Source: Lacibacter sp.
Lineage (GTDB): Bacteria; Bacteroidota; Bacteroidia; Chitinophagales; Chitinophagaceae
Direction of reading: 5' to 3'
DNA length: 64,000 nt
Assembly (NCBI GenBank): GCA_046297415.1
Contig: JBKBIL010000003.1
Span: forward strand, 193,070-257,069
Part shown: positions 1 through 64,000 of the stretch, in pieces
How the letters are laid out: the number at the start of each line of letters is the position of its first letter
Position numbering within the stretch: the first letter of the stretch is position 1
Notes under the pieces: model-generated
The model's input: only the letters and a program-made list of their open reading frames with translations
Databases searched by the model: none
What the model was told of the DNA's origin: nothing
Translations under genes and position numbers: made by a program

Positions 1-2944
1 CCGCTACGGCAACTTCGATATTTTTATCATTCCGGCCGAAGGCGGTACCGCCCGCCGGCTTACGTATCATTCGGCCAACGAATATCCCTACAGCTTTTCG
101 CCCGATGGCAGGCAGGTGCTGTTTGGCGCTGCCCGCCTCGATGCGCCCGAAAATCGTCAATACCCTGCCCGTTATATGACGGAACTCTATGCCGTGGGTA
201 CCCAGGGCGGCCGGGTAACCCAGGTGCTTACCACCCCTGCCGAGTACATTGCCTTCAGCAAAGACGGCAGCCGCTTTTTGTATCAGGATAAAAAGGGTGG
301 CGAAGACGATTGGCGCAAGCACCATACCTCTTCGGTTACACGCGACATTTGGCAGTACAACCTGAAAACCGGCACGCACACGCAACTTACCCGCTTTGCC
401 GGCGAAGACCGCAACCCGGTATTTGCACCCGGCGAAAAAGGTTTTTATTACCTGAGCGAGGAAAGCGGTTCGTTTAACGTGCACTACCTGGAACCCGATG
501 CGCCGAAAAGCCGCCAGCTCACCCGCTTCCGCACCCATCCGGTGCGTTTTCTTACCGGCAGCGCCGATGGCACCCTTTGCTTCAGCTACGACGGCAGCAT
601 ATACACCCTGCGGGAGGGTGCCGAACCCCGCAAAGTACCCATCACCATTCTTGCCGACGGCCGCTACCCCGATCAGCAGGTGTACCGGGTAACGGGCGGC
701 AGCGGCATGGCCGTATCGCCCAACGGAAAAGAAATTGCCTTTTTGTACCGCGGCGATGTGTTTGTAACCAGCGTGGAGGGCGGCCTTACCAAGCGCATTA
801 CCCACACTCCCGAGCAGGAAAGCAGCGTCAGCTTCTCGCCCGACGGAAAGGCCCTGCTGTACAGCAGCCAGCGCAACCAACGCTGGGGTATTTACGAAAC
901 ACGCATTGCCCGCAAGGAGGAACCGTATTTTTATGCGGCCACCCTGCTTACCGAAACGCCGCTGATTGTGAACAACAACGGCAATACCCAGCCACTCTAT
1001 TCGCCCGACGGTAAAGAAGTGGCGTACATCGAAAACCGGGTGTTGCTGCGGGTGTACAATCTTGCCACCCAACAAACCCGAACCCTGCTTACCGGCAACC
1101 ATTTGTTTTCTGGCGGCGAAAACGACCAGTATTTTCAATGGAGCCCCGATGGCAAATGGCTGTTGTTTGATTATGCGGTACCCGGCAGCGCCGCCGGCGA
1201 TGTGGGCCTGGTGCGTGCCGATGGCAGCCGCATTGAAAACCTCACCCAAAGCGGTTTTAACGATTACCGCCCCCGCTGGATTTTAGGTGGCAAAGCCATG
1301 CTGTGGTTCAGCACCCGCGACGGGTTGCGGGCCGCAGCCATGAGCGGCAGCAAGCAGGCCGATGCCTATGCCCTGTTTTTTTCCAAAGAGGCGTACGACC
1401 GGTACCGCCTTACCAAAGAAGAGGCGGCACTGAAAAAAGAAGCCGAAGAAGCACAGGCGAAAGCCGATACCGCCAAAAAGAAAAATGGCCCGGACAGTGT
1501 GGTGATTGACTGGGACGACCTGGAACTGCGGAAAGCCAAACTCACCATCCACTCCTCTTCACTGGCCGATGCGCTGGTAAGCAAAGACGGCGAAAACCTG
1601 TATTACCTGGCCCGCTTTGAACAGGGTTACAACCTGTGGACCACCAACCTCCGCACCCGCGAAACCAAAATGCTGGCTACCCTCAATGCCCAGGGCGGCA
1701 GCATGCAATGGGATAAAGAACAAAAATCCATTTTCGTAAACAGCGGCAGCAACTTCATCAAAATCGATCCCAACTCGGGTAAGCAGGAGCGCATCAGCCC
1801 CAATGGCGAAATGATTGTGGATGTGCTCAAAGAACGTCGTTTTATGTTCGACCACGTGTGGCGGCGTACCAAAAACACGTTCTACACACAGTCGTTTCAC
1901 GGCGTGAACTGGGATTTGTACAAAACCGAATACGAAAAATACCTGCCCCACATTGGCAACAATTACGAGTTTAGCGAACTGCTGAGCGAGCTGCTGGGCG
2001 AACTGAATGTAAGCCACAGCGGCAGCGGGTTTACCAACCGCGACCCTACTGGCGACATTACGGCCGCGTTGGGAATTTTTTACGATTACAACTACAAAGG
2101 CACCGGCGTGCGGGTGCTGGAAGTTATCAAAGGCGGGCCGCTGGATAAGGCCGGCTTTAACATCAAGCCCGGCACCATCATCGAAAGCATTGACGGCGAA
2201 CGCATCACTCCCGATAAAGACCTGGCGCAATACCTCAACCGCAAGGCCGGCACCTTTACCCTGCTGGGCATTGTGGACGGTACCACCCGCCGCGAACTGA
2301 CGGTGAAGCCCATTACCCTGGGCGAAGAAAACCGCCTGCTGTACCAGCGCTGGGTGAAACGCAATGCCGACGAGGTGCACCGCCTCAGCAAGGGCCAGCT
2401 GGGCTATGTGCACATACCGGGCATGGACGATGGCGCTTTTCGGGTAACCTTTGCCGAAATCATGGGCAAACACTTCAGCAAAAAGGGCATTGTGGTGGAC
2501 ACCCGCAATAACAGCGGCGGCGACCTCGTGGCCGACCTGGCCATGTTTTTGAGCGGCAAAAAGTTTCTCGACTACGGTATTGATAACCGCCTCAACGGTT
2601 ACGAGCCCAACTTTCAATGGACCAAATCCAGCATATCGCTGGCCAACGAAGCCAATTACAGCGATGGACACTGCTATGCGTTTATGATTAAAGAACTGAA
2701 CATCGGCAAACTGGTGGGCATGCCCGTGCCGGGCACCTGCACCTTTGGCGGCTGGGAGCCGTTGATGGACAGCGGCATCCTTTGGGGCGTGCCGGCCGTA
2801 GGCTGTAAAGACGTAAGAGGCAATTACCTCGAAAACAGTCCCACCCAGCCCGATATACTGGTACGCAACGAACCGCAACAAGTGGCTGCCGGCACCGACC
2901 GGCAACTGGAAGTGGCTGTAGAAGAACTGCTGAAAGGGCTCTGA
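1..2944 (+). CDS. Tricorn-like S41 family peptidase with PD40/WD40-like propellers and PDZ domain, 5'-truncated
   Basis: Frame stays open back to base 2 (RYGNFDIFIIPAEGGTARRLTYH). Repeated FSPDGK propeller motifs; C-terminal S41 motifs GYVHIPGM, VDTRNNSGG, NYSDG, GKLVGMPVPG. Confidence 0.9.
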   Translation, partial: RYGNFDIFIIPAEGGTARRLTYHSANEYPYSFSPDGRQVLFGAARLDAPENRQYPARYMTELYAVGTQGGRVTQVLTTPAEYIAFSKDGSRFLYQDKKGGEDDWRKHHTSSVTRDIWQYNLKTGTHTQLTRFAGEDRNPVFAPGEKGFYYLSEESGSFNVHYLEPDAPKSRQLTRFRTHPVRFLTGSADGTLCFSYDGSIYTLREGAEPRKVPITILADGRYPDQQVYRVTGGSGMAVSPNGKEIAFLYRGDVFVTSVEGGLTKRITHTPEQESSVSFSPDGKALLYSSQRNQRWGIYETRIARKEEPYFYAATLLTETPLIVNNNGNTQPLYSPDGKEVAYIENRVLLRVYNLATQQTRTLLTGNHLFSGGENDQYFQWSPDGKWLLFDYAVPGSAAGDVGLVRADGSRIENLTQSGFNDYRPRWILGGKAMLWFSTRDGLRAAAMSGSKQADAYALFFSKEAYDRYRLTKEEAALKKEAEEAQAKADTAKKKNGPDSVVIDWDDLELRKAKLTIHSSSLADALVSKDGENLYYLARFEQGYNLWTTNLRTRETKMLATLNAQGGSMQWDKEQKSIFVNSGSNFIKIDPNSGKQERISPNGEMIVDVLKERRFMFDHVWRRTKNTFYTQSFHGVNWDLYKTEYEKYLPHIGNNYEFSELLSELLGELNVSHSGSGFTNRDPTGDITAALGIFYDYNYKGTGVRVLEVIKGGPLDKAGFNIKPGTIIESIDGERITPDKDLAQYLNRKAGTFTLLGIVDGTTRRELTVKPITLGEENRLLYQRWVKRNADEVHRLSKGQLGYVHIPGMDDGAFRVTFAEIMGKHFSKKGIVVDTRNNSGGDLVADLAMFLSGKKFLDYGIDNRLNGYEPNFQWTKSSISLANEANYSDGHCYAFMIKELNIGKLVGMPVPGTCTFGGWEPLMDSGILWGVPAVGCKDVRGNYLENSPTQPDILVRNEPQQVAAGTDRQLEVAVEELLKGL

Positions 2945-2958
2945 GAAAACGCACCCGG

Positions 2959-2985
2959 AGGCGTGACGCAAGTCACGCCTTTTTT
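2959..2985 (+). terminator. Intrinsic terminator
   Basis: AGGCGTGAC-GCAA-GTCACGCCT followed by a T run, just after the S41 stop. Confidence 0.8.
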
Positions 2986-3010
2986 GTGAACACAGCGCCC
3001 GCTTTTGCTG

Positions 3011-3018
3011 TATTTTTG
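3011..3018 (+). promoter_or_regulatory. Bacteroidota -7 promoter element
   Basis: TATTTTTG matches TAnnTTTG, 22 nt before the korA ATG. Confidence 0.55.
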
Positions 3019-3040
3019 AAACATTCAAGAAAAAAGGCGT

Positions 3041-4885
3041 ATGGCACGTAAAGAAGAAGTTTTAAGTGATGTGGTCATCAAATTTGCCGGCGACAGCGGC
3101 GATGGCATGCAGCTTACCGGCAGCCAGTTTACCAACAACACGGCCCTGATGGGGATGGACCTGGCTACCTTTCCCGATTTTCCGGCCGAAATACGGGCCC
3201 CGCAGGGCACCCTGCCCGGCGTAAGCGGCTACCAGTTGCGCTTTAGCAGCAACCCGGTTTTTACCCCCGGCGATGCCTGCGATGTGCTGGTGGCCATGAA
3301 CGCGGCTGCTTTGAAAGTGAATTTGAATTCCATAAAAAAAGGCGGAAAGATTATTGTAAATACCGATGGCTTCGATGCCAAAAACCTGCGCCTGGCCAAC
3401 TATCCCGAAGGAGAGAATCCGCTCGAAAACGACAGCCTCTCCAACTATGAGGTGATAAAAATGGATGTTACCAAAATGACCCGGGAAGCCCTCAAGGATT
3501 TTGCCATGGGTACCAAAGAAAAAGACCGGGCCAAAAACATGTTTGTGCTCGGATTTTTGTACTGGATGTACAACCGCGACATGGATAGCACCATTCAGTT
3601 TTTGCGGGATAAGTTTGGCAAAAAAGATGAAATTCTGAACAGCAACATTGCCGCCTTACAGGCCGGCTACAACTACGGCGAAACAACCGAAACCTTTACC
3701 ACCACCTACCGCATGGAGCGGGCCAAGCTGCAACCCGGCCTGTACCGTTCCATCATGGGCAACCAGGCACTGGCCTACGCCCTTATTGCCGCTTCTGAAA
3801 AAAGCGGCCTGCCGTTGTTTTTGGGTTCGTATCCCATTACGCCCGCCAGCGACATTTTGCACGAACTGAGCCGCCACAAAAACTTTGGCGTAAAAACCTT
3901 TCAGGCCGAAGATGAAATAGCCGCCATTACTTCGGCTATAGGTGCCAGTTATGGAGGCGCCCTGGGCGTAACCACCAGCAGCGGCCCCGGCATTGCCCTC
4001 AAAACCGAAGCCATGGGCCTGGCCGTAATGCTCGAAATACCGCTGGTAATTATTAACATTCAGCGGGGTGGCCCCTCCACCGGTCTGCCCACCAAAACCG
4101 AGCAAAGCGACCTGCTGCAGGCCTACTACGGCCGCAACGGCGAATGCCCCATGCCGGTACTGGCAGCCGCCACACCCAGCGACTGTTTTGATGCCACTTA
4201 CGAAGCCGTACGCATAGCGGTACAACACATGACGCCTGTAATATTGTTGAGCGATGGCTACATTGCCAACGGCGCCGAACCCTGGCGCTTTCCGCAATCG
4301 GCCGACCTGCCGCCCATTACCGTGCAGTTTAAAAAAGAGCTCGAGGCAGGCGAAGAAAAGTTTATGCCCTACAAACGCGATGAAAAACTGGTACGCCCCT
4401 GGGCCGTGCCGGGTACGCCGGGGCTGGAGCACCGCATTGGCGGCCTTGAAAAGCAGGATGTAACCGGCAACATCAGTTACGACCCCGAAAACCACCAGCA
4501 CATGGTAAAAGTGCGCCAGGCAAAGGTGGATGCCATTGCCCAATACATACCCGAGCAACAACTCGATTCGGGTGTGTCCAACGGTAAGGTATTGGTGCTG
4601 GGCTGGGGCAGTACCTACGGTGCCATCAAAACCGCCGTGGCCGATTTGCTGGCCGAAGGCGCGCCGGTAGCACATGCCCACCTGCGCTACCTGCGGCCCT
4701 TCCCCCGCAACCTGGGCGCCTTGCTGAAGAATTACGAAACCGTATTGGTGCCCGAAATCAATAACGGCCAGCTGGTAAAAATCATACGCGATACTTACCT
4801 GATTGATGCAAAGGCTTACAACAAAATCAAAGGCGTGCCCATTACCCGCACCGAAATGGTGGAAGAAATTCGGAAGTATTTGTAA
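3041..4885 (+). CDS. korA: 2-oxoacid:acceptor oxidoreductase alpha subunit (fused gamma-alpha)
   Basis: AGDSGDGMQLTG gamma-domain motif, YPITP, QAEDEIAA, TSSGPG, QRGGPSTGLPTK. Confidence 0.93.
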   Translation: MARKEEVLSDVVIKFAGDSGDGMQLTGSQFTNNTALMGMDLATFPDFPAEIRAPQGTLPGVSGYQLRFSSNPVFTPGDACDVLVAMNAAALKVNLNSIKKGGKIIVNTDGFDAKNLRLANYPEGENPLENDSLSNYEVIKMDVTKMTREALKDFAMGTKEKDRAKNMFVLGFLYWMYNRDMDSTIQFLRDKFGKKDEILNSNIAALQAGYNYGETTETFTTTYRMERAKLQPGLYRSIMGNQALAYALIAASEKSGLPLFLGSYPITPASDILHELSRHKNFGVKTFQAEDEIAAITSAIGASYGGALGVTTSSGPGIALKTEAMGLAVMLEIPLVIINIQRGGPSTGLPTKTEQSDLLQAYYGRNGECPMPVLAAATPSDCFDATYEAVRIAVQHMTPVILLSDGYIANGAEPWRFPQSADLPPITVQFKKELEAGEEKFMPYKRDEKLVRPWAVPGTPGLEHRIGGLEKQDVTGNISYDPENHQHMVKVRQAKVDAIAQYIPEQQLDSGVSNGKVLVLGWGSTYGAIKTAVADLLAEGAPVAHAHLRYLRPFPRNLGALLKNYETVLVPEINNGQLVKIIRDTYLIDAKAYNKIKGVPITRTEMVEEIRKYL

Positions 4886-4954
4886 TGCCGGCAGCGGGTG
4901 TAACGGCCGAATGACTTTACAAGTAGGCGGGCTACAGCACAACAGATAATTGCA

Positions 4955-4988
4955 AAAAAGCCATTTGTTGTACAACAAATGGCTTTTT
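4955..4988. terminator. Bidirectional terminator between convergent korA and ricT
   Basis: Perfect 16-bp inverted repeat AAAAAGCCATTTGTTG-TA-CAACAAATGGCTTTTT. Confidence 0.85.
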
Positions 4989-4998
4989 GATGGGTATG

Positions 4999-6333
4999 CT
5001 ACGATGCGGCTTCGTTGCCCGGGGGCCGCTTGCCGCCTTCGCCCCCTCTGTTACGCCGCCGTGGGGGCTTGCCGCTTTCGGGGGCTTTGCCGCCCGGTTT
5101 ATTTTTTTCGCCCTGCCGGGGGTGGGGTTTGTTAGCCTGTTGTTGCTTGGGTGCGGCCGCCTGTTGCGGTTTTTGCTGCCGGGCCTGTTGTTGCTGGCGC
5201 TGTTGTTGTTGCTGTTGGCGTTCTTTATCGCGCCGGCGCCGGCTGTTGCGTTCGAGCGCCCGCAGGCTGATTTGGCCCACCAGCTCCACATTGGCCATTT
5301 CTTTTTCTTCGGCCCGGGCAGGAGAGAGTTCTACGGCGCCCAGTTCGGCGGGGCGCTCGCCCCGGGCATTCATGGCCCGTATTTCTTTTACCCGCTCAAT
5401 GGGAACGGGGTATTGCTTGTTGCTGTCGGGCAGCACGTACCACATCAGGTTTTTGAAAATATCTTTTTTAATGAGGGTGGCCGTGCCGCGTTCCAGTTCC
5501 AGCGTATCGGCGTTGTTGGGAAAATGCTGCAGGGCATCGAGGTAGGTATCCAGCTCGTAGTTGAGGCAGCATTTGAGGCGGCCGCACTGGCCGCTGAGCT
5601 TGGCCTGGTTGATGCTGAGGTTTTGATAGCGGGCCGCGGTGGTGGTAACGCTCTTGAAATCGGTAAGCCAGGTGCTGCAGCACAGTTCGCGGCCGCAGCT
5701 GCCAATGCCGCCAATTTTAGCGGCTTCCTGCCGAATGCCGATTTGCCGCATTTCTACCTTTACCTTAAACTCGCTGGCGTAAATTTTTATCAGTTCCCGA
5801 AAATCTACCCGGTCGTCGGCGGTATAGTAAAAGGTGGCTTTGCGGCCGTCGGCCTGAAACTCCACTTCAATGAGCTTCATGTTCAGCTTTTGCTGAATGA
5901 TGATGGCCCGGGCACGTACCAGCGCCGGTTTTTCCCGCTCCTTGCTTTCGCGCCACTTTTGCAGGTCCAGCTCATTGGCCCGCCGCAAAATTTTTTTAAT
6001 ATCGGGGCTGTCTTCCTTCACGCCCTTTTTCTTCATTTGCAGGCGTACCAGTTCGCCGCTCAGGTTTACCATGCCCACATCAAAACCGCCTACGCCTTCT
6101 ACCGTAACCATATCGCCCTTTTCAAAATGCTGCAGGGTATTGTTGCGGTAAAAATCTTTGCGGCTGCCGTTATTGAAGGTTACCTCAACAATGCGGCAAT
6201 CGCTGTTGGGGTCGCTAAAAGGTAAATTGGCCAGCCAATCGTGCACATTCAGGCGGTTACAGCCGCCGGTGCTGCAGCCGCCGTTGCTTTTACAGCCATT
6301 GGGTTTTCCGGTTCCACAACTGCTACAACTCAT
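4999..6333 (-). CDS. ricT: PSP1-domain Fe-S protein (RicT/YaaT family)
   Basis: PSP1 core FYYTADDRVDFRELIK...IEMRQIG-like segment, Cys motifs CGRELCC and CGRLKCC, Cys-rich N-terminus; lies next to holB. Confidence 0.88.
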   Translation of the reverse strand: MSCSSCGTGKPNGCKSNGGCSTGGCNRLNVHDWLANLPFSDPNSDCRIVEVTFNNGSRKDFYRNNTLQHFEKGDMVTVEGVGGFDVGMVNLSGELVRLQMKKKGVKEDSPDIKKILRRANELDLQKWRESKEREKPALVRARAIIIQQKLNMKLIEVEFQADGRKATFYYTADDRVDFRELIKIYASEFKVKVEMRQIGIRQEAAKIGGIGSCGRELCCSTWLTDFKSVTTTAARYQNLSINQAKLSGQCGRLKCCLNYELDTYLDALQHFPNNADTLELERGTATLIKKDIFKNLMWYVLPDSNKQYPVPIERVKEIRAMNARGERPAELGAVELSPARAEEKEMANVELVGQISLRALERNSRRRRDKERQQQQQQRQQQQARQQKPQQAAAPKQQQANKPHPRQGEKNKPGGKAPESGKPPRRRNRGGEGGKRPPGNEAAS

Positions 6334-6610
6334 AAAGGTTTGCTACTGAGGTGATTAATAAAATTACAGGCTGCTCAAAAGCGGAAAGAAGCAATCGCGG
6401 TTACGGGTATGCACAGGCCGGTGTGTCGGCTTTTGGGTAGTTGCGCATCAACTCTTTGTATGCATGAGGCCGGCCGCAAGTGCCGGCATTACGTTTCGGG
6501 TTGCCACGCCCTACACGCCCGGGCGCAGGGTACTTTCAGCTTTTCAAGGGGCTTGCCTGTTTGCCTTCGGCCAGCGGCACTGCAACAACGCACGGGAAGG
6601 CATGCAAATT

Positions 6611-6618
6611 CAAAGGTA
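6611..6618 (-). promoter_or_regulatory. -7 promoter element upstream of ricT
   Basis: TACCTTTG on the minus strand, about 280 nt upstream of the ricT ATG. Confidence 0.5.
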
Positions 6619-6647
6619 GCACTTTTTGCACACACGGGGTGCGGCTG

Positions 6648-7817
6648 TTATTGCACGCCAATAGTGGTATGCAGGCGAATGATGTGGAACAACTTGATGG
6701 TAAGGGCCATAAACAGCATTTTGGGGTTGCAGTTGCGCTCCACGTAGTAGGTGGCTTTTTCCAGCTCGGTAGTGATGGCCTCCAGCTGGTCAACATCACA
6801 CATGTTGTTGAGCCGCGAGGCAAAGTCGGCCTCGGTGGCGGTAAGGGGCAGGGGTCCGTTGCCCATGGTGCGCAGGCGGATGCTTTGCTCAATGAGATGC
6901 AGAAAGTACTGCAAAAATTGTTTTTGTTTTTCGCGGCCCATGCCGCTGATGCCTTCTACCCACTGCACCTGCTCAATGCCGGCATTGCGGTAAATGGCAT
7001 TGAGCCAATCGCGAAGCAGGCGTTGCCAGTCTTCTTCGGCGTGTTGTATCAGTTGCAGGGCTTCGCGGTAGTTGCCTTCACATACGCCGGCAATTTGCCG
7101 GGCCTGCTCTTCGGGCAGTTTGCAGCGTTGCTGCAGGGCAAGGGCTACCGCATTGAGGGTAAGGGGCGGTATGCGAATGGTTTGGCAGCGGCTGACGATG
7201 GTGGGCAATACCAGTTCTTCGCGTTCGCAAATCAAAATAAACAGGGTGTTGGCCGGGGGTTCTTCAATCAGTTTCAGCAGTTTGTTGCCCTCTTTGCCCA
7301 GGTATTCGGCCATCCACAAAATCAGAATTTTGTAGGGGCTCTCAAAGCTCTTGAGGTTGAGTTTGCGGATGATGTCGTTACACTCTTCGGCCGTAATGTT
7401 GCCCTGTTTGTTTTCGGCGCCAATGAATTGCAGCCAGTCGTACACATTGCCGTAGGGGTATAGTTTGATGAACTCCCGCCACTCGGCGATGAAGTCGGTG
7501 GCCTTGGGTTTATCGCCCGGTTTGCGGGCAATAACCGGATAGCTGTAGTGGATATCGGGGTGGATGTACTGCTGTGCCAGGGCCACGCCGTGTTTTTCGG
7601 CCGGAGGGGCCGGCGCTTCGCCAAACAGTGAGGGGGCGGCAGCGGGTGCTGCTTCGTTTTGTTCAATGATGTATGTGCTGAATGCTAGGGCCAGCGGCAG
7701 GGCGCCGCTCCCTTCCTTGCCCACAAACAACAGCGCATGGCTCAGGCGGTTTTGATCCACCATGTCGCGTAGCTGCCGTATCACCGCATCCTGGCCAATA
7801 ACATCTTGAAACTGCAT
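6648..7817 (-). CDS. holB: DNA polymerase III subunit delta'
   Basis: SHALLFVGKEGSG, HPDIH, NKLLKLIEEPP, LPTIVSRCQ (SRC motif). Confidence 0.92.
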   Translation of the reverse strand: MQFQDVIGQDAVIRQLRDMVDQNRLSHALLFVGKEGSGALPLALAFSTYIIEQNEAAPAAAPSLFGEAPAPPAEKHGVALAQQYIHPDIHYSYPVIARKPGDKPKATDFIAEWREFIKLYPYGNVYDWLQFIGAENKQGNITAEECNDIIRKLNLKSFESPYKILILWMAEYLGKEGNKLLKLIEEPPANTLFILICEREELVLPTIVSRCQTIRIPPLTLNAVALALQQRCKLPEEQARQIAGVCEGNYREALQLIQHAEEDWQRLLRDWLNAIYRNAGIEQVQWVEGISGMGREKQKQFLQYFLHLIEQSIRLRTMGNGPLPLTATEADFASRLNNMCDVDQLEAITTELEKATYYVERNCNPKMLFMALTIKLFHIIRLHTTIGVQ

Positions 7818-7854
7818 GCGGGGCGAAGATAAGCGGAAGCGGGAAATGTTGGGG

Positions 7855-8035
7855 CTTGGGGGTGTAAGGCGTAGGGTGAGGCGTAAGGTGTAAGGTGTAA
7901 GGTGTAGGGTGTAAGGTGTAAGGCGTAAGGTATGAGGTGTGGGGGGAGTGAGGTGTAAGGCGTAAGGTGTAGGGTGTGAGGGGTTAGGTTAGGGTTATGA
8001 GTTACGGGTTACGAGTTGTGGGATACGGGTTGCGG
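7855..8035. repeat. Degenerate heptamer array, G-rich on + (GGTGTAA/GGCGTAA, then GGGTTAC/GGGTTGC)
   Basis: Visible 7-nt periodicity. Confidence 0.9.
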
Positions 8036-8104
8036 GTTTCTACCGAATGTGGGAGATTCGGGATTTCGGGGGATTGATTGTAACATGAAAGATTGAGGTT
8101 GAAC

Positions 8105-8322
8105 GTTGTACAACCTTCAACCTTAAACCTTCAACCTCGAACTTTCAACCCCAAACCTTTAACCTCAAACCTTCAACCTTCAACCCCAAACTTTCAACCC
8201 CAAACTTTCAACCTCAAACCTTCCACCTCAAACCTTCAACCCCAAACCTTCCACCTCAAACCTTCAACCTCAAACTTTCAACGTCAAACCTTCAACCTCA
8301 AACCTTCAACCTACAACCTTTT
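8105..8322. repeat. Degenerate heptamer array, C-rich on + (AACCTTC/AACCTCA)
   Basis: Roughly 30 imperfect 7-nt units. Confidence 0.9.
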
Positions 8323-8880
8323 TTACAACTTCGCGGTAATATCGCTGCTCAGCGGTTTGGTGCTGCTGGGGAAGTAGGCCACCAGCTCGCCTTTTTCGTT
8401 CAACAAAAATTTGTTGAAGTTCCAGCGGATGGTAGCATCCATTACGCCGTTTTCCGACTTGCTGGTAAGCCATTTGAAGATGGGGGCAATATCATCGCCC
8501 TTCACGCTTACTTTGGCCGCCATGGGAAAGGTTACGCCATAATTTTTTTGACAGAAGTTTTTGATTTCCGCATTGGTGCCGGGTTCTTGTCCGCCGAAAT
8601 TGTTGGCCGGAAAGCCCACCACCACTAGTTTGTCTTTATACTTTTCGTACAGTTGCTGCAGTTCGGCATACTGCGGGGTATAGCCACACTGCGAGGCGGT
8701 ATTTACAATCAAAATCATTTTGCCTTTAAAGGCTGCAAAATCAATGGTGCCGCCATCGAGGCTTTCTACCTTAAAACGATGAATGCTGGGCAGGGTTTGC
8801 ATGGCCGAAGTAGTTTGCGGTTGGTGGGTAGTAAATGCGTACGACAGAAGTACTACGGTAACAAGAAGCAGGCGAAGCAT
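8323..8880 (-). CDS. gpx: Glutathione peroxidase (Cys type) with signal-like N-terminus
   Basis: VNTASQCGYT, GFPANNFGGQEPG, WNFNKFL. Start placed at MLRLLL (8880); the ORF extends to 8919. Confidence 0.9.
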   Translation of the reverse strand: MLRLLLVTVVLLSYAFTTHQPQTTSAMQTLPSIHRFKVESLDGGTIDFAAFKGKMILIVNTASQCGYTPQYAELQQLYEKYKDKLVVVGFPANNFGGQEPGTNAEIKNFCQKNYGVTFPMAAKVSVKGDDIAPIFKWLTSKSENGVMDATIRWNFNKFLLNEKGELVAYFPSSTKPLSSDITAKL

Positions 8881-8945
8881 AATTTGAAATTTTTGAAAAT
8901 TAACAATTGCCGGCGCCATCTGGTTGGATGCGCCGGCAAAAATAT

Positions 8946-10328
8946 TTATTGCCGCTCATAGCAACCCAGGTCGGGCAGGCCCACGCGGGGCAAACCGTCC
9001 AGGTCGGTAAGCAGCGGAGTAACCATGCCGCGGTTAATGGCGGGCGAGCCGGCCCGCAGACGATAGTTAAAGATGCGGCGGCCGGCATCTACACTGTCAA
9101 ATGCGGGGTCGGTATTGCGAATTACGTTGGTGAAGCTGGTATGTTGCGGGTCGGTACGGGCCCGAAACAAAACGTGCTGCAACACCACGTTGGCGGGGGC
9201 GGTTCCTTCGCGTTGCACTACAATTTCGTTATCCACAAAGCCTTCGCTGCCCCAAATGATGCAGTTGGTGAAATTAGCCTGCAGGGGGGCCGTGATAACC
9301 TGCCCGTTTTGGCGGGTGAAATTGGTAGCCACCACAACCGGACTTTTATGGGTAATAAAGCTGTTGGAGTACGAAACGGCCGTGCAATGCGTAAAACTGT
9401 ACGAACCGCCGTACACCAGTAAGATGTTGTTGCCGCTGTTGCTGATGAGGCAGTTGCCGGCGCTGATGCTGCTGTTAAAGCCCAGCAGGGCGGCATCGTA
9501 CATATTGTCGAGTATGCAGTTGAGCAGCGTTACCTTGGGCTGCCCGCCGGGGGCGGGGCCTTCGGCTATGATACCCTGATAGGCGTTTTTAATGATGGCA
9601 TGCGTCAGCACGTTGTTGCGGCTGCTGCCGCGGAAATATATGCCGGGCCAGCTGCCGGGAAAGTTGCGGTAAGGCAGGTCGAGGCGGTTGCCCTGAAAGG
9701 TTATGCTATCGGTTTTGGTACCGTTTACCACCAGGCTGCCATCCACCACCAGGGGGGCGCTTGCCTGCAGGTGCACCCGGGTGCCCGGCTGCAGGGTAAG
9801 GGTGGCCGGCGTGTCAACATACAAGCCCCCCAGTATTACGTAGGGGAGGGTGTTGTCCCAAACGGTATTGGTGCGAATGACCGTGTTGCGCAGGTAGCGT
9901 GCGTTTTGTCCCCAGGCTTCCAGTTGTACAAAGCTGCGATTGTTGTTCCACTCCACGGCAATGCTATCGTTGAGCACAAACGGTTGCAAATCGGCATTGG
10001 GGTTAATGTTTACGCTTACAAACACGTACATGCTGTCGTTGCCCTCAATTTCGAGGTCGGTAACAACGGTGCCGGCAATACCGTCCACATTCATGCGAAA
10101 CGGCGAGGTACTGCCGCCCATCAGTTGCACTTTGCTGATGCGGATGGGTTGCCGGTTTTCGTTTTTGATGAGAAAGAAGCGGGTGGTGGAGCCGGCGTTG
10201 GTAAAAACGGTATCAAAGCGTACCGAATCGGCTGAAAGCAGCAGGCGGGCATCCTTGTTGGTAAGGGTGTCTTTACGGCAGGCCGCCAATAGGGCCAGCG
10301 GCAGCAGTATGTATAAAAAAAATTTCAC
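8946..10328 (-). CDS. Lipoprotein with beta-helix-like repeats and choice-of-anchor Q-like tail
   Basis: Lipobox LLAAC; C-terminal SPAINRG...DLDGLPRVGLPDLGCYE. Confidence 0.7.
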   Translation of the reverse strand: MKFFLYILLPLALLAACRKDTLTNKDARLLLSADSVRFDTVFTNAGSTTRFFLIKNENRQPIRISKVQLMGGSTSPFRMNVDGIAGTVVTDLEIEGNDSMYVFVSVNINPNADLQPFVLNDSIAVEWNNNRSFVQLEAWGQNARYLRNTVIRTNTVWDNTLPYVILGGLYVDTPATLTLQPGTRVHLQASAPLVVDGSLVVNGTKTDSITFQGNRLDLPYRNFPGSWPGIYFRGSSRNNVLTHAIIKNAYQGIIAEGPAPGGQPKVTLLNCILDNMYDAALLGFNSSISAGNCLISNSGNNILLVYGGSYSFTHCTAVSYSNSFITHKSPVVVATNFTRQNGQVITAPLQANFTNCIIWGSEGFVDNEIVVQREGTAPANVVLQHVLFRARTDPQHTSFTNVIRNTDPAFDSVDAGRRIFNYRLRAGSPAINRGMVTPLLTDLDGLPRVGLPDLGCYERQ

Positions 10329-10363
10329 GCCCTGTAAAAATAAGCAAGCCCGGCCGAATGGCC

Positions 10364-11095
10364 TTAATCCTTTGTGGCCCAGGCCAGGGTGGCAATACTC
10401 AACTGTACCCCCGGCACCTGCAGCAGGGTGGCGCCGCAGGCTTCCAACGTGGCGCCGGTGGTAACCACATCATCTACCAGCAACACATGCGTGTTTGCCA
10501 ACGTCTGGGGCTTTGCGATGTAAAAGCTGCCGGCTACATTGCTGCGGCGCTCAAGGCGGCTTTTACGGGTTTGCGTGGCGGTGTTTTTGCTGCGGATGAT
10601 TACATCGTCCCACACCGGCAACTGCAATACTTCGGCCATGCCGGCGCAGAGGCGTTCGGCCTGGTTGTAACCCCGTTGTTGTTGCCGGTGGGCAAACAGG
10701 GGCATGGGTACCAGTGCCTGTACTGCGGCAAAGCGGTTGCTCTGCTGCAGTTGCTGCCCCATCCACCGGCCCAGTTGCAGGCCCACTTCGGGCCGGTTTT
10801 TGTATTTGAGTGCATGTATTAACTGCTGCAAAGCCGTTTGTTTGTTGAAGTAATAGGTGGCGCTGGCGGCCTGCACCGGCAGCAGTCCATAAAACATTCG
10901 TTCCACCGGGTTGCCGGCGTGTTTTTCAAAGCCGGTGAGCGGCAGCTGGTAATGGCACAGGAAGCAGATGTGTTGCTGTTGTTCCAGCAAATCGCTGCCG
11001 CAACCGGCGCAGGTATGCGGGTAGAAGAGGTGCAGCAGGTCGTTGATCCAGGTGTATAGGTTCCGGCGCATACGTATAGCGCCAATAAGATACAA
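10364..11095 (-). CDS. comF: ComF family phosphoribosyltransferase-like protein
   Basis: CAGC...CFLC zinc motif, RGYNQA, VLLVDDVVTTGATL. The true start may be a few codons downstream. Confidence 0.88.
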   Translation of the reverse strand: MYLIGAIRMRRNLYTWINDLLHLFYPHTCAGCGSDLLEQQQHICFLCHYQLPLTGFEKHAGNPVERMFYGLLPVQAASATYYFNKQTALQQLIHALKYKNRPEVGLQLGRWMGQQLQQSNRFAAVQALVPMPLFAHRQQQRGYNQAERLCAGMAEVLQLPVWDDVIIRSKNTATQTRKSRLERRSNVAGSFYIAKPQTLANTHVLLVDDVVTTGATLEACGATLLQVPGVQLSIATLAWATKD

Positions 11096-11130
11096 ACACT
11101 GTAGTACAAGAGCAAATGAGTAGGGTCGGT

Positions 11131-12522
11131 TTATACAAACAGGTATCGGTACAATTCTTCCACCTTGCTCATGGTTATTATTTCAATGTTGTATTTATTC
11201 TGGGGTTTTTGCCGGCCCTGATGTTGGGCGCCCAGGTTGTAACGACTGATAATAATTTTTTCAAAACCCAGTTTTTCGGCTTCGGCTATGCGTTGTTCAA
11301 TGCGGTTTACGGCCCGTATTTCGCCGCTCAGTCCTACTTCGCCGGCAAAGCAAATCTGCGAGTTCAGCGGCACATCTTCGTAGCTCGAGAGCAGGGCACA
11401 GAGTACGGCCAGGTCAATCGAAGGGTCTTCCACTTTCAATCCGCCGGCGATGTTCAGAAACACATCTTTGGTGCCAAACTGAAAGCCGCCGCGTTTTTCG
11501 AGTACGGCCAGCAGTAGTTGCAGGCGGCGCAGGTCAAAACCACTTACGGTTCGTTGCGGCGTGCCGTACACGCTTTGCGTTACCAGGGCCTGTACCTCAA
11601 TCAGCAACGGACGTAAACCCTCCATCGTTGCGGAAATGGCAATACCGCTGAGTTGTTCTTCTTTTTGGGTGATGAGTATTTCGCTGGGGTTGCTTACGGG
11701 GCGCATGCCGGTGGCCGTCATTTCATAAATGCCCAGCTCGGAGGTGGAGCCGAAGCGGTTTTTCATGGTGCGTAAAATGCGGTAGGTATAATGCCGGTCG
11801 CCTTCAAACTGCAGCACAGTATCCACCATATGCTCCAATATTTTGGGGCCGGCAATGCTGCCGTCTTTGGTAATATGTCCGATTAAAAAAACCGGAATAT
11901 TGGTTTCCTTGGCAAAGCGCTGCAGCTCGGCGGCGGTTTCACGGATTTGCGATATGCTGCCCGGTCCGCTTTCGATATAAGGTGTTTGCAGGGTTTGGAT
12001 GGAATCAATAATCACTACCTGGGGTTGCAGTTTTTTGACTTCCTGAAAAATGGTGTTGGTGGAGGTTTCGGTAAGCAGGTAAAACGCATCGTTCTGCAGT
12101 TGCAGGCGGTCGGCCCGCATGCGAATTTGCTGGCTGCTTTCTTCGCCGCTTACATACAGGGTACGGATACCCTGCAGTTGTAAACCCAGTTGTAAAAACA
12201 AAGTGGATTTACCGATGCCCGGCTCGCCGGCTATCAGCACTATGCTGCCGGGCACAATGCCGCCGCCCAGCACCCGGTTGAGTTCGTTATCGGGCGTAAG
12301 AATGCGTTGTTCTGTTGTGCCCAATACCTCCTGCAGCAGCACGGCTTTTGCCGCTTCGCCTGTGTTGCGTTCTTTCCAAAGCTGTTTGGAACTGCCGGTA
12401 TCTTTGGATATTACTTCTTCAATAAACGTGTTCCACTCGTTGCAGGCCGGACATTTCCCCAGCCATTTAGCCGATTCATAGCCGCAGTTGCGACAAAAAA
12501 ATGCGGTCTTCACTTTTGCCAT
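11131..12522 (-). CDS. radA: DNA repair protein RadA/Sms
   Basis: CRNCG...CPAC zinc finger, GEPGIGKST, MKNRFG (KNRFG), Lon-like C-terminus GEVGLSGEIR. Confidence 0.96.
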   Translation of the reverse strand: MAKVKTAFFCRNCGYESAKWLGKCPACNEWNTFIEEVISKDTGSSKQLWKERNTGEAAKAVLLQEVLGTTEQRILTPDNELNRVLGGGIVPGSIVLIAGEPGIGKSTLFLQLGLQLQGIRTLYVSGEESSQQIRMRADRLQLQNDAFYLLTETSTNTIFQEVKKLQPQVVIIDSIQTLQTPYIESGPGSISQIRETAAELQRFAKETNIPVFLIGHITKDGSIAGPKILEHMVDTVLQFEGDRHYTYRILRTMKNRFGSTSELGIYEMTATGMRPVSNPSEILITQKEEQLSGIAISATMEGLRPLLIEVQALVTQSVYGTPQRTVSGFDLRRLQLLLAVLEKRGGFQFGTKDVFLNIAGGLKVEDPSIDLAVLCALLSSYEDVPLNSQICFAGEVGLSGEIRAVNRIEQRIAEAEKLGFEKIIISRYNLGAQHQGRQKPQNKYNIEIITMSKVEELYRYLFV

Positions 12523-12579
12523 GGCGTAAAGGTAGGGGCTTCGCTTTGCATGGTATTTGCGTAGGGGGGTGCAAATTTT

Positions 12580-12724
12580 ACCGCAACGGTCGCAATGCTT
12601 TCACGAGGAGCACAAAGTGATAGATCATATCAGGAGTTTCCAATTTTTCTCTTCGTTCCAATTTCAAGTTATCGGATTGGGAATGCCTTGTGCCCTTTGT
12701 GCATTTCTTCGTGCCCTTTGTGGT
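12580..12724. repeat. Inverted pair of 9-nt-periodic repeats around a ~70-nt AT-rich spacer
   Basis: 12580-12617 ACCGCAACGGTCGCAATG...CACGAGGAGCACAAAG resembles the reverse complement of 12687-12724 (ACCACAAAGGGCACGAAGAAATGCACAAAGGGCAC). Confidence 0.65.
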
Positions 12725-12834
12725 TGTAGAATTTTTCAAAACTAATTGCAGGGAGATCTTTTTTTGGGGCACCAGATGCAACGCCGCCGGGCTCGTTTAT
12801 GGAGGTAAAAATGCGGCTGCAGGGCAGGGTTTAT

Positions 12835-12893
12835 AAAAAGTAAAAGGGCTGGAATTGCTTCCAACCCTTTGTACTTACTAACCCATTAAATTC
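12835..12893 (-). ncRNA. Candidate ~60-nt small RNA
   Basis: Minus-strand TTTG-N18-TAATTTAG promoter (12928-12899) followed within 60 nt by hairpin AAAGGGTTGGAA-GCAA-TTCCAGCCCTTT and a U tract; no ORF in between. Confidence 0.45.
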
Positions 12894-13199
12894 TATTGCT
12901 AAATTACAAATAACCCCCACATTTCAAAATTATTTTTGGCCCCTGTGAATAAGTTTTTGACCGGCGGCTGGCACCGGAAAAGCTGGCAGGACTTTTCGGA
13001 AAACGATTTTATTTTATTGTAAATCAAACACTTGTGAGGGTGTCTTTCAAAAAGCTGCCGCAAAGTCTCAACAAAGAAAAGGTGCTGGAAATCAGCCGGG
13101 TACGCCAAATTGGCGGAAGGCAGGACGGGTTGTGTCGAAATGCGATTTTTAACAGCTTTGGTAAGCCTTTTGCAGTTTATTTTGCCAAAAAAACGAGCA

Positions 13200-13889
13200 A
13201 TGACTCCCGGAATTCTTTTTATCTCCTTAGTGTTTATGGTAATTGGCTTTTTGGTGCAAATGCAACTGAAAAGCAAGTTTAAAAAATACAGCCAGGAGCC
13301 CCTGATGAGCGGCCTGACCGGCCGGCAGGTGGCCGAAAAAATGCTGATAGAACACGGCATCCACGATGTGAAAGTGGTGTCGGTAGAAGGTTTTTTGACC
13401 GACCATTACAACCCGCTGAACAAAACCGTAAACCTCAGCCCCGAAGTATATAATGGTAACTCCATTGCGGCTGCGGCCGTAGCTGCCCACGAGGTAGGCC
13501 ATGCGGTACAGCATGCTACGGCTTACCAGTGGCTGATGCTGCGCTCCCGCCTGGTGCCCCTGGTGCAGGTAAGCAGCACACTGTCGCAATGGGTAATACT
13601 GGCCGGACTGGGTTTGGGCTTTGGTAGCGGTAATGCTACCGTACTGCTGATTGGTATCGGTTTATTTGCCATTTCTACCCTGTTTTCCATCATTACCCTG
13701 CCGGTGGAATTTGATGCCAGCAACCGGGCGCTTGCCTGGCTCAATCATACCAATGTAACCAACAGCTACGAAGCCCCCGGTGCCAAAGATGCCCTCAAAT
13801 GGGCTGCCATGACCTATGTTGTGGCTGCCTTGGCTTCGGTTGCCATGTTGGTGCAGTACATACTGATATTTTTAGGCAGACGCGATTAA
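13200..13889 (+). CDS. YugP-like membrane zinc metallopeptidase
   Basis: LTDHYNP, AAHEVGHAVQ (HExxH), TLPVEFDASNRA. Start set at ATG 13200. Confidence 0.88.
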   Translation: MTPGILFISLVFMVIGFLVQMQLKSKFKKYSQEPLMSGLTGRQVAEKMLIEHGIHDVKVVSVEGFLTDHYNPLNKTVNLSPEVYNGNSIAAAAVAAHEVGHAVQHATAYQWLMLRSRLVPLVQVSSTLSQWVILAGLGLGFGSGNATVLLIGIGLFAISTLFSIITLPVEFDASNRALAWLNHTNVTNSYEAPGAKDALKWAAMTYVVAALASVAMLVQYILIFLGRRD

Positions 13890-13909
13890 AACTATCAATT
13901 TTTTTCATG

Positions 13910-13948
13910 AAAACAGCAGGCTTTCTTCAAAAAGCCTGCTGTTTTTTT
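13910..13948. terminator. Intrinsic terminator
   Basis: AAAACAGCAGGCTTT ... AAAGCCTGCTGTTTT inverted repeat. Confidence 0.85.
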
Positions 13949-14099
13949 ATATATGCAAATAATATATGTGAAAATAATTTATGGGCTTGTGCAGCGCCCG
14001 GGGTATTATTCCTGTCCGGTGTAATTACGAGGTATTTTTAACAAAAAATTTACGAAGTCGTTTTTTTTTCTATTTTCACGTTCAATCAAAACAACTGAC

Positions 14100-17000
14100 A
14101 TGAGAAAATTGCTCCAACTGATGTTGGGTTTCATGCTGGTTTTCAGTTACGCATGGGCTCAAAACAGAGAGGTAACCGGTAAAGTTACCGATGCAAAAGA
14201 TGGTTCACCGCTTTCGGGTGTTACAATTCGTGTAAAAGGATCGAATACGGTTGCATTGTCCAATCCGGACGGTTCCTTTAAAATTTCCGTTCCTGCCGGC
14301 AGGGTAATTCTGCAATTCTCCTTTGTGGGATTTGAAGAATTGGAATTGCCGGTTACCGGCAATACTGCCATGGTGGCCTTAACCCCCGGTGCACGCACCA
14401 TGCAGGAAGTGGTGATCACCGGTTTCGGTACGCAAATCAAACGGGAGGTAACCGGTAACATTGCCCGGGTAAAGGGTAAGGAAATTGAAAACATGCCAAC
14501 TCCTACCGTTGATGCGGCCCTGCAGGGACGTGCCGCCGGTGTGTATGTTAACAGCCAGTCGGGTAAACTGGGCCAGGCGGTTAGCGTACGGGTACGGGGT
14601 AACTCTTCGGTAAGTGCCGGTAACGAACCGCTTTACGTGGTTGACGGTGTGCCCATTACTACTTACAGCCAAAGCAGCTATGGTGGTGCTACCAACCCGC
14701 TGGTTGACCTCAACCCCAACGATATTGAGTCGATTGAAGTATTGAAAGATGCTTCTGCCGGCGCTATTTACGGTGCCCGTGCCGCTAACGGCGTGGTGCT
14801 GATAACTACAAAAAAAGGAAAGAGCGGTAAAACCAACGTGAGTGTGAACTTTCAAACAGGCTACTCTGAATCTACCCGCCGTGTTCCCATGCTGAACTCG
14901 GAACAATATGCTGAGTTGTTGCTGGAAGGAGCCAAATACATTGACGATTCTTATGGCACTCCCATCACCGATCCGTTTAGCGAAACGCAATATGCCAAAG
15001 ACTGGATGAGCTACTTCAGCTACGGACAGTGGGATACGGATCCTAAAAAAACCTACGATTGGCAGGATGTGGTGTTCCAAAAGGGGTTATACAACCAGGC
15101 CGATGTGCAAATGAGCGGTGGTAACGACAAAACCAAGTTCTTCATGTCGGGCCAGTACCTCGATCAAAAAGGAATCATCATCGGTAACAATCTCGAGCGT
15201 TTTACCGGCCGTTTGAATTTGGATCATAAGGCCAACGACTGGCTCACGCTGGGCCTTACCACCAGTGTGGCCCGTACCTTGAACCGCCGCTTGCCCGACG
15301 ACAACGCCTTCTCCAACCCGTTGCAAAGTGTGGCTCTGATGCCCATGACGCCCAATATTGATCCCAATACGGGCTTGCCCGCGGGAACGCCTCCGGGTGA
15401 TGTAAACATTCCGATGTATTACAACCCCATCATTACCGTTAACTATGCCAAGTTTACCGCCGAATCGTTCCGGAATTTCAGCAACGGTTATGCAACCGCC
15501 AAGTTGGCTCCCGGCCTTATTTTCCAGAGTGAATTTGGTGTGGACCTGCTGAGCCAGCAGGAAGAAGGTTACTTCCAGTCACAAACCGTGCGCAACCAAA
15601 CCCGTGCGGTACGCGGCCTGGGTATCAACCGCGGTACCTTTGTTACCAACTATAATACCAACAACTATTTCAACTATACCAATACATTCGGTAAGAGCGA
15701 TATTTCGGCAACACTGGGTATGCAATACCAGCAGTCAACCGCCAAATACAATTTTGTAGAAGGCCTCGACTTCCCCTCGGATTCGTACCAGCGTATCGCC
15801 AGCGCTGCCACCATTTCCGGCGGTAGCTCTTCGGAAACCAACTTCCGTTTCCTTTCGTACTTCCTGCGGGGTAATTATAAGTTTAACGACAAATACCTGG
15901 TATCGCTCAGCGGACGTATTGATGGCTCTTCCCGCTTTGGTATTAACAATCGTTATGGTTTCTTTCCCGCCGCTTCTGCCGGATGGATTCTTTCGGAAGA
16001 AAAATTCATGAGCAAGATTAAAGATCTGAGCTTCCTGAAACTTCGTGCCAGCTATGGTATTGTGGGTAATGCCGAAATCGGCAACTTCCCCCAGCTGGGC
16101 CTGTTTACCGGTAGTGCCGGTTATGCCGGTATCGGTGGTCAGTTTCCCTCGCAAATCGGTAACCCCGATCTTACTTGGGAAACCAGCAAGCAGTTTGATG
16201 TGGGCTTCGACTTTGGCTTCTTCAACAACCGCCTCACCGGTGAAGTGGACTACTACATCCGCAATTCTGAAGGCCTGCTGTTAAACGTAAACATTCCTAC
16301 CTCAACCGGTTTTGCCTCGGTGGTGAAAAACCTGGGCCGCATGAGCAACAAAGGTTTTGAGTTTGTAATGAATACGCAGAACGTTGTAGGTAAGTTTACC
16401 TGGACTACTTCGCTGAACTTTGCAACCAACCGCAATAAAGTGGTTGACCTGAATGGCCAGGTAATTGAAGGAGGCGTAGGTAACCTGAACCGTGCCATGG
16501 AAGGCCAGCCGCTGGGTGTATTCTTTACCGTTGAATATGCTGGTGTAAATCCGCAAAACGGCGATGCCCAGTTCTATAAAAACGAAAAGAAATCGGATGG
16601 CACCATTGACCGCACCATCCTGAGCAACGCACAATACAACCAGGCGCAGCGTGTGGTGGTAGGCGACCCCAACCCCCGCTGGATTGGTGGCGTTACCAAT
16701 ACCTTCACCTACAAAGGTTTCGACCTCTCGATTTTCTTCAACGGTACGTTTGGAAACAAAGTATCGGTGTTTGGTATGGGCCAGTATTCGATGGCTAACA
16801 TGATTTACGAAGACAACCAAACCGCCGATCAAATGAAGCGTTGGCAAAAGCCCGGCGACATCACCAATGTACCGCAGGCTCGCTACTGGTTTGGTAATGG
16901 CAACCAGCGCAGCAGCCGTTTCATTGTAGATGGTTCGTTTGTACGCCTGCGTACCTTAAACCTGGGATACACTTTTTCGAAAGAAATGCTGAAGCGCATC

Positions 17001-17183
17001 AAGGTTGAACGCCTGCGGGTATATGTATCGGGTATGAACCTGCTTACCTTTACCAACAATTATCCGCTGTGGGATCCGGAAGTGAATGCCGACAGTTTCG
17101 ACAGCAATATTTCAAAGGGCAACGACTTTTACACACCGCCCCAGCCCCGCACCATTTTGTTTGGTATTAACGTAGGATTCTAA
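14100..17183 (+). CDS. susC: SusC/RagA TonB-dependent outer-membrane transporter
   Basis: Signal peptide, CarboxypepD-like N-terminus, plug PLYVVDGVP, IESIEVLKDASAGAIYGARAANGVVLITTKKG, C-terminal F. Confidence 0.95.
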   Translation: MRKLLQLMLGFMLVFSYAWAQNREVTGKVTDAKDGSPLSGVTIRVKGSNTVALSNPDGSFKISVPAGRVILQFSFVGFEELELPVTGNTAMVALTPGARTMQEVVITGFGTQIKREVTGNIARVKGKEIENMPTPTVDAALQGRAAGVYVNSQSGKLGQAVSVRVRGNSSVSAGNEPLYVVDGVPITTYSQSSYGGATNPLVDLNPNDIESIEVLKDASAGAIYGARAANGVVLITTKKGKSGKTNVSVNFQTGYSESTRRVPMLNSEQYAELLLEGAKYIDDSYGTPITDPFSETQYAKDWMSYFSYGQWDTDPKKTYDWQDVVFQKGLYNQADVQMSGGNDKTKFFMSGQYLDQKGIIIGNNLERFTGRLNLDHKANDWLTLGLTTSVARTLNRRLPDDNAFSNPLQSVALMPMTPNIDPNTGLPAGTPPGDVNIPMYYNPIITVNYAKFTAESFRNFSNGYATAKLAPGLIFQSEFGVDLLSQQEEGYFQSQTVRNQTRAVRGLGINRGTFVTNYNTNNYFNYTNTFGKSDISATLGMQYQQSTAKYNFVEGLDFPSDSYQRIASAATISGGSSSETNFRFLSYFLRGNYKFNDKYLVSLSGRIDGSSRFGINNRYGFFPAASAGWILSEEKFMSKIKDLSFLKLRASYGIVGNAEIGNFPQLGLFTGSAGYAGIGGQFPSQIGNPDLTWETSKQFDVGFDFGFFNNRLTGEVDYYIRNSEGLLLNVNIPTSTGFASVVKNLGRMSNKGFEFVMNTQNVVGKFTWTTSLNFATNRNKVVDLNGQVIEGGVGNLNRAMEGQPLGVFFTVEYAGVNPQNGDAQFYKNEKKSDGTIDRTILSNAQYNQAQRVVVGDPNPRWIGGVTNTFTYKGFDLSIFFNGTFGNKVSVFGMGQYSMANMIYEDNQTADQMKRWQKPGDITNVPQARYWFGNGNQRSSRFIVDGSFVRLRTLNLGYTFSKEMLKRIKVERLRVYVSGMNLLTFTNNYPLWDPEVNADSFDSNISKGNDFYTPPQPRTILFGINVGF

Positions 17184-17212
17184 ACCCATTTGCAACCAAA
17201 AAAATTCTGAAC

Positions 17213-18646
17213 ATGAAAAATAAACTCATTGCGCTTTTACTGGTTCCGGTGCTGCTGCTCTCGATCCAGTCTTGCAACAAGCGCCTCGATGTAATTCCCT
17301 TCCAAAGCCTTACTCCGGAGTCAGGGCTTAAAACCGAAGGTGACTTAGTAGGCTTGCTAATCGGTTGCTATGACCGTGTATCCAGTACGGCTGGTTACGG
17401 TGGTGATATACAACTGATGGCCGACCTGTGGGCCAACCGCTATTACCAGCGGTTTCGCGGTACTTTTAACGGATTGCTGCAAATTGCCAGCATTACAACA
17501 ACCAGTAACCTCATTTTGGTAGATAACGGATGGGCCACTTCTCTGTGGCAAAATGCCTACCGTACCATCAACGGCTGTAACCTGGTACTGGAAAACCTCA
17601 ACCTCAGCCAAGGTACAATCCGTAACAAAGCATGGTTGGAGGGCGAAGCATTGTTCCTCCGCGGTTGCATGTATTTTGAACTGGCCCGCTTGTATGGCAA
17701 ACCCTGGGATACCGATAACCCCGCCAACAACAATACCAATTTGGCTGTGCCGCTGGTATTGAAGTCCACCCCCTTTGAAGCAAGTAAACTGACCGATGAG
17801 CACTATCCTGCCCGTGCTACCGTGGCTCAGATTTACAACCAGGCCAAGCAGGATTTACAACGTGCAGAAACATTACTGCCCAATACGCGTTTTCAGCATT
17901 ATGCAACCCGCTGGGCTGCAAAAGCCATGCTATCGCGAATTGCTTTAATGCAACACGATTATGTTACCGCACGTGATAAAGCCAATGAAGTAATACAATC
18001 AGGCCTGTACCCGCTTACATCCGATTTTAACAACCTTTGGTTTAACTACATCAATTTTGGCGGTGTTGCTCCCAACGAATACATTTTCTACATCCGCGTA
18101 ACCACACAGGATGGAACTAACGGTTTAAATACTTATTACGGACAAACCGTAAGCAGCATACCCGGTACGGCCGGTCGCGGCGATATGGATATTCAAACCG
18201 CCTGGGTAAACCTGCATGAAGTAGGCGATTTCCGCCGCACCTATTTCGTAACTACCAACCGTCGGCTTACCCGTAAGCATCTTGATCGTTTTGGACATGT
18301 GCCGGTAATCCGTTCGGCCGAAATGTACCTCACCCGCGCCGAGGCCAACTTCCGCTTGGGAACAGCGGTAGGCGCTACTCCTTTAGATGATGTAAACACC
18401 ATACGCAACCGCGTTAACCTGCCATCGGTAGCTTCGGTTACGCTCGACGATATCATTCGCCAGCGCCACCTCGAACTGGCATTTGAAGGCCATTACCTGC
18501 ACGATATTAAGCGTTTGCGGCTGGCCATGCCGGGTTCTTCCGGAACAAATGGGCCCGCCTGGAACAGCCCGCGTTTGATTATGCCCATCCCCCAACGGGA
18601 GATGGACGTAAACAAGAACCTGGTTCAAAACGAAGGATACAATTAA
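17213..18646 (+). CDS. susD: SusD/RagB nutrient-binding lipoprotein
   Basis: Lipobox IQSC, GEALFLRG, IRSAEMYLTRAEA, ELAFEGH, PIPQREMDVNKNLVQN. Confidence 0.93.
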   Translation: MKNKLIALLLVPVLLLSIQSCNKRLDVIPFQSLTPESGLKTEGDLVGLLIGCYDRVSSTAGYGGDIQLMADLWANRYYQRFRGTFNGLLQIASITTTSNLILVDNGWATSLWQNAYRTINGCNLVLENLNLSQGTIRNKAWLEGEALFLRGCMYFELARLYGKPWDTDNPANNNTNLAVPLVLKSTPFEASKLTDEHYPARATVAQIYNQAKQDLQRAETLLPNTRFQHYATRWAAKAMLSRIALMQHDYVTARDKANEVIQSGLYPLTSDFNNLWFNYINFGGVAPNEYIFYIRVTTQDGTNGLNTYYGQTVSSIPGTAGRGDMDIQTAWVNLHEVGDFRRTYFVTTNRRLTRKHLDRFGHVPVIRSAEMYLTRAEANFRLGTAVGATPLDDVNTIRNRVNLPSVASVTLDDIIRQRHLELAFEGHYLHDIKRLRLAMPGSSGTNGPAWNSPRLIMPIPQREMDVNKNLVQNEGYN

Positions 18647-18669
18647 TAATGAAAGCCAACCTTTCATAT

Positions 18670-18701
18670 AAAAAGAGCCCCGGCATCTGCCGGGGCTCTT
18701 T
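18670..18701 (+). terminator. Intrinsic terminator
   Basis: AAAGAGCCCCGGCA-TC-TGCCGGGGCTCTTT. Confidence 0.85.
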
Positions 18702-18762
18702 CGTTGGGGCGCATTGAAATAACTATTTTTGCAAACGACTGTTCGTAATCAAATTACGTAGA

Positions 18763-21700
18763 ATGGATCAGAAAATTCGGATTGTAACCGCAGCCAGCCT
18801 CTTCGACGGCCATGATGCTGCCATCAACATCATGCGCCGTATTATGCAAAGCATGGGCGCCGAAATCATCCACCTCGGCCACAACCGCAGCGTAAAAGAA
18901 ATTGTGGAAGCTGCCATTGAAGAAGATGCGCACGGCATTGCCATAACCAGCTACCAGGGCGGACATGTTGAGTTTTTCAAATACATGAAAGACCTGCTGG
19001 ACGAAAATGGCTGTGGCCACATCCGCATTTTCGGCGGCGGCGGCGGTACCATACTTCCGCAGGAAATTGAAGAACTGCATGCGTACGGCATTACCCGCAT
19101 TTACAGCCCCGACGACGGCCGCCACATGGGCCTTGAAGGCATGATTGCCGATGTGCTGGAAAAATGCCGCCCCCACCCGGCCTCCCCCGGAGGGGGAAGG
19201 GATTGGCGGCAGTCTGACTATTGGCAGGCGCCCGAAAAATGGAACGACAAACTTCCTTTGGATGAGAAAAAAGATATTAGACGTATCGCAAGAGCAATAA
19301 CCATAGCTGAATGTGGCTTAATTGGAAATGAATGGGGTTATGATGGTATATCAACGACTGTGAAACATTTCAAGGCCGACCCTTTACTTTATGCAAAACT
19401 GAAAGATTTCGCATTAGTACATCGAGCAGTGCCTACAGTTGCAGAGTCTGTTCTGTGGGACAAGTTGCAGGGCATGAAAGAAGGATACAAATTTCGTCGT
19501 CAGCATGTAATTGGTCAGTTTATTGCTGATTTTGCTTGCCTGAAAAAAGGTTTGATTATTGAAATTGATGGATTGTACCACCAGTTACCGGAAGTGCAAA
19601 TTAAGGATGAAGAACGGACTGAAATATTAAAGCAATTCGGTTTTACAGTTCTTCGATTTACAAATGATGATATCCTGTATCGTATAGAGGAAGTGATTCA
19701 AAAAATTTATCATACGTTACAAGTTCTTCCCGACAAGAGAGAGTTTGAACTAAATAGTGCGGCTGAACAACCCTCCCCCTCCGGGGGAGGTAAGGAGGGG
19801 GCACCCGTCCTTGGCATCACAGGTACCGGCGGTGCCGGTAAATCATCGGTAACCGATGAAATTGTGCGCCGCTATTTGCACAATTTTACCGACAAAACCA
19901 TTGCGGTTATTTCCGTTGATCCCAGCAAAAAGAAGACCGGCGGCGCCCTGCTGGGCGACCGCATTCGCATGAACGCCATAGCCCACCCGCGGGCATACAT
20001 GCGCAGCCTGGCCACCCGCGATGAGAATACCGCCCTGAGCGGCGCCGTGCAGCACGCACTGGATATTTGCCGGGCCGCCGGTTTTGACCTCATCATCCTC
20101 GAAAGCGCCGGCGTAGGCCAAAGCGATGCCTCGATTTTGGATTACTGCGATGTGAGTATGTATGTGATGACGCCCGAATACGGCGCCGCCTCACAGCTCG
20201 AAAAAATTAACATGCTCGATTATGCCGACGTGGTGTGCCTGAATAAGTTCGACAAGGCTGGTGCGTTAGATGCGCTGCAGGAGGTACGCAAGCAATACAA
20301 GCGCAACCACGGCCTGTGGAGCGCCAACGATGAAGAACTGCCCATTGTGGGCACCATGGCCAGTAAGTTTAATGATGAGGGTGTGAACCGTTTGTTTGCA
20401 CTACTGCTGCAGGTTATTGAAAAGAAAACCGGTGTACGCTTCGGCAATTTTTCATTTGCGCAAACAGCTAAGGTTACTCAGGCCATCATTCCCTCCACCC
20501 GTACCCGTTACCTGAGCGAAATTGCCGAAAACAACCGCAGCTACGACCAGTTGGTAAACCAACAAAGCGGCTTTGCCTCCAAGTTGTATCAGTTGCAGGG
20601 TGCGAAAGAAACGCTTACGGCGGCAGGTGCTCCGGCAGCGGCAATTGAACTTATCGACAAGCAGATTCAGTTTTATACCGATCAGCTCACGCCAGTTGCC
20701 CGTAAACTCATCAACAACTGGCCCAATAAGGTGGCTGCGTATCAGCAGGATTATTATGAATACACGGTGCGGGATAAAGTGATACGCCAGCCCATGTTTA
20801 CGCATAGCCTGTCGGGCACCCGCATACCCAAAGTGGTACTGCCCAAATACAAAGACTGGGGCGATTTGCTGCGCTGGCAGGCACAGGAAAACGTACCCGG
20901 CCATTTCCCGTTTACCGCAGGGGTATTTCCGCTGAAGCGGGAAGGAGAAGACCCCACGCGGATGTTTGCCGGCGAAGGTGGACCCGAACGCACCAACAAG
21001 CGGTTTCATTATGTTTCGATGGGGCAGCCGGCCCAGCGCCTTTCCACTGCCTTCGACAGTGTAACCCTGTACGGCGAAGACCCCGATTACCGGCCCGATA
21101 TCTATGGTAAAATAGGCAACAGCGGCGTTAGCATAGCCACGGTAGATGATGCCAAAAAACTATACAGTGGCTTTGACCTGTGCAGTCCGCGTACATCCGT
21201 GTCCATGACCATCAATGGTCCGGCACCCATTATTCTTGCTTTTTTCATGAATGCCGCCATCGACCAGCAGTGCGAAAAATGGATTGTGGCCAACGGGCGT
21301 CAGGATTGGGTGGAAGCCGCTTTGCAACGCAAGTACCCCGACGGCAACCGTCCGGTGTACCACAATCCCGCTTTTCCGGGCGCCTTGCCGGAAGGTAATA
21401 ACGGATTGGGGTTGCTGTTGCTGGGCCTCAGTGGCGATGAGGTGCTGCCTGCCGATGTGTATGCCCAATGCCGTCAGGCCGCGTTGCAGCAGGTACGGGG
21501 TACGGTACAGGCCGATATATTGAAAGAAGACCAGGCCCAAAATACCTGCATCTTCAGCACCGAGTTTGCGCTGAAGCTGATGGGCGATGTGCAGGAGTAT
21601 TTCATTCAGGAAAAAGTGCGGAACTTTTACAGCGTCAGCATCAGCGGCTATCATATTGCCGAAGCGGGCGCCAACCCCATCACCCAGCTGGCCTTTACGT

Positions 21701-22596
21701 TGGCAAACGGATTTACGTATGTAGAGTATTACCTCAGCCGGGGCATGCATATTGACGATTTTGCGCCCAACCTGTCGTTTTTCTTCAGCAACGGCATGGA
21801 TCCGGAATACAGTGTAATTGGCCGGGTGGCACGCCGCATTTGGGCCAAGGCCATGAAGTATAAGTACAAGGCCAATAAGCGGAGCCAGATGCTGAAATAT
21901 CACATTCAAACTTCGGGCCGCTCGCTGCATGCGCAGGAAATTGATTTTAACGATATACGCACTACCTTGCAGGCCCTTTACGCCATTTACGACAATTGCA
22001 ATTCGCTGCATACCAACGCCTACGATGAAGCCATTACCACGCCCACCGAAGAAAGCGTGCGCCGGGCCATGGCCATTCAGCTCATCATCAACCGCGAACT
22101 GGGCTCTGCCAAAACCGAGAATTTCATACAAGGCAGCTTTATCATAGAGGAACTTACCAACTTGGTGGAAGAAGCCGTACTGAAAGAGTTTGATCGCATT
22201 ACCGAAAGAGGTGGGGTGCTGGGTGCCATGGAACGCATGTACCAGCGCAACAAAATACAGGAAGAGAGTTTGCATTATGAACACCTGAAGCATACCGGCG
22301 AATTGCCCATCGTGGGGGTGAATACCTTCCTCAACAAGCAGGGAAGCCCAACCACCATACCCGGAGAGGTGATACGCAGTACCACGGAAGAAAAGGAACA
22401 GCAAATCAGTAACCTGCAGTCGTTTTGGAAACGCAATGCCGGCAAATCGGCCGAAATGTTGCAACGCCTGCGCAATGTTGCCATAAACAACGGTAACCTC
22501 TTTGCGGAGCTGATGGAAACCGTAAAGTATTGCTCGTTGGGGCAAATAACGCATGCCTTGTACGAAGTGGGCGGACAGTACCGGCGGAATATGTAA
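18763..22596 (+). CDS. icmF: Fused isobutyryl-CoA mutase / MeaI GTPase IcmF carrying an in-frame DUF559 endonuclease insertion
   Basis: B12 motif FDGHD, Walker [10 protein letters not shown], mutase domain with PTRMFAGEG (Phe, as in ICM). Extra segment at about aa 136-347. Confidence 0.92.
19169..19802 (+). mobile_element. Inverted-repeat-bounded DUF559 cassette, in frame inside icmF
   Basis: Left repeat 19169-19202 and right repeat 19770-19802 are imperfect reverse complements. Interior encodes [31 protein letters not shown]; hand-counted G+C about 39% versus roughly 55% in sampled flanking lines. Confidence 0.8.
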
Positions 22597-22611
22597 TGCT
22601 GCGGGAGGCGG

Positions 22612-22705
22612 AAGTAAGGTGTAAGGCGAAAGGCGTTAGGTGAAGGTTTAGGGCGTGGGGTGTAAGGTGTAAGGCGTAGGGCGTAAGGTTAAGGGTGAAG
22701 GGGGG
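22612..22705. repeat. G-rich heptamer array after icmF stop
   Basis: GTAAGGT GTAAGGC GAAAGGC GTTAGGT... units. Confidence 0.85.
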
Positions 22706-22790
22706 AAGAGGTATTGTTGGAGATAAGTAGTAGAGGGTCTGGAGTTTTCCGTAAAATTTTATCACATCCGATACACTTCGGTGCCAATTA

Positions 22791-22825
22791 TTGTGCCCCT
22801 TCGTGCCCTTGGTGCCTTGGTGGTT
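22791..22825. repeat. Solo 9-nt-periodic repeat, same family as 12687-12724
   Basis: TTGTGCCCCTTCGTGCCCTTGGTGCCTTGGTGGTT. Confidence 0.6.
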
Positions 22826-22941
22826 TTATACATGCTTTTAACAGAAATAATTTTCTGATGCAGTTGTGCGTGCTGCAACGCGGCGTACTCCTTTCGCTGA
22901 GGTTGGCACCAGCGTCCAATTCCATTTTACTCTGGCAACTA

Positions 22942-24585
22942 CTATTCCCAAATTACCGTTTTGCTGTGGTGAAACCATTCGGCATAGTAAGGCTGGTGCA
23001 ACCGTTCCACCTCATTGCGCTTCACCTTCAGGGTTGGCGTAAGCAGGCCGTTTTCTACCGTCCAGTTTTCTTTCATTACCACGGCCTTTTCCAGTTTTTC
23101 GTATTGCTCCAGGTTGCGGTTGATTTGTTGCAGCAATATTATCAGTGCATGATTGATGGCTTCTCTCGATTGCAGGCGCCCTGCTTCATTCAGCGTTATC
23201 AGGGCAATGGGTTGCGGTATGCCCATGCCCACCACGCAAACCTGTTCTATCAGTTCGCAGGCCATCAGTTGCAGTTCAATGGGGGCAGGAGAAATGTACT
23301 TGCCTTTATCGGTTTTAAATTGGTCTTTCAAGCGGCCGGTAATAAACAAAAACCCTTCGTGGTCGTACTCCACTTTATCGCCCGTACGCACATACCCTTC
23401 TGCATCAAACAGGGCGGCTGTTAGTTCGGGCTCTTTGTAATAGCCTTTCATCAGGCTGGGGCTTTTCACCAGCAGTTCGCCTTCGGGCGAAATTTTTGTT
23501 TGCAGTCCCGGCAGGGGTTTGCCTACCGAACCCATACGGCGGGTACCGGGCCGTTCAAAGTGTGCGTAAACGCAGTCTTCCGTCATGCCGTAAGCCTGAT
23601 AAATGGTTATGCCCAGCCGGTTGAACCATTTTAGGTTGTCGAGCGAAAGCGGGGCGGCACCACTGAAAATATGGGTAGCCCGTGCCAGGCCCAGTTTGTG
23701 TCGAATTTTTTTGCGTAGCAGGTTGCCCAGCAGCGGAATACCCAGCAGGGTGCGCAGCTTTTTTTCCGAAAACTTTTTCAGGATACCTTCCCGAAACTTA
23801 CTCCAAATGCGGGGCACTGCAAAAAAGCAGTGGGGCTGCGTGTCTTCGAGGTTGGCGGCAAAGGTTTCCAAATTTTCTGCAAACGAAAAGCTGCCCCCGT
23901 TGTAAAGTCCGTTCATTTCAATGCCTACCTTCTCGGCAATATGGCTTAGGGGCAGGTACGAAAAAAGAACGGGCCGCCGGGGTAGCGAAAGTTCCTGCAT
24001 GGCGGTTTGCAGTACCGTATCAATATTGCCGCAGGTATGCATTACGCCCTTGGGGTGTCCGGTGGTGCCCGATGTGTACATGATGGTAAACAGTTCATCG
24101 GGCTGCCAGTTATGCAGCTGTATTAATGGGGTATACTGCCGGCGCCAGTCTTCCCAGCGGTGTTGTACCTGTATGCCATAGGTGGCAAATCCAATTTGCA
24201 GCAAATGCTCCGGTATGCCGGGTTGTTGTGCCGCAAAATCATCCAGTTTGCCTACAAACACCGCTTTGCTGTTGCTGTGCCGCAAAATGGGTTCAATGGC
24301 GCTTGCCGTAAGGGTGGGGTAAATGGGAATGGAAACGCATCCGGCCATCATAAGGGCCAGGTCGGCCATCATCCAATGGGCGCAGTTTTTAGACAGGATG
24401 GCTACATGATCACCCGGCTGCAGGCCGGCAGTTCGCAGCCCCTGAGCAATGCGCCGGGCCTCATCGCCGGCTTGTTGCCACGTCCAGGTTATCCATTTTC
24501 CGCTAATGGGTTGGCGTAGCAATACATCGTTGGGGCATTGCGCTTCCCATTTCAAAAACGCGGCAAGGGGCGATGATGTGGCCAT
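22942..24585 (-). CDS. Long-chain fatty acid-CoA ligase (AMP-binding)
   Basis: MYTSGTTGHPKG, YGMTE, RTGD, GRLKDQFKTDKGKYISP. ATG at 24585; TTG alternative at 24591. Confidence 0.9.
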   Translation of the reverse strand: MATSSPLAAFLKWEAQCPNDVLLRQPISGKWITWTWQQAGDEARRIAQGLRTAGLQPGDHVAILSKNCAHWMMADLALMMAGCVSIPIYPTLTASAIEPILRHSNSKAVFVGKLDDFAAQQPGIPEHLLQIGFATYGIQVQHRWEDWRRQYTPLIQLHNWQPDELFTIMYTSGTTGHPKGVMHTCGNIDTVLQTAMQELSLPRRPVLFSYLPLSHIAEKVGIEMNGLYNGGSFSFAENLETFAANLEDTQPHCFFAVPRIWSKFREGILKKFSEKKLRTLLGIPLLGNLLRKKIRHKLGLARATHIFSGAAPLSLDNLKWFNRLGITIYQAYGMTEDCVYAHFERPGTRRMGSVGKPLPGLQTKISPEGELLVKSPSLMKGYYKEPELTAALFDAEGYVRTGDKVEYDHEGFLFITGRLKDQFKTDKGKYISPAPIELQLMACELIEQVCVVGMGIPQPIALITLNEAGRLQSREAINHALIILLQQINRNLEQYEKLEKAVVMKENWTVENGLLTPTLKVKRNEVERLHQPYYAEWFHHSKTVIWE

Positions 24586-24638
24586 AAGCAATCCTTTATC
24601 GCCCCGAATCTAAGCATTTTAACGCAGGGAGTGGGACT

Positions 24639-25232
24639 TCAGTTATCGTCGTCTTCTTTCTGTTTTACGCCTTTTTTATCAATCAGCATCCTGTTGCCGT
24701 CTTTCATAACCCGGGCTTTCCCCTCTACAAACATGTCGGCAAAATTATAGGCGTAGGGTAATACCAAATCGCCATTCTTGTTAATGTAACCCCAAAGGCC
24801 CTTGCTGTTGGCCACGGGTGCCATCCCTTCGGAAAAGCAGCGTGCCACTTCATATTCGTAGGGTATTACCACTTTCATTTCGTAGTTGATGTAGCCAAAC
24901 TTGCCGTTTTTTTTCACGGGAGCCAGCCCTTCGCTAAAACTAAACGCATCTTCAAACTGGGGTTCGGCAACTACCTTGCCCGTACTATCCAGGTAGCCCC
25001 ATTTGGCCCCTTTGCGTACAGTGGCATACCCTTCACGAAACGCGTTGGCTTCATCATAAACCAGCGGCACAATTAAATTTCCCTTACTATCCACATAGCC
25101 AAATTTTCCGGCTTTGCTAACCTTGGCAAGGCCGCAGATACAATCGTCAACGTAATCATAGTTGCGAGCCCAGTCCTGAGCGCCCACCTGCAGGGCGCCG
25201 GCCAAAAACAGGAAGGTGATCAAGCGTTTCAT
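24639..25232 (-). CDS. WG-repeat-containing secreted protein
   Basis: Signal peptide; repeated K(W/F)GY(I/L/V)D/N...F.EG.A units. Confidence 0.85.
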   Translation of the reverse strand: MKRLITFLFLAGALQVGAQDWARNYDYVDDCICGLAKVSKAGKFGYVDSKGNLIVPLVYDEANAFREGYATVRKGAKWGYLDSTGKVVAEPQFEDAFSFSEGLAPVKKNGKFGYINYEMKVVIPYEYEVARCFSEGMAPVANSKGLWGYINKNGDLVLPYAYNFADMFVEGKARVMKDGNRMLIDKKGVKQKEDDDN

Positions 25233-25501
25233 AACCTGAATTTTTGAGTGGGTAAATTAGTTTTTCCCCATGCGGCAAACGATGACCTGGGGCAGCGGCA
25301 ACACTGATGTGGGGCAGCGCCTTTCTTTGGGAAAACGATTTGGATGTGGCAGCCATATCCTGCTTTTTTGTTAAGGATGCTGTTTCGGCCCGTAAGGCAT
25401 TTTTATAACTTGTAAATTGCCGCCAACAGCGCAAGCCGTAAACGTTTCAACGAAGGATTGAAGCTTGTGTTGCAATCAAATTTTTTAACCAATTCAATCA
25501 T

Positions 25502-28108
25502 ATGACGGCAGAACACCTGCGCCTGGCTGAAAATAAGTTGAAACCCGTTCCGCTGGAACGATGGGGCCCCTACCTGAGCGAACGCCAATGGGGTACGGTA
25601 CGGGAAGATTACGGCCCTTACGGCGATGCTTGGGGTTATTTCCCCTTTGAACATGCCCACTTCCGCAGTTATTTGTGGGGCGAAGACGGACTGGCCGGCA
25701 TATCCGATTACTTCCAGAACCTTTGCTTTGGGCTTGCCTTATGGAACGGCAAGGATGAAATTTTGAAAGAGCGCCTGTTTGGCCTGGGAAATTACAAGGG
25801 TAACCACGGCGAAGACGTGAAGGAGTTGTACTACCATCTCGATAATTTGCCCAGCCATTACTACATGGAGTATTTATACAAATACCCCCAGGTTGCTTTT
25901 CCTTATAAAAAACTGTACGAAGAAAATGCCCGACGCACCCGCGACGAGCCCGAATTTGAAATTTTGGATACCGGAGCCTTTCGCAACCATCATTACTTTG
26001 ATGTGCATGTAACCTATGCCAAAGCGCACAGCACCGACATTTTTATTCGCATTGCCATAACCAACCGATACCACCGCGCCGCCGATATTACGGTGCTGCC
26101 CACCTTATGGTTTGCCAACAAATGGCAACGCGAGCCTGGGAGCAAACGCCCCGAAATTTTGAGTCGTGGCAAAGGATGGGTGCAGGCCACGCATCACCGG
26201 CTGGGTACCTATCACCTGTACTTTACCGATGAAGAGGAGTTGTGGTTTACCGAAAATGAAACCAATAAGGAAAAGTTAAATGGCACGCCCAACGAATCCA
26301 TCTTTACCAAAGATGCGTTTCACGAAGCGGTTATTCACGACCGCCACCGCCGCAAACTGCGTGAAAAGAAATGCGGCACCAAATGTGCACCGGTGTACCG
26401 CCTGCACCTGCGGGCACATGAAACCCGCACCTTATACCTGCGGCTTACCAATGAAGAACAACCGCATCCGTTTCCGTTTGGCTTTGAACACCTGTTTCAA
26501 CAACGTAAACAGGAGGCCGATGCCTTCTACGACCGGGTAATACCTGCGCATCTGTCAGAAGAGCAGCGCCGTATTTGCCGCCGGGCTTACGCCGGCTTGT
26601 TGTGGAGCAAGCAGTATTATGAATTTGACGTGGAAGCATGGCTCAGCCAAAGCGACGGCATTACCCCGGTAAACGACGGGAAAAAATACGGCCGCAACAG
26701 CGACTGGAAGCATCTGAAAAATGCCGACGTGATTCTGATGCCCGACAAGTGGGAATACCCCTGGTATGCCGCCTGGGACCTGGCCTTTCATTGCATTTCA
26801 ATGGCCGCCATCGATCCCGTATTTGCCAAGCATCAGCTGCTGCTGATTATGCGGGAGTGGTACATGAAACCCGACGGACAGTTGCCGGCTTACGAGTGGA
26901 ACTTCAGCGACGTAAATCCGCCGGTGCATGCCATGGCGGCCTGGTGGGTGTACCAGGTAGAAAAAAAGCAAACCGGGCAGGGCGATATTACCTTTCTGAA
27001 ACGCATTTTTCAAAAACTGCTCATCAACTTTACGTGGTGGATTAACCGAAAAGACGAAAACGGCAACAACCTGTTTCAGGGTGGATTTTTGGGGCTCGAT
27101 AACATTGGCGTGTTCAACCGCAGCCATCACATACCCGGCAACCACCAGCTGGAGCAGGCCGATGGTACTTCATGGATGGGCATGTACGCCCTGAACATGA
27201 TGGACATAGCGCTGGAAATTGCCGTACACGACCCGGCTTTTGAAGACACGGCCACCCGCTTTTTTGAACATTTTGTGCTGATTGCCGAAGCGCTCAACGA
27301 ACACCATACCTGGAACGAGGAGGATAAATTTTATTACGATGTATTGTGTTTGCACGACGGCAGTGTCATTCCGCTGCGCATACAGTCGGCCGTAGGCTTA
27401 ACCAGTTTGTTTGCCGTAAGCACCATACGGCGCCCCGTGTTGCAACAGCTCACCGATTTTCGAAAGCGAATTACCTGGTTTGAGCAATATCGCAAAAAGA
27501 ACGGACGCTTTTGGCCCAATGAAGAACGAAGCGACAGTGATGAGATATTGCTTTCGCTGGTGCCCCGCGAACGATTAATACCCATTGTGAACCGATTGGT
27601 AGATGAGGCGGAGTTTTTATCGGTAGGTGGCATACGGGCTTTGTCGAAGTACCATGAAGCGCATCCGTATTCGGTGGAAATTGAAGGACAAACCTATTCC
27701 ATTCGCTACGACCCGGGCGACAGCACCAGCGATATGTTTGGCGGCAACAGCAACTGGCGGGGGCCGGTGTGGATGCCCATCAACTTTTTGATTATTCAGT
27801 CGCTCAGGCGTTTCGGAAAGTTTTACGGCGATTCTCTTACGGTAGAATATCCCAAAGGCAGCGGCCGCTCCTGCAACCTGGAAGCCATAGCCACCATGCT
27901 TACCCACCGCATTGCCTCCCTGTTTTTGCCCGATGCCGAAGGCAACCGCAAATGTTACGAGCAGTACAACTGGTTTTATCAGCTGCCCGAAAACCGGCAC
28001 CTGCTCTTGTTTTACGAATATTTTCATGGCGACAGCGGTAAGGGCCTGGGCGCCAGCCATCAAACCGGGTGGACGGCCCTGATTGCCCACCTGCTGAGCG
28101 ATTTATAA
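25502..28108 (+). CDS. MGH1-like / GH63-type glycoside hydrolase
   Basis: [57 protein letters not shown]. Confidence 0.85.
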
Positions 28109-28843
28109 CGGGGGTATGGCTGCTGCGGGCAGGGGGTCGAGTATGTGCGGCGTATCGGCCTTGCGGGTGCGAATGGTGTTTACCGGCCAGGCTTCCAGCG
28201 CTTCCGAAGGAAATTCGAACTGCAGCAGGGCTTCCAGGGCTGCATCGCTCAGGTTGGGGCGTAGCCATTGCGCAGCCCTTGCGGGGTCTAATAGCAAAGG
28301 CATGCGGCCGCTGTTGGGTCCGCTGTTGTGAATGCGGCGCAGCAAATCGTTACCCGGGCGGGTTACGATGGCAAACGTTCCTGTCAGCTCGCCGGTTTCG
28401 GGGTTGGGTTGAGGTGCATAGTTGTAGAGGCCGGCCAAAAAAAACAGCTCCTGGTTTTTAACACGGATGAAATAGGGCAGTTTCTTCTTCCATCCCACCT
28501 CGCGGTGCTCAAAAAAACCCGTGGTGCAAACGAGGCAGCGTTGGTGGCGGATGCGGTGCCATACGCTGCGGGTATCGTGCAGTATTTTTTCGCTGCGGGC
28601 ATTGGCCATGCTGCTGCGGTACTGTGCTATTTTTTCGGGCGTGTTCATGTAGGGGGCAATGAGGCCCCATTCAAAATAGCGCAGCTTGCGCTTGCCGTCT
28701 TCTTCCAACACCACCGGAAACGGATGACAGCTTTGTGCCACCTGGTGCCAGGTGGGCTGCCAGGCATCGGCCGGTACCTCATCGAGCGGCAGCATGGCGT
28801 TAATGTGTTGCACCGGGGCAAAAAAACTCATGTCGTAGCACAT
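28103..28843 (-). CDS. SOS response-associated peptidase (SRAP/YedK/HMCES family)
   Basis: N-terminal MC (Cys2), NARSE, RCLV..TGFFE, IHN...RMPL. Confidence 0.88.
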   Translation of the reverse strand: MCYDMSFFAPVQHINAMLPLDEVPADAWQPTWHQVAQSCHPFPVVLEEDGKRKLRYFEWGLIAPYMNTPEKIAQYRSSMANARSEKILHDTRSVWHRIRHQRCLVCTTGFFEHREVGWKKKLPYFIRVKNQELFFLAGLYNYAPQPNPETGELTGTFAIVTRPGNDLLRRIHNSGPNSGRMPLLLDPARAAQWLRPNLSDAALEALLQFEFPSEALEAWPVNTIRTRKADTPHILDPLPAAAIPPL

Positions 28844-28965
28844 GGGCAGCCGGGTTCAGGTGGCCTAAAGGTAGGGCCGCGGCGAATAACTTCATGCAGG
28901 GGGCGCTTTTACTGGCAGCAAAAAGGATGGGATCGGGAGGATGCTTCGTTTTGCGGAGTGGCTGT

Positions 28966-30249
28966 TCAGTGCACTTCATACAATTCATTCCAGCGGGTGG
29001 TATAGCGTTTGCTCCGTAGTTCCTGCCGCATCTTCCAGTTGCGGCGCAGGCCCGAGGCGGCAAATTTCACCACATCGTCCCGCATGCTGAAGTTGATGTT
29101 GTCCACGGCCTCCATCAGCCGCCGTTCCTGCTGCGGCCCGGCCGGGGCAAACAGGTTGCCCTGTATGGAAGCGTCGGGTACCAGTTCGGCCAGCAGCACA
29201 CCGGCTTTGAGGTAACGGGGCCCCTTTACGTACAGTTGCTCTACCAGCGGCAGGGCGTGGCGGATGAGTGCGGCCGTGCTGGAAGTGGGTACCGCCAGCC
29301 GGGTATGGCTGTGGCGGGAGTAGGGGCGGTATTCGTAGTTGCGGCCTTCGGTATCGTTGCACACCACAAACACATCCAGCAGGCCGGCGGCGCTGTGCTG
29401 CCGCCGCAGCTTTTCGGCAGCCCGGGCCGTGTAGGTGGCTACGGCTTCTTTCAAATCGGCCAGTTCGTAAACCGGTTTGCCAAACATGCGGGTGGTGGCA
29501 ATCATTTTTTTGGTTTCGAGCGGGTCTTTCAGTTCAATGCAGGGCTGGCCCCGCAGTTCGCGAATAAGGCGTACCCCCACCACGCCGCCCAGTTGCTTGC
29601 GGGCCCATTCCTCGCTCATGCGGCTGAGCTCCCAGGCGGTTTGAATGTTGTACAGTTCCTGCAGTTTGTAGGCATAGCGCCGGCCTACCCCCCATACATC
29701 GGCAACCGGGGTGCGTTGTAAGGCGTCGCGTATGGCTTCTTCCGAAGTCAGTACCCAAATGCAGCCGGTGGCCTGTTTGTTTTTTTTGGCCAGGCGGTTG
29801 GCCACCTTGCTCAGCACCTTGGTGGGCCCCACGCCTACCGATACGGCAATGCCCGTCCATTGTTCGGTACGTTCTTTCAGTTCCCGCACCAGTGCGGGCA
29901 GTTGGGCCGGCGGTACCCGGGCCAGGTTAATGAAGGCTTCATCTACCGAGTACACTTCTACCTGCTCTTTTCCCATGATGGAGCGGAGGGTATCCATCAC
30001 CCGCATGCTCATATCGCCGTACAGGTGGTAGTTGCTCGAAAATACGGCTACGTTGTTTTTCAGAATTACATCTTTGTTTTGGTAGTAAGGTCCGGCCATG
30101 CCAATGCCCAGCGCTTTGGCCTCATCGGTACGGCTTACAATGCAGCCATCGTTATTGCTCAGCACCACCACCGGTCGGTTGTACAGGTGCGGCGCAAACA
30201 GGCGCTCGCAGGCGCAGTAAAAACTGTTGCAGTCAACAATGGCGTACAT
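28966..30249 (-). CDS. umuC: Y-family DNA polymerase, UmuC-like
   Basis: IVDCNSFYCACE, VVLSNNDGC, YSVDEAF, KVLSKVAN, C-terminal WKMRQELRSKRYTTRW. Confidence 0.92.
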   Translation of the reverse strand: MYAIVDCNSFYCACERLFAPHLYNRPVVVLSNNDGCIVSRTDEAKALGIGMAGPYYQNKDVILKNNVAVFSSNYHLYGDMSMRVMDTLRSIMGKEQVEVYSVDEAFINLARVPPAQLPALVRELKERTEQWTGIAVSVGVGPTKVLSKVANRLAKKNKQATGCIWVLTSEEAIRDALQRTPVADVWGVGRRYAYKLQELYNIQTAWELSRMSEEWARKQLGGVVGVRLIRELRGQPCIELKDPLETKKMIATTRMFGKPVYELADLKEAVATYTARAAEKLRRQHSAAGLLDVFVVCNDTEGRNYEYRPYSRHSHTRLAVPTSSTAALIRHALPLVEQLYVKGPRYLKAGVLLAELVPDASIQGNLFAPAGPQQERRLMEAVDNINFSMRDDVVKFAASGLRRNWKMRQELRSKRYTTRWNELYEVH

Positions 30250-30263
30250 AACTCATTTTTTGT

Positions 30264-30298
30264 GCTCCCGCCGGCGGCTATACGCCCCGGCGGCGGGT
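30264..30298. repeat. REP copy 1 (RAYT-associated)
   Basis: GCTCCCGCCGGCGGCTATACGCCCCGGCGGCGGGT, imperfect palindrome. Confidence 0.8.
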
Positions 30299-30309
30299 TG
30301 TGTATGGTT

Positions 30310-30903
30310 TTACTCGCCCCACCAATCGGGGTGCAGGCTGTTGTTCAGCATAACGGTATGCGCTTTTTCAAACTGTTGTACCCCTCCAAACCAATCCAGT
30401 ACCTTTTCAACCGCCAGCCAGCTGTGCTGCCCCTTGCAAATTGCGGCATAGGAACTGTGTGGCCAGTTTCTGAAATCGCTTACAAAGCCGTGCCGTTGCG
30501 CATTGAAGTGGCAGTAATAAATAACGGAAGTGATGGCGGCATCATTGGTGATTTCTTTCCGGTGAAACGGCGATTCAAAAAGTTGTCCGGTACGATTGTA
30601 TGCCTTGTTTATAGACTGTGCGTAGGAGTTGAAAAAATGCGATAGCTGCCGCGATGCTTCGGGCTGGTACAGTCCTTTTCCGTCTTTACGGGTAACCGGT
30701 TTTGCTTCGGTAACACATACCAGCAGATGAAAATGATTTTTCAGCAGGGCATAGGCATAGGTTTCGAATACAGCGCTGCAATAATGCCGGTACTGCTCGA
30801 GAAAGTAATGATAGTTGCGTTCTTCCCGGAAGATATTTTCTTTGTTAACTCCCCGGTTGTAAATGTGATAAAAATTTCCGGGAGTAAGCGGTGTTGTTTC
30901 CAT
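30310..30903 (-). mobile_element. REP-associated tyrosine transposase (RAYT, IS200/IS605-like Y1 HUH fold)
   Basis: YHIYNRG, NHFHLL (HUH), YYCHFNA (catalytic Tyr region), WPHSSY. ATG at 30903; flanked by inverted REPs. Confidence 0.85.
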
Positions 30904-30938
30904 GTGATTTGGTTTTGGGTTTGATTTGTTTTCATTGT

Positions 30939-30976
30939 ACCCGCCGCCGGGATTGCCAACCGCCGGCGGGGGTATG
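30939..30976. repeat. REP copy 2, inverted relative to copies 1 and 3
   Basis: ACCCGCCGCCGGGATTGCCAACCGCCGGCGGGGGTATG. Confidence 0.8.
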
Positions 30977-31077
30977 CCTGCTCCGCAACGGTACTTTGTT
31001 GCATAAGATAAAATTCCGGTTCGTATCAACAAAGCCAGTCAGCACGTATTTTCAGCGGGTTATTTTTGGTTTGGGTT

Positions 31078-31112
31078 ACCCCCGTCGGCGGCTATACGCC
31101 CCGGCAGCGGGT
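31078..31112. repeat. REP copy 3
   Basis: ACCCCCGTCGGCGGCTATACGCCCCGGCAGCGGGT. Confidence 0.8.
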
Positions 31113-31122
31113 AAATGGGCTG

Positions 31123-31557
31123 TTACACAAACGAGTGAATGGCATGCACCACCACGCCCCACACCCGAAAGTCGCTGAACTCGGCCAGGTTAATGGGTTT
31201 GTACCGCGGATTTTCGGGTATCAGAAACGCCGAGGTGAAGTTTTTGTGAAAGCGCCGCACCAGCAGTTCGCCGTTCAGCACCGCCACAATGATTTTGCCG
31301 TTGGCCAGTTTTATCGAGCGGTCCACAATCAGCACATCGCCCTCAAAAATGCCGGCATCCCGCATGGCATCGCCCTTCATCCGAAAAAAGAAGGTAGCCG
31401 GCTTGTTGCGGATCAACTGCTCGTTCAGGTCAATGCCCCGCTCGGCGTAGTCATCGGCCGCCGCGCCAAAACCCGTGGCATCGGCGGTGCGTACCTGTTG
31501 TTGCGTAAACTGTTTGCTACCCCGGTAGGCAGCGCCAAAAAATTGTTCCCCATCCAT
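31123..31557 (-). CDS. umuD: UmuD-like S24 protein with degenerate catalytic dyad
   Basis: GF..AADDY.ERGIDLNEQLIRNKPATFF, GI.EGDVLIVDRS. Has GDAM instead of GDSM and LLVRR instead of (F/L)TVKK. Confidence 0.85.
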   Translation of the reverse strand: MDGEQFFGAAYRGSKQFTQQQVRTADATGFGAAADDYAERGIDLNEQLIRNKPATFFFRMKGDAMRDAGIFEGDVLIVDRSIKLANGKIIVAVLNGELLVRRFHKNFTSAFLIPENPRYKPINLAEFSDFRVWGVVVHAIHSFV

Positions 31558-31638
31558 AGTATTTCGGTTTTATGCCCTTGCGGGCCGGTGATTGTTGTAT
31601 GTGTTAGGGCAGATGGGTTGTGTGTAAGTGCTGTAAAA

Positions 31639-31651
31639 CTAAAAATTTTAG
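31639..31651. promoter_or_regulatory. Palindromic operator CTAA-N5-TTAG, probable SOS box
   Basis: CTAAAAATTTTAG, 82 nt upstream of umuD. Matches a motif I recall for non-canonical Bacteroidota LexA proteins (not re-verified). Confidence 0.55.
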
Positions 31652-31846
31652 CAAAAATCGCTCCTTTTTGTAGCGCCTTTTTTTTTGCGGGCCGCATCAA
31701 ACCCTGTACGCCGGGCCCGGTAAACAGCTGCTGCCGCCGTCCGCTTCTTCCCTCCTTTAACGCCGTTTTTTCAAATTTTTCGCAAGGCGTACCGCAAAGC
31801 TTCGTTTCTTTAACGCAGCGGCAAAACCGCCTGTATGGAACGATAT

Positions 31847-33793
31847 ATGAAAAAGCAACTTCTCCTTCTGTGCGCCGCCTGCCTGTGGGTGGTGGCGTCC
31901 CTGGCCCAAAGCAAGTACGACCACCGCGAAGCGTTTCATCCCTCGTTTTATCCCTATCCGGGCAACGAATACCGCAGCGCCGGCGGACAGCCCGGCCCCC
32001 GCTACTGGCAAAACCGGGCCGACTACCGCATTGCCTGCACCCTCGACCCGCAGGACCACAAGGTTACCGGCACCGTTACCCTGCGGTACACCAATAACAG
32101 TCCCGATGCCCTGGGCTTTTTGTGGCTGCAACTCGATCAGAACATTTACCGCAGCGATTCCCGCGGCACCGCCACCACCACCACGCAGGGCGGCCGCTGG
32201 GCCAATGCCCAGTTCACCGATGGATACGTAATTACCAAAACCGAACTGCGGATGAACGGCGCCGCCACCGCCCCCAAAGAAGTGGTAATTACCGACACCC
32301 GCATGCAGGTATGGCTGCCGCAGCCGCTGGCCGCCGGCGCCTCCCTGGAACTTACCCTTGATTACGCCTTTACCATACCCGAATACGGTACCGACCGCAT
32401 GGGGCGTTTAAAGCAGCAGGATGGCTGGATTTACCAGGTAGCCCAATGGTACCCCCGCGCTTGCGTGTACGACGATATACGGGGCTGGAATACCGACCCC
32501 TACCTGGGCGCCGGCGAGTTTTACCTGCCTTATGGCGATGTGGAATACAGCATTACCGTCCCCGCCGGTATCACCGTGGTGGGCAGCGGCGAACTGCTGA
32601 ACCCGCAGGAATGCTACACCCCCACGCAACAGCAGCGCTGGGCCCGGGCACGGGAAAGCAACCAAACCATCGCCATCATTACAGCCGATGAAGTGGGCAG
32701 CCGCGCCGCACGTCCCTCCGCCAATACCCTTACGTGGAAGTTTCGCTGCAACAACACCCGCGATGTGGCCTGGGCGGCCAGCAGCGCTTTTATTCTTGAT
32801 GCCGCCCGCATCAACCTGCCCTCGGGCAAAAAAGCGCTGGCCATCAGCGCCTACCCCCGCGAAAGCATGAAAGAACGCAACGGCAACGACTGGCGCCGCT
32901 CTACCGAATACACCAAGGCCAGCATTGAGTTTTACAGCAACTACCTGTACGAATATCCCTATCCCGCCGCCACCAACGTAGCCGGCATTGTAGGCGGTAT
33001 GGAATATCCCGGCATTGTGTTTTGCAGCAGCCAGGCAACCGGCAGCAGCCTCTGGGGCGTAACCGATCACGAGTTTGGCCACATCTGGTTTCCCATGATT
33101 GTGGGTACCAACGAACGCCGCTATGCATGGATGGACGAAGGCTTCAACACTTTCATCAACAACCTTTCCACCGCCGCTTTCAACAACGGCGAGTACAACA
33201 GCGATATGCCCATGAGCGCACTTACCCCCATGCTGTTTAACGAACGGATGGATGGCCTGTACACCCTGCCCGACGTCATTCAGCAAAACAACCTGGGCGT
33301 TGCCGCCTACTACAAGCCCTCGGTAATGCTTACCCTGCTGCGGGAAGAAGTACTGGGCAAAGAGCGCTTCGATAAAGCCTTTCGGGAGTACGTGCACCGC
33401 TGGGCTTTTAAGCATCCTACCCCCTGGGACTTTTTCCGCACCATCGAAAACGTGGCGGGCGAAGACCTGGCCTGGTTTTGGCGCAGCTGGGTGCTCAATA
33501 GCTGGAAGTTTGATGTGGCCGTAAAAGAGGTGCAGCAACCCCGCGGCAACACGGCCCGCAACCCCGGCCGCATTACCCTGCAGTTGCTCGAGCAGATGCC
33601 CCTGCCCGTTACCGTGCGGGTAAAAGATGCAACCGGCGAAACTTACACCCTGCGCCTGCCCGTGGAAGTGTGGCAACGGGGCGATACCTGGACGGTTCCT
33701 GTAACCACCAAAGGCGAAATAACCGAAGTGGTGGCCGACCCCGAAGGCCGCCTGCCCGATGTGAACCGGCAAAACAACCGCTGGAGAAAATAA
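31847..33793 (+). CDS. M1 family metallopeptidase, secreted
   Basis: Signal peptide MKKQLLLL, GGMEYP, HEFGH, WMDEGFNT. Confidence 0.9.
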   Translation: MKKQLLLLCAACLWVVASLAQSKYDHREAFHPSFYPYPGNEYRSAGGQPGPRYWQNRADYRIACTLDPQDHKVTGTVTLRYTNNSPDALGFLWLQLDQNIYRSDSRGTATTTTQGGRWANAQFTDGYVITKTELRMNGAATAPKEVVITDTRMQVWLPQPLAAGASLELTLDYAFTIPEYGTDRMGRLKQQDGWIYQVAQWYPRACVYDDIRGWNTDPYLGAGEFYLPYGDVEYSITVPAGITVVGSGELLNPQECYTPTQQQRWARARESNQTIAIITADEVGSRAARPSANTLTWKFRCNNTRDVAWAASSAFILDAARINLPSGKKALAISAYPRESMKERNGNDWRRSTEYTKASIEFYSNYLYEYPYPAATNVAGIVGGMEYPGIVFCSSQATGSSLWGVTDHEFGHIWFPMIVGTNERRYAWMDEGFNTFINNLSTAAFNNGEYNSDMPMSALTPMLFNERMDGLYTLPDVIQQNNLGVAAYYKPSVMLTLLREEVLGKERFDKAFREYVHRWAFKHPTPWDFFRTIENVAGEDLAWFWRSWVLNSWKFDVAVKEVQQPRGNTARNPGRITLQLLEQMPLPVTVRVKDATGETYTLRLPVEVWQRGDTWTVPVTTKGEITEVVADPEGRLPDVNRQNNRWRK

Positions 33794-33826
33794 TCCGGTG
33801 CCGGCAGCGTAACTGCTATATGCAAG

Positions 33827-33868
33827 CGGCGTAACGGATGCCTTCCGAAGGCTGTTACGCCGTTTTTT
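33827..33868 (+). terminator. Intrinsic terminator
   Basis: CGGCGTAAC...GTTACGCCG followed by a T run. Confidence 0.7.
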
Positions 33869-33934
33869 CTTGGGCGCTGCTGTTGTTGTGTTTATTACCT
33901 GCTTTTTTGTTCCTTTGACGCCAAGAGTTGTTTT

Positions 33935-35404
33935 ATGAATCCCGCCGTGTTGCAACAAATTAACGAACTGTACCGCCGGCATACCGGTGCCGATGCCGTA
34001 ACCATTGAAAAACTGCCCCAAAGTGGCAGCGACCGGGTATATTACCGCGTTACCGGCCCGCATTTGGTATGCATTGCCACCGCCAACGATAACGTGCGTG
34101 AAAACCAAACCTTTCTGCGCTTCAGCCGGCATTTTGCGGCAGCCGGCTGCCCCGTGCCGCAAATATTGGCCGTGAGCGATGATGAGCGCCTGTACCTGCA
34201 GCAAGACCTGGGTGATACCTCGCTGCTGAACGAACTGGAGCGCAACGGCTACACCCTGCCCGTGTACAACCTGTTCCAACAAAGCTTGCAACAACTGGCG
34301 CACATGCAGGTAAAGGGGCACGAAAACCTCAACTACGAATGGTGCATCACCTCGCAGGAGTTTGGCAAGCAGGCCATACTGGCCGATTTGCTGTACTTCA
34401 AATACTATTTTCTCGACACCCTCAAAATCCCCTACGACAAAGAGCGGCTGGTCGATGATTTTGAAGTGTTGAGCATTTACCTGGCCCGGGTAGATCATAA
34501 ATATTTCATGTTCCGCGATTTTCAGAGCCGCAACATCATGGTGCACCAGGGTAAGGTGCACTTTATCGACTACCAGGGAGGCATGAAGGGCGCCGTGCAG
34601 TACGATGTGGCATCGCTGCTGTGGCAGGCCAAGGCCGAACTGCCCGCCGAGTGGAAAAACAGCCTGCTGGAGTATTATATCGATTGCCTCGAAAACGTAT
34701 TGCAGCAACCCATCGACCGCACCCGCTTTGTAAGCCAGTACAACGGCTATGTGCTCATTCGCCTGTTGCAGGTGCTGGGAGCCTATGGCTTTCGCGGCTT
34801 GTTTGAACGAAAAGCGCATTTTTTGACCAGCATTCCGCTGGCGCTGCGCAACCTGCGCTGGTTCTTGCAAAACAAACATGTTGGCCTGAGCGTGCCCGAG
34901 TTCGAACGCCTGCTGGCGCTGGTGGTGGAAGATGCGGTGATTGCCCGCTTTGAACCGCCCCGAGCCACGCCCGATACGCCGCTAACGGTTTACATCAACA
35001 GCTTTTCGTATAAAACCACCGGCATTCCGCCCGACAGCTCCGATAACGGTGGTGGCTTTGTGTTCGACTGCCGGGGCATCCTCAATCCCGGCCGGTTTGA
35101 AGAATACAAAACCCTTACCGGCCGCGATAAGCCGGTAAAAGATTTTCTGGAGCAGCAAACACAAATGCCGGTATTTCTCAACAGCGTGTACAACTTGGTT
35201 GACCTTACCGTGGAAGATTACATGCGCCGCGGCTTCAGCAGCCTGCAGGTAAATTTTGGCTGTACCGGCGGGCAGCACCGCAGCGTGTATGCCGCCGATG
35301 CGCTGGCCCGCTACCTGCGCAACAAGTACGGCGTTAAAACCGAAGTGCACCACCTGGTGCAGGAAGCAAAAAACTGGATCAATACCCCAACCGAACAGCA
35401 ATGA
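33935..35404 (+). CDS. APH-fold phosphotransferase (AmgK-like) fused to RapZ C-terminal domain
   Basis: SGSDRVYYR, FRDFQSRNIM, FIDYQG; C-terminal SFSYK, VFDCR.I.NPG, FGCTGGQHRSV. Confidence 0.85.
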   Translation: MNPAVLQQINELYRRHTGADAVTIEKLPQSGSDRVYYRVTGPHLVCIATANDNVRENQTFLRFSRHFAAAGCPVPQILAVSDDERLYLQQDLGDTSLLNELERNGYTLPVYNLFQQSLQQLAHMQVKGHENLNYEWCITSQEFGKQAILADLLYFKYYFLDTLKIPYDKERLVDDFEVLSIYLARVDHKYFMFRDFQSRNIMVHQGKVHFIDYQGGMKGAVQYDVASLLWQAKAELPAEWKNSLLEYYIDCLENVLQQPIDRTRFVSQYNGYVLIRLLQVLGAYGFRGLFERKAHFLTSIPLALRNLRWFLQNKHVGLSVPEFERLLALVVEDAVIARFEPPRATPDTPLTVYINSFSYKTTGIPPDSSDNGGGFVFDCRGILNPGRFEEYKTLTGRDKPVKDFLEQQTQMPVFLNSVYNLVDLTVEDYMRRGFSSLQVNFGCTGGQHRSVYAADALARYLRNKYGVKTEVHHLVQEAKNWINTPTEQQ

Positions 35405-36120
35405 AAGCCATGATATTTGCGGCGGGCCTGGGTACCCGCTTTAAACCCTGGACCAACCACTACCCCAAGGCGCTGGCACCGATAAACGGCAAAAGCCTGC
35501 TGCAGCACAATATCGAATACCTGCAACGCTACGGTATTTACGATGTGGTGGTAAATGTGCACCATTTTGCCGAACAAATTATCGAAGCCGTGAAGCAAAA
35601 CAACGGCTGGGGCAGCCGCGTAACCATCAGCGATGAACGCGATGCCCTGCTCGAAACCGGCGGCGGCCTGCTGAAAGCACGCCCTTACCTCGAAGGCGCT
35701 ATGCCGTTTTTAACTCTGAATGTGGACATACTTACCGACCTGAACCTGCACCGCCTGCTCGAGTACCACCGCCGGCACCGCCCCCTCATTTCGTTTGGCG
35801 TTACCAACCGGCCCAGCACCCGCAATTTTTTGTTTGATTCGGTGTACCGCCTTTGCGGCTGGCGCAACAGTGCCACCGGCGCCGAGCGCATTGTAATCGA
35901 TAAGCCCGGACTGGTGCCGCGTGCCTACAGCTGCGTGGTGGTAATGGAACCCACGGTGTTTCAGGTAATCCGGCAAACCGGCAAGTTTTCGCTTACCGAT
36001 ACCTACCTCGACCTGGCACCCGAACACCTCATACTCGGGTACGACCACAGCGGCGATAAACTGGTAGATGTTGGCAAACCCGAGAGCGTTGCGGTGGCCG
36101 AAGCGTTGTTTCCGGGATAA
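35401..36120 (+). CDS. Nucleotidyltransferase (MurU-like)
   Basis: MKAMIFAAGLGTRFKP, LLETGGGL, DVGKPE; overlaps the upstream stop. Confidence 0.85.
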   Translation: MKAMIFAAGLGTRFKPWTNHYPKALAPINGKSLLQHNIEYLQRYGIYDVVVNVHHFAEQIIEAVKQNNGWGSRVTISDERDALLETGGGLLKARPYLEGAMPFLTLNVDILTDLNLHRLLEYHRRHRPLISFGVTNRPSTRNFLFDSVYRLCGWRNSATGAERIVIDKPGLVPRAYSCVVVMEPTVFQVIRQTGKFSLTDTYLDLAPEHLILGYDHSGDKLVDVGKPESVAVAEALFPG

Positions 36121-36300
36121 ATAAATAAGTGATAACAAATAACGAACGTGCCTTGCATGTTGGGGCTGTCGGCTGTGCAGTGCCGTGCAACGGCAGTTCC
36201 CGCTGCTACGGCCTTCGGTACCCCGCCGGCAGGCGGGGCACTGCGCCTGCGCATCGGGCAGCCCTTCGGCGGTGGAATCGTAGTGCATCTTTTTTAAAAA

Positions 36301-36337
36301 TCCGCCGCTGCGGCTGTAAACCGCCGGCGGGGGTATG
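36301..36337. repeat. REP copy 4, distal
   Basis: Shares the identical 19-mer AACCGCCGGCGGGGGTATG with copy 2 and is similar over 37 nt. Confidence 0.75.
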
Positions 36338-36344
36338 GGTGCCC

Positions 36345-36468
36345 CAATTCTCAATACCCAATCCCTCTCACCCCCTTTGCGTTCATCTCATTTACGCTTT
36401 TCGCTGCGGTTGGCCCCGCTGCCCAATTCCCAATTCCACCCCACTTTCCGCCTTCCACCCTACACCTT
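36345..36468. repeat. Degenerate heptamer-like array downstream of the minus-strand acyltransferase (G-rich on that strand)
   Basis: CCCAATT CTCAATA CCCAAAT...; CCCAATT CCCAATT CCACCCC...CCTACAC units. Confidence 0.5.
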
Positions 36469-37611
36469 GATGTAAATCTTCCGCTTATCCATCCAGTACG
36501 CAATGCTCCAGTACAGTACAATCATGCACAGGGCATACACCAGCGAACCGTTTTCGGGCGGGCCGGGTAGGGGCTTGCAGATGTGTTCGTAAAACCAGCC
36601 AAAAGGGCTCAGGTACCGGGGCACGCCATCGGGCGCCAATCCGTTGGGGATGCGGATGAGGCCCAGCAGCCGGGGCAGAAAGCCGCTGAGCACAAAAATG
36701 AACAGCGGGTTTTTACCGAATACATCAAAAAAGCGGGTCCACCCGCTTTGTACGCCGCGGAATTCAATCAGGTACATAAGCAGCGCCAATGTGTACAAGG
36801 CCAACCCCGTTGTGTACAGCGTGTACGAACTGGTCCATATTTTTTTGTTGAGCGGAAATACCTGTCCCCACGCCAGTCCGGCCACGGTAAGCACGGTGGC
36901 GGCTACAAACAGGCCGGTAACCATTTCGTAGGTTTTTCCTTTTTGCTGAATGTAATCGCCGGCCAGGTAGCCAAACAGCACCTGGGCAATGGGCGCAAAC
37001 GTGCTGGCCAGTCCTTCGGGGTCAAAGGGCACGCCTTCGCCTTTGTACAGGTGGCCTTCGCCCAGCAGGGCTTTGTCCACCGCCGTACCAAACCAGCCCT
37101 GCAGGCTGTAGGGGTCGCCGGGGGTACCGGCCGCGTAGCACAACGCCCAGTAGCCCAGCAGCAGTATGCCGGCTGCCACAAATGCGCCCCGGGGTTTGAG
37201 GTAGTACGCCAGTACGGCGGCAAAAAAGTAGGCCAGCGCAATGCGCTGCAGCACCCCCATGATGCGCAAGCTATCCCAGGCTTTAAATACAAGTTCGTTA
37301 CCGCTCCATTTCACAAAGGGACTCCAATGCAACAGCAGGCCAATGCCAAAAATGAGGACGGTGCGTTTGGTAACTTTTTTCCAAAAAACAGCAGGGCCGG
37401 CCGCTTGCAGGCGGGGCAGTACAAAAGCCAGGGCATTGCCCACGGCAAAAAGGAAAAACGGAAACACCAGGTCGGTAGGCGTAACCCCGTGCCAGGGGGC
37501 GTGCTGCAGGGGCGGATACATGTACTTCCACGAGCCGGGGTTGTTTACCAAAATCATCAGGGCCACGGTGGCGCCGCGAAATACATCAAGAGAGTAAAAA
37601 CGCTGGTTCAC
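36460..37611 (-). CDS. DUF5009/DUF1624 HGSNAT-like membrane acyltransferase
   Basis: RFYSLDVFRGATVALMILVNNPG, DLVFPFFLFAVG, GVLQRIAL, FDPEGL, PLNKKIWTSSY. GTG start at 37611. Confidence 0.85.
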   Translation of the reverse strand: MNQRFYSLDVFRGATVALMILVNNPGSWKYMYPPLQHAPWHGVTPTDLVFPFFLFAVGNALAFVLPRLQAAGPAVFWKKVTKRTVLIFGIGLLLHWSPFVKWSGNELVFKAWDSLRIMGVLQRIALAYFFAAVLAYYLKPRGAFVAAGILLLGYWALCYAAGTPGDPYSLQGWFGTAVDKALLGEGHLYKGEGVPFDPEGLASTFAPIAQVLFGYLAGDYIQQKGKTYEMVTGLFVAATVLTVAGLAWGQVFPLNKKIWTSSYTLYTTGLALYTLALLMYLIEFRGVQSGWTRFFDVFGKNPLFIFVLSGFLPRLLGLIRIPNGLAPDGVPRYLSPFGWFYEHICKPLPGPPENGSLVYALCMIVLYWSIAYWMDKRKIYIKV

Positions 37612-37840
37612 AAGCAAGGTTTTGGGTGATAACGCAAATGGCAGCCGTAAGGTACTACTTCCGGCAATAGCAGCCGCAGGTGTTGTAAAACAAGCGATTG
37701 TTTGTTTACAAAAACTTATTCGGCAAAGTGGTAATTTTTTTTTCACTTTAATGGCGAAGGCCTAATTTGCGCATGGTTTTTTACAAGGGCCGTTTGTGGA
37801 AACGAGGAGCAATGCAACGTGCCTTACTGCGTAAAAACCA

Positions 37841-37848
37841 TAACTTTG
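37841..37848 (+). promoter_or_regulatory. -7 promoter element for the upxY operon
   Basis: TAACTTTG is an exact TAnnTTTG match. Confidence 0.5.
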
Positions 37849-37950
37849 TAAAGAACCGCAGCAAGCCTGGCTTGATGTATGATTTGTGATGCAAACACCG
37901 AAACAACCACAACTTTACCGTCTGAAACGACGCGGTTATAAAAACGCATA

Positions 37951-37991
37951 AAAGGGCGAACGAGCCGGAAACGGCACGCTTGCCCTTTTTT
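37951..37991 (+). terminator. Terminator-like hairpin in the upxY leader
   Basis: AAAGGGCGAACGAGCCG-GAAA-CGGCACGCTTGCCCTTT followed by TTT. Confidence 0.6.
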
Positions 37992-38060
37992 CATATTTCG
38001 TTGAGAATCACTCAGTTTTAAAATTGTAATGTAACTGAGGTGGCGAAGCTTTGACCCAAA

Positions 38061-38591
38061 ATGCCGGAGCAGAAACACTGGTACGCAGCTTACACCCGCC
38101 CCCGGTGGGAAAAAAAGGTGGCAGCACAGCTCGAAAAAAAAGGGCTGGGCTATTACTGTCCGCTTACCAAAGTGCGCCGCCGCTGGAGCGACCGGTTTAA
38201 AGTGGTGGAAGAACCGCTGTTTAAGTCGTACGTTTTTGTGTACATTACGGAGGAAGAAAAAACCCGGGTGCGGCTGACCGACGGGGTGGTGAATTTTGTG
38301 TACTGGCAGGGGAAGCCCGCCGTAATTAAGCCCGCCGAAATTGAAACCATCCGGCGTTTTTTGAAAGAATACCACGATGTGCAGGCCCGTCCGTTGCAGG
38401 TGGCGCCCGGCGAGCGGGTACGCATTACGGCCGGGGTGCTGATGGATGCCGAGGGGGTGGTGCAGTGGGTGCGGGGCAACCGGGTATTTGTAAAGCTGGA
38501 AACCCTGGGCTATGAACTTTCGGCCCAGTTTGAAAAAAGCAACCTCGAGCCGCTGGCGCCGGAAGCCGGCAGCAGCGGGTTACAACCATAA
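38061..38591 (+). CDS. upxY: UpxY family (NusG paralogue) transcription antiterminator
   Basis: WYAAYTRPRWEKKV, WSDRFKVVEEPLFKSYVFV, KOW-like C-terminus; heads the polysaccharide locus. Confidence 0.92.
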   Translation: MPEQKHWYAAYTRPRWEKKVAAQLEKKGLGYYCPLTKVRRRWSDRFKVVEEPLFKSYVFVYITEEEKTRVRLTDGVVNFVYWQGKPAVIKPAEIETIRRFLKEYHDVQARPLQVAPGERVRITAGVLMDAEGVVQWVRGNRVFVKLETLGYELSAQFEKSNLEPLAPEAGSSGLQP

Positions 38592-38631
38592 ACCAACGAG
38601 CAGCCGCGCCGGCTGCCTGAAAATCAATTGC

Positions 38632-39447
38632 ATGAAACAATGGCATTCTCTTTATGTGTGGCTGTTGCTGGCAGGGCTGGCCTCCTGTGTGTCGCCCCGG
38701 CAGCTGCGCAAAGAAAACGTGTACTTTAACGAAGGCCTCGATTCGGCCAAACTGGCCACTTACCAGTTGGTAGAGCCGGTAATTCAGCGGGGCGATGTGC
38801 TGCAAATACAAATCAGCACCCGCAGCGCCGCCACCAACCAGTTGTTCAGCCAAAACTATGCCCCCTCGGCCACAGGGGGCAATACGGGCGCGGCTGCTGC
38901 AGCAAGTACCTCCACAGCCTCTTCGGGTTATCTGGTAGATATTACCACCGGCGATATTCAGTTGCCGCTGCTGGGCGCCATACATGCCGACGGTATGACC
39001 AAAAAGCAGCTGGAAGAAGAAATCATCCGCCGCAGCCGGCAGTATGTGAATGAAGACCCCATCGTGAACATCCGCTACCTCAACTTCCGGGTAACGTTTT
39101 TGGGCAGTGTGGGCAGTCCGGGTACCAAAACCTTCGACTCCGAACGGGTGTCGTTTTTGCAGGCCTTGGGCGAAGTTGGCGGCATTGCACCCGGGGGCGA
39201 CCTGAAGCGCATCCTGCTTTTCCGCGAACAAAACGGCAAGCGCTCCATGCACATCATTGACCTCACGAACGGCGACTTTTTCAACTCGCCCAACTATTAC
39301 CTGAAGCAGAACGATGTGGTATATGTGAGTCCTACAAACCGGCAACTGGTTGCCTCCGACCAGTCGGCCTTTCGAACCTTTCAATATTTGAACATAGGTT
39401 TTGCTGTTGTAAACCTCTTGTTCATCATTTTTAACCTCTTTCGCTAG
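38632..39447 (+). CDS. wza: Polysaccharide export lipoprotein
   Basis: Lipobox LASC, IQRGDVLQI, GDIQLPLLG, SPNYYLKQNDVVYV. Confidence 0.88.
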   Translation: MKQWHSLYVWLLLAGLASCVSPRQLRKENVYFNEGLDSAKLATYQLVEPVIQRGDVLQIQISTRSAATNQLFSQNYAPSATGGNTGAAAAASTSTASSGYLVDITTGDIQLPLLGAIHADGMTKKQLEEEIIRRSRQYVNEDPIVNIRYLNFRVTFLGSVGSPGTKTFDSERVSFLQALGEVGGIAPGGDLKRILLFREQNGKRSMHIIDLTNGDFFNSPNYYLKQNDVVYVSPTNRQLVASDQSAFRTFQYLNIGFAVVNLLFIIFNLFR

Positions 39448-39459
39448 CAAGTACTTCTC

Positions 39460-41862
39460 ATGTCCGAAAAACAAATGGATTTATTTCCGCAGGAAGAGTC
39501 GGCCGGTTCCCGTTTGCTGACGTTTAAAGAAATCCTGTTTAAGTATATATCGCACCTGCCCCTGTTTTTCTTTTCCATGGGCGTGGCCTTGCTGGTTGCC
39601 TGGGCCTACCTGCGCTGGGCAACACCTGTGTACAGTGTGAGTTCGGGCATGATTGTAAAGCAGGAAACGGCAGCTAATATCAAAGGCGGCGATAAGTTCA
39701 GCAGCATATTTGAATCGGCAGACAAACTCAACCTGCAGGATGAGATGGAACTCATCAAGTCCAAAGAATTCAATATTCGGGTTGCCGAAAAATTAAAGCT
39801 AAACAATGTTTACATTGAACATGGCAAAGTGCGCAGCAGTGAAATATACCGGTACAAACCTTTTTATGTGGAAGTGGTGCAAATTGCCGACAGTTCGCAG
39901 TCGTATTCGTTTGACATACAGTTGCTCACGCCCCGCACGTTTTTGCTGAATAAAGAAACCCGGCCCCGTACGTTTTTCAGTAACATTGAAGTAAAAGGGT
40001 CTGTGTTCCGTGTGTTGCCGATAGAAAATTTAGATGATCAGGAGATTGCCGGCCGCCGGTTCACCTACCGCTGGATTCCTTCCAAACAGGCTGCTGCTGA
40101 AATAGCCGGAGCCTTAAATATTCAGCAAAAAAACCGTAACTCGGCCGTATTGACGCTGAGCTTGCAAACCCTGAATCCCGAAAAGGGGATTGACATCCTC
40201 AACCAGGTAATGCGGGAATATGTACAGTACAGCTATGAAGACAAAAGCCGGGTTGCCAGCAATACCCTTAAGTTTATTAACGACCGCTTACGCAAACTGG
40301 AAGATGAGCTGGAACAGGTAGAAGGCAACCTGCAGGCCTTTAAAAAACGGGAGCAGTACATTGACCTCGAAGATCAAACCAAAACCTACCTCGAAAAAAT
40401 ACAGTCGGTTGACCAAGAGTTGAATAAGCAGGAAGTACAGTTGCGCATCCTCGACCTGCTGCAGGAATACCTGCAGGATAAAAAAAATGCCTTTAACCTT
40501 ACTCCTACCAATCTGGGTATTTCCGATCCTACGCTTGGATTTTTAATTACCGAATACAATCGTCTTATCATCAAACGCGAAGAAGAGCTGCAGGTAAATC
40601 GTCCCGGCAATCCGGTGGTGGCTGAGTTGGAGCGCTCCATTGAAAAAACCCGCCTGGCCATGCTCGAAAACCTGCGCAACATCCGCCAGTCGTACCTGGT
40701 GGCCCGCAATGCTTTGATTAAGCAAAGCGTACAATCGAAACAACAGATTTTTGACCTGCCCGAAAAAGAAAGTCAGATTCGGGAAATCAAGCGCCAGCAA
40801 CTCATCAAAAATGAGCTGTACAACTTTTTGTTGCAGAAGCGGGAAGAAACCGGCATTCAGTTGTCGTCCACCGTATCCAACGCCCGCATTTTTCAGGAAG
40901 CGGAAGGAGGAGGCGCGCCCATCTTGCCCAAACGAAAAAGTGCTTATACCCTGGCCTTGTTTTTTGGACTGCTGGTACCTGTTGTCATCATCCTCATTAA
41001 GGACATCATGAACGATAAGGTTACCACCAAAAACGACATCACCAAAAATACCCGCATGCCCATTATTGGCGAACTGGGCCATAACGATAAAGAACAAACA
41101 CTGGTGGTGGTTAAAAACAGTCGTACCATTTTGGCCGAGCAGTTCCGCATCATCCGCTCCAATCTGATGCAGCTGTTGAAGCGCGACCGCACGCCGGTAA
41201 TTCTCATTACTTCATCCTTCAGCGGCGAGGGCAAATCGTTCGCCGCCACCAACCTGGCCGCCTCCATTGCGCTTACCGGCAAAAAAGTGGCCTTGCTTGA
41301 GTTTGACCTGCGCAAACCCAAAGTGCTCACCGGCTTGGGCATGACCCGCGGCATGGGTATTACCCATTTTGTAGTAGGGAAAGTGCCGTTTGAAGATCTG
41401 CCCATGCGGGTGCCCGAACACGATAACCTCTATGTAATCGGGTGCGGCCCCACGCCGCCCAATCCGTCCGAAATGTTGCTGGAGCCCAAGATCAAAGAAC
41501 TGTTTGAACACCTGCGCAACCACTTTGATGCGGTCATCATCGACTCGGCTCCCGTAGGCCTGGTTAGCGATTCGTTTACCCTGGCTCAGTTTGCCGATGC
41601 CACATTGTTTGTAGTACGGCAGCGCTATACGTACAAGAAGCAACTGCAACTGCTGGATGAACTGTATCAGTATAAAAAATTTCCGGCACCCTCCATCATC
41701 GTAAACGACATTATTGTGGAAGGCTATAACAGCTACTACGGCTACGGTGGCTATGGTTACGGTTATGGTTATGGCTACGGTTATGGCTATGGCTATTACG
41801 ATGTGGACAGCAAGCGAACCAAATGGTACAATCAATTCCTGAAATTGATTGGTTTGAAATAA
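39460..41862 (+). CDS. wzc: Polysaccharide co-polymerase / BY-kinase
   Basis: Two TM segments, AEQFRIIRSN, SGEGKS Walker A, IIDSAP, C-terminal Tyr cluster YYGYGGYGYGYGYGYGYGYY. Confidence 0.92.
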   Translation: MSEKQMDLFPQEESAGSRLLTFKEILFKYISHLPLFFFSMGVALLVAWAYLRWATPVYSVSSGMIVKQETAANIKGGDKFSSIFESADKLNLQDEMELIKSKEFNIRVAEKLKLNNVYIEHGKVRSSEIYRYKPFYVEVVQIADSSQSYSFDIQLLTPRTFLLNKETRPRTFFSNIEVKGSVFRVLPIENLDDQEIAGRRFTYRWIPSKQAAAEIAGALNIQQKNRNSAVLTLSLQTLNPEKGIDILNQVMREYVQYSYEDKSRVASNTLKFINDRLRKLEDELEQVEGNLQAFKKREQYIDLEDQTKTYLEKIQSVDQELNKQEVQLRILDLLQEYLQDKKNAFNLTPTNLGISDPTLGFLITEYNRLIIKREEELQVNRPGNPVVAELERSIEKTRLAMLENLRNIRQSYLVARNALIKQSVQSKQQIFDLPEKESQIREIKRQQLIKNELYNFLLQKREETGIQLSSTVSNARIFQEAEGGGAPILPKRKSAYTLALFFGLLVPVVIILIKDIMNDKVTTKNDITKNTRMPIIGELGHNDKEQTLVVVKNSRTILAEQFRIIRSNLMQLLKRDRTPVILITSSFSGEGKSFAATNLAASIALTGKKVALLEFDLRKPKVLTGLGMTRGMGITHFVVGKVPFEDLPMRVPEHDNLYVIGCGPTPPNPSEMLLEPKIKELFEHLRNHFDAVIIDSAPVGLVSDSFTLAQFADATLFVVRQRYTYKKQLQLLDELYQYKKFPAPSIIVNDIIVEGYNSYYGYGGYGYGYGYGYGYGYGYYDVDSKRTKWYNQFLKLIGLK

Positions 41863-41871
41863 TCAATTTAC

Positions 41872-43665
41872 ATGTGCCGCATTGCCGGTATTTATAACCC
41901 CAACGAAAAAAATCTTGCCGCCCGCATGGTGCACATGCGGGATGCCATGCAACACGGCGGTCCCGATGATGCCGGCTTGTTTGTGCACGAGCAACTGCCG
42001 CTGGCACTGGGGCACCGGCGCCTGTCGCTGATCGATTTGTCGCCGGCCGGCCACCAGCCCATGCACTATGCCGAAAAGGGGCTCACCATTGTGTTTAATG
42101 GCGAGATTTACAACTTTCGGGAAATCCGAAACACCTTGCACCATTACGGCTACCGCTTCGTTTCGGAGTCCGACACCGAAGTGCTGCTCAAGGCCTATGC
42201 CCACTGGGGCGTAGCGGCCTTTTCGTATTGCAACGGCATGTTTGCCCTGGCCATTTGGGACGAGCCCCGACAGCAACTGATACTGGCCCGCGACCATGCC
42301 GGTATCAAACCCCTGTACTACAAGCTGGGGACCGACCACCTGATCTTTGCCTCCGAAATACGCGCTTTTGCAGCGGCGGGCATTCCACTGGCAGAAAATC
42401 CGGAATGGAAGGCGGCCTTTTTGGCCTTCGGCCACCTGCCCGAGCCGGTTACAACGTTGCACAATGTGGTTCCGCTTGAAAAAGGTACGGCCCTTGTCAT
42501 TCAACTGCCTTCGCTCGAGAGCAAAAAGCACAATTTTTTTACATGGCGTTTTACAGGGGCATTGCAGTTTGAAGAAGATGCGTTGCCGTTGCTATACACC
42601 ACCCTTACCGAAGCGGTAAAGCGGCATCTCATTGCCGATGCCCCGATTGGTGTTTTTTTAAGTGGAGGCATCGATTCCAGTTTGCTTTCGATACTGGCTG
42701 CCAAAACCCATCAAAAACAACTACACACATTATCCATCATATTTCAGGAAAAGAGGTTTTCTGAGGAAACGTATCAGCAACATGTTGTTGCCCTTATACG
42801 TTCGCAGCACCAACCCTACCTCGTTACCAAAAAAGATTTCAATGCGGCGCTGCCCGATGCCCTGCTGGCCATGGACCAGCCCTCGCTCGATGGCATTAAC
42901 ACCTACTTCATTTCCAAATACGCCCGGGCCTACGGCTTGAAAGCGGTGCTCTCCGGCCTGGGGGCCGACGAGCTTTTTGGCGGCTATCCCTCGTTTCGCC
43001 AGCAAAACAAAATGCGGCTGCTGCGCCTGGTACCCCGGCCCCTGCTGCAAACCCTGCAGTACCTGCCCGACCAGCGCCTGGGTAAACTCAGCTATGGCAA
43101 CGCCCGCCATGCCGTGCACGAATACCTGCTGCTGCGGGGAATCTTCACCCCCCGCGCCATTGCCGAACAGCTCGATGCCACCGAACAGGAAGTGCAGCAT
43201 TTGTTAGCTGCCATCAGCAGTCGCTACACCGTGAACGGTTTTGAAGGCGGCAACCGCATCAGCTGGCTCGAAACCAATTTTTATATGCAAAACCAGTTGC
43301 TGAAAGATGCGGACTACATGAGCATGTGGCACGGCCTGGAACTGCGGGTACCCTTTTTGGATAAGGAAGTGATGCAACTGGCGGGCGAAATCGCTCCGGG
43401 CCTGAAATTCAACCACAGCCTGCCCAAATACCTGCTGGTGCAGGCTTTTCGCAACGAGTTGCCCGAAGCCGTGTGGAACCGCAAAAAACAGGGCTTTACC
43501 TTCCCCTTTGAAGGATGGCTGAAAGAAAATGAATTTGTAGAGCCGGCCAACGCTGCCGAAAGCCGCCTCTACAACCGCTTTCGCGAAGGCAAACTTTCGT
43601 GGGGGCGCTACTGGTGCGCCCTGCTGATGAACCGTTTTCAACAAAAACAAGCCGTTGCCGCCTGA
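41872..43665 (+). CDS. asnB: Asparagine synthetase-like glutamine amidotransferase
   Basis: N-terminal MC, HGGPD, LGHRRLSLID, LSGGIDS, SGLGADELFGGY. Confidence 0.9.
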   Translation: MCRIAGIYNPNEKNLAARMVHMRDAMQHGGPDDAGLFVHEQLPLALGHRRLSLIDLSPAGHQPMHYAEKGLTIVFNGEIYNFREIRNTLHHYGYRFVSESDTEVLLKAYAHWGVAAFSYCNGMFALAIWDEPRQQLILARDHAGIKPLYYKLGTDHLIFASEIRAFAAAGIPLAENPEWKAAFLAFGHLPEPVTTLHNVVPLEKGTALVIQLPSLESKKHNFFTWRFTGALQFEEDALPLLYTTLTEAVKRHLIADAPIGVFLSGGIDSSLLSILAAKTHQKQLHTLSIIFQEKRFSEETYQQHVVALIRSQHQPYLVTKKDFNAALPDALLAMDQPSLDGINTYFISKYARAYGLKAVLSGLGADELFGGYPSFRQQNKMRLLRLVPRPLLQTLQYLPDQRLGKLSYGNARHAVHEYLLLRGIFTPRAIAEQLDATEQEVQHLLAAISSRYTVNGFEGGNRISWLETNFYMQNQLLKDADYMSMWHGLELRVPFLDKEVMQLAGEIAPGLKFNHSLPKYLLVQAFRNELPEAVWNRKKQGFTFPFEGWLKENEFVEPANAAESRLYNRFREGKLSWGRYWCALLMNRFQQKQAVAA

Positions 43666-44806
43666 GCCCACATACCGGTTGCACGTGTTGCTGTTAACCG
43701 CCTTTGGCCATACCGGCGGTATTGAAAAGTTTAACCGGGCCCTGCTGCATGCCTTTAGCCGACCGGCCATCTCAAAAAAAATGCAGGTTACTGCCGCTGC
43801 CCTTTACGATGTTACGGCCGATAAGCGGTACACCGGTACTCTTGCGTATAACACCGGCAAAGGCAACCGGGTAGCCTTTGTGCTGTTGCAGTTGCTGCGT
43901 GCGCTGCGCAGCAGCGAACTGGTGCTTACCCACCTCAACCTCGCCCCCGTGGCGCTGGCATATAAATGGCTGCAACCGCGTAAACGCCTTACCGTGGTGT
44001 GTCATGGATTGGAAGTGTTTGCACCCGTTACGGGCGTCAAAAAAATGGTATTGCAAAAGGCCGACCGTATTTTGGCCGTGAGCCGCTATACCCGCGGCCA
44101 ACTGGTTGCATTGCAGGGCATACCCGAAGAAAAGATTACCGTGTTTCCCAACACCCTCGATCCGTTTTTTAAGCTGCCGCAACAATTTGAAAAACCCGCT
44201 TACCTGTTGCAACGCTACGGCCTTGCTGCCAACCAGCCTCTCTTGTTTACCCTTACCCGCCTCAACAGTGCCGAAGGATATAAGGGCTACGATGTGGTGC
44301 TGCAGGCGCTGACCCTGTTGCGCAGCGAAGGCCGGGTTATTACCTACCTGCTTGCCGGCAAAGCCGATGAAACGGAGCGTGGGCGTATGGAAACGATGAT
44401 AGAACAACTGGGTTTGCAGCAGCAGGTCATCATGCCCGGCTTTATTGCCGATGAAGAGGTAACCGATCATTACCTGCTTGCCGATGCCTATGTGATGCCC
44501 AGCAAAGGCGAGGGGTTTGGCATTGTGTATCTGGAGGCCATGGCCTGCGGGCTTCCTGTGATTGCCGGTAATAAAGACGGAAGTACCGAGGCTTTGCGGT
44601 TTGGCGAATTGGGCACCCTGGTTGACCCTGATTACCCTGTTGCAGTAGCTGCCGCTATCCGTAACGTGTTACAACAGCCCCGCCAACCCCATACCATACA
44701 GGCCAACATGCTGAGGCATTTTTCTTTTCAACGGTTTGAGGAACGGGTGGAGCGGGTATTTACTAGTGGTATTGCAAAACAACAAAACGCTTCGTTCAGA
44801 AATTGA
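43655..44806 (+). CDS. Glycosyltransferase family 4
   Basis: GGIEKF, YKGYD, EGFGIVYLEAMACG. Start codon uncertain. Confidence 0.88.
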   Translation: MPPEPTYRLHVLLLTAFGHTGGIEKFNRALLHAFSRPAISKKMQVTAAALYDVTADKRYTGTLAYNTGKGNRVAFVLLQLLRALRSSELVLTHLNLAPVALAYKWLQPRKRLTVVCHGLEVFAPVTGVKKMVLQKADRILAVSRYTRGQLVALQGIPEEKITVFPNTLDPFFKLPQQFEKPAYLLQRYGLAANQPLLFTLTRLNSAEGYKGYDVVLQALTLLRSEGRVITYLLAGKADETERGRMETMIEQLGLQQQVIMPGFIADEEVTDHYLLADAYVMPSKGEGFGIVYLEAMACGLPVIAGNKDGSTEALRFGELGTLVDPDYPVAVAAAIRNVLQQPRQPHTIQANMLRHFSFQRFEERVERVFTSGIAKQQNASFRN

Positions 44807-45105
44807 ATATCCCCCTCTGGGGGGGACTGAGGGGGAGGATTTACTAGAACCATTTCGTTTGCCTCCCTCCGACGCTAATGGTCGGAGTCCGTGACCCTAC
44901 ACACTCCGACGTTTCAGTCGGAGCTCGAAGCCCTCGGATAGGGGGACAGCCTTCTAAGTTGAACCTTTTGTAAATTATGAACATGCGTTTCATCGGTACA
45001 TTCTCTTGCATGAAATGATGCCTATAGCAAACACGCATCCAGGCCGAACGGAACTATCCCCCTCTGGAGGGGGACTGAGGGGGAGGATTTTTGAAACTGA
45101 TTTTC

Positions 45106-45489
45106 ATGCAAACCTCTGAGCACCATCATTACAATAAGAACCTTCGTCATTATGCTCGCGAACTCCGTGGCAATATGACTAAGGCAGAAGCTGTACTCTG
45201 GAAACATGTTTTAAGGGCAGGTATGATGAAAGGCTACACGTTTAATCGACAGCGACCTGTTTTAAATTTCATTGCTGATTTCATGTGTAAGGACTTAAAA
45301 CTTGTTATAGAAGTTGATGGTATTACACATCATGAGGAAAGCACTGTAATCAGAGATGAATTAAAAGACAAAGCGTTGAAAGCTGCCGGATTTTATGTGA
45401 TGCGTTTCAGTGATAATGAAGTACTGAATGGTTTAGAAGGAGTCAGAAGATCAATTCTTTCATGGATTGAAGAAAATGAAAATGGATAA
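45106..45489 (+). CDS. DUF559 / Vsr-like endonuclease, copy 1
   Basis: YARELRGNMTKAEAVLW, FNRQRPVLNFIADFMC, VIEVDGITH, GFYVMRF. Confidence 0.9.
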   Translation: MQTSEHHHYNKNLRHYARELRGNMTKAEAVLWKHVLRAGMMKGYTFNRQRPVLNFIADFMCKDLKLVIEVDGITHHEESTVIRDELKDKALKAAGFYVMRFSDNEVLNGLEGVRRSILSWIEENENG

Positions 45490-45688
45490 TGTTTTCGTTT
45501 GCCTCCCCCTACACCCCCTCGGATAGGGGGACAGCTTTCTAACCAGCAGCTTTTAAGTGATTAACATGCATTTCATCGGCACATGCTCTTTCACGAAATG
45601 ACACCTAGAGCAAACACGCATTCAGACCGAACAGAACTATCCCCCTCTGGAGGGGGACTGAGGGGGAGGATTTTTGAAACTGATTTTC

Positions 45689-46072
45689 ATGCAAACCTCT
45701 GAGCACCATCATTACAATAAGAACCTTCGTCATTATGCTCGCGAACTCCGTGGCAATATGACTAAGGCAGAAGCTGTACTCTGGAAACATGTTTTAAGGG
45801 CAGGTATGATGAAAGGCTACACGTTTAATCGACAGCGACCTGTTTTAAATTTCATTGCTGATTTCATGTGTAAGGACTTAAAACTTGTTATAGAAGTTGA
45901 TGGTATTACACATCATGAGGAAAGCACTGTAATCAGAGATGAATTAAAAGACAAAGCGTTGAAAGCTGCCGGATTTTATGTGATGCGTTTCAGTGATAAT
46001 GAAGTACTGAATGGTTTAGAAGGAGTCAGAAGATCAATTCTTTCATGGATTGAAGAAAATGAAAATGGATAA
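45689..46072 (+). CDS. DUF559 / Vsr-like endonuclease, copy 2 (identical protein)
   Basis: 583-bp tandem duplication of copy 1. Confidence 0.9.
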   Translation: MQTSEHHHYNKNLRHYARELRGNMTKAEAVLWKHVLRAGMMKGYTFNRQRPVLNFIADFMCKDLKLVIEVDGITHHEESTVIRDELKDKALKAAGFYVMRFSDNEVLNGLEGVRRSILSWIEENENG

Positions 46073-46476
46073 TGTTTTCGTTTGCCTCCCCCTACACCCC
46101 CTCGGATAGGGGGACAGCTTTCTAACCAGCAGCTTTTAAGTGATTAACATGCATTTCATCGGCACATGCTCTTTCACGAAATGACACCTAGAGCAAACAC
46201 GCATTCAGACCGAACGGAACTATCCCCCTTCGGAGGGGGACTGAGGGGGAGGATTTATGGAGGCAGACTCTCACCCATTCCGACAGGATCCGCGAATGAG
46301 AAATCCCATCCAGCCAGCAGATGTGCCACTAAAGAACAAATGACTCCAATCCGTTTCCATAACATGAGATTTCTCACCGGCAGATGCATGGCTATCGCCG
46401 TCCTGCCGTTTCGAAACAACGGTCAACAAAAGCGCACAACACGCAACATCTAACAATAACCTTTCTGCATTCACGC

Positions 46477-47499
46477 ATGTCTCATAAACCCTGCTTCCTG
46501 CTCGTCGGCTGCGGCGCCATTGGCGAACGGCATGCCCGGCTGGCGGCCGAACGCGGCCAACTGGTGGCGGTATGCGATGTGGATGAAAAAAAGCTCAAAG
46601 CTTTTACCAAAAGCTACGACTGCTACGGCTACACCGCACTTAGCGACATGCTCCGCAACGAAACCGCCGATGCCCTGCTGGTTTGCACCCCCAACGCCCT
46701 GCATGCGGCCCACAGCATGGCCGGACTCAAAGCCGGCTTGCACGTGTTGTGCGAAAAACCCATGGCGTTGCGAACGGCCGATGCGCAAAAAATGATTGCC
46801 GCGGCCAAAACAGCCCGCCGTCACCTCGTTATCGTAAAGCAGAACCGCTACAACCCGGCCGTATTGGCGGTAAAGCGCCTGCTCGACAAAGGCAGGCTCG
46901 GCACCATCAGCAGCATACAGATCAACGGCTTCTGGAACCGGCCCGAACGGTACTACCGGCAAAGCCCCTGGCGCGGAACGCTTGCCCTCGATGGAGGCAC
47001 CCTTTACACCCAGTTCAGTCATTTTGTGGATTTGCTGTACTGGTTTTTTGGTCCGCTAAAAGAGGTAAAGGGCTTTCGGGCCAACCGCCTGCACCGGGGC
47101 ATCATCCAAACCGAAGATACCGGCGTGTTTGCCTTCCTCACCCAAAAGGGCATACCCGGCACCTTTCATTACAGCGTTAACAGCGCCCGAAACAACTACG
47201 AAGGTTCGCTTACCATTTTGGCCGAAAAGGCAACCATCAAAATCGGCGGCCCGTACCTCAACACCATCAGCTATCAGCAACCGGTTGTAATCAGCGACAA
47301 GCAGCTCGAAGGTGCCGCGCTGCCCAATCAATACCCCGGCTACGAAGGCTCCATGAACAACCATGCACGGGTGTACGACGATTTTCTGAGCGTCATCGCA
47401 GGCAAAAAGAAAGATTATCTCTCCGGCGAAGAAGGCCTGCATACGGTACGCATGATAGAGCAGTTTTATAAAGTGGGGAGGGGAAGGAGTAGGGCGTAG
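46477..47499 (+). CDS. Gfo/Idh/MocA oxidoreductase (WbpB/WlbA-like), paralogue 1
   Basis: LVGCGAIG, LCEKPMA, KQNRYNP, DGGTLYTQFSHFVD. ATG at 46477. Confidence 0.88.
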   Translation: MSHKPCFLLVGCGAIGERHARLAAERGQLVAVCDVDEKKLKAFTKSYDCYGYTALSDMLRNETADALLVCTPNALHAAHSMAGLKAGLHVLCEKPMALRTADAQKMIAAAKTARRHLVIVKQNRYNPAVLAVKRLLDKGRLGTISSIQINGFWNRPERYYRQSPWRGTLALDGGTLYTQFSHFVDLLYWFFGPLKEVKGFRANRLHRGIIQTEDTGVFAFLTQKGIPGTFHYSVNSARNNYEGSLTILAEKATIKIGGPYLNTISYQQPVVISDKQLEGAALPNQYPGYEGSMNNHARVYDDFLSVIAGKKKDYLSGEEGLHTVRMIEQFYKVGRGRSRA

Positions 47500-47528
47500 G
47501 GTATAAGGCGTAGGGCAGGAGGTATAAG
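47494..47528. repeat. Short G-rich heptamer array
   Basis: AGGGCGT AGGGTAT AAGGCGT AGGGCAG... Confidence 0.65.
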
Positions 47529-47575
47529 ATCCTTCCTGGGTGAAGAGGAAACTGCGGGTAATCAACAAACATTAT

Positions 47576-47866
47576 ATGTTGCATCATTTATCAGACAGAC
47601 TTTTTTGGGATGTCAATCCGGCTTTACTGGATTGGGAAAAGGATATGCCCCTGATCATCACCAGGGTGGTAGAGAGAGGAACACTTGAAGAGTGGAGAGT
47701 CATTGAGCAACAATACGGGCTGCAGAAAATTGTTGCAGCAGCCAAAGAAATAAAATCACTGAACTATATCGCGGCTAATTTCCTTGCCCAGATATCAGGG
47801 ACACCTATCACTGAATTCCGATGTTACACTACCAGACAGTTGCACCGGCAACATTGGATTTACTGA
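47576..47866 (+). CDS. DUF6922-like small protein, usual partner of AbiEii-type nucleotidyltransferases
   Basis: LFWDVNP..LD....IITRVVERG...W, C-terminal FRCYT..Q...HW.Y; overlaps the AbiEii-like gene. Confidence 0.7.
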   Translation: MLHHLSDRLFWDVNPALLDWEKDMPLIITRVVERGTLEEWRVIEQQYGLQKIVAAAKEIKSLNYIAANFLAQISGTPITEFRCYTTRQLHRQHWIY

Positions 47867-48443
47867 AACTAATTGCAGCTGAACCTGCTTTTTCAACCCA
47901 CCGGCTGGTAGGTGGGACTGCATTAGCGCTGCAATACGGTCACAGGTTGTCGGTTGATCTTGACTTTTTCAGTGACAATCCGATGGAACATGAGGAAATT
48001 GTAGCATCCATCAGATCATTTAGCAGGCTTGAAATTACGTCCCGCTCAAAATTTATCAACAGCTTTTTTATCAATGATATAAAAGTAGATTTTGTTTCTT
48101 TACCCTACGCATGGCTCGAAGCTGCGGCTTTTGAAGATGAGATCGGATGGCAGGTATAAAGGATATTGCAGCTATGAAACTGGCTGCCATTACCAACAGG
48201 GGCTCAAAAAAAGATTTCATCGACATCTCACTGCTGATGAACGAATTGGGGCTCCGTCAAATGATGGACTGCTACCAGCAAAAGTATCCCGATGCAATGA
48301 ACATGATGGTACTGCGAAGCCTGGTATATTTTGAAGATGCAGAAGCTGAGGCAGATCCTGTGATGCTTATTCCTTACGACTGGAACAGTGTTAAAGCGCA
48401 AATAGTTGCAGAAACCAGAAAGTTATTAAGCGGTGAAGACTGA
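47821..48443 (+). pseudogene. AbiEii/AbiGii-family nucleotidyltransferase, frameshifted near 48145
   Basis: First frame has LVGGTALALQYGHRLSVDLDFF; second has KDIAAMKLAAITNRGSKKDFID. One extra base at ATC-GG-ATG would fuse them into a 207-aa protein. Confidence 0.8.
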
Positions 48444-48659
48444 TGAATTGATTTTGATTTCATCCGGCATTTTTGCTGAATGATTCGTTTCCATAGGATG
48501 AGAAAAGATGACTAAAACGACTAACGGGAAACGATGTACGACCATCGAACTCAGGTTTCCATAGCATGAAATTTCTCACCGGCAGCTTCGCGGCTATCGC
48601 CACCCTGCCAGTTCGAAAAGACGGTCTGATTGAAAACGCACAATGATTAAGAACCGCCC

Positions 48660-48735
48660 CGAAACCTAAACAACTAAACGACTCAACCTGACAGACGGAA
48701 GGAACTCAACCTTAAACCCCTCAAACCTTAAACCG
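48660..48735. repeat. C-rich heptamer-like array directly before a start codon
   Basis: AAACCTA AACAACT AAACGAC...AACCTTA AACCCCT CAAACCT TAAACCG ATG. Confidence 0.6.
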
Positions 48736-49185
48736 ATGACTCTCCACAACGCCTCCATCCGTAATATCACCTGCGGGCAGAACGTGGAAATTGTGCAGCC
48801 CTGCAACCTGTACGAGTGTACGTTGGGCGACGGGTGCTTTGTGGGCCCCTTCACCGAAATACAGAAAGGCGTAACCGTGGGCAGCCATACCCGCATCCAA
48901 AGCCACAGTTTTATTTGCGAAGGCGTAACCATTGGCAATAACTGCTTCATCGGGCACGGCGTGATGTTCATCAACGATACCTTTCGTGAGGGCCGGCCGG
49001 CCGGCGGCGATAAAAGCAAGTGGAAGCAAACACACATCGGAAACAATGTAAGCATCGGCAGCAATGCCACCATTTTGCCCGTGCGTATTTGCGACGGGGT
49101 GGTTATTGGGGCCGGCGCCGTGGTAACGAAAGACATTACCGAACCCGGTAAATATGCCGGCAATCCGGCACGAAGAATCGGGTAA
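48736..49185 (+). CDS. Hexapeptide-repeat sugar N-acyltransferase (WbpD/WxcM-like), paralogue 1
   Basis: GPFTEIQK, QSHSFICE, FIGHGVMFIND, IGSNATILP, YAGNPAR. Confidence 0.88.
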   Translation: MTLHNASIRNITCGQNVEIVQPCNLYECTLGDGCFVGPFTEIQKGVTVGSHTRIQSHSFICEGVTIGNNCFIGHGVMFINDTFREGRPAGGDKSKWKQTHIGNNVSIGSNATILPVRICDGVVIGAGAVVTKDITEPGKYAGNPARRIG

Positions 49186-49202
49186 AGTGCCTCTCAAGAA
49201 TC

Positions 49203-50505
49203 GTCATTTCGACTCGAAGATCCCGACCGAAAGCGTCGGGACCTGCGGGGGCGAAGCCATTAATTTAGAAGCGTCATTTCGAGGGAGCGGGAGTCGGCCC
49301 AAGCCGGCAGGATCCGCGACTGAGAAATCTCATGAAATGCGCAGGCACCATGTTGCATACCGAAAACAAGTGGTTGTTTCTGTGGCATGAGATTTCTCGT
49401 CGGCAGATACGCTCCTTCGGATCCCTGCCTCCTCGAAATGACGGTTTTAAAGAAACTTCATTTCGATGCTGCGGGGGCGAAGCCGGATCCGCAGCAGAGA
49501 AATCTCACCGGGCCGGCAGATACAGCATTGATTAACAAATGAACGCGTTGTGCTATTAAAAAGTGAAAATAAATTCAGGTTTCAAATCGAGAAAATATTA
49601 TCAGGGCCTAAAAGTTGGGTACTACAGTAGTACTATGGCTTAATCAGGGCTCCCCCCGAGATCGGGGTGTAATCGATCTCGGGTGCCCTTTTTGGGTACC
49701 TTTTTGGGCAAGCAAAAAGGTACAAAACCTTTTTCACTCAAATTTCAAAGATTCCATTCTTTGATTTTGGAAATTCAATAGTACAACGCGTTAACAAATG
49801 ACTAAAAAACCGTTTCCATACTAAAAGATTTCTCACCGGCAGATTCACGGCTACCGCCGTCCTGCCGGTTCGAAATGACGGTCTTAATTAAATAAAGCAA
49901 CGTCATTTCGACCTTGCGGGGGCGCAGCCGGATCCGCAGCAGAGAAATCTCACCGGGCCGGCAGATACAGCATTGATTAACAAATGAACGCGTTGTGCTA
50001 TTAAAAAGTGAAAATAAATTCAGGTTTCAAATCGAGAAAATATTATCAGGGCCTAAAAGTTGGGTACTACAGTAGTACTATGGCTTAATCAGGGCTCCCC
50101 CCGAGATCGGGGTGTAATCGATCTCGGGTGCCCTTTTTGGGTACCTTTTTGGGCAAGCAAAAAGGTACAAAACCTTTTTCACTCAAATTTCAAAGATTCC
50201 ATTCTTTGATTTTGGAAATTCAATAGTACAACGCGTTAACAAATGACTAAAAAACCGTTTCCATACTAAAAGATTTCTCACCGGCAGATTCACGGCTACC
50301 GCCGTCCTGCCGGTTCGAAATGACGGTCTTAATTAAATAAAGCAACGTCATTTCGACCTTGTGGGGGCGCAGCCGGATCCGCAAGGGAGAAATCTCATGA
50401 AATGCGCAAGCACCATCTTGAATAACGAAAACAAGTGCCTGCTTCCATACCAAAAGATTTCTCATGGATGGATCCCCGCTTCGCGGCCCATCCATTCGAA
50501 ATGAC
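49203..50505. repeat. REPIN-like array of GTCATTTCGA...GAGAAATCTC units in inverted pairs, containing a 445-bp tandem duplication
   Basis: Forward/reverse pairs 49273/49442, 49457/49879, 49902/50324, 50347/50505. Period 445 confirmed at three anchors. Confidence 0.88.
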
Positions 50506-50519
50506 GGTAACTTAGGTAA

Positions 50520-50568
50520 GCACCCGCAACCCGTAACACATAACCCGTAACCCGTAACTGCTCACCCA
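50520..50568. repeat. C-rich heptamer array before wzm
   Basis: ACCCGCA ACCCGTA ACACATA ACCCGTA ACCCGTA ACTGCTC. Confidence 0.8.
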
Positions 50569-50571
50569 ACC

Positions 50572-51438
50572 ATGAACCATTATAACGACCCCTCCGAAAC
50601 CTGGGACCTCGTCATTCAGCCCCGTACCTCCCTCTTCGATCTCAACCTGCGGGATGTATGGCGCTACCGCGACCTGATGCTGCTGTTTGTACGCCGCGAT
50701 TTTGTGGCCCAGTACAAGCAAACCATCCTGGGGCCCTTATGGCACCTGATACAGCCGGTGCTCACCACCCTCATGTTTTTGCTGCTGTTTGGGAAAATTG
50801 CCGGCATCCCTACTGATGGGGTGCATCCCGTTTTGTTTTATATGAGCGGCATTACCATTTGGAACTATTTCAGCGCCTGCCTCACCAATACCTCCAACAC
50901 CTTTGTGGCCAATGCAGGTATTTTTGGCAAAGTGTATTTTCCGCGGCTGGTTATCCCCCTGTCGGTGATTATATCCAATATGGTACGCCTGGGCATTCAA
51001 ATGGCCCTCTTGCTGGCCGTAATGCTGTGGTATGCCGCTACCGGCCAGGCGCACCTGCACATCGGTGCCGGCTTGCTGCTGTTGCCCGTGCTGGTGGTGT
51101 TGATGGCGGGCATTGGGCTGGGACTGGGCATCATCATATCATCGCTTACCACCAAGTACCGCGATTTTACGGTGCTCATTGGTTTTGCCGTGCAACTGCT
51201 CATGTATGCAACACCGGTGGCCTATCCGCTTTCCTTTCTGAAAGGCAAAAGTTTTGCTCCGCTTATTGAATGGAACCCCCTGAGCGCTGTGGTAGAAGGT
51301 TTCCGCTATGCCCTGTTTGCTACTGCGGGCTTCGAAGCGGCATCGCTGCTGTATCCGTTTGTATTTATGCTGGTGGTGCTGCTGCTAGGCACCATGATTT
51401 TTAGCAAGGTGGAGCGGACATTTATGGATACCGTATAA
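50572..51438 (+). CDS. wzm: ABC transporter permease for polysaccharide export
   Basis: YRDLMLLFVRRDFVAQYKQTILGPLW, VYFPRL, KYRD, WNPLS. Confidence 0.92.
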   Translation: MNHYNDPSETWDLVIQPRTSLFDLNLRDVWRYRDLMLLFVRRDFVAQYKQTILGPLWHLIQPVLTTLMFLLLFGKIAGIPTDGVHPVLFYMSGITIWNYFSACLTNTSNTFVANAGIFGKVYFPRLVIPLSVIISNMVRLGIQMALLLAVMLWYAATGQAHLHIGAGLLLLPVLVVLMAGIGLGLGIIISSLTTKYRDFTVLIGFAVQLLMYATPVAYPLSFLKGKSFAPLIEWNPLSAVVEGFRYALFATAGFEAASLLYPFVFMLVVLLLGTMIFSKVERTFMDTV

Positions 51439-51541
51439 TCTTAAACATACAGTTCTCAACCGGCACCAAAAGATAACGTTTAAAACACAACCGGCAACGA
51501 ATTGTTCTGGTCACTTATATATCCTTATTATAGCAAAATCC

Positions 51542-52426
51542 ATGTACCTTATTAAAAATTATTTGCGTTTTATTTACCACAGCCCGCGCCATGCTATTTT
51601 GCATGTGTTGTTTCTCATTACCATCGGATTTTTGGTATTGGAAACACAGCACGAAAATACCTTGCACTACAATATCATTCGGGTTTTGCGGCAGGAAACC
51701 CGGGGCCAGCACGATACAGTGTACATCCGAAAGCTGATGACTACCATCAATACCATGATGTACAACCGCTACTATATTTTTAAAGGAACCGAGCGCCTCA
51801 GCTGGAAGAACAATCTGTTTCATTCCGTTGACGCTGATATCATGTATGGTGCCGGTGCCTGCGGCGGTTTTTCAAAAGTGCTGGCCCGTGCGCTTAGCCT
51901 CTCGGGTTATAAAGTACGCATTGGGCAAATGAAAGTAATGGGCAAATACGGTGGCCACATAATTGTAGAAGTAATGTTACCCACTACCGGAACATGGGCT
52001 GTTATTGACCCGCTGTACCTATTAACATTCACCAACCCGAAAACGGGGTATTGGGCCGGCTTTGAAGAAGTGAAGGCCAACTGGCAGCTTTACCAAAGGC
52101 AGATCAACATACCCTACAATCATGCGTATGCCTATGAAGATGTACGTTATACCAATTGGCAAAAAGTGCCGGTGCTGGGCGGTTTTGCCTACAAAACCCT
52201 TTCGCTGCTCATTGGGCCCAACAATGCCGCCACCTTTAGTGCACGGGTTTGGATGCTGAACAAGTACTATTTGTATTTAATAGTTACCTTATTGCTGTAT
52301 GCTGCCTATCATATCTATACTTTCAGAAGGTATGCTAAAAAGCGGACGCAGAATAAAAAAAACGAAACGTTGCAGGTTGCCGCTGTTGCCGCATTTTTGT
52401 CTCCGTTTTTAGCTGTTTACTTCTAA
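51542..52426 (+). CDS. Membrane-anchored transglutaminase-like (Cys-His-Asp) protein
   Basis: GACGGFSKVL, GGHIIVEV, WAVIDP; hydrophobic segments near both termini. Confidence 0.65.
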   Translation: MYLIKNYLRFIYHSPRHAILHVLFLITIGFLVLETQHENTLHYNIIRVLRQETRGQHDTVYIRKLMTTINTMMYNRYYIFKGTERLSWKNNLFHSVDADIMYGAGACGGFSKVLARALSLSGYKVRIGQMKVMGKYGGHIIVEVMLPTTGTWAVIDPLYLLTFTNPKTGYWAGFEEVKANWQLYQRQINIPYNHAYAYEDVRYTNWQKVPVLGGFAYKTLSLLIGPNNAATFSARVWMLNKYYLYLIVTLLLYAAYHIYTFRRYAKKRTQNKKNETLQVAAVAAFLSPFLAVYF

Positions 52427-52438
52427 GGTGAAACTCAC

Positions 52439-53707
52439 ATGAGTACCGTTATAAAAGTTGAAAATCTATCGAAACAATACCGCCTGGGTACGGTGGGTAC
52501 CGGAGCCTTGGCGCACGATATTAATCGCTGGTGGTACCGCATCAGGGGCAAAGAAGACCCCTACCTGAAAATTGGCGAAGCCAACGACCGTACCCAAAAA
52601 GGCAACAGCGACTATGTATGGGCCCTGCGGGATATCAACTTTGAAGTGCAGCACGGCGAGGTGCTGGGCATCATTGGCCGCAACGGCGCCGGCAAAAGCA
52701 CCCTGCTGAAAATACTGAGCCGCACCACCGCGCCCACCACGGGCAGCGTAAAAATTAAGGGCCGGGTGGCCAGCCTGCTGGAGGTAGGCACCGGCTTCCA
52801 CCCCGAACTTACCGGCCGTGAAAACATTTTTCTCAACGGCGCCATTTTGGGCATGACCAAAAAAGAAATCGCCCGCAAGTTTGATGAGATTGTTGACTTT
52901 GCCGGCGTAGAACGCTATATTGATACCCCGGTCAAACGCTACAGCAGCGGTATGTATGTGCGCCTGGCTTTTGCCGTGGCGGCGCACTTAGAGCCGGAGA
53001 TATTAATTGTAGATGAAGTGCTGGCGGTGGGCGATGCGGAATTTCAGAAAAAGGCATTGGGAAAGATGAAAGATGTCAGCAATAAAGAAGGACGAACAGT
53101 GCTTTTCGTTAGTCATAACCTGAGTGCGATTAATAGTCTTTGCAACAAAGGACTATTGCTGCAAAACGGCCGTGTTCAGATGATGGGCAATGTTGACAAA
53201 GTATTAAATGCTTACCAGCTTTCGGGTAAGAAGTTAATGTCCGAACTTAATCTGGAGAAACGATTTGGTACAGGAAGTATCAAGATTGCTGACATTGAGT
53301 TGATTTCTTCGCATGAAACGGGCCTGATTGCATCAGGCTCTGCACTTGATATTGTATTTGTTTATGAGGCAGAAGAATTAGACCCGGAAGCGGTTTATGA
53401 GTTTGCCCTGGGTATTTGGAACGCTTTTGAAAGACCTATGTTTATGGCTACCAATCTGTATAAAAAATATCCAATCCGGTTACAACATAAGAAAGGTAAA
53501 GTAGTAATCAGGATTCCGAAGCTGCCTTTGCATACGGGCCTGTATTCAATGAATCTGGCGATTCGGAAAGACGGGATAGACCAGGATTTCCTGGAAGAGG
53601 GCAAAACATTTCAGGTGGCAGTAAGTGATTTTTTTCAAACAGGATTTTTGTATCATGCTGAATATGATGGTTTTTATACCGACTTCGATATAATTGTTGA
53701 ATCATGA
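52439..53707 (+). CDS. wzt: ABC transporter ATPase with Wzt C-terminal domain
   Basis: GRNGAGKST, YSSGMYVRLAFA, VDEVLAVGD, plus ~170-aa C-terminal extension. Confidence 0.92.
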   Translation: MSTVIKVENLSKQYRLGTVGTGALAHDINRWWYRIRGKEDPYLKIGEANDRTQKGNSDYVWALRDINFEVQHGEVLGIIGRNGAGKSTLLKILSRTTAPTTGSVKIKGRVASLLEVGTGFHPELTGRENIFLNGAILGMTKKEIARKFDEIVDFAGVERYIDTPVKRYSSGMYVRLAFAVAAHLEPEILIVDEVLAVGDAEFQKKALGKMKDVSNKEGRTVLFVSHNLSAINSLCNKGLLLQNGRVQMMGNVDKVLNAYQLSGKKLMSELNLEKRFGTGSIKIADIELISSHETGLIASGSALDIVFVYEAEELDPEAVYEFALGIWNAFERPMFMATNLYKKYPIRLQHKKGKVVIRIPKLPLHTGLYSMNLAIRKDGIDQDFLEEGKTFQVAVSDFFQTGFLYHAEYDGFYTDFDIIVES

Positions 53708-53720
53708 TTGATTAAATTTT

Positions 53721-54287
53721 ATGGTAATACGAGGGCTACGATATATCAATCGAAAACGTAAGGCAATACTGCCTGCGTTGGGCAAATTGTATTTCGATCG
53801 TTTACTGAAGCGTCCCTACTATAAAAGAATTCCCAAAGGCATTCTTTTTCTGAATTTCATTCATCAACGTTTGTTTGGAATCAATGGTGATGTTCCGTTT
53901 TCAGTATATTTTACAAGCTCCATTTATGGATTTGAGAATATCATTCTGCCCGATAATGATGAAAGCATAAAAATCAGCTTTGCAGTAAGCGGGGGCTGTT
54001 ATTTCGCTGTATTCAAGGGAACCACTCTTGAAATCGGAGAGAAAACCATCTGGGCCTTTAATGTATGTATTCAAACCGGTAATCATGATTTGTATGACCG
54101 CAATATCTTTCATACAAAATCAGTTAAGATCGGAAAGAATTGCTGGATTGGTAATGGTGTAACCATTCTGGCAGGTGTTGAATTGGGTGACAATGTAACG
54201 GTTGGAGCCAACAGTGTTGTAACGAAGTCTTTTCCTTCCAATGTGGTTATTGGCGGTGTGCCCGCCCGAATTTTAAAGGAACTCTGA
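53721..54287 (+). CDS. Hexapeptide-repeat O-acyltransferase
   Basis: IGKNCWIGNGVTILAGVELGDNVTVGANSVVTK, IGGVPARI. Confidence 0.82.
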   Translation: MVIRGLRYINRKRKAILPALGKLYFDRLLKRPYYKRIPKGILFLNFIHQRLFGINGDVPFSVYFTSSIYGFENIILPDNDESIKISFAVSGGCYFAVFKGTTLEIGEKTIWAFNVCIQTGNHDLYDRNIFHTKSVKIGKNCWIGNGVTILAGVELGDNVTVGANSVVTKSFPSNVVIGGVPARILKEL

Positions 54288-54290
54288 TCA

Positions 54291-56198
54291 ATGTGCGGCA
54301 TAGCCGGTATTATAAGTTTTTCATCCAAAGCGGTTCAGCAAAGCGATATCAAATGCTTGACTGATCTAATTGCGCATCGCGGCCCCGATGGGGAAGGTTG
54401 CTGGATACACCGGGAGGAATTCCTGGGGCTGGGGCACCGCCGCTTATCCATCCTTGATCTGAGTGAGCAGGGGGCACAGCCCATGCACTATGCCGATGGT
54501 CGGCTGAGCATAGTGTTCAACGGTGAAATATTCAACTTCGCGGAGCTGAGAGATGAGTTGCGGCAAAAAGGCTATCATTTCCATTCCGATACCGATACCG
54601 AGGTGCTACTGGCAGCCTATCATTGCTGGGGCAAGGATTGCCTGCACCGTTTCAACGGCTTCTGGGCATTTGCCCTCTGGGATGAAAAAAAACGGGAGTT
54701 GTGGCTGGCAAGAGACCGTTTTGGCATCAAGCCCCTGTACTACCTGCACCAACCCGGTGCGCAGCTGGTGTTTGGTTCCGAAACCCAGCAGTTTAAAGCA
54801 GTGGAAGGTTACAGGCGTGAAGCGGATGCCAAATATGTGAGTTACCTTTTGCAAAACCCCTGGGGCCTCGAAGGGTTGGGTAAGACCATTTTCAGACAGG
54901 TGGAGCAACTGCGGCCGGGGCATCATATGACCGTGCGGCCCGATGGAAGCCTGCAAACCATACAATGGTGGAATACCGCTGAACACTTGCAGGAAGTTCC
55001 GCAGGATTTTGAGGAGCAGGCAAAAGAATTTCTTTCCCTCTTTCAGGATGCCATCAGGCTGCGCCTGCGCAGTGATGTAAGCATTGCTTCTGCACTCAGC
55101 GGCGGACTGGATTCATCGTCAGTTTACTGTACCATACATAACCTGGTGGGTCAGCAAAAGGAATTATACCGCCTGCCGGCCGACTGGCAGCGGGCCTTTG
55201 TGGCAGTATTTCCTGGCACAGAGCAGGACGAACGTTCCTATGCCGAAGAAGTGATTAAGCATACCGGCGGCAAGGGCGTTTTCTTTAACATGAATACGGG
55301 AGGAGATCTGACGCAGCGTTTGCTTGAAAGTATCACTTCCTACGATACCATCTACACCACCCCGTTGTTCATCATGGATGGCGTTTACGGGGCCATGCGG
55401 GCCAACGGCATCACCGTATCCTTGGACGGTCATGGTGTGGACGAGATGATGTACGGTTATCCGCACAATGTTTGGCAAGCCCTGCAGTACGCCCGAACGC
55501 AACCGGATGCATCTTATAGCGCTGATCTTACGGACACCTATCTGTCCATGCTTACAGCAGATCAGCGCCAGCTGAAGCTGGCGGAACAGAAAGGACATCC
55601 CGACAACCTTTTGAAAAGACAATGGGCCTGTTTAAAACGCAGGTTGAATACAAAGACGCAGGGACAACCCTGGTTTGAGGCCGATCATATTGCCGGGCTC
55701 GAATTGCCTGCTTATGCCGCACCGGCACATATGAATGAAGCGGAGGCAACACTGTACAATACCTTTCATTATACCGTTTTGCCTACCATTTTACGGAATT
55801 TTGACCGGGGCGCCATGCGTAACAGCATAGAAATCCGCATGCCTTTCCTGGATTATCGTTTGGTGCGCTATGTGTTTTCCCTGCCCATGCAGAGCAAGAT
55901 CGGCGGCGGCTTTACCAAGCGCATCCTGCGTGCGGCCATGCAAGACATTCTGCCTGAAAGCATACGCACCCGTAAACTGAAAACCGGCTTCAATGCACCT
56001 TTGGAAAGCTGGTATAATAAGGAGTTGAAAACCCTGCTGCTCGATACCGTGTCGGAAAAAAGTTTTCTGGAAAGCCCTTACTTCAACGGGCGGGCGGTCT
56101 GCCATTTTGTACGGCTACGAATGAAAACCGGAAAGTGGACAGAGTCCGACGCTTTCCGTCTATGGCCTGTACTCAATGCTCATTTACTTTTGAAATAA
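54291..56198 (+). CDS. asnB: Second asparagine synthetase-like amidotransferase
   Basis: MCGIAG, HRGPDG, ARDRFGIKPL, LSGGLDSS, IEIRMPFLD. Confidence 0.9.
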   Translation: MCGIAGIISFSSKAVQQSDIKCLTDLIAHRGPDGEGCWIHREEFLGLGHRRLSILDLSEQGAQPMHYADGRLSIVFNGEIFNFAELRDELRQKGYHFHSDTDTEVLLAAYHCWGKDCLHRFNGFWAFALWDEKKRELWLARDRFGIKPLYYLHQPGAQLVFGSETQQFKAVEGYRREADAKYVSYLLQNPWGLEGLGKTIFRQVEQLRPGHHMTVRPDGSLQTIQWWNTAEHLQEVPQDFEEQAKEFLSLFQDAIRLRLRSDVSIASALSGGLDSSSVYCTIHNLVGQQKELYRLPADWQRAFVAVFPGTEQDERSYAEEVIKHTGGKGVFFNMNTGGDLTQRLLESITSYDTIYTTPLFIMDGVYGAMRANGITVSLDGHGVDEMMYGYPHNVWQALQYARTQPDASYSADLTDTYLSMLTADQRQLKLAEQKGHPDNLLKRQWACLKRRLNTKTQGQPWFEADHIAGLELPAYAAPAHMNEAEATLYNTFHYTVLPTILRNFDRGAMRNSIEIRMPFLDYRLVRYVFSLPMQSKIGGGFTKRILRAAMQDILPESIRTRKLKTGFNAPLESWYNKELKTLLLDTVSEKSFLESPYFNGRAVCHFVRLRMKTGKWTESDAFRLWPVLNAHLLLK

Positions 56199-56203
56199 TT
56201 AAT

Positions 56204-57217
56204 ATGTCCAAATCAAACCTGCGCTTTGCCATCATCGGCTGCGGCCGCATTGCCCAGCGCCATGCGGAGCATATCAGCAACAAGGCCCAACTGGCTGCCG
56301 TTTGCGATGTTGTACCGGAAAAAGCCGATGCCCTGGCACAGAAATACCATACAAATGCGTATTATTCCATTAGCGATTTATTGAACAATCGTAATGAATT
56401 TGACGTACTCTCGGTTTGTACCCCCAACGGTTTGCATGCAGAGCACAGCATCATGGCACTCAATGCCGGCGTACATGTGCTTTGCGAAAAACCGATGGCG
56501 TTAACGGTTGCAGACTGCGGACGGATGATACAGGCAGCCGAAAAAAATAACCGTCGCTTATTTGCCATTAAACAGAACCGCTATAATCCACCTGTAGCAG
56601 CAGTTAAGCAGTTGATTGATGACGGAAAGCTGGGAAAGATTAACAGTATTCAGCTCAGCTGTTTCTGGAACAGGAACGAAGCGTATTATGCAAACTCATG
56701 GAAGGGTACCAAAGACCTGGATGGTGGTACTTTGTACACCCAGTTCAGTCATTTTGTGGACCTGCTGTACTGGATGGTAGGTGACGTGGAAGAGGTACGG
56801 GCCATGATGGGCAATTATCAGCATCAGCAAAGTATAGAATTTGAAGATACAGGCGTTGTGATCTTACGCTTTGCCAACGGAGCAATCGGAACCATTAACT
56901 ACACCGTAAACAGTTACGAAAAAAACATGGAAGGATCACTCACCATATTTGCGGAAAAGGGCACCGTAAAAATCGGCGGTCAATACCTCAACGAACTGGA
57001 GTACCAGCAAATTGAAGGTGTGCGTATTGAAAACCTGCCCGAAGGCAACAAGCCCAACAACTATGGTACCTATGTAGGCTCTATGAGCAATCACGACCTG
57101 GTTTACGATAACGTGATTGAGGTGCTTGAAAAAGGCGCCAGTATTACTACCAGCGCTTTTGAGGGTTTAAAAACGGTTGAGATCATTCAAAAAATTTATG
57201 CATCAGCCTCTGAATAA
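56204..57217 (+). CDS. Gfo/Idh/MocA oxidoreductase (WbpB/WlbA-like), paralogue 2
   Basis: IIGCGRIA, LCEKPMA, KQNRYNP, DGGTLYTQFSHFVD. Confidence 0.88.
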   Translation: MSKSNLRFAIIGCGRIAQRHAEHISNKAQLAAVCDVVPEKADALAQKYHTNAYYSISDLLNNRNEFDVLSVCTPNGLHAEHSIMALNAGVHVLCEKPMALTVADCGRMIQAAEKNNRRLFAIKQNRYNPPVAAVKQLIDDGKLGKINSIQLSCFWNRNEAYYANSWKGTKDLDGGTLYTQFSHFVDLLYWMVGDVEEVRAMMGNYQHQQSIEFEDTGVVILRFANGAIGTINYTVNSYEKNMEGSLTIFAEKGTVKIGGQYLNELEYQQIEGVRIENLPEGNKPNNYGTYVGSMSNHDLVYDNVIEVLEKGASITTSAFEGLKTVEIIQKIYASASE

Positions 57218-57677
57218 TCAACCCAATCTGAAGCATGCAGGTATGGTTAACGTTCAGTTTGGTGAAAACGTAACCGTTGTACAGCCTGTTAATCTTTATG
57301 GGTGCAGTATAGGCCATCATACATTTATAGGCCCCTTTACGGAGATTCAGAAAAATGTAACCATTGGCGCTCATTGTAAAGTTCAGTCACACAGTTTTAT
57401 CTGTGAGTTAGTGACGCTTGGAGATCATTGCTTCATTGGCCATGGGGTGATGTTTGTAAATGATCTGTTTCAAACCGGTGGCCCGGCCGGTGGCGATGCC
57501 AGCAAGTGGAAGGCAACACGTATCGGCAATCATGTTTCTATCGGCAGCAATGCCACCATTTTGCCGGTTACTATTTGTGATCATGTGGTGATTGGAGCGG
57601 GCGCTGTGGTTACAAAAGATATTACAGAACCGGGTATCTACGCAGGTAACCCGGCAAAAAAACTGAGATCCATCTGA
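57198..57677 (+). CDS. Hexapeptide-repeat sugar N-acyltransferase, paralogue 2
   Basis: Same motifs as 48736-49185; ATG at 57198 overlaps the upstream gene. Confidence 0.88.
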   Translation: MHQPLNNQPNLKHAGMVNVQFGENVTVVQPVNLYGCSIGHHTFIGPFTEIQKNVTIGAHCKVQSHSFICELVTLGDHCFIGHGVMFVNDLFQTGGPAGGDASKWKATRIGNHVSIGSNATILPVTICDHVVIGAGAVVTKDITEPGIYAGNPAKKLRSI

Positions 57678-58783
57678 TGAATAAAATTCCTTTTGTTGAT
57701 TTAAAAGCACAGTATCATTCTATCCGTTCAGAAATTGATGCTGCTATGCAGCAGGTGATAGAACAAACCGCTTTTATAGGCAGCAACAATCCGTTTGTAC
57801 AGCAGTTTGAGCAACAATTTGCCGCCTTTTTGGGTATAAAGCACGTTGTAAGCTGTGCTAACGGAACTGATTCGCTGGAAATTTTATTAAAAGCGTTTAA
57901 CATTGGTAGCGGCGATGAAGTGATTGTGCCGGCCATGAGCTGGATCTCCACCTCCGAAGCGGTGTCGGCTGTGGGCGCCCGCCCGGTGTTTGTGGATATT
58001 GATCCTGTGTATTATACGATTGATCCATCTAAAATTGAAGCCGCCATCAGCTCCCGCACCAAAGCCATCATGCCGGTGCATTTGTATGGCCAGCCGGCTG
58101 ATATGGATCCGATAATGGATGTGGCAGCTACTCATAACTTAATTGTTATTGAAGATTGTGCGCAGGCACATGGCGCTCTCTACAAGGGCAAAATGGTGGG
58201 CACCATCGGTCATGCATCATCCTTCAGTTTTTATCCCGGTAAAAATTTAGGGGCTTATGGCGATGCAGGCGCTATGGCTACGAATGACGACCGGATAGCA
58301 GCCGTTTGCCGCATGATTGCCAACCACGGGCAGCAGGGAAAACACAACCACCTTAGGGAAGGGCGCAACAGCCGTATGGATGGCTTGCAGGCGGCCGTGC
58401 TGTCGGCCAAATTGCCGTACCTGCACGAGTGGACAAAACGACGGCAACAACATGCAACCCTTTATACGGAATTGTTACAGCATCCTTTGATTAAAACGCC
58501 TCCAGTAAGACCCGAATCGGAGCATGTGTTTCATTTGTATGTGGTGCAGGTGCCGGATCGTAATCAGTTGGCACAGCGGTTAAAAGAAAATGGAATTGAA
58601 ACAGCGGTACATTACCCGGTGGCATTGCCGTTTCTTGCCTGTTATCAGCACTATCAACATACGGCAGAACAGTTTCCTGTAGTTGCTTCGTTTCAACATA
58701 AAATTATATCACTGCCCATGTATGCGGAATTGACTAAGGTGGCCATTGCATACATCAGTGAGCAAGTAAAACAATGGGTTTAA
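57677..58783 (+). CDS. DegT/DnrJ/EryC1/StrS aminotransferase (WbpE-like)
   Basis: [39 protein letters not shown]. Confidence 0.9.
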   Translation: MNKIPFVDLKAQYHSIRSEIDAAMQQVIEQTAFIGSNNPFVQQFEQQFAAFLGIKHVVSCANGTDSLEILLKAFNIGSGDEVIVPAMSWISTSEAVSAVGARPVFVDIDPVYYTIDPSKIEAAISSRTKAIMPVHLYGQPADMDPIMDVAATHNLIVIEDCAQAHGALYKGKMVGTIGHASSFSFYPGKNLGAYGDAGAMATNDDRIAAVCRMIANHGQQGKHNHLREGRNSRMDGLQAAVLSAKLPYLHEWTKRRQQHATLYTELLQHPLIKTPPVRPESEHVFHLYVVQVPDRNQLAQRLKENGIETAVHYPVALPFLACYQHYQHTAEQFPVVASFQHKIISLPMYAELTKVAIAYISEQVKQWV

Positions 58784-58787
58784 TCAG

Positions 58788-59912
58788 ATGAAGGTTTTTC
58801 AATCGGCACATACATTTACGGCATTTAACGATTACCTCGAGCGGAAGTACCACATCAGCAGCGGCGGGTACAGTTTTGCGCAGTTGCAGCAGCTGCTGAT
58901 TGATGAAGGGTTTAACGCGGTGCACCAGCTGCTGCCTGTTCTGCAACCATCTCAGAAGCAGGGCTTTTTTACTCTGTGGAACTACGCCCCCATGCAATTG
59001 CAATGGGCGAAAGAAAAAGGATGGGCCGAAACAGATTTAAAGAAAATTCTGTTTGCGCAACTTGAAGAGTTTGGTGCGGATGTGTTTTACAATTTATCGC
59101 CCATACAGTTTGAAGCCGCCGAAATTAAACGGCTGCCCCAACAACGGGTGAAAATAGCCTGGTTTGCCTCGCCCGAAAAAAACAACATTGATTTCAGCGT
59201 TTATCATACCCGTTTCACCAATCTTCCTTCGGATGTGGATCCGGAGGCAAAGCGTGGTTTCCGCAGTCATTTCTTTCAGTTAAGTGATGCGCCGGTGTTT
59301 CATCAATACACCAACAATGAGAACCGCCCCATTGATGTGCTGTTCTTCGGACAATACCTCGAAAGCCAATTTGATAAACGCAACGGTTATATTGATGAAC
59401 TGATACGTTTGCAGGAGAAACATGGATTCAATCTGGTATTAGCATTAATGGCCAACTATAAATACAAGTACCTTTTGCCGTTTAAACTACCCCTGGCCCT
59501 GCATCAGAAATTTAAAGTATTACAGTTTCCTCCCAGGAAGGTAGCCGCACATGCTGCGCCTCCCTTGTTTGGTGCAGAAATGCTGCGCCATATTGGCGAA
59601 GCTAAAATTGTATTCAATTGTCATGTGGATATGGCGGGCAACTACCGGGTGAACATGCGCATTTTTGAAGCATTGGGTTGCGGGGCACACATGTTGAGTG
59701 ATGCAGGCATTTATCCCGAAGGGTTAAAAGCCGGAAGGCATTTTTCGGAATATAAAAATGTTGCGGAACTCGAAGAAAAAATCCTGTACCTACTGCAGCA
59801 CCCGCAGGAGCGGCAACAGGTAGCGGAGGCAGGTACCGCAGTGCTGCGTACGTACTATTCAAAAGAACAGCAATGGCAACAGTTTCAGCACATTGTTGCA
59901 CAATTCGGTTGA
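58788..59912 (+). CDS. CgeB-type glycosyltransferase
   Basis: C-terminal KIVFNCH...NMRIFEALGCG..MLSD. Confidence 0.75.
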   Translation: MKVFQSAHTFTAFNDYLERKYHISSGGYSFAQLQQLLIDEGFNAVHQLLPVLQPSQKQGFFTLWNYAPMQLQWAKEKGWAETDLKKILFAQLEEFGADVFYNLSPIQFEAAEIKRLPQQRVKIAWFASPEKNNIDFSVYHTRFTNLPSDVDPEAKRGFRSHFFQLSDAPVFHQYTNNENRPIDVLFFGQYLESQFDKRNGYIDELIRLQEKHGFNLVLALMANYKYKYLLPFKLPLALHQKFKVLQFPPRKVAAHAAPPLFGAEMLRHIGEAKIVFNCHVDMAGNYRVNMRIFEALGCGAHMLSDAGIYPEGLKAGRHFSEYKNVAELEEKILYLLQHPQERQQVAEAGTAVLRTYYSKEQQWQQFQHIVAQFG

Positions 59913-59913
59913 T

Positions 59914-60318
59914 ATGGACAAGCGTTATCCTTTTTTGATTCAGTTTCCGTCCATCGGCAACCCCTCATTGGGCTACCTGTCGGTAGCCGAGCAAAGAGCC
60001 CAGATACCCTTTGATATTGCCCGGGTGTACTGGACCTACTATACCCCCCAAAACGTAACCCGCGGCGGCCACGCCAATATCGAAAAGGAATTGGTGCTCG
60101 TGGCCGTGGCGGGATGCATAACCGTAACGGCCGAGCTACGGGATGGCTACAAAGAAACCTTTGTGCTTAACAGCCCCGATGTAGGCCTGTACCTGCCCAA
60201 ACTCTGCTGGCATACCATGCAGTACTCACATAATGCGGTGCAGATGGTAATCGCCTCCAATCTATATAGTGATGAAGATTATATCAGGGATTATTCTTTA
60301 TTCAAATCATGGCAGTAA
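59914..60318 (+). CDS. fdtA: dTDP-sugar 3,4-ketoisomerase (FdtA/QdtA cupin)
   Basis: IPFDIARVYWTY, RGGHA, WHTM, YSDEDYIRDY. Confidence 0.85.
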   Translation: MDKRYPFLIQFPSIGNPSLGYLSVAEQRAQIPFDIARVYWTYYTPQNVTRGGHANIEKELVLVAVAGCITVTAELRDGYKETFVLNSPDVGLYLPKLCWHTMQYSHNAVQMVIASNLYSDEDYIRDYSLFKSWQ

Positions 60319-60758
60319 CGCTTTGTGCATTTGATACTGTTTTCCTTGAAGCTTCCTGGAATTGGTTGCAGGATGAAGAGTTGCGCAAACTGGTAGATGC
60401 GCCTGTTATTACAAAAGAACAACAGGAAATATGGTTTGAATCATTGCCGCAACGATTAGATTACCGCATTTGGGGTGTATTATATAACGATCAACCTGTA
60501 GGTGTAGCGGGCATAAAAAATATTATGAACAATACCGGTGAATACTGGGGTTATATCGGTGATAAAAATTATTGGGGAAAGGGGATAGGTTCAGTTATAA
60601 TACAATGTGTCATTGCTGAGGCACATTCCTTACAGTTGAAACAGCTTACATTAAAAGTGTTACGTACGAATCAAAGAGCTATTCAGCTTTATCAAAAGAA
60701 CGGGTTTGTACAAACACAGGCTGACCAAATCCATCTGTTCATGCAAAAAACACTTTGA
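60309..60758 (+). CDS. GNAT N-acetyltransferase
   Basis: YIGDKNYWGKGIG, N.RAIQLYQKNGF. Confidence 0.85.
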   Translation: MAVTLCAFDTVFLEASWNWLQDEELRKLVDAPVITKEQQEIWFESLPQRLDYRIWGVLYNDQPVGVAGIKNIMNNTGEYWGYIGDKNYWGKGIGSVIIQCVIAEAHSLQLKQLTLKVLRTNQRAIQLYQKNGFVQTQADQIHLFMQKTL

Positions 60759-60766
60759 AAAAATTT

Positions 60767-61717
60767 ATGACTGAGTTGAAAGGAGAATGGCTGGAAACGA
60801 ATGCAGATGCCTATGCACAGGTAATACAACATCCTTATCATGTTTTCAATACAGTAGCTTTTACACAACTGAACAGCAGTAAATGTGAGGAGGCTTTTCA
60901 TTTATTATATAAAGACTCCAAGTACCGCCTTGGTCTTACAGCCGGTAAACGTGGCGGCATGTTACTTTCCCCGTTTTCTGCACCTTTCGGCGGTTTTAGC
61001 TTTTTAAAACAGGATGTTCAGTTGGCTGTCATTGAAAAGGCGGTACAGCAATTGGAAGCATTTGCGCTTTCAAAATCCTGCAGCGGCATCCGTTTGATAC
61101 TTCCTCCTTTGATTTATAACGAAACCTTTCTGGCCAAACAAATGAATGTATTGTACCGGATGGGATATCGCAACAGCAATCTGGATCTTGATTTTTATAT
61201 TCCGTTGCAGGCCGGTGCATCTTACGAAGAATTGCTCTGGTACAATGCTAAAAAGAATTTACGCATCAGTCAGCAGCAGGGTTTTGAAGTATCGGTTTGT
61301 AATGAGGATGTTACGGCACAGCAAACGATTTATGAAGCAATCAGGGAAAACAGAATCAGCAAGGGTAAACCCATGAACATGAGTTGGGATGACATCCGCT
61401 CCACTGCATCTGTTATACCCACTGATTTCTTTTTATTGAAACGTGGCGATGAAGCTATTGCAGGCGCTATTGTGTACAAGGCAGCAGCAGGTATCCGATA
61501 TGTTCCTTTTTGGGGCGATTGGCCGGGCTATGCATCATTGAAGCCAATGAACTTTTTATCACATTACATTGTGCAATTCTATCGGCGGGCGGGCGACCGG
61601 TACCTTCATATCGGCATCTCTACGGAAAACAGTGTGCCTAACTACGGGTTGTGTGAGTTTAAAGAAAGCATTGGCTGTACCATTACACCCAAACTGAGTT
61701 TTGAGAAAATTTTTTGA
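60767..61717 (+). CDS. Double-GNAT-fold / FemAB-like hypothetical protein
   Basis: SPFSAPFGG, IGISTENSVPNYGLCEFKESIG. Start 60755 (TTG) or 60767 (ATG). Confidence 0.55.
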   Translation: MTELKGEWLETNADAYAQVIQHPYHVFNTVAFTQLNSSKCEEAFHLLYKDSKYRLGLTAGKRGGMLLSPFSAPFGGFSFLKQDVQLAVIEKAVQQLEAFALSKSCSGIRLILPPLIYNETFLAKQMNVLYRMGYRNSNLDLDFYIPLQAGASYEELLWYNAKKNLRISQQQGFEVSVCNEDVTAQQTIYEAIRENRISKGKPMNMSWDDIRSTASVIPTDFFLLKRGDEAIAGAIVYKAAAGIRYVPFWGDWPGYASLKPMNFLSHYIVQFYRRAGDRYLHIGISTENSVPNYGLCEFKESIGCTITPKLSFEKIF

Positions 61718-61729
61718 TTGCCGCTTTTC

Positions 61730-62836
61730 ATGAGTATCCCTTTCTTGTCATTTGAAGCAGTTAACCGGCAAATTAAGGCTGAAATTACAAAGGCTTTTGA
61801 TACCGTTTTTGATGCTGGCTGGTACATTTTGGGGAAGCAGTTAGCTGCTTTTGAGCAGGAGTATGCTGCTTTCAATCAGGTGCAACATGCTAGCGGCATC
61901 AGTAACGGACTGGACGCACTGCATATAGCTTTGAAGGCAGTGGGTGTGGGTGCAGGCGATGAAGTGATTATTCCCGCTCATACCTTTATGGCTACGGCAC
62001 TGGCCGTTTCTTATACCGGTGCTACACCGGTTTTGGTGGAGCCCGATATGCGTACCTATAATATTGATACAACAAAAATTGAGTCGGCCATTACTTCCAG
62101 AACAAAAGCCATCATGCCGGTGCATTTATACGGCCAGGCTTGTGATATGGAAGCAATAAAACAGATTGCGGATAAACATCAGCTTTTTATTATTGAAGAT
62201 AATGCGCAGGCACATGGCGCAAGTTGGCAGGGTAAAATCACCGGTAGTTGGGGGCACATCAATGCCACCAGTTTTTACCCGGGCAAAAATTTAGGTGCCT
62301 TGGGCGATGCGGGTGCCGTCACCACCAACGATGCTGAATTGGCAAAAAAAACCGCTCTGCTGCGCAATTACGGTTCGGCCGAAAAATACAAGCACGAAGT
62401 GATGGGGTTTAACCAGCGCATGGATGAACTGCAGGCCGCTTTTTTGCGGGTAAAGTTGCGTTACTTGCCGGCGTGGACAAAGCTACGGCAATCAATTGCC
62501 GCCCAATATGATGCGGAACTGCGGGGTGTGGGCGATGTAATCACCCCCTATGTTGCCCCCGGCGCCACGCATGTTTACCATTTGTACGTAATACGTACCC
62601 GGCAGCGCAATGCTTTACAGCAATACCTGCAGCAGCAGGGCATTGGTACGTTGATTCATTATCCCATACCGGTTCATTTGCAGGAAGCTTACCGCCACCT
62701 CGGCTACGGCAGGGGCGATTTTCCCGGTGCGGAAGAGCTGGCCGACACCTGTTTAAGTTTGCCCCTGTGGCCCGGCATGACGGAAGCAATGATTAGTAAG
62801 GTAACAAAAGCCATTAAAAAGTTTTACGGACAATGA
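61730..62836 (+). CDS. DegT/DnrJ/EryC1/StrS aminotransferase (FdtB/QdtB-like)
   Basis: [38 protein letters not shown]. Confidence 0.9.
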
Positions 62837-63777
62837 GTACAGATTTGCTGCTGGTAACGGTGGTGGCACTCTGCTATAACCACAGCAGGTATGTGGTGGA
62901 AACGCTGGAGAGTATCTATTATCAGAACTATCCCCACCTGGAGGTATTCATTGTAGATGATTGTTCCAAAGATGATTCGGTGGCCCTCATTGAAAAATGG
63001 TTACAACAGCGCCGCCTGAACTGGACCTTTATAAAGCATGTGCAAAACCAAGGCATTAGCAAATCGCTCAACGAAACCATCGATTGGGCAAAGGGAAAAT
63101 ATTATAAGGCCATAGCCTGCGATGACGTATTGCTGCCCCACTTCATTAGTACCATGGTGGAGCGCTTTGAACAATTGCCCGAAGAATATGCCATGATTTA
63201 TTCAGATGTGCTGACTATCAACGAAAATTCTGAAGTTTTTGGCACCACTCCGTTTAAGGAACGGGGCTGGGATACGGAAGAGAAAGTGCCTTCGGGTAAA
63301 CTCTTTGACCAGCTGGCGGGCTGGTGCTTTATACCCGCCCCCGGTACATTTCTGCGCACCCGGGTTTTACAGGAAATAAGGTTTGATGAAAGCCTGATGC
63401 TGGAAGACTGGGATATGTGGCTGCAGATTGCAAAACGTTATCTCATTAAAGGTATTCCGCAAGCGATGGTGCAATACCGCATTCACAGCGCTTCTATGTA
63501 TCAGCAAAAAAGTCCGGCATACAGGGATCATGAATTAAGGACGGTTGAAAAGCATTTGGGTTATAGTAAGGAAGCTGATGTAGTCATCAAAGATTTTATT
63601 TTCCGGAGCAGTATTCAGTTATACGTGCATGGTGGTAGCCGACCCCTTTATTGGTTATGGCGTAGGTTTGTTATCAGGCCTACTATCAACAATTTTTTGC
63701 ATGTGCTATTGGCATTGACAGGGATCAGTTTTGAACAGAAAGAAAAATGGAGACAAAAATGGAAGCAGGCTTTGTAG
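62833..63777 (+). CDS. Glycosyltransferase family 2
   Basis: [25 protein letters not shown]. Confidence 0.88.
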
Positions 63778-64000
63778 ATATATTGATTTTGTTTTATAAC
63801 AAGGTAGAACAGACCATCAGCTGTATCAACAGTTTCCTCCCTTCTGGTCAGCAGATTTATGTGCTTAACAATGGCTCAGATCCTGCCCAACTAAAAAAGC
63901 TGCAGCTTACTTTTGATGGGAATGAACGCGTACACATTCTGGATGCAGGGAAAAACTTAGGTGTATCCGGTGGCAGAAATTATCTGATTCAGCATACAAA
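63759..64000 (+). CDS. Glycosyltransferase family 2, 3'-truncated
   Basis: My translation: [25 protein letters not shown]...VLNNGSD...NLGVSGGRN. Confidence 0.75.
   Translation, partial: MEAGFVDILILFYNKVEQTISCINSFLPSGQQIYVLNNGSDPAQLKKLQLTFDGNERVHILDAGKNLGVSGGRNYLIQHT

Follow-up and report, generated by a model that had tools for sequence, protein, structure and literature searches.

A candidate small RNA upstream of radA in Chitinophagaceae, with a predicted complementary partner RNA

A short minus-strand element between radA and a divergent peptidase gene, in the 64,000-nt stretch of Lacibacter sp. DNA analysed here (the window), was assigned, with a probability of roughly 70%, to a small RNA of ~60 nt (sRNA1) that is transcribed on its own, base-pairs in trans, is specific to Chitinophagaceae and has a dedicated anti-sRNA or sponge (sRNA2). 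Judged by sequence and structure, sRNA1 is a predicted new sRNA family related to no known one: searches of the sRNA1 and sRNA2 regions against Rfam 15 gave at best 25 bits against thresholds of 50-60, all to unrelated families, and no earlier description of the element was found in the literature. Feature coordinates are collected in table 1.

Table 1. Features of sRNA1, its flanking genes and its predicted partners. Positions are those of the window unless a contig of the same genome (G000) is given.
Feature	Position	Strand	Remarks
-33-like TTTG	12928-12925	minus	sequence read; Bacteroidota-type promoter; invariant in genus, TTTT in many other genera
Promoter spacer	18 nt between TTTG and TAATTTAG	minus	sequence read
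-7 box TAATTTAG	12906-12899	minus	7/8 match to TAnnTTTG
Segment CAATAGAATTTAATGGGTTAGTAAGTAC	12898-12871	minus	between -7 box and stem; sequence read
Predicted sRNA1 transcript	12894-12835	minus	~58-60 nt; from promoter geometry and terminator
Unpaired seed AGAAUUUAAUGGGUUAGUAAGUAC	12894-12871	minus	invariant columns in alignment A1
Terminator stem AAAGGGTTGGAA / TTCCAGCCCTTT	12870-12859 / 12854-12843	minus	12 bp, GNRA loop (GCAA)
Tail TACTTTTT	12842-12835	minus	sequence read
TTATTCACA box	12944-12952	minus	~50-60 nt upstream of predicted start; fits DnaA-box consensus TTATNCACA
TACCTTTA -7-like box	12527-12534	minus	ends 4 nt before radA ATG; candidate radA promoter
radA	11131-12522	minus	downstream, same strand; Pfam Zn ribbon, RecA-like ATPase, Lon_C
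Zn_peptidase_2 gene	13200-13889	plus	divergent upstream neighbour; Pfam E 2.7e-86
sRNA2	C2:90915-90999 (L240:1501-1585)	minus	between divergent LpxD-like gene and yicC
H1-like gene UTR motif	C6:45181-45200 (L003:1501-1729)		67-aa ORF at 45206
SWIB-gene UTR site	C7, ~91918-91935 (L366)	minus	

An earlier note on this DNA had described a minus-strand TTTG-N18-TAATTTAG, a 12-bp hairpin and a U tract, and all of these were present at the coordinates of table 1, with ~25 unpaired nt ahead of the hairpin. Bacteroidota sigma-A promoters carry a -7 TAnnTTTG and a -33 TTTG ~17-21 nt apart (PMC9723704, PMC7366714), and TTTG, the 18-nt spacer and the 7/8 match of TAATTTAG were accordingly classed as a predicted promoter. 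Such a promoter would start sRNA1 ~5-7 nt past TAATTTAG, a 5' end that we infer to within ~2 nt, and the hairpin (12 pairs, five of them G-C, a 4-nt loop and then the U tract UACUUUUU), which was also picked up by a terminator scan, would end it. UACUU of the tail is able to lengthen the stem through AAGUA of the seed. The 24 nt 5' of the stem were invariant among 63 distinct sequences and mostly unpaired in the minimum-free-energy fold; by complementarity, 12886-12871 of this seed is predicted to pair with sRNA2 and 12894-12875 with the 5' UTR of an H1-like gene. The genome holds a single copy of sRNA1, with a score of 94.5 bits for covariance model R1 at the window locus, and the search for paralogues that the earlier note had proposed found none in the own genome, just as its proposed Rfam search found nothing above threshold.

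For the conservation search, the whole 678-bp spacer between radA and the Zn-peptidase gene was compared with 24 genomes of the same genus, and was conserved solely at 12829-12958 (query 243-372), with 86-92% identity, in 20 of them. In the genus alignment the promoter boxes were fixed, the spacer between them was variable, the upper stem carried compensatory changes and 30 nt, from AGAATTT through AAAGGG, were invariant. At least 120 species records contain the exact core 23-mer, and almost all of them carry the label Ferruginibacter, Chitinophagaceae or Chitinophagales; in the ~120 exact-match loci the -7 box was near-invariant (TAATTTAG, in a minority TACTTTAG) and the promoter spacer varied. 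One clade has the -7 box TACATTTG 6 nt farther upstream, with the predicted 5' end still just before GAAUUU, and transcription of that segment is therefore what appears to be conserved. Model R1 was then applied to one genome per genus for 150 genera of Chitinophagaceae and detected the element in 131 of them, a count that, like the others given here, overstates independence because the sampled genomes are related. No credible element was found with the covariance model outside the family: matches elsewhere in the order, at E 1e-5 to 1e-3, lacked the core and lay downstream of CDS stops, and were for these reasons rejected as ordinary terminators. The conservation in related genomes on which the earlier note had staked its proposal thus holds at both genus and family level, and its idea of a separate promoter and terminator is supported by family-wide retention of the boxes, the unpaired 5' segment and the terminator, with a promoter spacer and flanks that vary.

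Across the 63 distinct sequences, 98.5% of the cells of the 12-bp helix were paired and five of the 12 pairs showed double (compensatory) changes; none of 500 shuffles reached the observed covariation score, and controls with slid partners collapsed. Read on the minus strand, the irregular stem pair is U.G; on the plus strand it would be A.C. The earlier note had used this wobble to support the polarity, and the argument extends to the 63 sequences, in which G.U pairs likewise occur in the minus-strand sense only and so fix the polarity. The loop was GAAA, GCAA or GUAA in most sequences. The five pairs of the stem extension were formed in nearly all of the 63 sequences, the commonest pair being present in 55-62, and changed only from UA to UG and from GC to GU, which preserves wobble pairing. 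As judged from these alignments, the arrangement is more than chance, being the sole conserved block of its spacer and having a covarying stem.

Complements of the seed were searched for in the own genome (50% G+C), and one 16-nt perfect match was obtained, GTACTTACTAACCCAT at C2:90959-90974 (minus), where ~0.02 such matches are expected by chance (estimate). The match lies within a second predicted RNA gene, sRNA2, laid out as TTTG-N16-TAATATTG (-7 box), a 5' hairpin GGGAA...TTCCC, an unpaired site and a terminator, and the invariant AUGGGUUAGUAAGUAC of sRNA1 is the perfect 16-nt complement of its invariant unpaired segment. Nothing else in its spacer is conserved in the genus, whereas sRNA2, with its predicted promoter, 5' hairpin and terminator, is kept in 23 of 24 genomes; GGTACTTACTAACCCATCCAT was nearly invariant in the genus alignment, and the terminator varied yet stayed base-paired. 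The unit contains the invariant GGUACUUACUAACCCAUCCAU. The downstream neighbour varies (yicC in 15 of 55 loci), and sRNA2 is therefore taken to be a free-standing gene. In one clade sRNA2 has no 5' hairpin, and the anti-seed is shown in the loop of an AGGAU/AUCCU stem. Cofolding of sRNA1 and sRNA2 gave an intermolecular duplex with both terminators kept.

Covariance model R2 detected sRNA2 in 135 of the 150 family genera. Both RNAs were present in 127 genera and both absent from 11; sRNA1 was found without sRNA2 in four and sRNA2 without sRNA1 in eight, and these 12 discordant genera were mostly represented by fragmented assemblies or weak matches. A 16/16-bp complement of the seed in the own genome, combined with co-occurrence, is the sequence pattern of a sponge or anti-sRNA.

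The seed is also complementary, through AGAAUUUAAU(G)GGUUAGUAA, to a motif in the 5' UTR of a gene directly after rpmA (contig C6) that encodes a 67-aa Lys/Ala-rich protein (MATKKAAKKAAPKK...). This protein had no match in Pfam or NCBIfam and its exact sequence was absent from the protein collection, so that the label 'H1-like' rests on composition only. The motif sits at -27 to -8 relative to the ATG. AGAAUUUAA, the part of the seed outside the sRNA2 duplex, is invariant as well and, together with GGUUAGUAA, complements TTACTAACCATTAAATTCT of the UTR, 7-25 nt upstream of the ATG. The motif UUUACUAACCAUUAAAUUCU was kept in 22 of 22 genus genomes and, with rpmA as anchor, in 29 of 30 other genera, with UTR flanks that differ. 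The seed gave a mean duplex energy of -18.9 kcal/mol with these UTRs, where 300 shuffled seeds gave -8.6 +/- 1.2, a contrast that is descriptive and not a probability because the UTRs are related.

Concerted change at the three loci was seen in a single lineage, genome G044, in which sRNA1 reads AAUGUGUUAG (middle G->U), sRNA2 reads ACUAACACAU (C->A) and the H1-like UTR reads ACUAACAAUU (UUUACUAACAAUUAAAUU; C->A), each change restoring a Watson-Crick pair at the same position. Conserved target sites with a compensatory change are the pattern of a trans-acting sRNA. In G073 the same position is altered in both sRNAs, but an A.A mismatch is left; this genome has no Lys/Ala-rich gene after rpmA. 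Genomes in which sRNA1 could not be detected conformed to expectation: G071 and G093 had a degenerate UTR motif, and in G046, G048 and G064 the H1-like gene was missing after rpmA. The earlier proposal of a trans-acting sRNA with a GGTTAGT-containing seed is thereby strengthened, in that two conserved RNAs complement that very segment and are predicted to pair with it, with concerted change in one genus; the note mentions neither sRNA2 nor the near-constant linkage to radA.

Further candidate targets were assessed in the own genome. A gene for a SWIB-domain protein, Lys/Ala-rich at its N-terminus like the H1-like protein, has in its UTR a conserved motif, CCCATTAACATTC, that is partly complementary to the seed. 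Sites complementary to 11-12 nt of the seed occur at a response-regulator/histidine-kinase locus on contig C5, the kinase site lying at the end of the preceding ORF. A 16/17-nt near-complement ~200 nt upstream of uvrA (C10 ~14940-14960, L320) was unconserved in 30 genus genomes and was discarded as probably a chance match. An energy scan of 2666 start regions genome-wide gave no significant enrichment over shuffled seeds, so energy ranking alone supports no target.

In the proposed mechanism, block A (GAAUUUAA) and block B (GGUUAGUAA) of sRNA1 would pair with the H1-like 5' UTR and, more weakly, with that of the SWIB-domain paralogue. Bacteroidota mRNAs lack Shine-Dalgarno sequences and their initiation depends on an unstructured start region (PMC6847099), so repression would be the likely outcome, the pairing just upstream of the AUG, in an A/U-rich region, being expected to block initiation. 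sRNA2 would compete for the seed through its stronger, perfect 16-bp duplex on the overlapping AUGGGUUAGUAAGUAC and would relieve repression; from this overlap it is most likely a sponge or anti-sRNA that titrates or antagonises sRNA1, and the roles of regulator and sponge could be swapped.

Boxes of the type TT(A/T)TN(C/A)ACA, resembling DnaA boxes, were found upstream of the sRNA1 promoter in most loci of the genus and family, and are conserved upstream of the sRNA2 promoter as well, with two at C2:91044-91074; genome-wide, 838 sites fit the relaxed motif. Quite speculatively, the whole might form a chaperone-independent three-RNA circuit in which mutually antagonistic sRNAs with DnaA-box-like promoters set translation of H1-like nucleoid proteins throughout Chitinophagaceae and couple chromosome compaction to replication or DNA-repair status. 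Were this doubtful scheme true, the fixed position beside radA would also fit. Separately, the sole cluster in the genome of at least four TTATNCACA-type boxes within 400 nt is intergenic, at C11:4159-4258, and may be oriC.

Position gives some weight to an unlikely alternative, namely a cis-acting leader or attenuator in which the promoter would be that of radA, the hairpin a regulated terminator and the 60-nt RNA its terminated product, and in one variant of which sRNA2 might pair with the leader and tune read-through. radA was directly downstream on the same strand in ~185 of ~190 informative loci, though the upstream neighbour varied (the Zn_peptidase_2 gene in only 18 of 120 exact-match loci), and in several other genera it started just 8-25 nt past the covariance-model match, making read-through or promoter overlap with radA likely there. 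Exact TAnnTTTG was present in only 13 of 131 element-radA spacers, a count that was rejected as a test for a radA promoter, being uninformative at a detection rate of only 21% among control promoters. At four loci (L122, L164, L184 and L197) the element is nevertheless intact although the gene after it is a convergent one and not radA, and the distance from terminator tail to radA ATG was unconserved, at 80-396 nt in exact-match loci. radA itself would be served by TACCTTTA, and TAC(A/C)TTTAC-type boxes stand directly before its ATG in many relatives (-7-like boxes 4-5 nt from the ATG), which suggests a leaderless or near-leaderless mRNA; the linkage of element and radA is then probably architectural. 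An attenuator should always precede a promoterless gene, and neither the four loci nor the box at the ATG agrees with this. By-hand inspection of the alignment revealed no mutually exclusive antiterminator: the sole alternative fold pairs the seed with the 3' arm of the stem, and a hairpin still precedes the U tract. The complementarity to the H1-like UTR would also go unexplained. These points speak against a radA leader as the only role of the element. A leader-peptide attenuator built on the mini-ORF AUG-GGU-UAG-UAA of the seed was considered, and nothing supporting it was found. A trans-acting sRNA1 remains the preferred reading over any of these cis-acting arrangements.

The three complementary sites are at the same time one double-stranded motif, so concerted change alone also fits a DNA-binding factor, and an operator with the core TTACTAACC(C)AT just downstream of three promoters was considered on this ground. 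A shift in protein specificity would predict the triple change in G044 too, and each of the sites is 10-40 nt downstream of a predicted start. This possibility was rated low, and is distinctly improbable, because typical operators do not resemble so long (16-24 nt), invariant and non-palindromic a motif, because complementarity outgrows the core in a partner-specific manner (GUAC with sRNA2, AGAAUUUAA with the UTR), as RNA pairing would explain, and because the motif occupies the unpaired part of sRNA1 and sRNA2 units that bear covarying RNA hairpins. It is, moreover, antisense to sRNA1 in both partners and is held in a hairpin loop of sRNA2 in one clade. Scarcely credible is a fortuitous promoter- and terminator-like layout, or the terminator of an ORF. 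Consensus scans do find equally many promoter- and terminator-like sites in shuffled sequence, and the statement of the earlier note that no CDS ends here was not literally accurate, a 153-aa minus-strand ORF (12899-13360) ending in the TAG of TAATTTAG. This ORF was rejected as a real CDS and is regarded as spurious because it has no Pfam match and overlaps the plus-strand Zn_peptidase_2 gene; and family-wide conservation, a covarying stem and conserved complementary partners all speak against both variants. Base pairing in trans by sRNA1 is thus retained as the best account of the three loci.

The spacer between terminator and radA (window 12540-12830) is 314 nt long here, against ~130-150 nt in most genus relatives, and holds CACAAAGGGCAC-type repeats (12580-12724); because contigs C11 and C19 have similar ones, those of the spacer look like an inserted repeat element. 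At L184 (1-1121; genome G042) the sRNA is located downstream of an ORF that by eye resembles the RNase E/G family, with a convergent membrane-protein gene downstream of the sRNA, and radA is not adjacent.

Chitinophagaceae make up a major bacterial family of soils and fresh water. To our knowledge Bacteroidota have neither Hfq nor ProQ, targets are known for very few of their sRNAs, and none of these sRNAs is known in Chitinophagaceae. The present analysis provides for this family a family-wide candidate sRNA, a predicted dedicated anti-sRNA and a predicted mRNA target encoding an H1-like nucleoid protein, and suggests a so far undescribed RNA circuit, in a phylum without the usual sRNA chaperones. 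If the circuit is real, control of an H1-like protein by an sRNA, known from IhtA/hctA in Chlamydia, would have a second and independent example. The natural compensatory variation makes the circuit directly testable with few constructs in cultivable Ferruginibacter or Chitinophaga.

Among known systems, sRNA sponges and anti-sRNAs such as SroC/GcvB and RosA/RoxS-FsrA are RNAs with a seed complement that titrate an sRNA or trigger its decay. sRNA1 and sRNA2 differ from these pairs in that both appear to be stand-alone genes with their own predicted promoters and terminators, and in that ~127 of 150 genera retain the two together, with a perfect 14-16-bp duplex. In plasmids of the pT181/pIP501 type an antisense RNA pairs with a terminator-bearing leader upstream of the regulated gene, a likeness that would hold if sRNA2 acted on a radA leader; here, in contrast, sRNA2 is a trans-encoded partner at a distance of 8-40 kb, neither a pre-emptor nor an antiterminator was found, and four genomes have kept the element with no radA behind it. 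The Chlamydia sRNA IhtA represses translation of hctA, which encodes the histone-like protein Hc1 (PMC3469542, PMC4355289). Like sRNA1 as predicted here, it pairs at the start region of the mRNA of a small, very basic H1-like protein and is conserved throughout its lineage; it belongs to a different phylum and has no sequence or structure relationship to sRNA1, for which, unlike IhtA, the AUG lies downstream of the predicted pairing, there is a predicted second sRNA dedicated to it by complementarity, and the effect is predicted only. GibS of Bacteroides thetaiotaomicron, a trans-acting sRNA (PMC7366714), resembles sRNA1 in its promoter of the TAnnTTTG type, its intrinsic terminator and its unpaired region, for which mRNA start regions are the predicted partners; sRNA1 differs from it in being unrelated in sequence, much shorter (~60 nt), confined to Chitinophagaceae and directed at other predicted targets. 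The closest case by function is therefore IhtA/hctA, and the closest by architecture are the sponge pairs together with Bacteroides sRNAs such as GibS.

Follow-up and report, generated by a model that had tools for sequence, protein, structure and literature searches.

A nuclease domain within IcmF

The stretch of DNA analysed in this study, 64,000 nucleotides long and referred to here as the window, carries an icmF gene with a nuclease domain enclosed by a pair of repeats. The positions of all features are listed in Table 1. Pfam detected PF02310, PF03308, and PF01642 in the single chain encoded by the open reading frame (ORF), which identifies it as IcmF. The domains were arranged as B12-binding (aa 6-108), DUF559 (aa 213-320), and MeaB (aa 347-552), followed by MM_CoA_mutase. 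The DUF559 match (PF04480) had an E value of 1.2e-28 and a score of 99.6 bits, for which the curated Pfam cut-off is 20.6 bits, and it covered profile positions 3-109 of 109. The domain is complete, and it lies approximately 30 residues upstream of the Walker A motif of IcmF. D62, E73, D75, and H79, the putative catalytic set, were all present in the insert; the assignment of D/E/D/H as catalytic comes from knowledge of the family (PMC3424549). The GC content was 0.34-0.43 inside the cassette and 0.53-0.60 outside it. GC3 was 0.36 in the helix and 0.31 in the insert, compared to 0.62-0.64 outside.

Table 1. Positions of the features in the window
Feature	Position	Strand	Remarks
icmF host ORF	18763..22596	+	1277 aa, uninterrupted; B12-binding, MeaB-like GTPase, and mutase domains
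Left terminal inverted repeat	19169..19200	+	Outer C-run, spacer, hairpin; translation PHPASPGGG
Left-repeat outer C-run GCCCCC	19169-19174	+	Part of left repeat
Left-repeat hairpin TCCCCC-GGA-GGGGGA	19183-19197	+	Part of left repeat
Native MeaB N-terminal helix segment	19201..19344	+	47 codons, enclosed by the repeat pair; from orthologue alignment
Net DUF559 insertion	19345..19767	+	141 codons without start or stop; relative to the closest insert-free orthologue
DUF559 match inside the insertion	19399-19722	+	Pfam
Right terminal inverted repeat	19771..19802	+	Hairpin, spacer, outer G-run
Right-repeat hairpin CCTCCCCC-TCC-GGGGGAGG	19772-19790	+	Part of right repeat
Right-repeat outer G-run GGGGGC	19797-19802	+	Part of right repeat
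Walker A / P-loop GTGGAGKS, MeaB-like GTPase	19822..19845	+	aa 354-361; 20 nt downstream of right repeat
Free-standing DUF559 gene, copy 1	45091..45489	+	132 aa; 33% identity to the IcmF insert
Free-standing DUF559 gene, copy 2	45674..46072	+	Protein identical to copy 1; within a 583-bp tandem duplication
DUF559-less repeat-bounded unit	45502..45669	+	Left-type repeat at one end, right-type at the other
Left-type repeat, CCTCCCCC + hairpin	45502-45531	+	Bounds the DUF559-less unit
Right-type repeat, hairpin + GGGGGAGG	45640-45669	+	Bounds the DUF559-less unit
Further right-type copies	44810, 45057, 46223		In similar units that flank the free genes
Further left-type copy	46085		In similar units that flank the free genes

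The two repeat arms of IcmF are 32 nt each and 84% complementary, and both are translated as Pro/Gly stretches. The motif CCTCCCCCNNNGGGGGAGG, with up to two mismatches allowed, was found at only two sites, which are the two IcmF arms; 0.02 matches were expected by chance, and two or more matches occurred in 0 of 100 shuffles. As either arm is a hairpin on its own, the arms double as direct repeats (82% over 17 nt). Because the loops GGA and TCC are reverse-complementary, the inverted orientation of the arms is real. The IcmF cassette has terminal inverted repeats of the kind that mark MITEs and classical transposons. The ORF, the Pfam match, and the complementarity of the arms confirmed the first-pass annotation, which had described a nuclease cassette bracketed by inverted repeats in a single-ORF icmF, and its translations of both repeats were correct. 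It had also taken the cassette to extend from repeat to repeat. The arms do lie at these ends, but the segment that follows the left arm is native helix, and the net insertion is confined to the 141 codons behind it.

Two free-standing DUF559 genes were located at 45 kb. Their flanking motif is a C5-loop-G5 hairpin with an extra C- or G-run, the same kind as in IcmF. Across the 64-kb window, C-run/G-run hairpins occurred almost exclusively beside DUF559, and no solo hairpin copy was found there away from DUF559. The free genes sit outside the repeat-bounded units, and the polarity of the motif is reversed compared to that of the IcmF cassette. The resemblance noted earlier between the two sets of repeats was upheld in the kind of motif.

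Recurrence of the cassette in other host proteins

In an exhaustive search, most of the best 150 relatives of the insert lay within longer proteins. The copy was embedded in frame at 70 of the best 80 genomic loci, and the hosts of these embedded copies included MetH, MetRS, IleRS, LeuRS, IcmF, and other enzymes. Further hosts were MnmE, TGT, RibD, RecQ, ACS, and others. Pfam architectures extended the list to more than 25 host families across Bacteroidota, in which the host domain was often cut in two, and the insertions split catalytic domains in functionally unrelated hosts. At least three distinct insertion sites were found in MetH. Across families, and even in Ignavibacteriota, the cassettes occupied the same sites. 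These results strongly support the earlier claim that the domain survives in housekeeping enzymes. The putative catalytic D/E/D/H residues were retained in 81 of 82 copies, and the GC3 of the insert was lower than that of the host at 67 of 70 loci; the values listed for 'B12' in this comparison were left out, as their GC3 had probably been calculated out of frame. In a DUF559 tree, host genes were intermixed within Chitinophagaceae; this tree and the IcmF tree described below were constructed by neighbour joining and carry no support values. An intergenic free-standing copy in Prevotella was flanked by the same repeats.

A search for near-identical cassettes in different host genes found none, the highest value being 78% nucleotide identity. 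Jumps between genes may therefore be ancient, and recent jumps were discarded as an explanation. A phage vector was also discarded, as viral contigs yielded distant relatives alone (≤50% identity). A sequence with 71% identity (P0121) was considered as the closest free-standing relative and rejected, since it is actually a frameshifted IcmF (L004).

The association of the repeats with DUF559 was widespread at other loci, and mirror-image repeat pairs closely bracketed DUF559 at most of the 80 loci. Of 62 left ends, 47 had an outer C-run, and 51 of 62 right ends had an outer G-run. The loops of paired repeats were reverse complements of each other in 19 pairs, and in 2 further pairs they were direct. 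The density of GC-rich hairpins was 3.79 per kb within 150 nt of the DUF559 ends and 0.167 per kb elsewhere, a 23-fold difference. Across loci, the repeats were translated in all three frames, and they are conserved at the DNA level. AlphaFold predicted a well-folded nuclease between low-confidence, predicted disordered linkers. The three-frame reading and the predicted disorder support the suggestion that the Pro/Gly linkers are encoded by the hairpins of the element itself.

At a single site in MetRS, empty, repeat-only, and full alleles were found. Repeats are absent from the empty allele, and in the full allele both of them come together with the nuclease; no target-site duplication was evident at the MetRS junctions when empty and full alleles were compared. 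No cognate DDE, HUH, serine, or tyrosine transposase was found, and DUF559 was the sole protein encoded. DUF559-less derivatives, namely the MetRS allele L165 and the unit at 45 kb in the window, look like MITEs. At another locus (L055), DUF559 lies between repeat-bounded units without DUF559, as do the free genes at 45 kb.

Distribution of the insert among IcmFs

The insert was patchy rather than fixed across the family. Approximately 21 of 113 close IcmFs carried it, the carriers belonging to Chitinophagaceae, and 12 parsimony changes were counted for the 21 carriers on a flank-only tree of the 113 proteins. An IcmF with 87-89% identity (P0031) was without DUF559, and two IcmFs with near-identical flanks (P0010 and P0023) differed in that one had the insert and the other did not. 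The closest DUF559-free orthologue retained both repeats, around native sequence. Neither repeat was present in one IcmF (P0038), and the right repeat alone was present in another (P0034). Solo right-type repeats were also found at other in-frame IcmF sites, and one of them (L002:2347) was nearly the same as the right repeat of L003.

The helix enclosed by the repeats was then compared between carriers and non-carriers. Between P0010 and P0023, identities were 136/140 in the B12 domain and 227/246 in the GTPase but merely 11/40 in the helix. The 'GEW' variant of the helix was found in 13 of 21 insert-bearing IcmFs and in 0 of 92 insert-free ones (p = 5e-12). Between the window IcmF and its closest orthologue, synonymous change affected 68% of conserved helix codons compared to 38% of flank codons (p = 0.002). 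The GC3 of the helix was also lowish in the insert-free orthologue (0.52 compared to 0.65-0.72). Composition alone is therefore weak evidence of import, and our case is built on the synonymous changes and on the linkage between insert and helix variant. Judged by these sequence comparisons, the repeat-to-repeat tract, consisting of the 47-codon helix and the nuclease, is exchanged as a unit in IcmF. Since the helix travels with the nuclease, the repeats delimit the exchanged tract.

A reading of the repeats as the plain ends of an inserted block was dropped, because native helix lies inside them and they persist in DUF559-free IcmFs. This reading was partly reinstated after the co-transfer of helix and nuclease had been found. 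The origin of the DUF559-free IcmFs with both repeats around native sequence is unaccounted for by a simple cassette model.

Nature of the cassette and related systems

These results suggest that the segment from repeat to repeat is probably the IcmF-resident member of a selfish, homing-like cassette family that is widespread in Bacteroidota. Such a cassette comprises a DUF559 (Vsr-like PD-(D/E)xK) nuclease gene of approximately 120-140 codons between GC-rich inverted repeats of approximately 30 nt. In the left repeat, a C-run/loop/G-run hairpin comes after an outer C-run, and the right repeat is its mirror image, with the outer G-run last. Two lifestyles are distinguished. In one, the cassette is intergenic, with its own start and stop codons. 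In the other, which is commoner, it lies inside conserved housekeeping genes, in frame and stop-free, where it is transcribed with the host and would be translated through and never spliced. As C-runs give Pro and G-runs Gly whatever the frame, the repeats would become flexible linkers, with which the nuclease may fold as a side domain within a loop on the host surface. We infer from the sequence comparisons that the cassette is mobile, which supports the main inference of the first-pass annotation and extends it to other loci. The nuclease may nick or cut at the repeats or at alleles without the insert; repair by recombination with a copy that bears the cassette would then spread it in a homing-like manner. 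The patchy presence of the insert, the foreign flanking tract linked to it, and the relatedness to I-Bth0305I are indirect evidence for such a process. Rare ectopic insertions would survive only if they landed in frame.

It is unlikely that two separate elements are involved, in which the repeats would be short, GC-rich, independent in-frame palindromes of the REP/RPE kind, scattered over the linkers of coding genes, and DUF559 either a trans-acting mobiliser or a nuclease that targets palindromes for its own insertion, as in RAYT-REP systems, so that the IcmF repeats would not be the ends of the nuclease. The IcmFs that keep both repeats without DUF559, have neither repeat, or have the right one alone are in line with such an arrangement, as are the solo right-type repeats at other IcmF sites and the position of the 45-kb genes and L055 between DUF559-less units. 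However, the repeat-free empty allele and the full allele of MetRS differ by the repeats and the nuclease together, mirror-image pairs closely bracket DUF559 at most of the 80 loci, and hairpins are 23-fold rarer away from DUF559, with no solo copy away from it in the window. Vertical inheritance with repeated loss of a domesticated or adaptive module, in which DUF559 and its linkers were recruited for DNA tethering, regulation, or repair coupling, appears less probable still. The occupation of more than 25 functionally unrelated hosts with split catalytic domains, the conservation of the repeats as DNA in three frames and also around intergenic copies, and the AT-richer composition of the cassettes at 67 of 70 loci all argue against it. 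The polyphyletic presence of the insert in IcmF, its linkage to a foreign helix allele, and the repeat-only decay products in MetRS point in the same direction. The retention of the putative catalytic residues in nearly all copies, the same sites occupied as far as Ignavibacteriota, and the lack of recent copies common to different host genes would agree with domestication.

An intein or intron removed from the protein or mRNA is very improbable, even though conserved housekeeping genes are occupied, as by inteins, and base pairing in RNA between the outer C-run and the outer G-run would be possible. Pfam matched neither a Hint nor an intein domain, and DUF559 fills the 141-aa insert. The junctions (..GYD|GIST.. 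and ..SAAE|QPSP..) lack the splice residues of inteins (Cys/Ser/Thr at the N-junction, and His-Asn with a following nucleophile at the C-terminus), and the repeats end in Pro/Gly. No intron or known RNA element was matched in Rfam at E values up to 1, and the frame is open through both ends at 70 of the 80 loci. Metatranscriptome contigs were continuous across both junctions, with no joint omitting the insert, although such contigs may include DNA and their assembly loses rare spliced forms. The label 'intein-less' in the first-pass annotation was thus borne out. That the architecture is an assembly chimera or artefact is hardly credible. The source data are metagenome-like and the GC content shifts sharply inside the insert, but the same architecture recurred in dozens of independent assemblies, some of them isolate genomes (for example, that of Niastella sp. 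OAS944), and in several DNA and RNA runs.

To our knowledge, selfish nuclease genes persist in essential genes solely through self-removal by splicing, in the form of introns or inteins, or through an intergenic position, and we know of no role for DUF559, a large family. The cassette appears to be a kind of selfish DNA not described before, one that is retained in the finished protein rather than spliced out. Outside subscription journals, no prior account of it was found in the literature on DUF559, in-frame palindromes and endonucleases, RPEs, or I-Bth0305I. We tentatively propose, with distinctly less confidence than we place in the cassette family itself, that it represents a class of autonomous mobile elements not recognised before, in which a hairpin-bounded Vsr-like nuclease gene colonises essential genes in frame. 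Recombination or cleavage would act on the repeats, which would at the same time encode the Pro/Gly linkers, and the nuclease would become a side domain of the host enzyme. This would be a third solution, beside introns and inteins, to life within a coding sequence, and it would have spread among MetH, aminoacyl-tRNA synthetases of several kinds, IcmF, and more than 20 further protein families across Bacteroidota. If the cassette spreads as proposed, this third route is to stay in the protein, tethered by linkers from its own inverted repeats. Many puzzling 'DUF559 fusion' architectures in Bacteroidota annotations would then be explained, and DUF559 would gain a testable function. The insertions would also provide natural maps of insertion-tolerant sites in MetH, MetRS, LeuRS, IleRS, and IcmF, and a new system for how mobile DNA builds multidomain proteins.

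Several known systems share part of these features. Inteins with homing endonuclease domains are likewise in frame at conserved sites of essential enzymes, sporadic, and provided with a nuclease payload; unlike them, the cassette has neither a Hint domain nor splice-junction residues, the mature protein retains it, and its DNA is bounded by terminal inverted repeats. In RPEs and other in-frame MITEs (PMC10969869), too, palindromic or inverted-repeat DNA inserted in unrelated metabolic genes is translated in frame. However, RPEs are non-autonomous elements without an enzyme gene and occur in Rickettsia alone, whereas the cassette contains a nuclease gene and short C-run/G-run hairpin repeats. 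ShiLan-type elements in phage methylases (PMC11855218) resemble the cassette in being homing-like, in leaving the host frame open, and in being neither intein nor intron. In these elements, which belong to actinophages, the nuclease is of the HNH type and hidden in another reading frame, whereas that of the cassette is PD-(D/E)xK, in the host frame, on bacterial chromosomes, and between inverted repeats. In REP/RAYT (REPIN) systems, as at the free DUF559 genes at 45 kb, GC-rich palindromes flank one small nuclease-type gene. RAYTs belong to the HUH tyrosine transposases (IS200/IS605 type), and REPs lie outside genes and in very high numbers; in contrast, the cassette has a Vsr-like enzyme and few, mostly intragenic repeats, and the gene flanked by them is DUF559 rather than an HUH Y1 transposase.

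Homing endonucleases of the Vsr-like type belong to the same nuclease clade as the cassette. In a comparison of the DUF559 profile with structures, E values were 8e-34 for 3HRL and 1e-7 for the homing endonuclease I-Bth0305I (3R3P), and DUF559, Vsr, and 3R3P have been placed in one nuclease group (PMC3424549). Like the cassette, the I-Bth0305I-type Vsr-like (EDxHD) homing endonucleases (PMC3239194), which include the 'fractured genes' family (PMC2677866), are selfish, patchy in distribution, located in conserved housekeeping genes, and associated with co-transferred flanks. Homing genes reside in self-splicing elements or are free-standing; the fused copy in the window does neither, and its Prevotella relatives are free-standing. 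The Vsr-like enzymes are carried by group I introns or inteins, or lie between the halves of split inteins; they are either removed from the product or separately encoded. In the cassette, by contrast, the nuclease is translated within the host protein and is surrounded by hairpin inverted repeats.

The DUF559 domain of IcmF and its repeat arms

Features of icmF and free-standing DUF559 genes in the window
Feature	Position	Strand	Remarks
icmF ORF	18763..22596	+	one uninterrupted frame, 1277 aa
B12-binding domain of IcmF	aa 6-108		Pfam
DUF559 domain of IcmF	aa 213-320		Pfam; E 1.2e-28, profile positions 3-109 of 109 (complete)
MeaB-like GTPase of IcmF	aa 347-552		Pfam; mutase domain C-terminal to GTPase
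Inverted repeat arms around IcmF DUF559	19169-19200 and 19771-19802		32 nt, 84% complementary
Free-standing DUF559 genes, identical pair	45091-45489 and 45674-46072

The first-pass annotation described an imperfect inverted repeat around the DUF559 domain of IcmF. This repeat is real: besides the complementarity of its arms, the core motif CCTCCCCCNNNGGGGGAGG has only two sites in 64 kb, one in each arm, against 0.02 matches expected. Each arm holds a hairpin with an additional run on its outer side. The left arm reads GCCCCC, a spacer and the hairpin TCCCCC-GGA-GGGGGA, and the right arm reads the hairpin CCTCCCCC-TCC-GGGGGAGG, a spacer and GGGGGC. Since the GGA and TCC loops are reverse-complementary, the inverted orientation is genuine. 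GC content drops to 0.34-0.43 between the arms versus 0.53-0.60 outside.

The left arm is translated as PHPASPGGG and the right arm as a 10-aa peptide. AlphaFold gave a confident nuclease fold at aa 208-325 (pLDDT 70-90) with low-confidence stretches on either side (aa 138-207 and 327-344). These results agree with the earlier proposal that the cassette's own hairpins encode Pro/Gly linkers. The proposal that the insertion is intein-less was also borne out. Pfam detected no Hint or intein domain in IcmF, no splicing residues were found at the junctions, and no Rfam match was obtained up to E = 1. Both junctions were spanned by unbroken metatranscriptome contigs: X7 (18809-19245) reaches from the B12 domain past the left repeat, and X6 (19269-20001) runs from the MeaB N-terminal helix across the right repeat to the GTPase. 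No insert-skipping joint was found in the metatranscriptome contigs, which may mask rare forms and may include DNA carry-over. D62, E73, D75, and H79 of the insert were retained in 81/82 copies. The insert profile matched 3HRL (E 8e-34) and 3R3P, the catalytic domain of the homing endonuclease I-Bth0305I (E 1e-7); DUF559, Vsr, and 3R3P form one clade (PMC3424549). Judged from sequence, the cassette is very probably not spliced and its predicted nuclease is probably active.

Insertion boundaries and exchange among IcmF backgrounds

An orthologue search with the first 600 residues of IcmF identified about 23 Chitinophagaceae IcmFs carrying DUF559 at the same position (60-75% identity), and many orthologues without DUF559 were closer to the window IcmF than these carriers. 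The boundaries were set from the IcmF alignment and the DNA of L001, the closest orthologue without the insert, from Lacibacter (87-89% identical). Every IcmF has an N-terminal helix in its MeaB module, and in the window this native helix is encoded by the 47 codons that directly follow the left repeat (19201-19344). The net DUF559 insertion, 141 codons long, spans 19345-19767, and the right repeat begins a few bases downstream. The repeats had been read as the ends of the inserted block; they do bracket the nuclease, but they also enclose the native helix, and L001 keeps both (CGCCCCCCCGGAGGGGGAGG and ACCCCCTCCGGGGGAGGTTTGGAAGGGGCC) without DUF559. Among other IcmFs, P0034 has the right repeat only and P0038 has neither. 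Therefore, the IcmF repeats are not simply the ends of an inserted block.

We compared P0010, which carries the insert, with P0023, which does not. The B12 domain was identical at 136/140 positions and the GTPase at 227/246, whereas the helix was identical at 11/40. Two insert-free IcmFs with more distant flanks had 26/40 helix positions in common. A 'GEW' helix variant occurred in 13/21 insert-bearing IcmFs versus 0/92 insert-free ones (p = 5e-12). In the window, GC3 was 0.36 in the helix, 0.31 in the nuclease, and 0.62-0.64 in the flanks. Among codons conserved in amino acid, synonymous differences from Lacibacter affected 68% in the helix and 38% in the flanks (p = 0.002). Parsimony required 12 changes to account for the presence of the insert on a tree built from the flanks alone of 113 IcmFs. 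These sequence comparisons therefore indicate that the nuclease and adjacent helix have been swapped from one IcmF background to another, the repeats marking the boundaries.

Several further features were observed in IcmF relatives. A right-type repeat of about 42 nt (GAGTCTAAAGTCTCCCCC.TGGGGGGAGATTTAGAGGGGGC) is nearly identical at L002:2330-2375 and at L003:5975-6020. At L002, in an insert-free IcmF, it lies in frame in the linker that follows the GTPase, a third IcmF site; at L003, in a close relative, it is the right end of a DUF559 cassette. In P0004 and P0040, the mutase domain carries additional Pro/Gly insertions, which mark a fourth site. Many relatives on long contigs (P0033, P0051, P0090, P0094, and P0102) are only about 460-490 aa and have B12-binding and GTPase domains without the mutase domain. 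In some Chitinophagaceae, the icmF gene may thus be split, or its gene call cut short. At L004:2365-6239, an insert-bearing IcmF is split into about ten short called genes, probably by indel errors of long-read assembly and not as a pseudogene; its embedded DUF559 consequently appeared free-standing in the protein database.

Recurrence of repeat-flanked DUF559 in other genes

When the 141-aa insert was used as query in an exhaustive, profile-free search, 19,973 relatives were obtained. The majority of the best 150 (45-58% identical) lay within much longer proteins; among 149 retrieved, 69 exceeded 250 aa and 37 were 160 aa or shorter. Hosts recognised by Pfam scans included LeuRS, IleRS, MetRS, MnmE, MetH, adenine deaminase, CinA, DegT, RecQ, HsdS, SpoIIE phosphatases, helicases, SpoIID, acetyl-CoA synthetase, M23 peptidase, a PaaZ-like enzyme, RibD, TGT, glycosyltransferases, and sugar epimerases, with the host domain frequently in two or three pieces around DUF559. 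A genomic scan of one genome per species confirmed at least 577 loci, and the best 80 were examined. These were from Bacteroidota, plus two from Ignavibacteriota, and in 70/80 the open frame around DUF559 was long, extending hundreds of codons to either side. MetH (39 loci) was occupied at three or more different sites, followed by MetRS (13) and IcmF (8). B12-dependent enzymes (MetH and IcmF) predominated in this set (L005-L084). This predominance may be a genuine preference or a sampling bias, since the query was derived from IcmF.

At these 80 loci, the density of GC-rich hairpins was 3.79 per kb up to 150 nt from the ends of DUF559 and 0.167 per kb elsewhere. Thus, the predicted recurrence of repeat-flanked DUF559 in other enzymes was confirmed. 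The usual left end is aGCCCCCC-taa-[CCCCCC-AAA-GGGGGG] and the usual right end [CCCCCC-TTY-GGGGGG]-tg-GGGGGGCt, with the outer C-run in 47/62 left ends and the outer G-run in 51/62 right ends. Loop pairs were exact reverse complements in 19 cases and direct in 2; most others were one base from the inverse. All three reading frames were represented among the translated hairpins (left 30/12/17, right 23/10/31), indicating that the DNA, not the linker peptide, is conserved. The cassette also occurs in Prevotella, with near-perfect 30-nt repeats, in a short intergenic gap and with its own ATG and TAA. It fills the gap from a 399-aa gene to an ArgC-like gene (L011:2892-3412), starting 2 nt past the upstream stop. 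Such an arrangement is typical of free-standing homing endonuclease genes.

In the DUF559 tree, Chitinophagaceae copies from MetRS, MetH, adenine deaminase, CinA, ACS, and one free gene were intermixed, which points to movement of the cassette between genes. Cassettes were AT-richer than their hosts in 67/70 loci (GC3 0.277 vs 0.385, p = 1.5e-12). No recent copies were found across different host genes, the maximum being 78% nucleotide identity.

Candidate mechanism and known systems

An inverted-repeat-bounded nuclease cassette is tolerated inside coding sequences because the frame is kept and the repeats are read as Pro/Gly linkers. The nuclease may nick or cut at the repeats, or at nuclease-less alleles, and recombinational repair would then copy the cassette from a donor. 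In IcmF, the whole tract between both repeats would be replaced during repair. Rare ectopic insertions would survive only if in frame and in a tolerant loop. At one MetRS site, L166 is an empty allele with no repeat, L165 has no nuclease but a 25-30-aa remnant between the paired repeats, and L010 has the full cassette. This series indicates that the canonical cassette brings both repeats and that MITE-like decay products exist. No target-site duplication was found on comparing the empty and full MetRS alleles. The three alleles also form a clean natural series in which gain could be weighed against decay.

The repeats and nuclease may instead be partly independent, like REP and RAYT. Besides the IcmF arms, C5-loop-G5 hairpins in the window lie almost exclusively near the two free DUF559 genes. 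These genes lie outside the repeat-bounded units with reversed polarity, the opposite of in-frame cassettes, an arrangement that favours the partly independent model. At 44810-46255, a 583-bp unit in tandem duplicate gives the two identical genes, which alternate with three nuclease-less units of about 168 bp bounded by left-type and right-type repeats. A non-coding 445-bp tandem repeat (49448-50400; about 2.1 copies, 98% identical) holds internal palindromes, e.g. GTACCTTTTTGGGCAAGCAAAAAGGTAC and CCCCCCGAGATCGGGG, and its GGATCCGC..GAGAAATCTCATG motif recurs at 46288-46385, adjoining the DUF559 locus.

In the non-subscription literature searched, we found no published description of in-frame repeat-flanked DUF559 cassettes, and there is a substantial chance that they merit treatment as their own class. 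The nuclease clade contains a proven homing endonuclease family, whose members are carried in introns, inteins, or split-intein gaps, whereas the cassette is in none of these (PMC3239194, PMC2677866). Rickettsia palindromic insertions are also in frame but encode no enzyme, unlike the cassette with its nuclease (PMC10969869). ShiLan is a non-spliced homing insertion too, but its HNH nuclease lies in another frame (PMC11855218).
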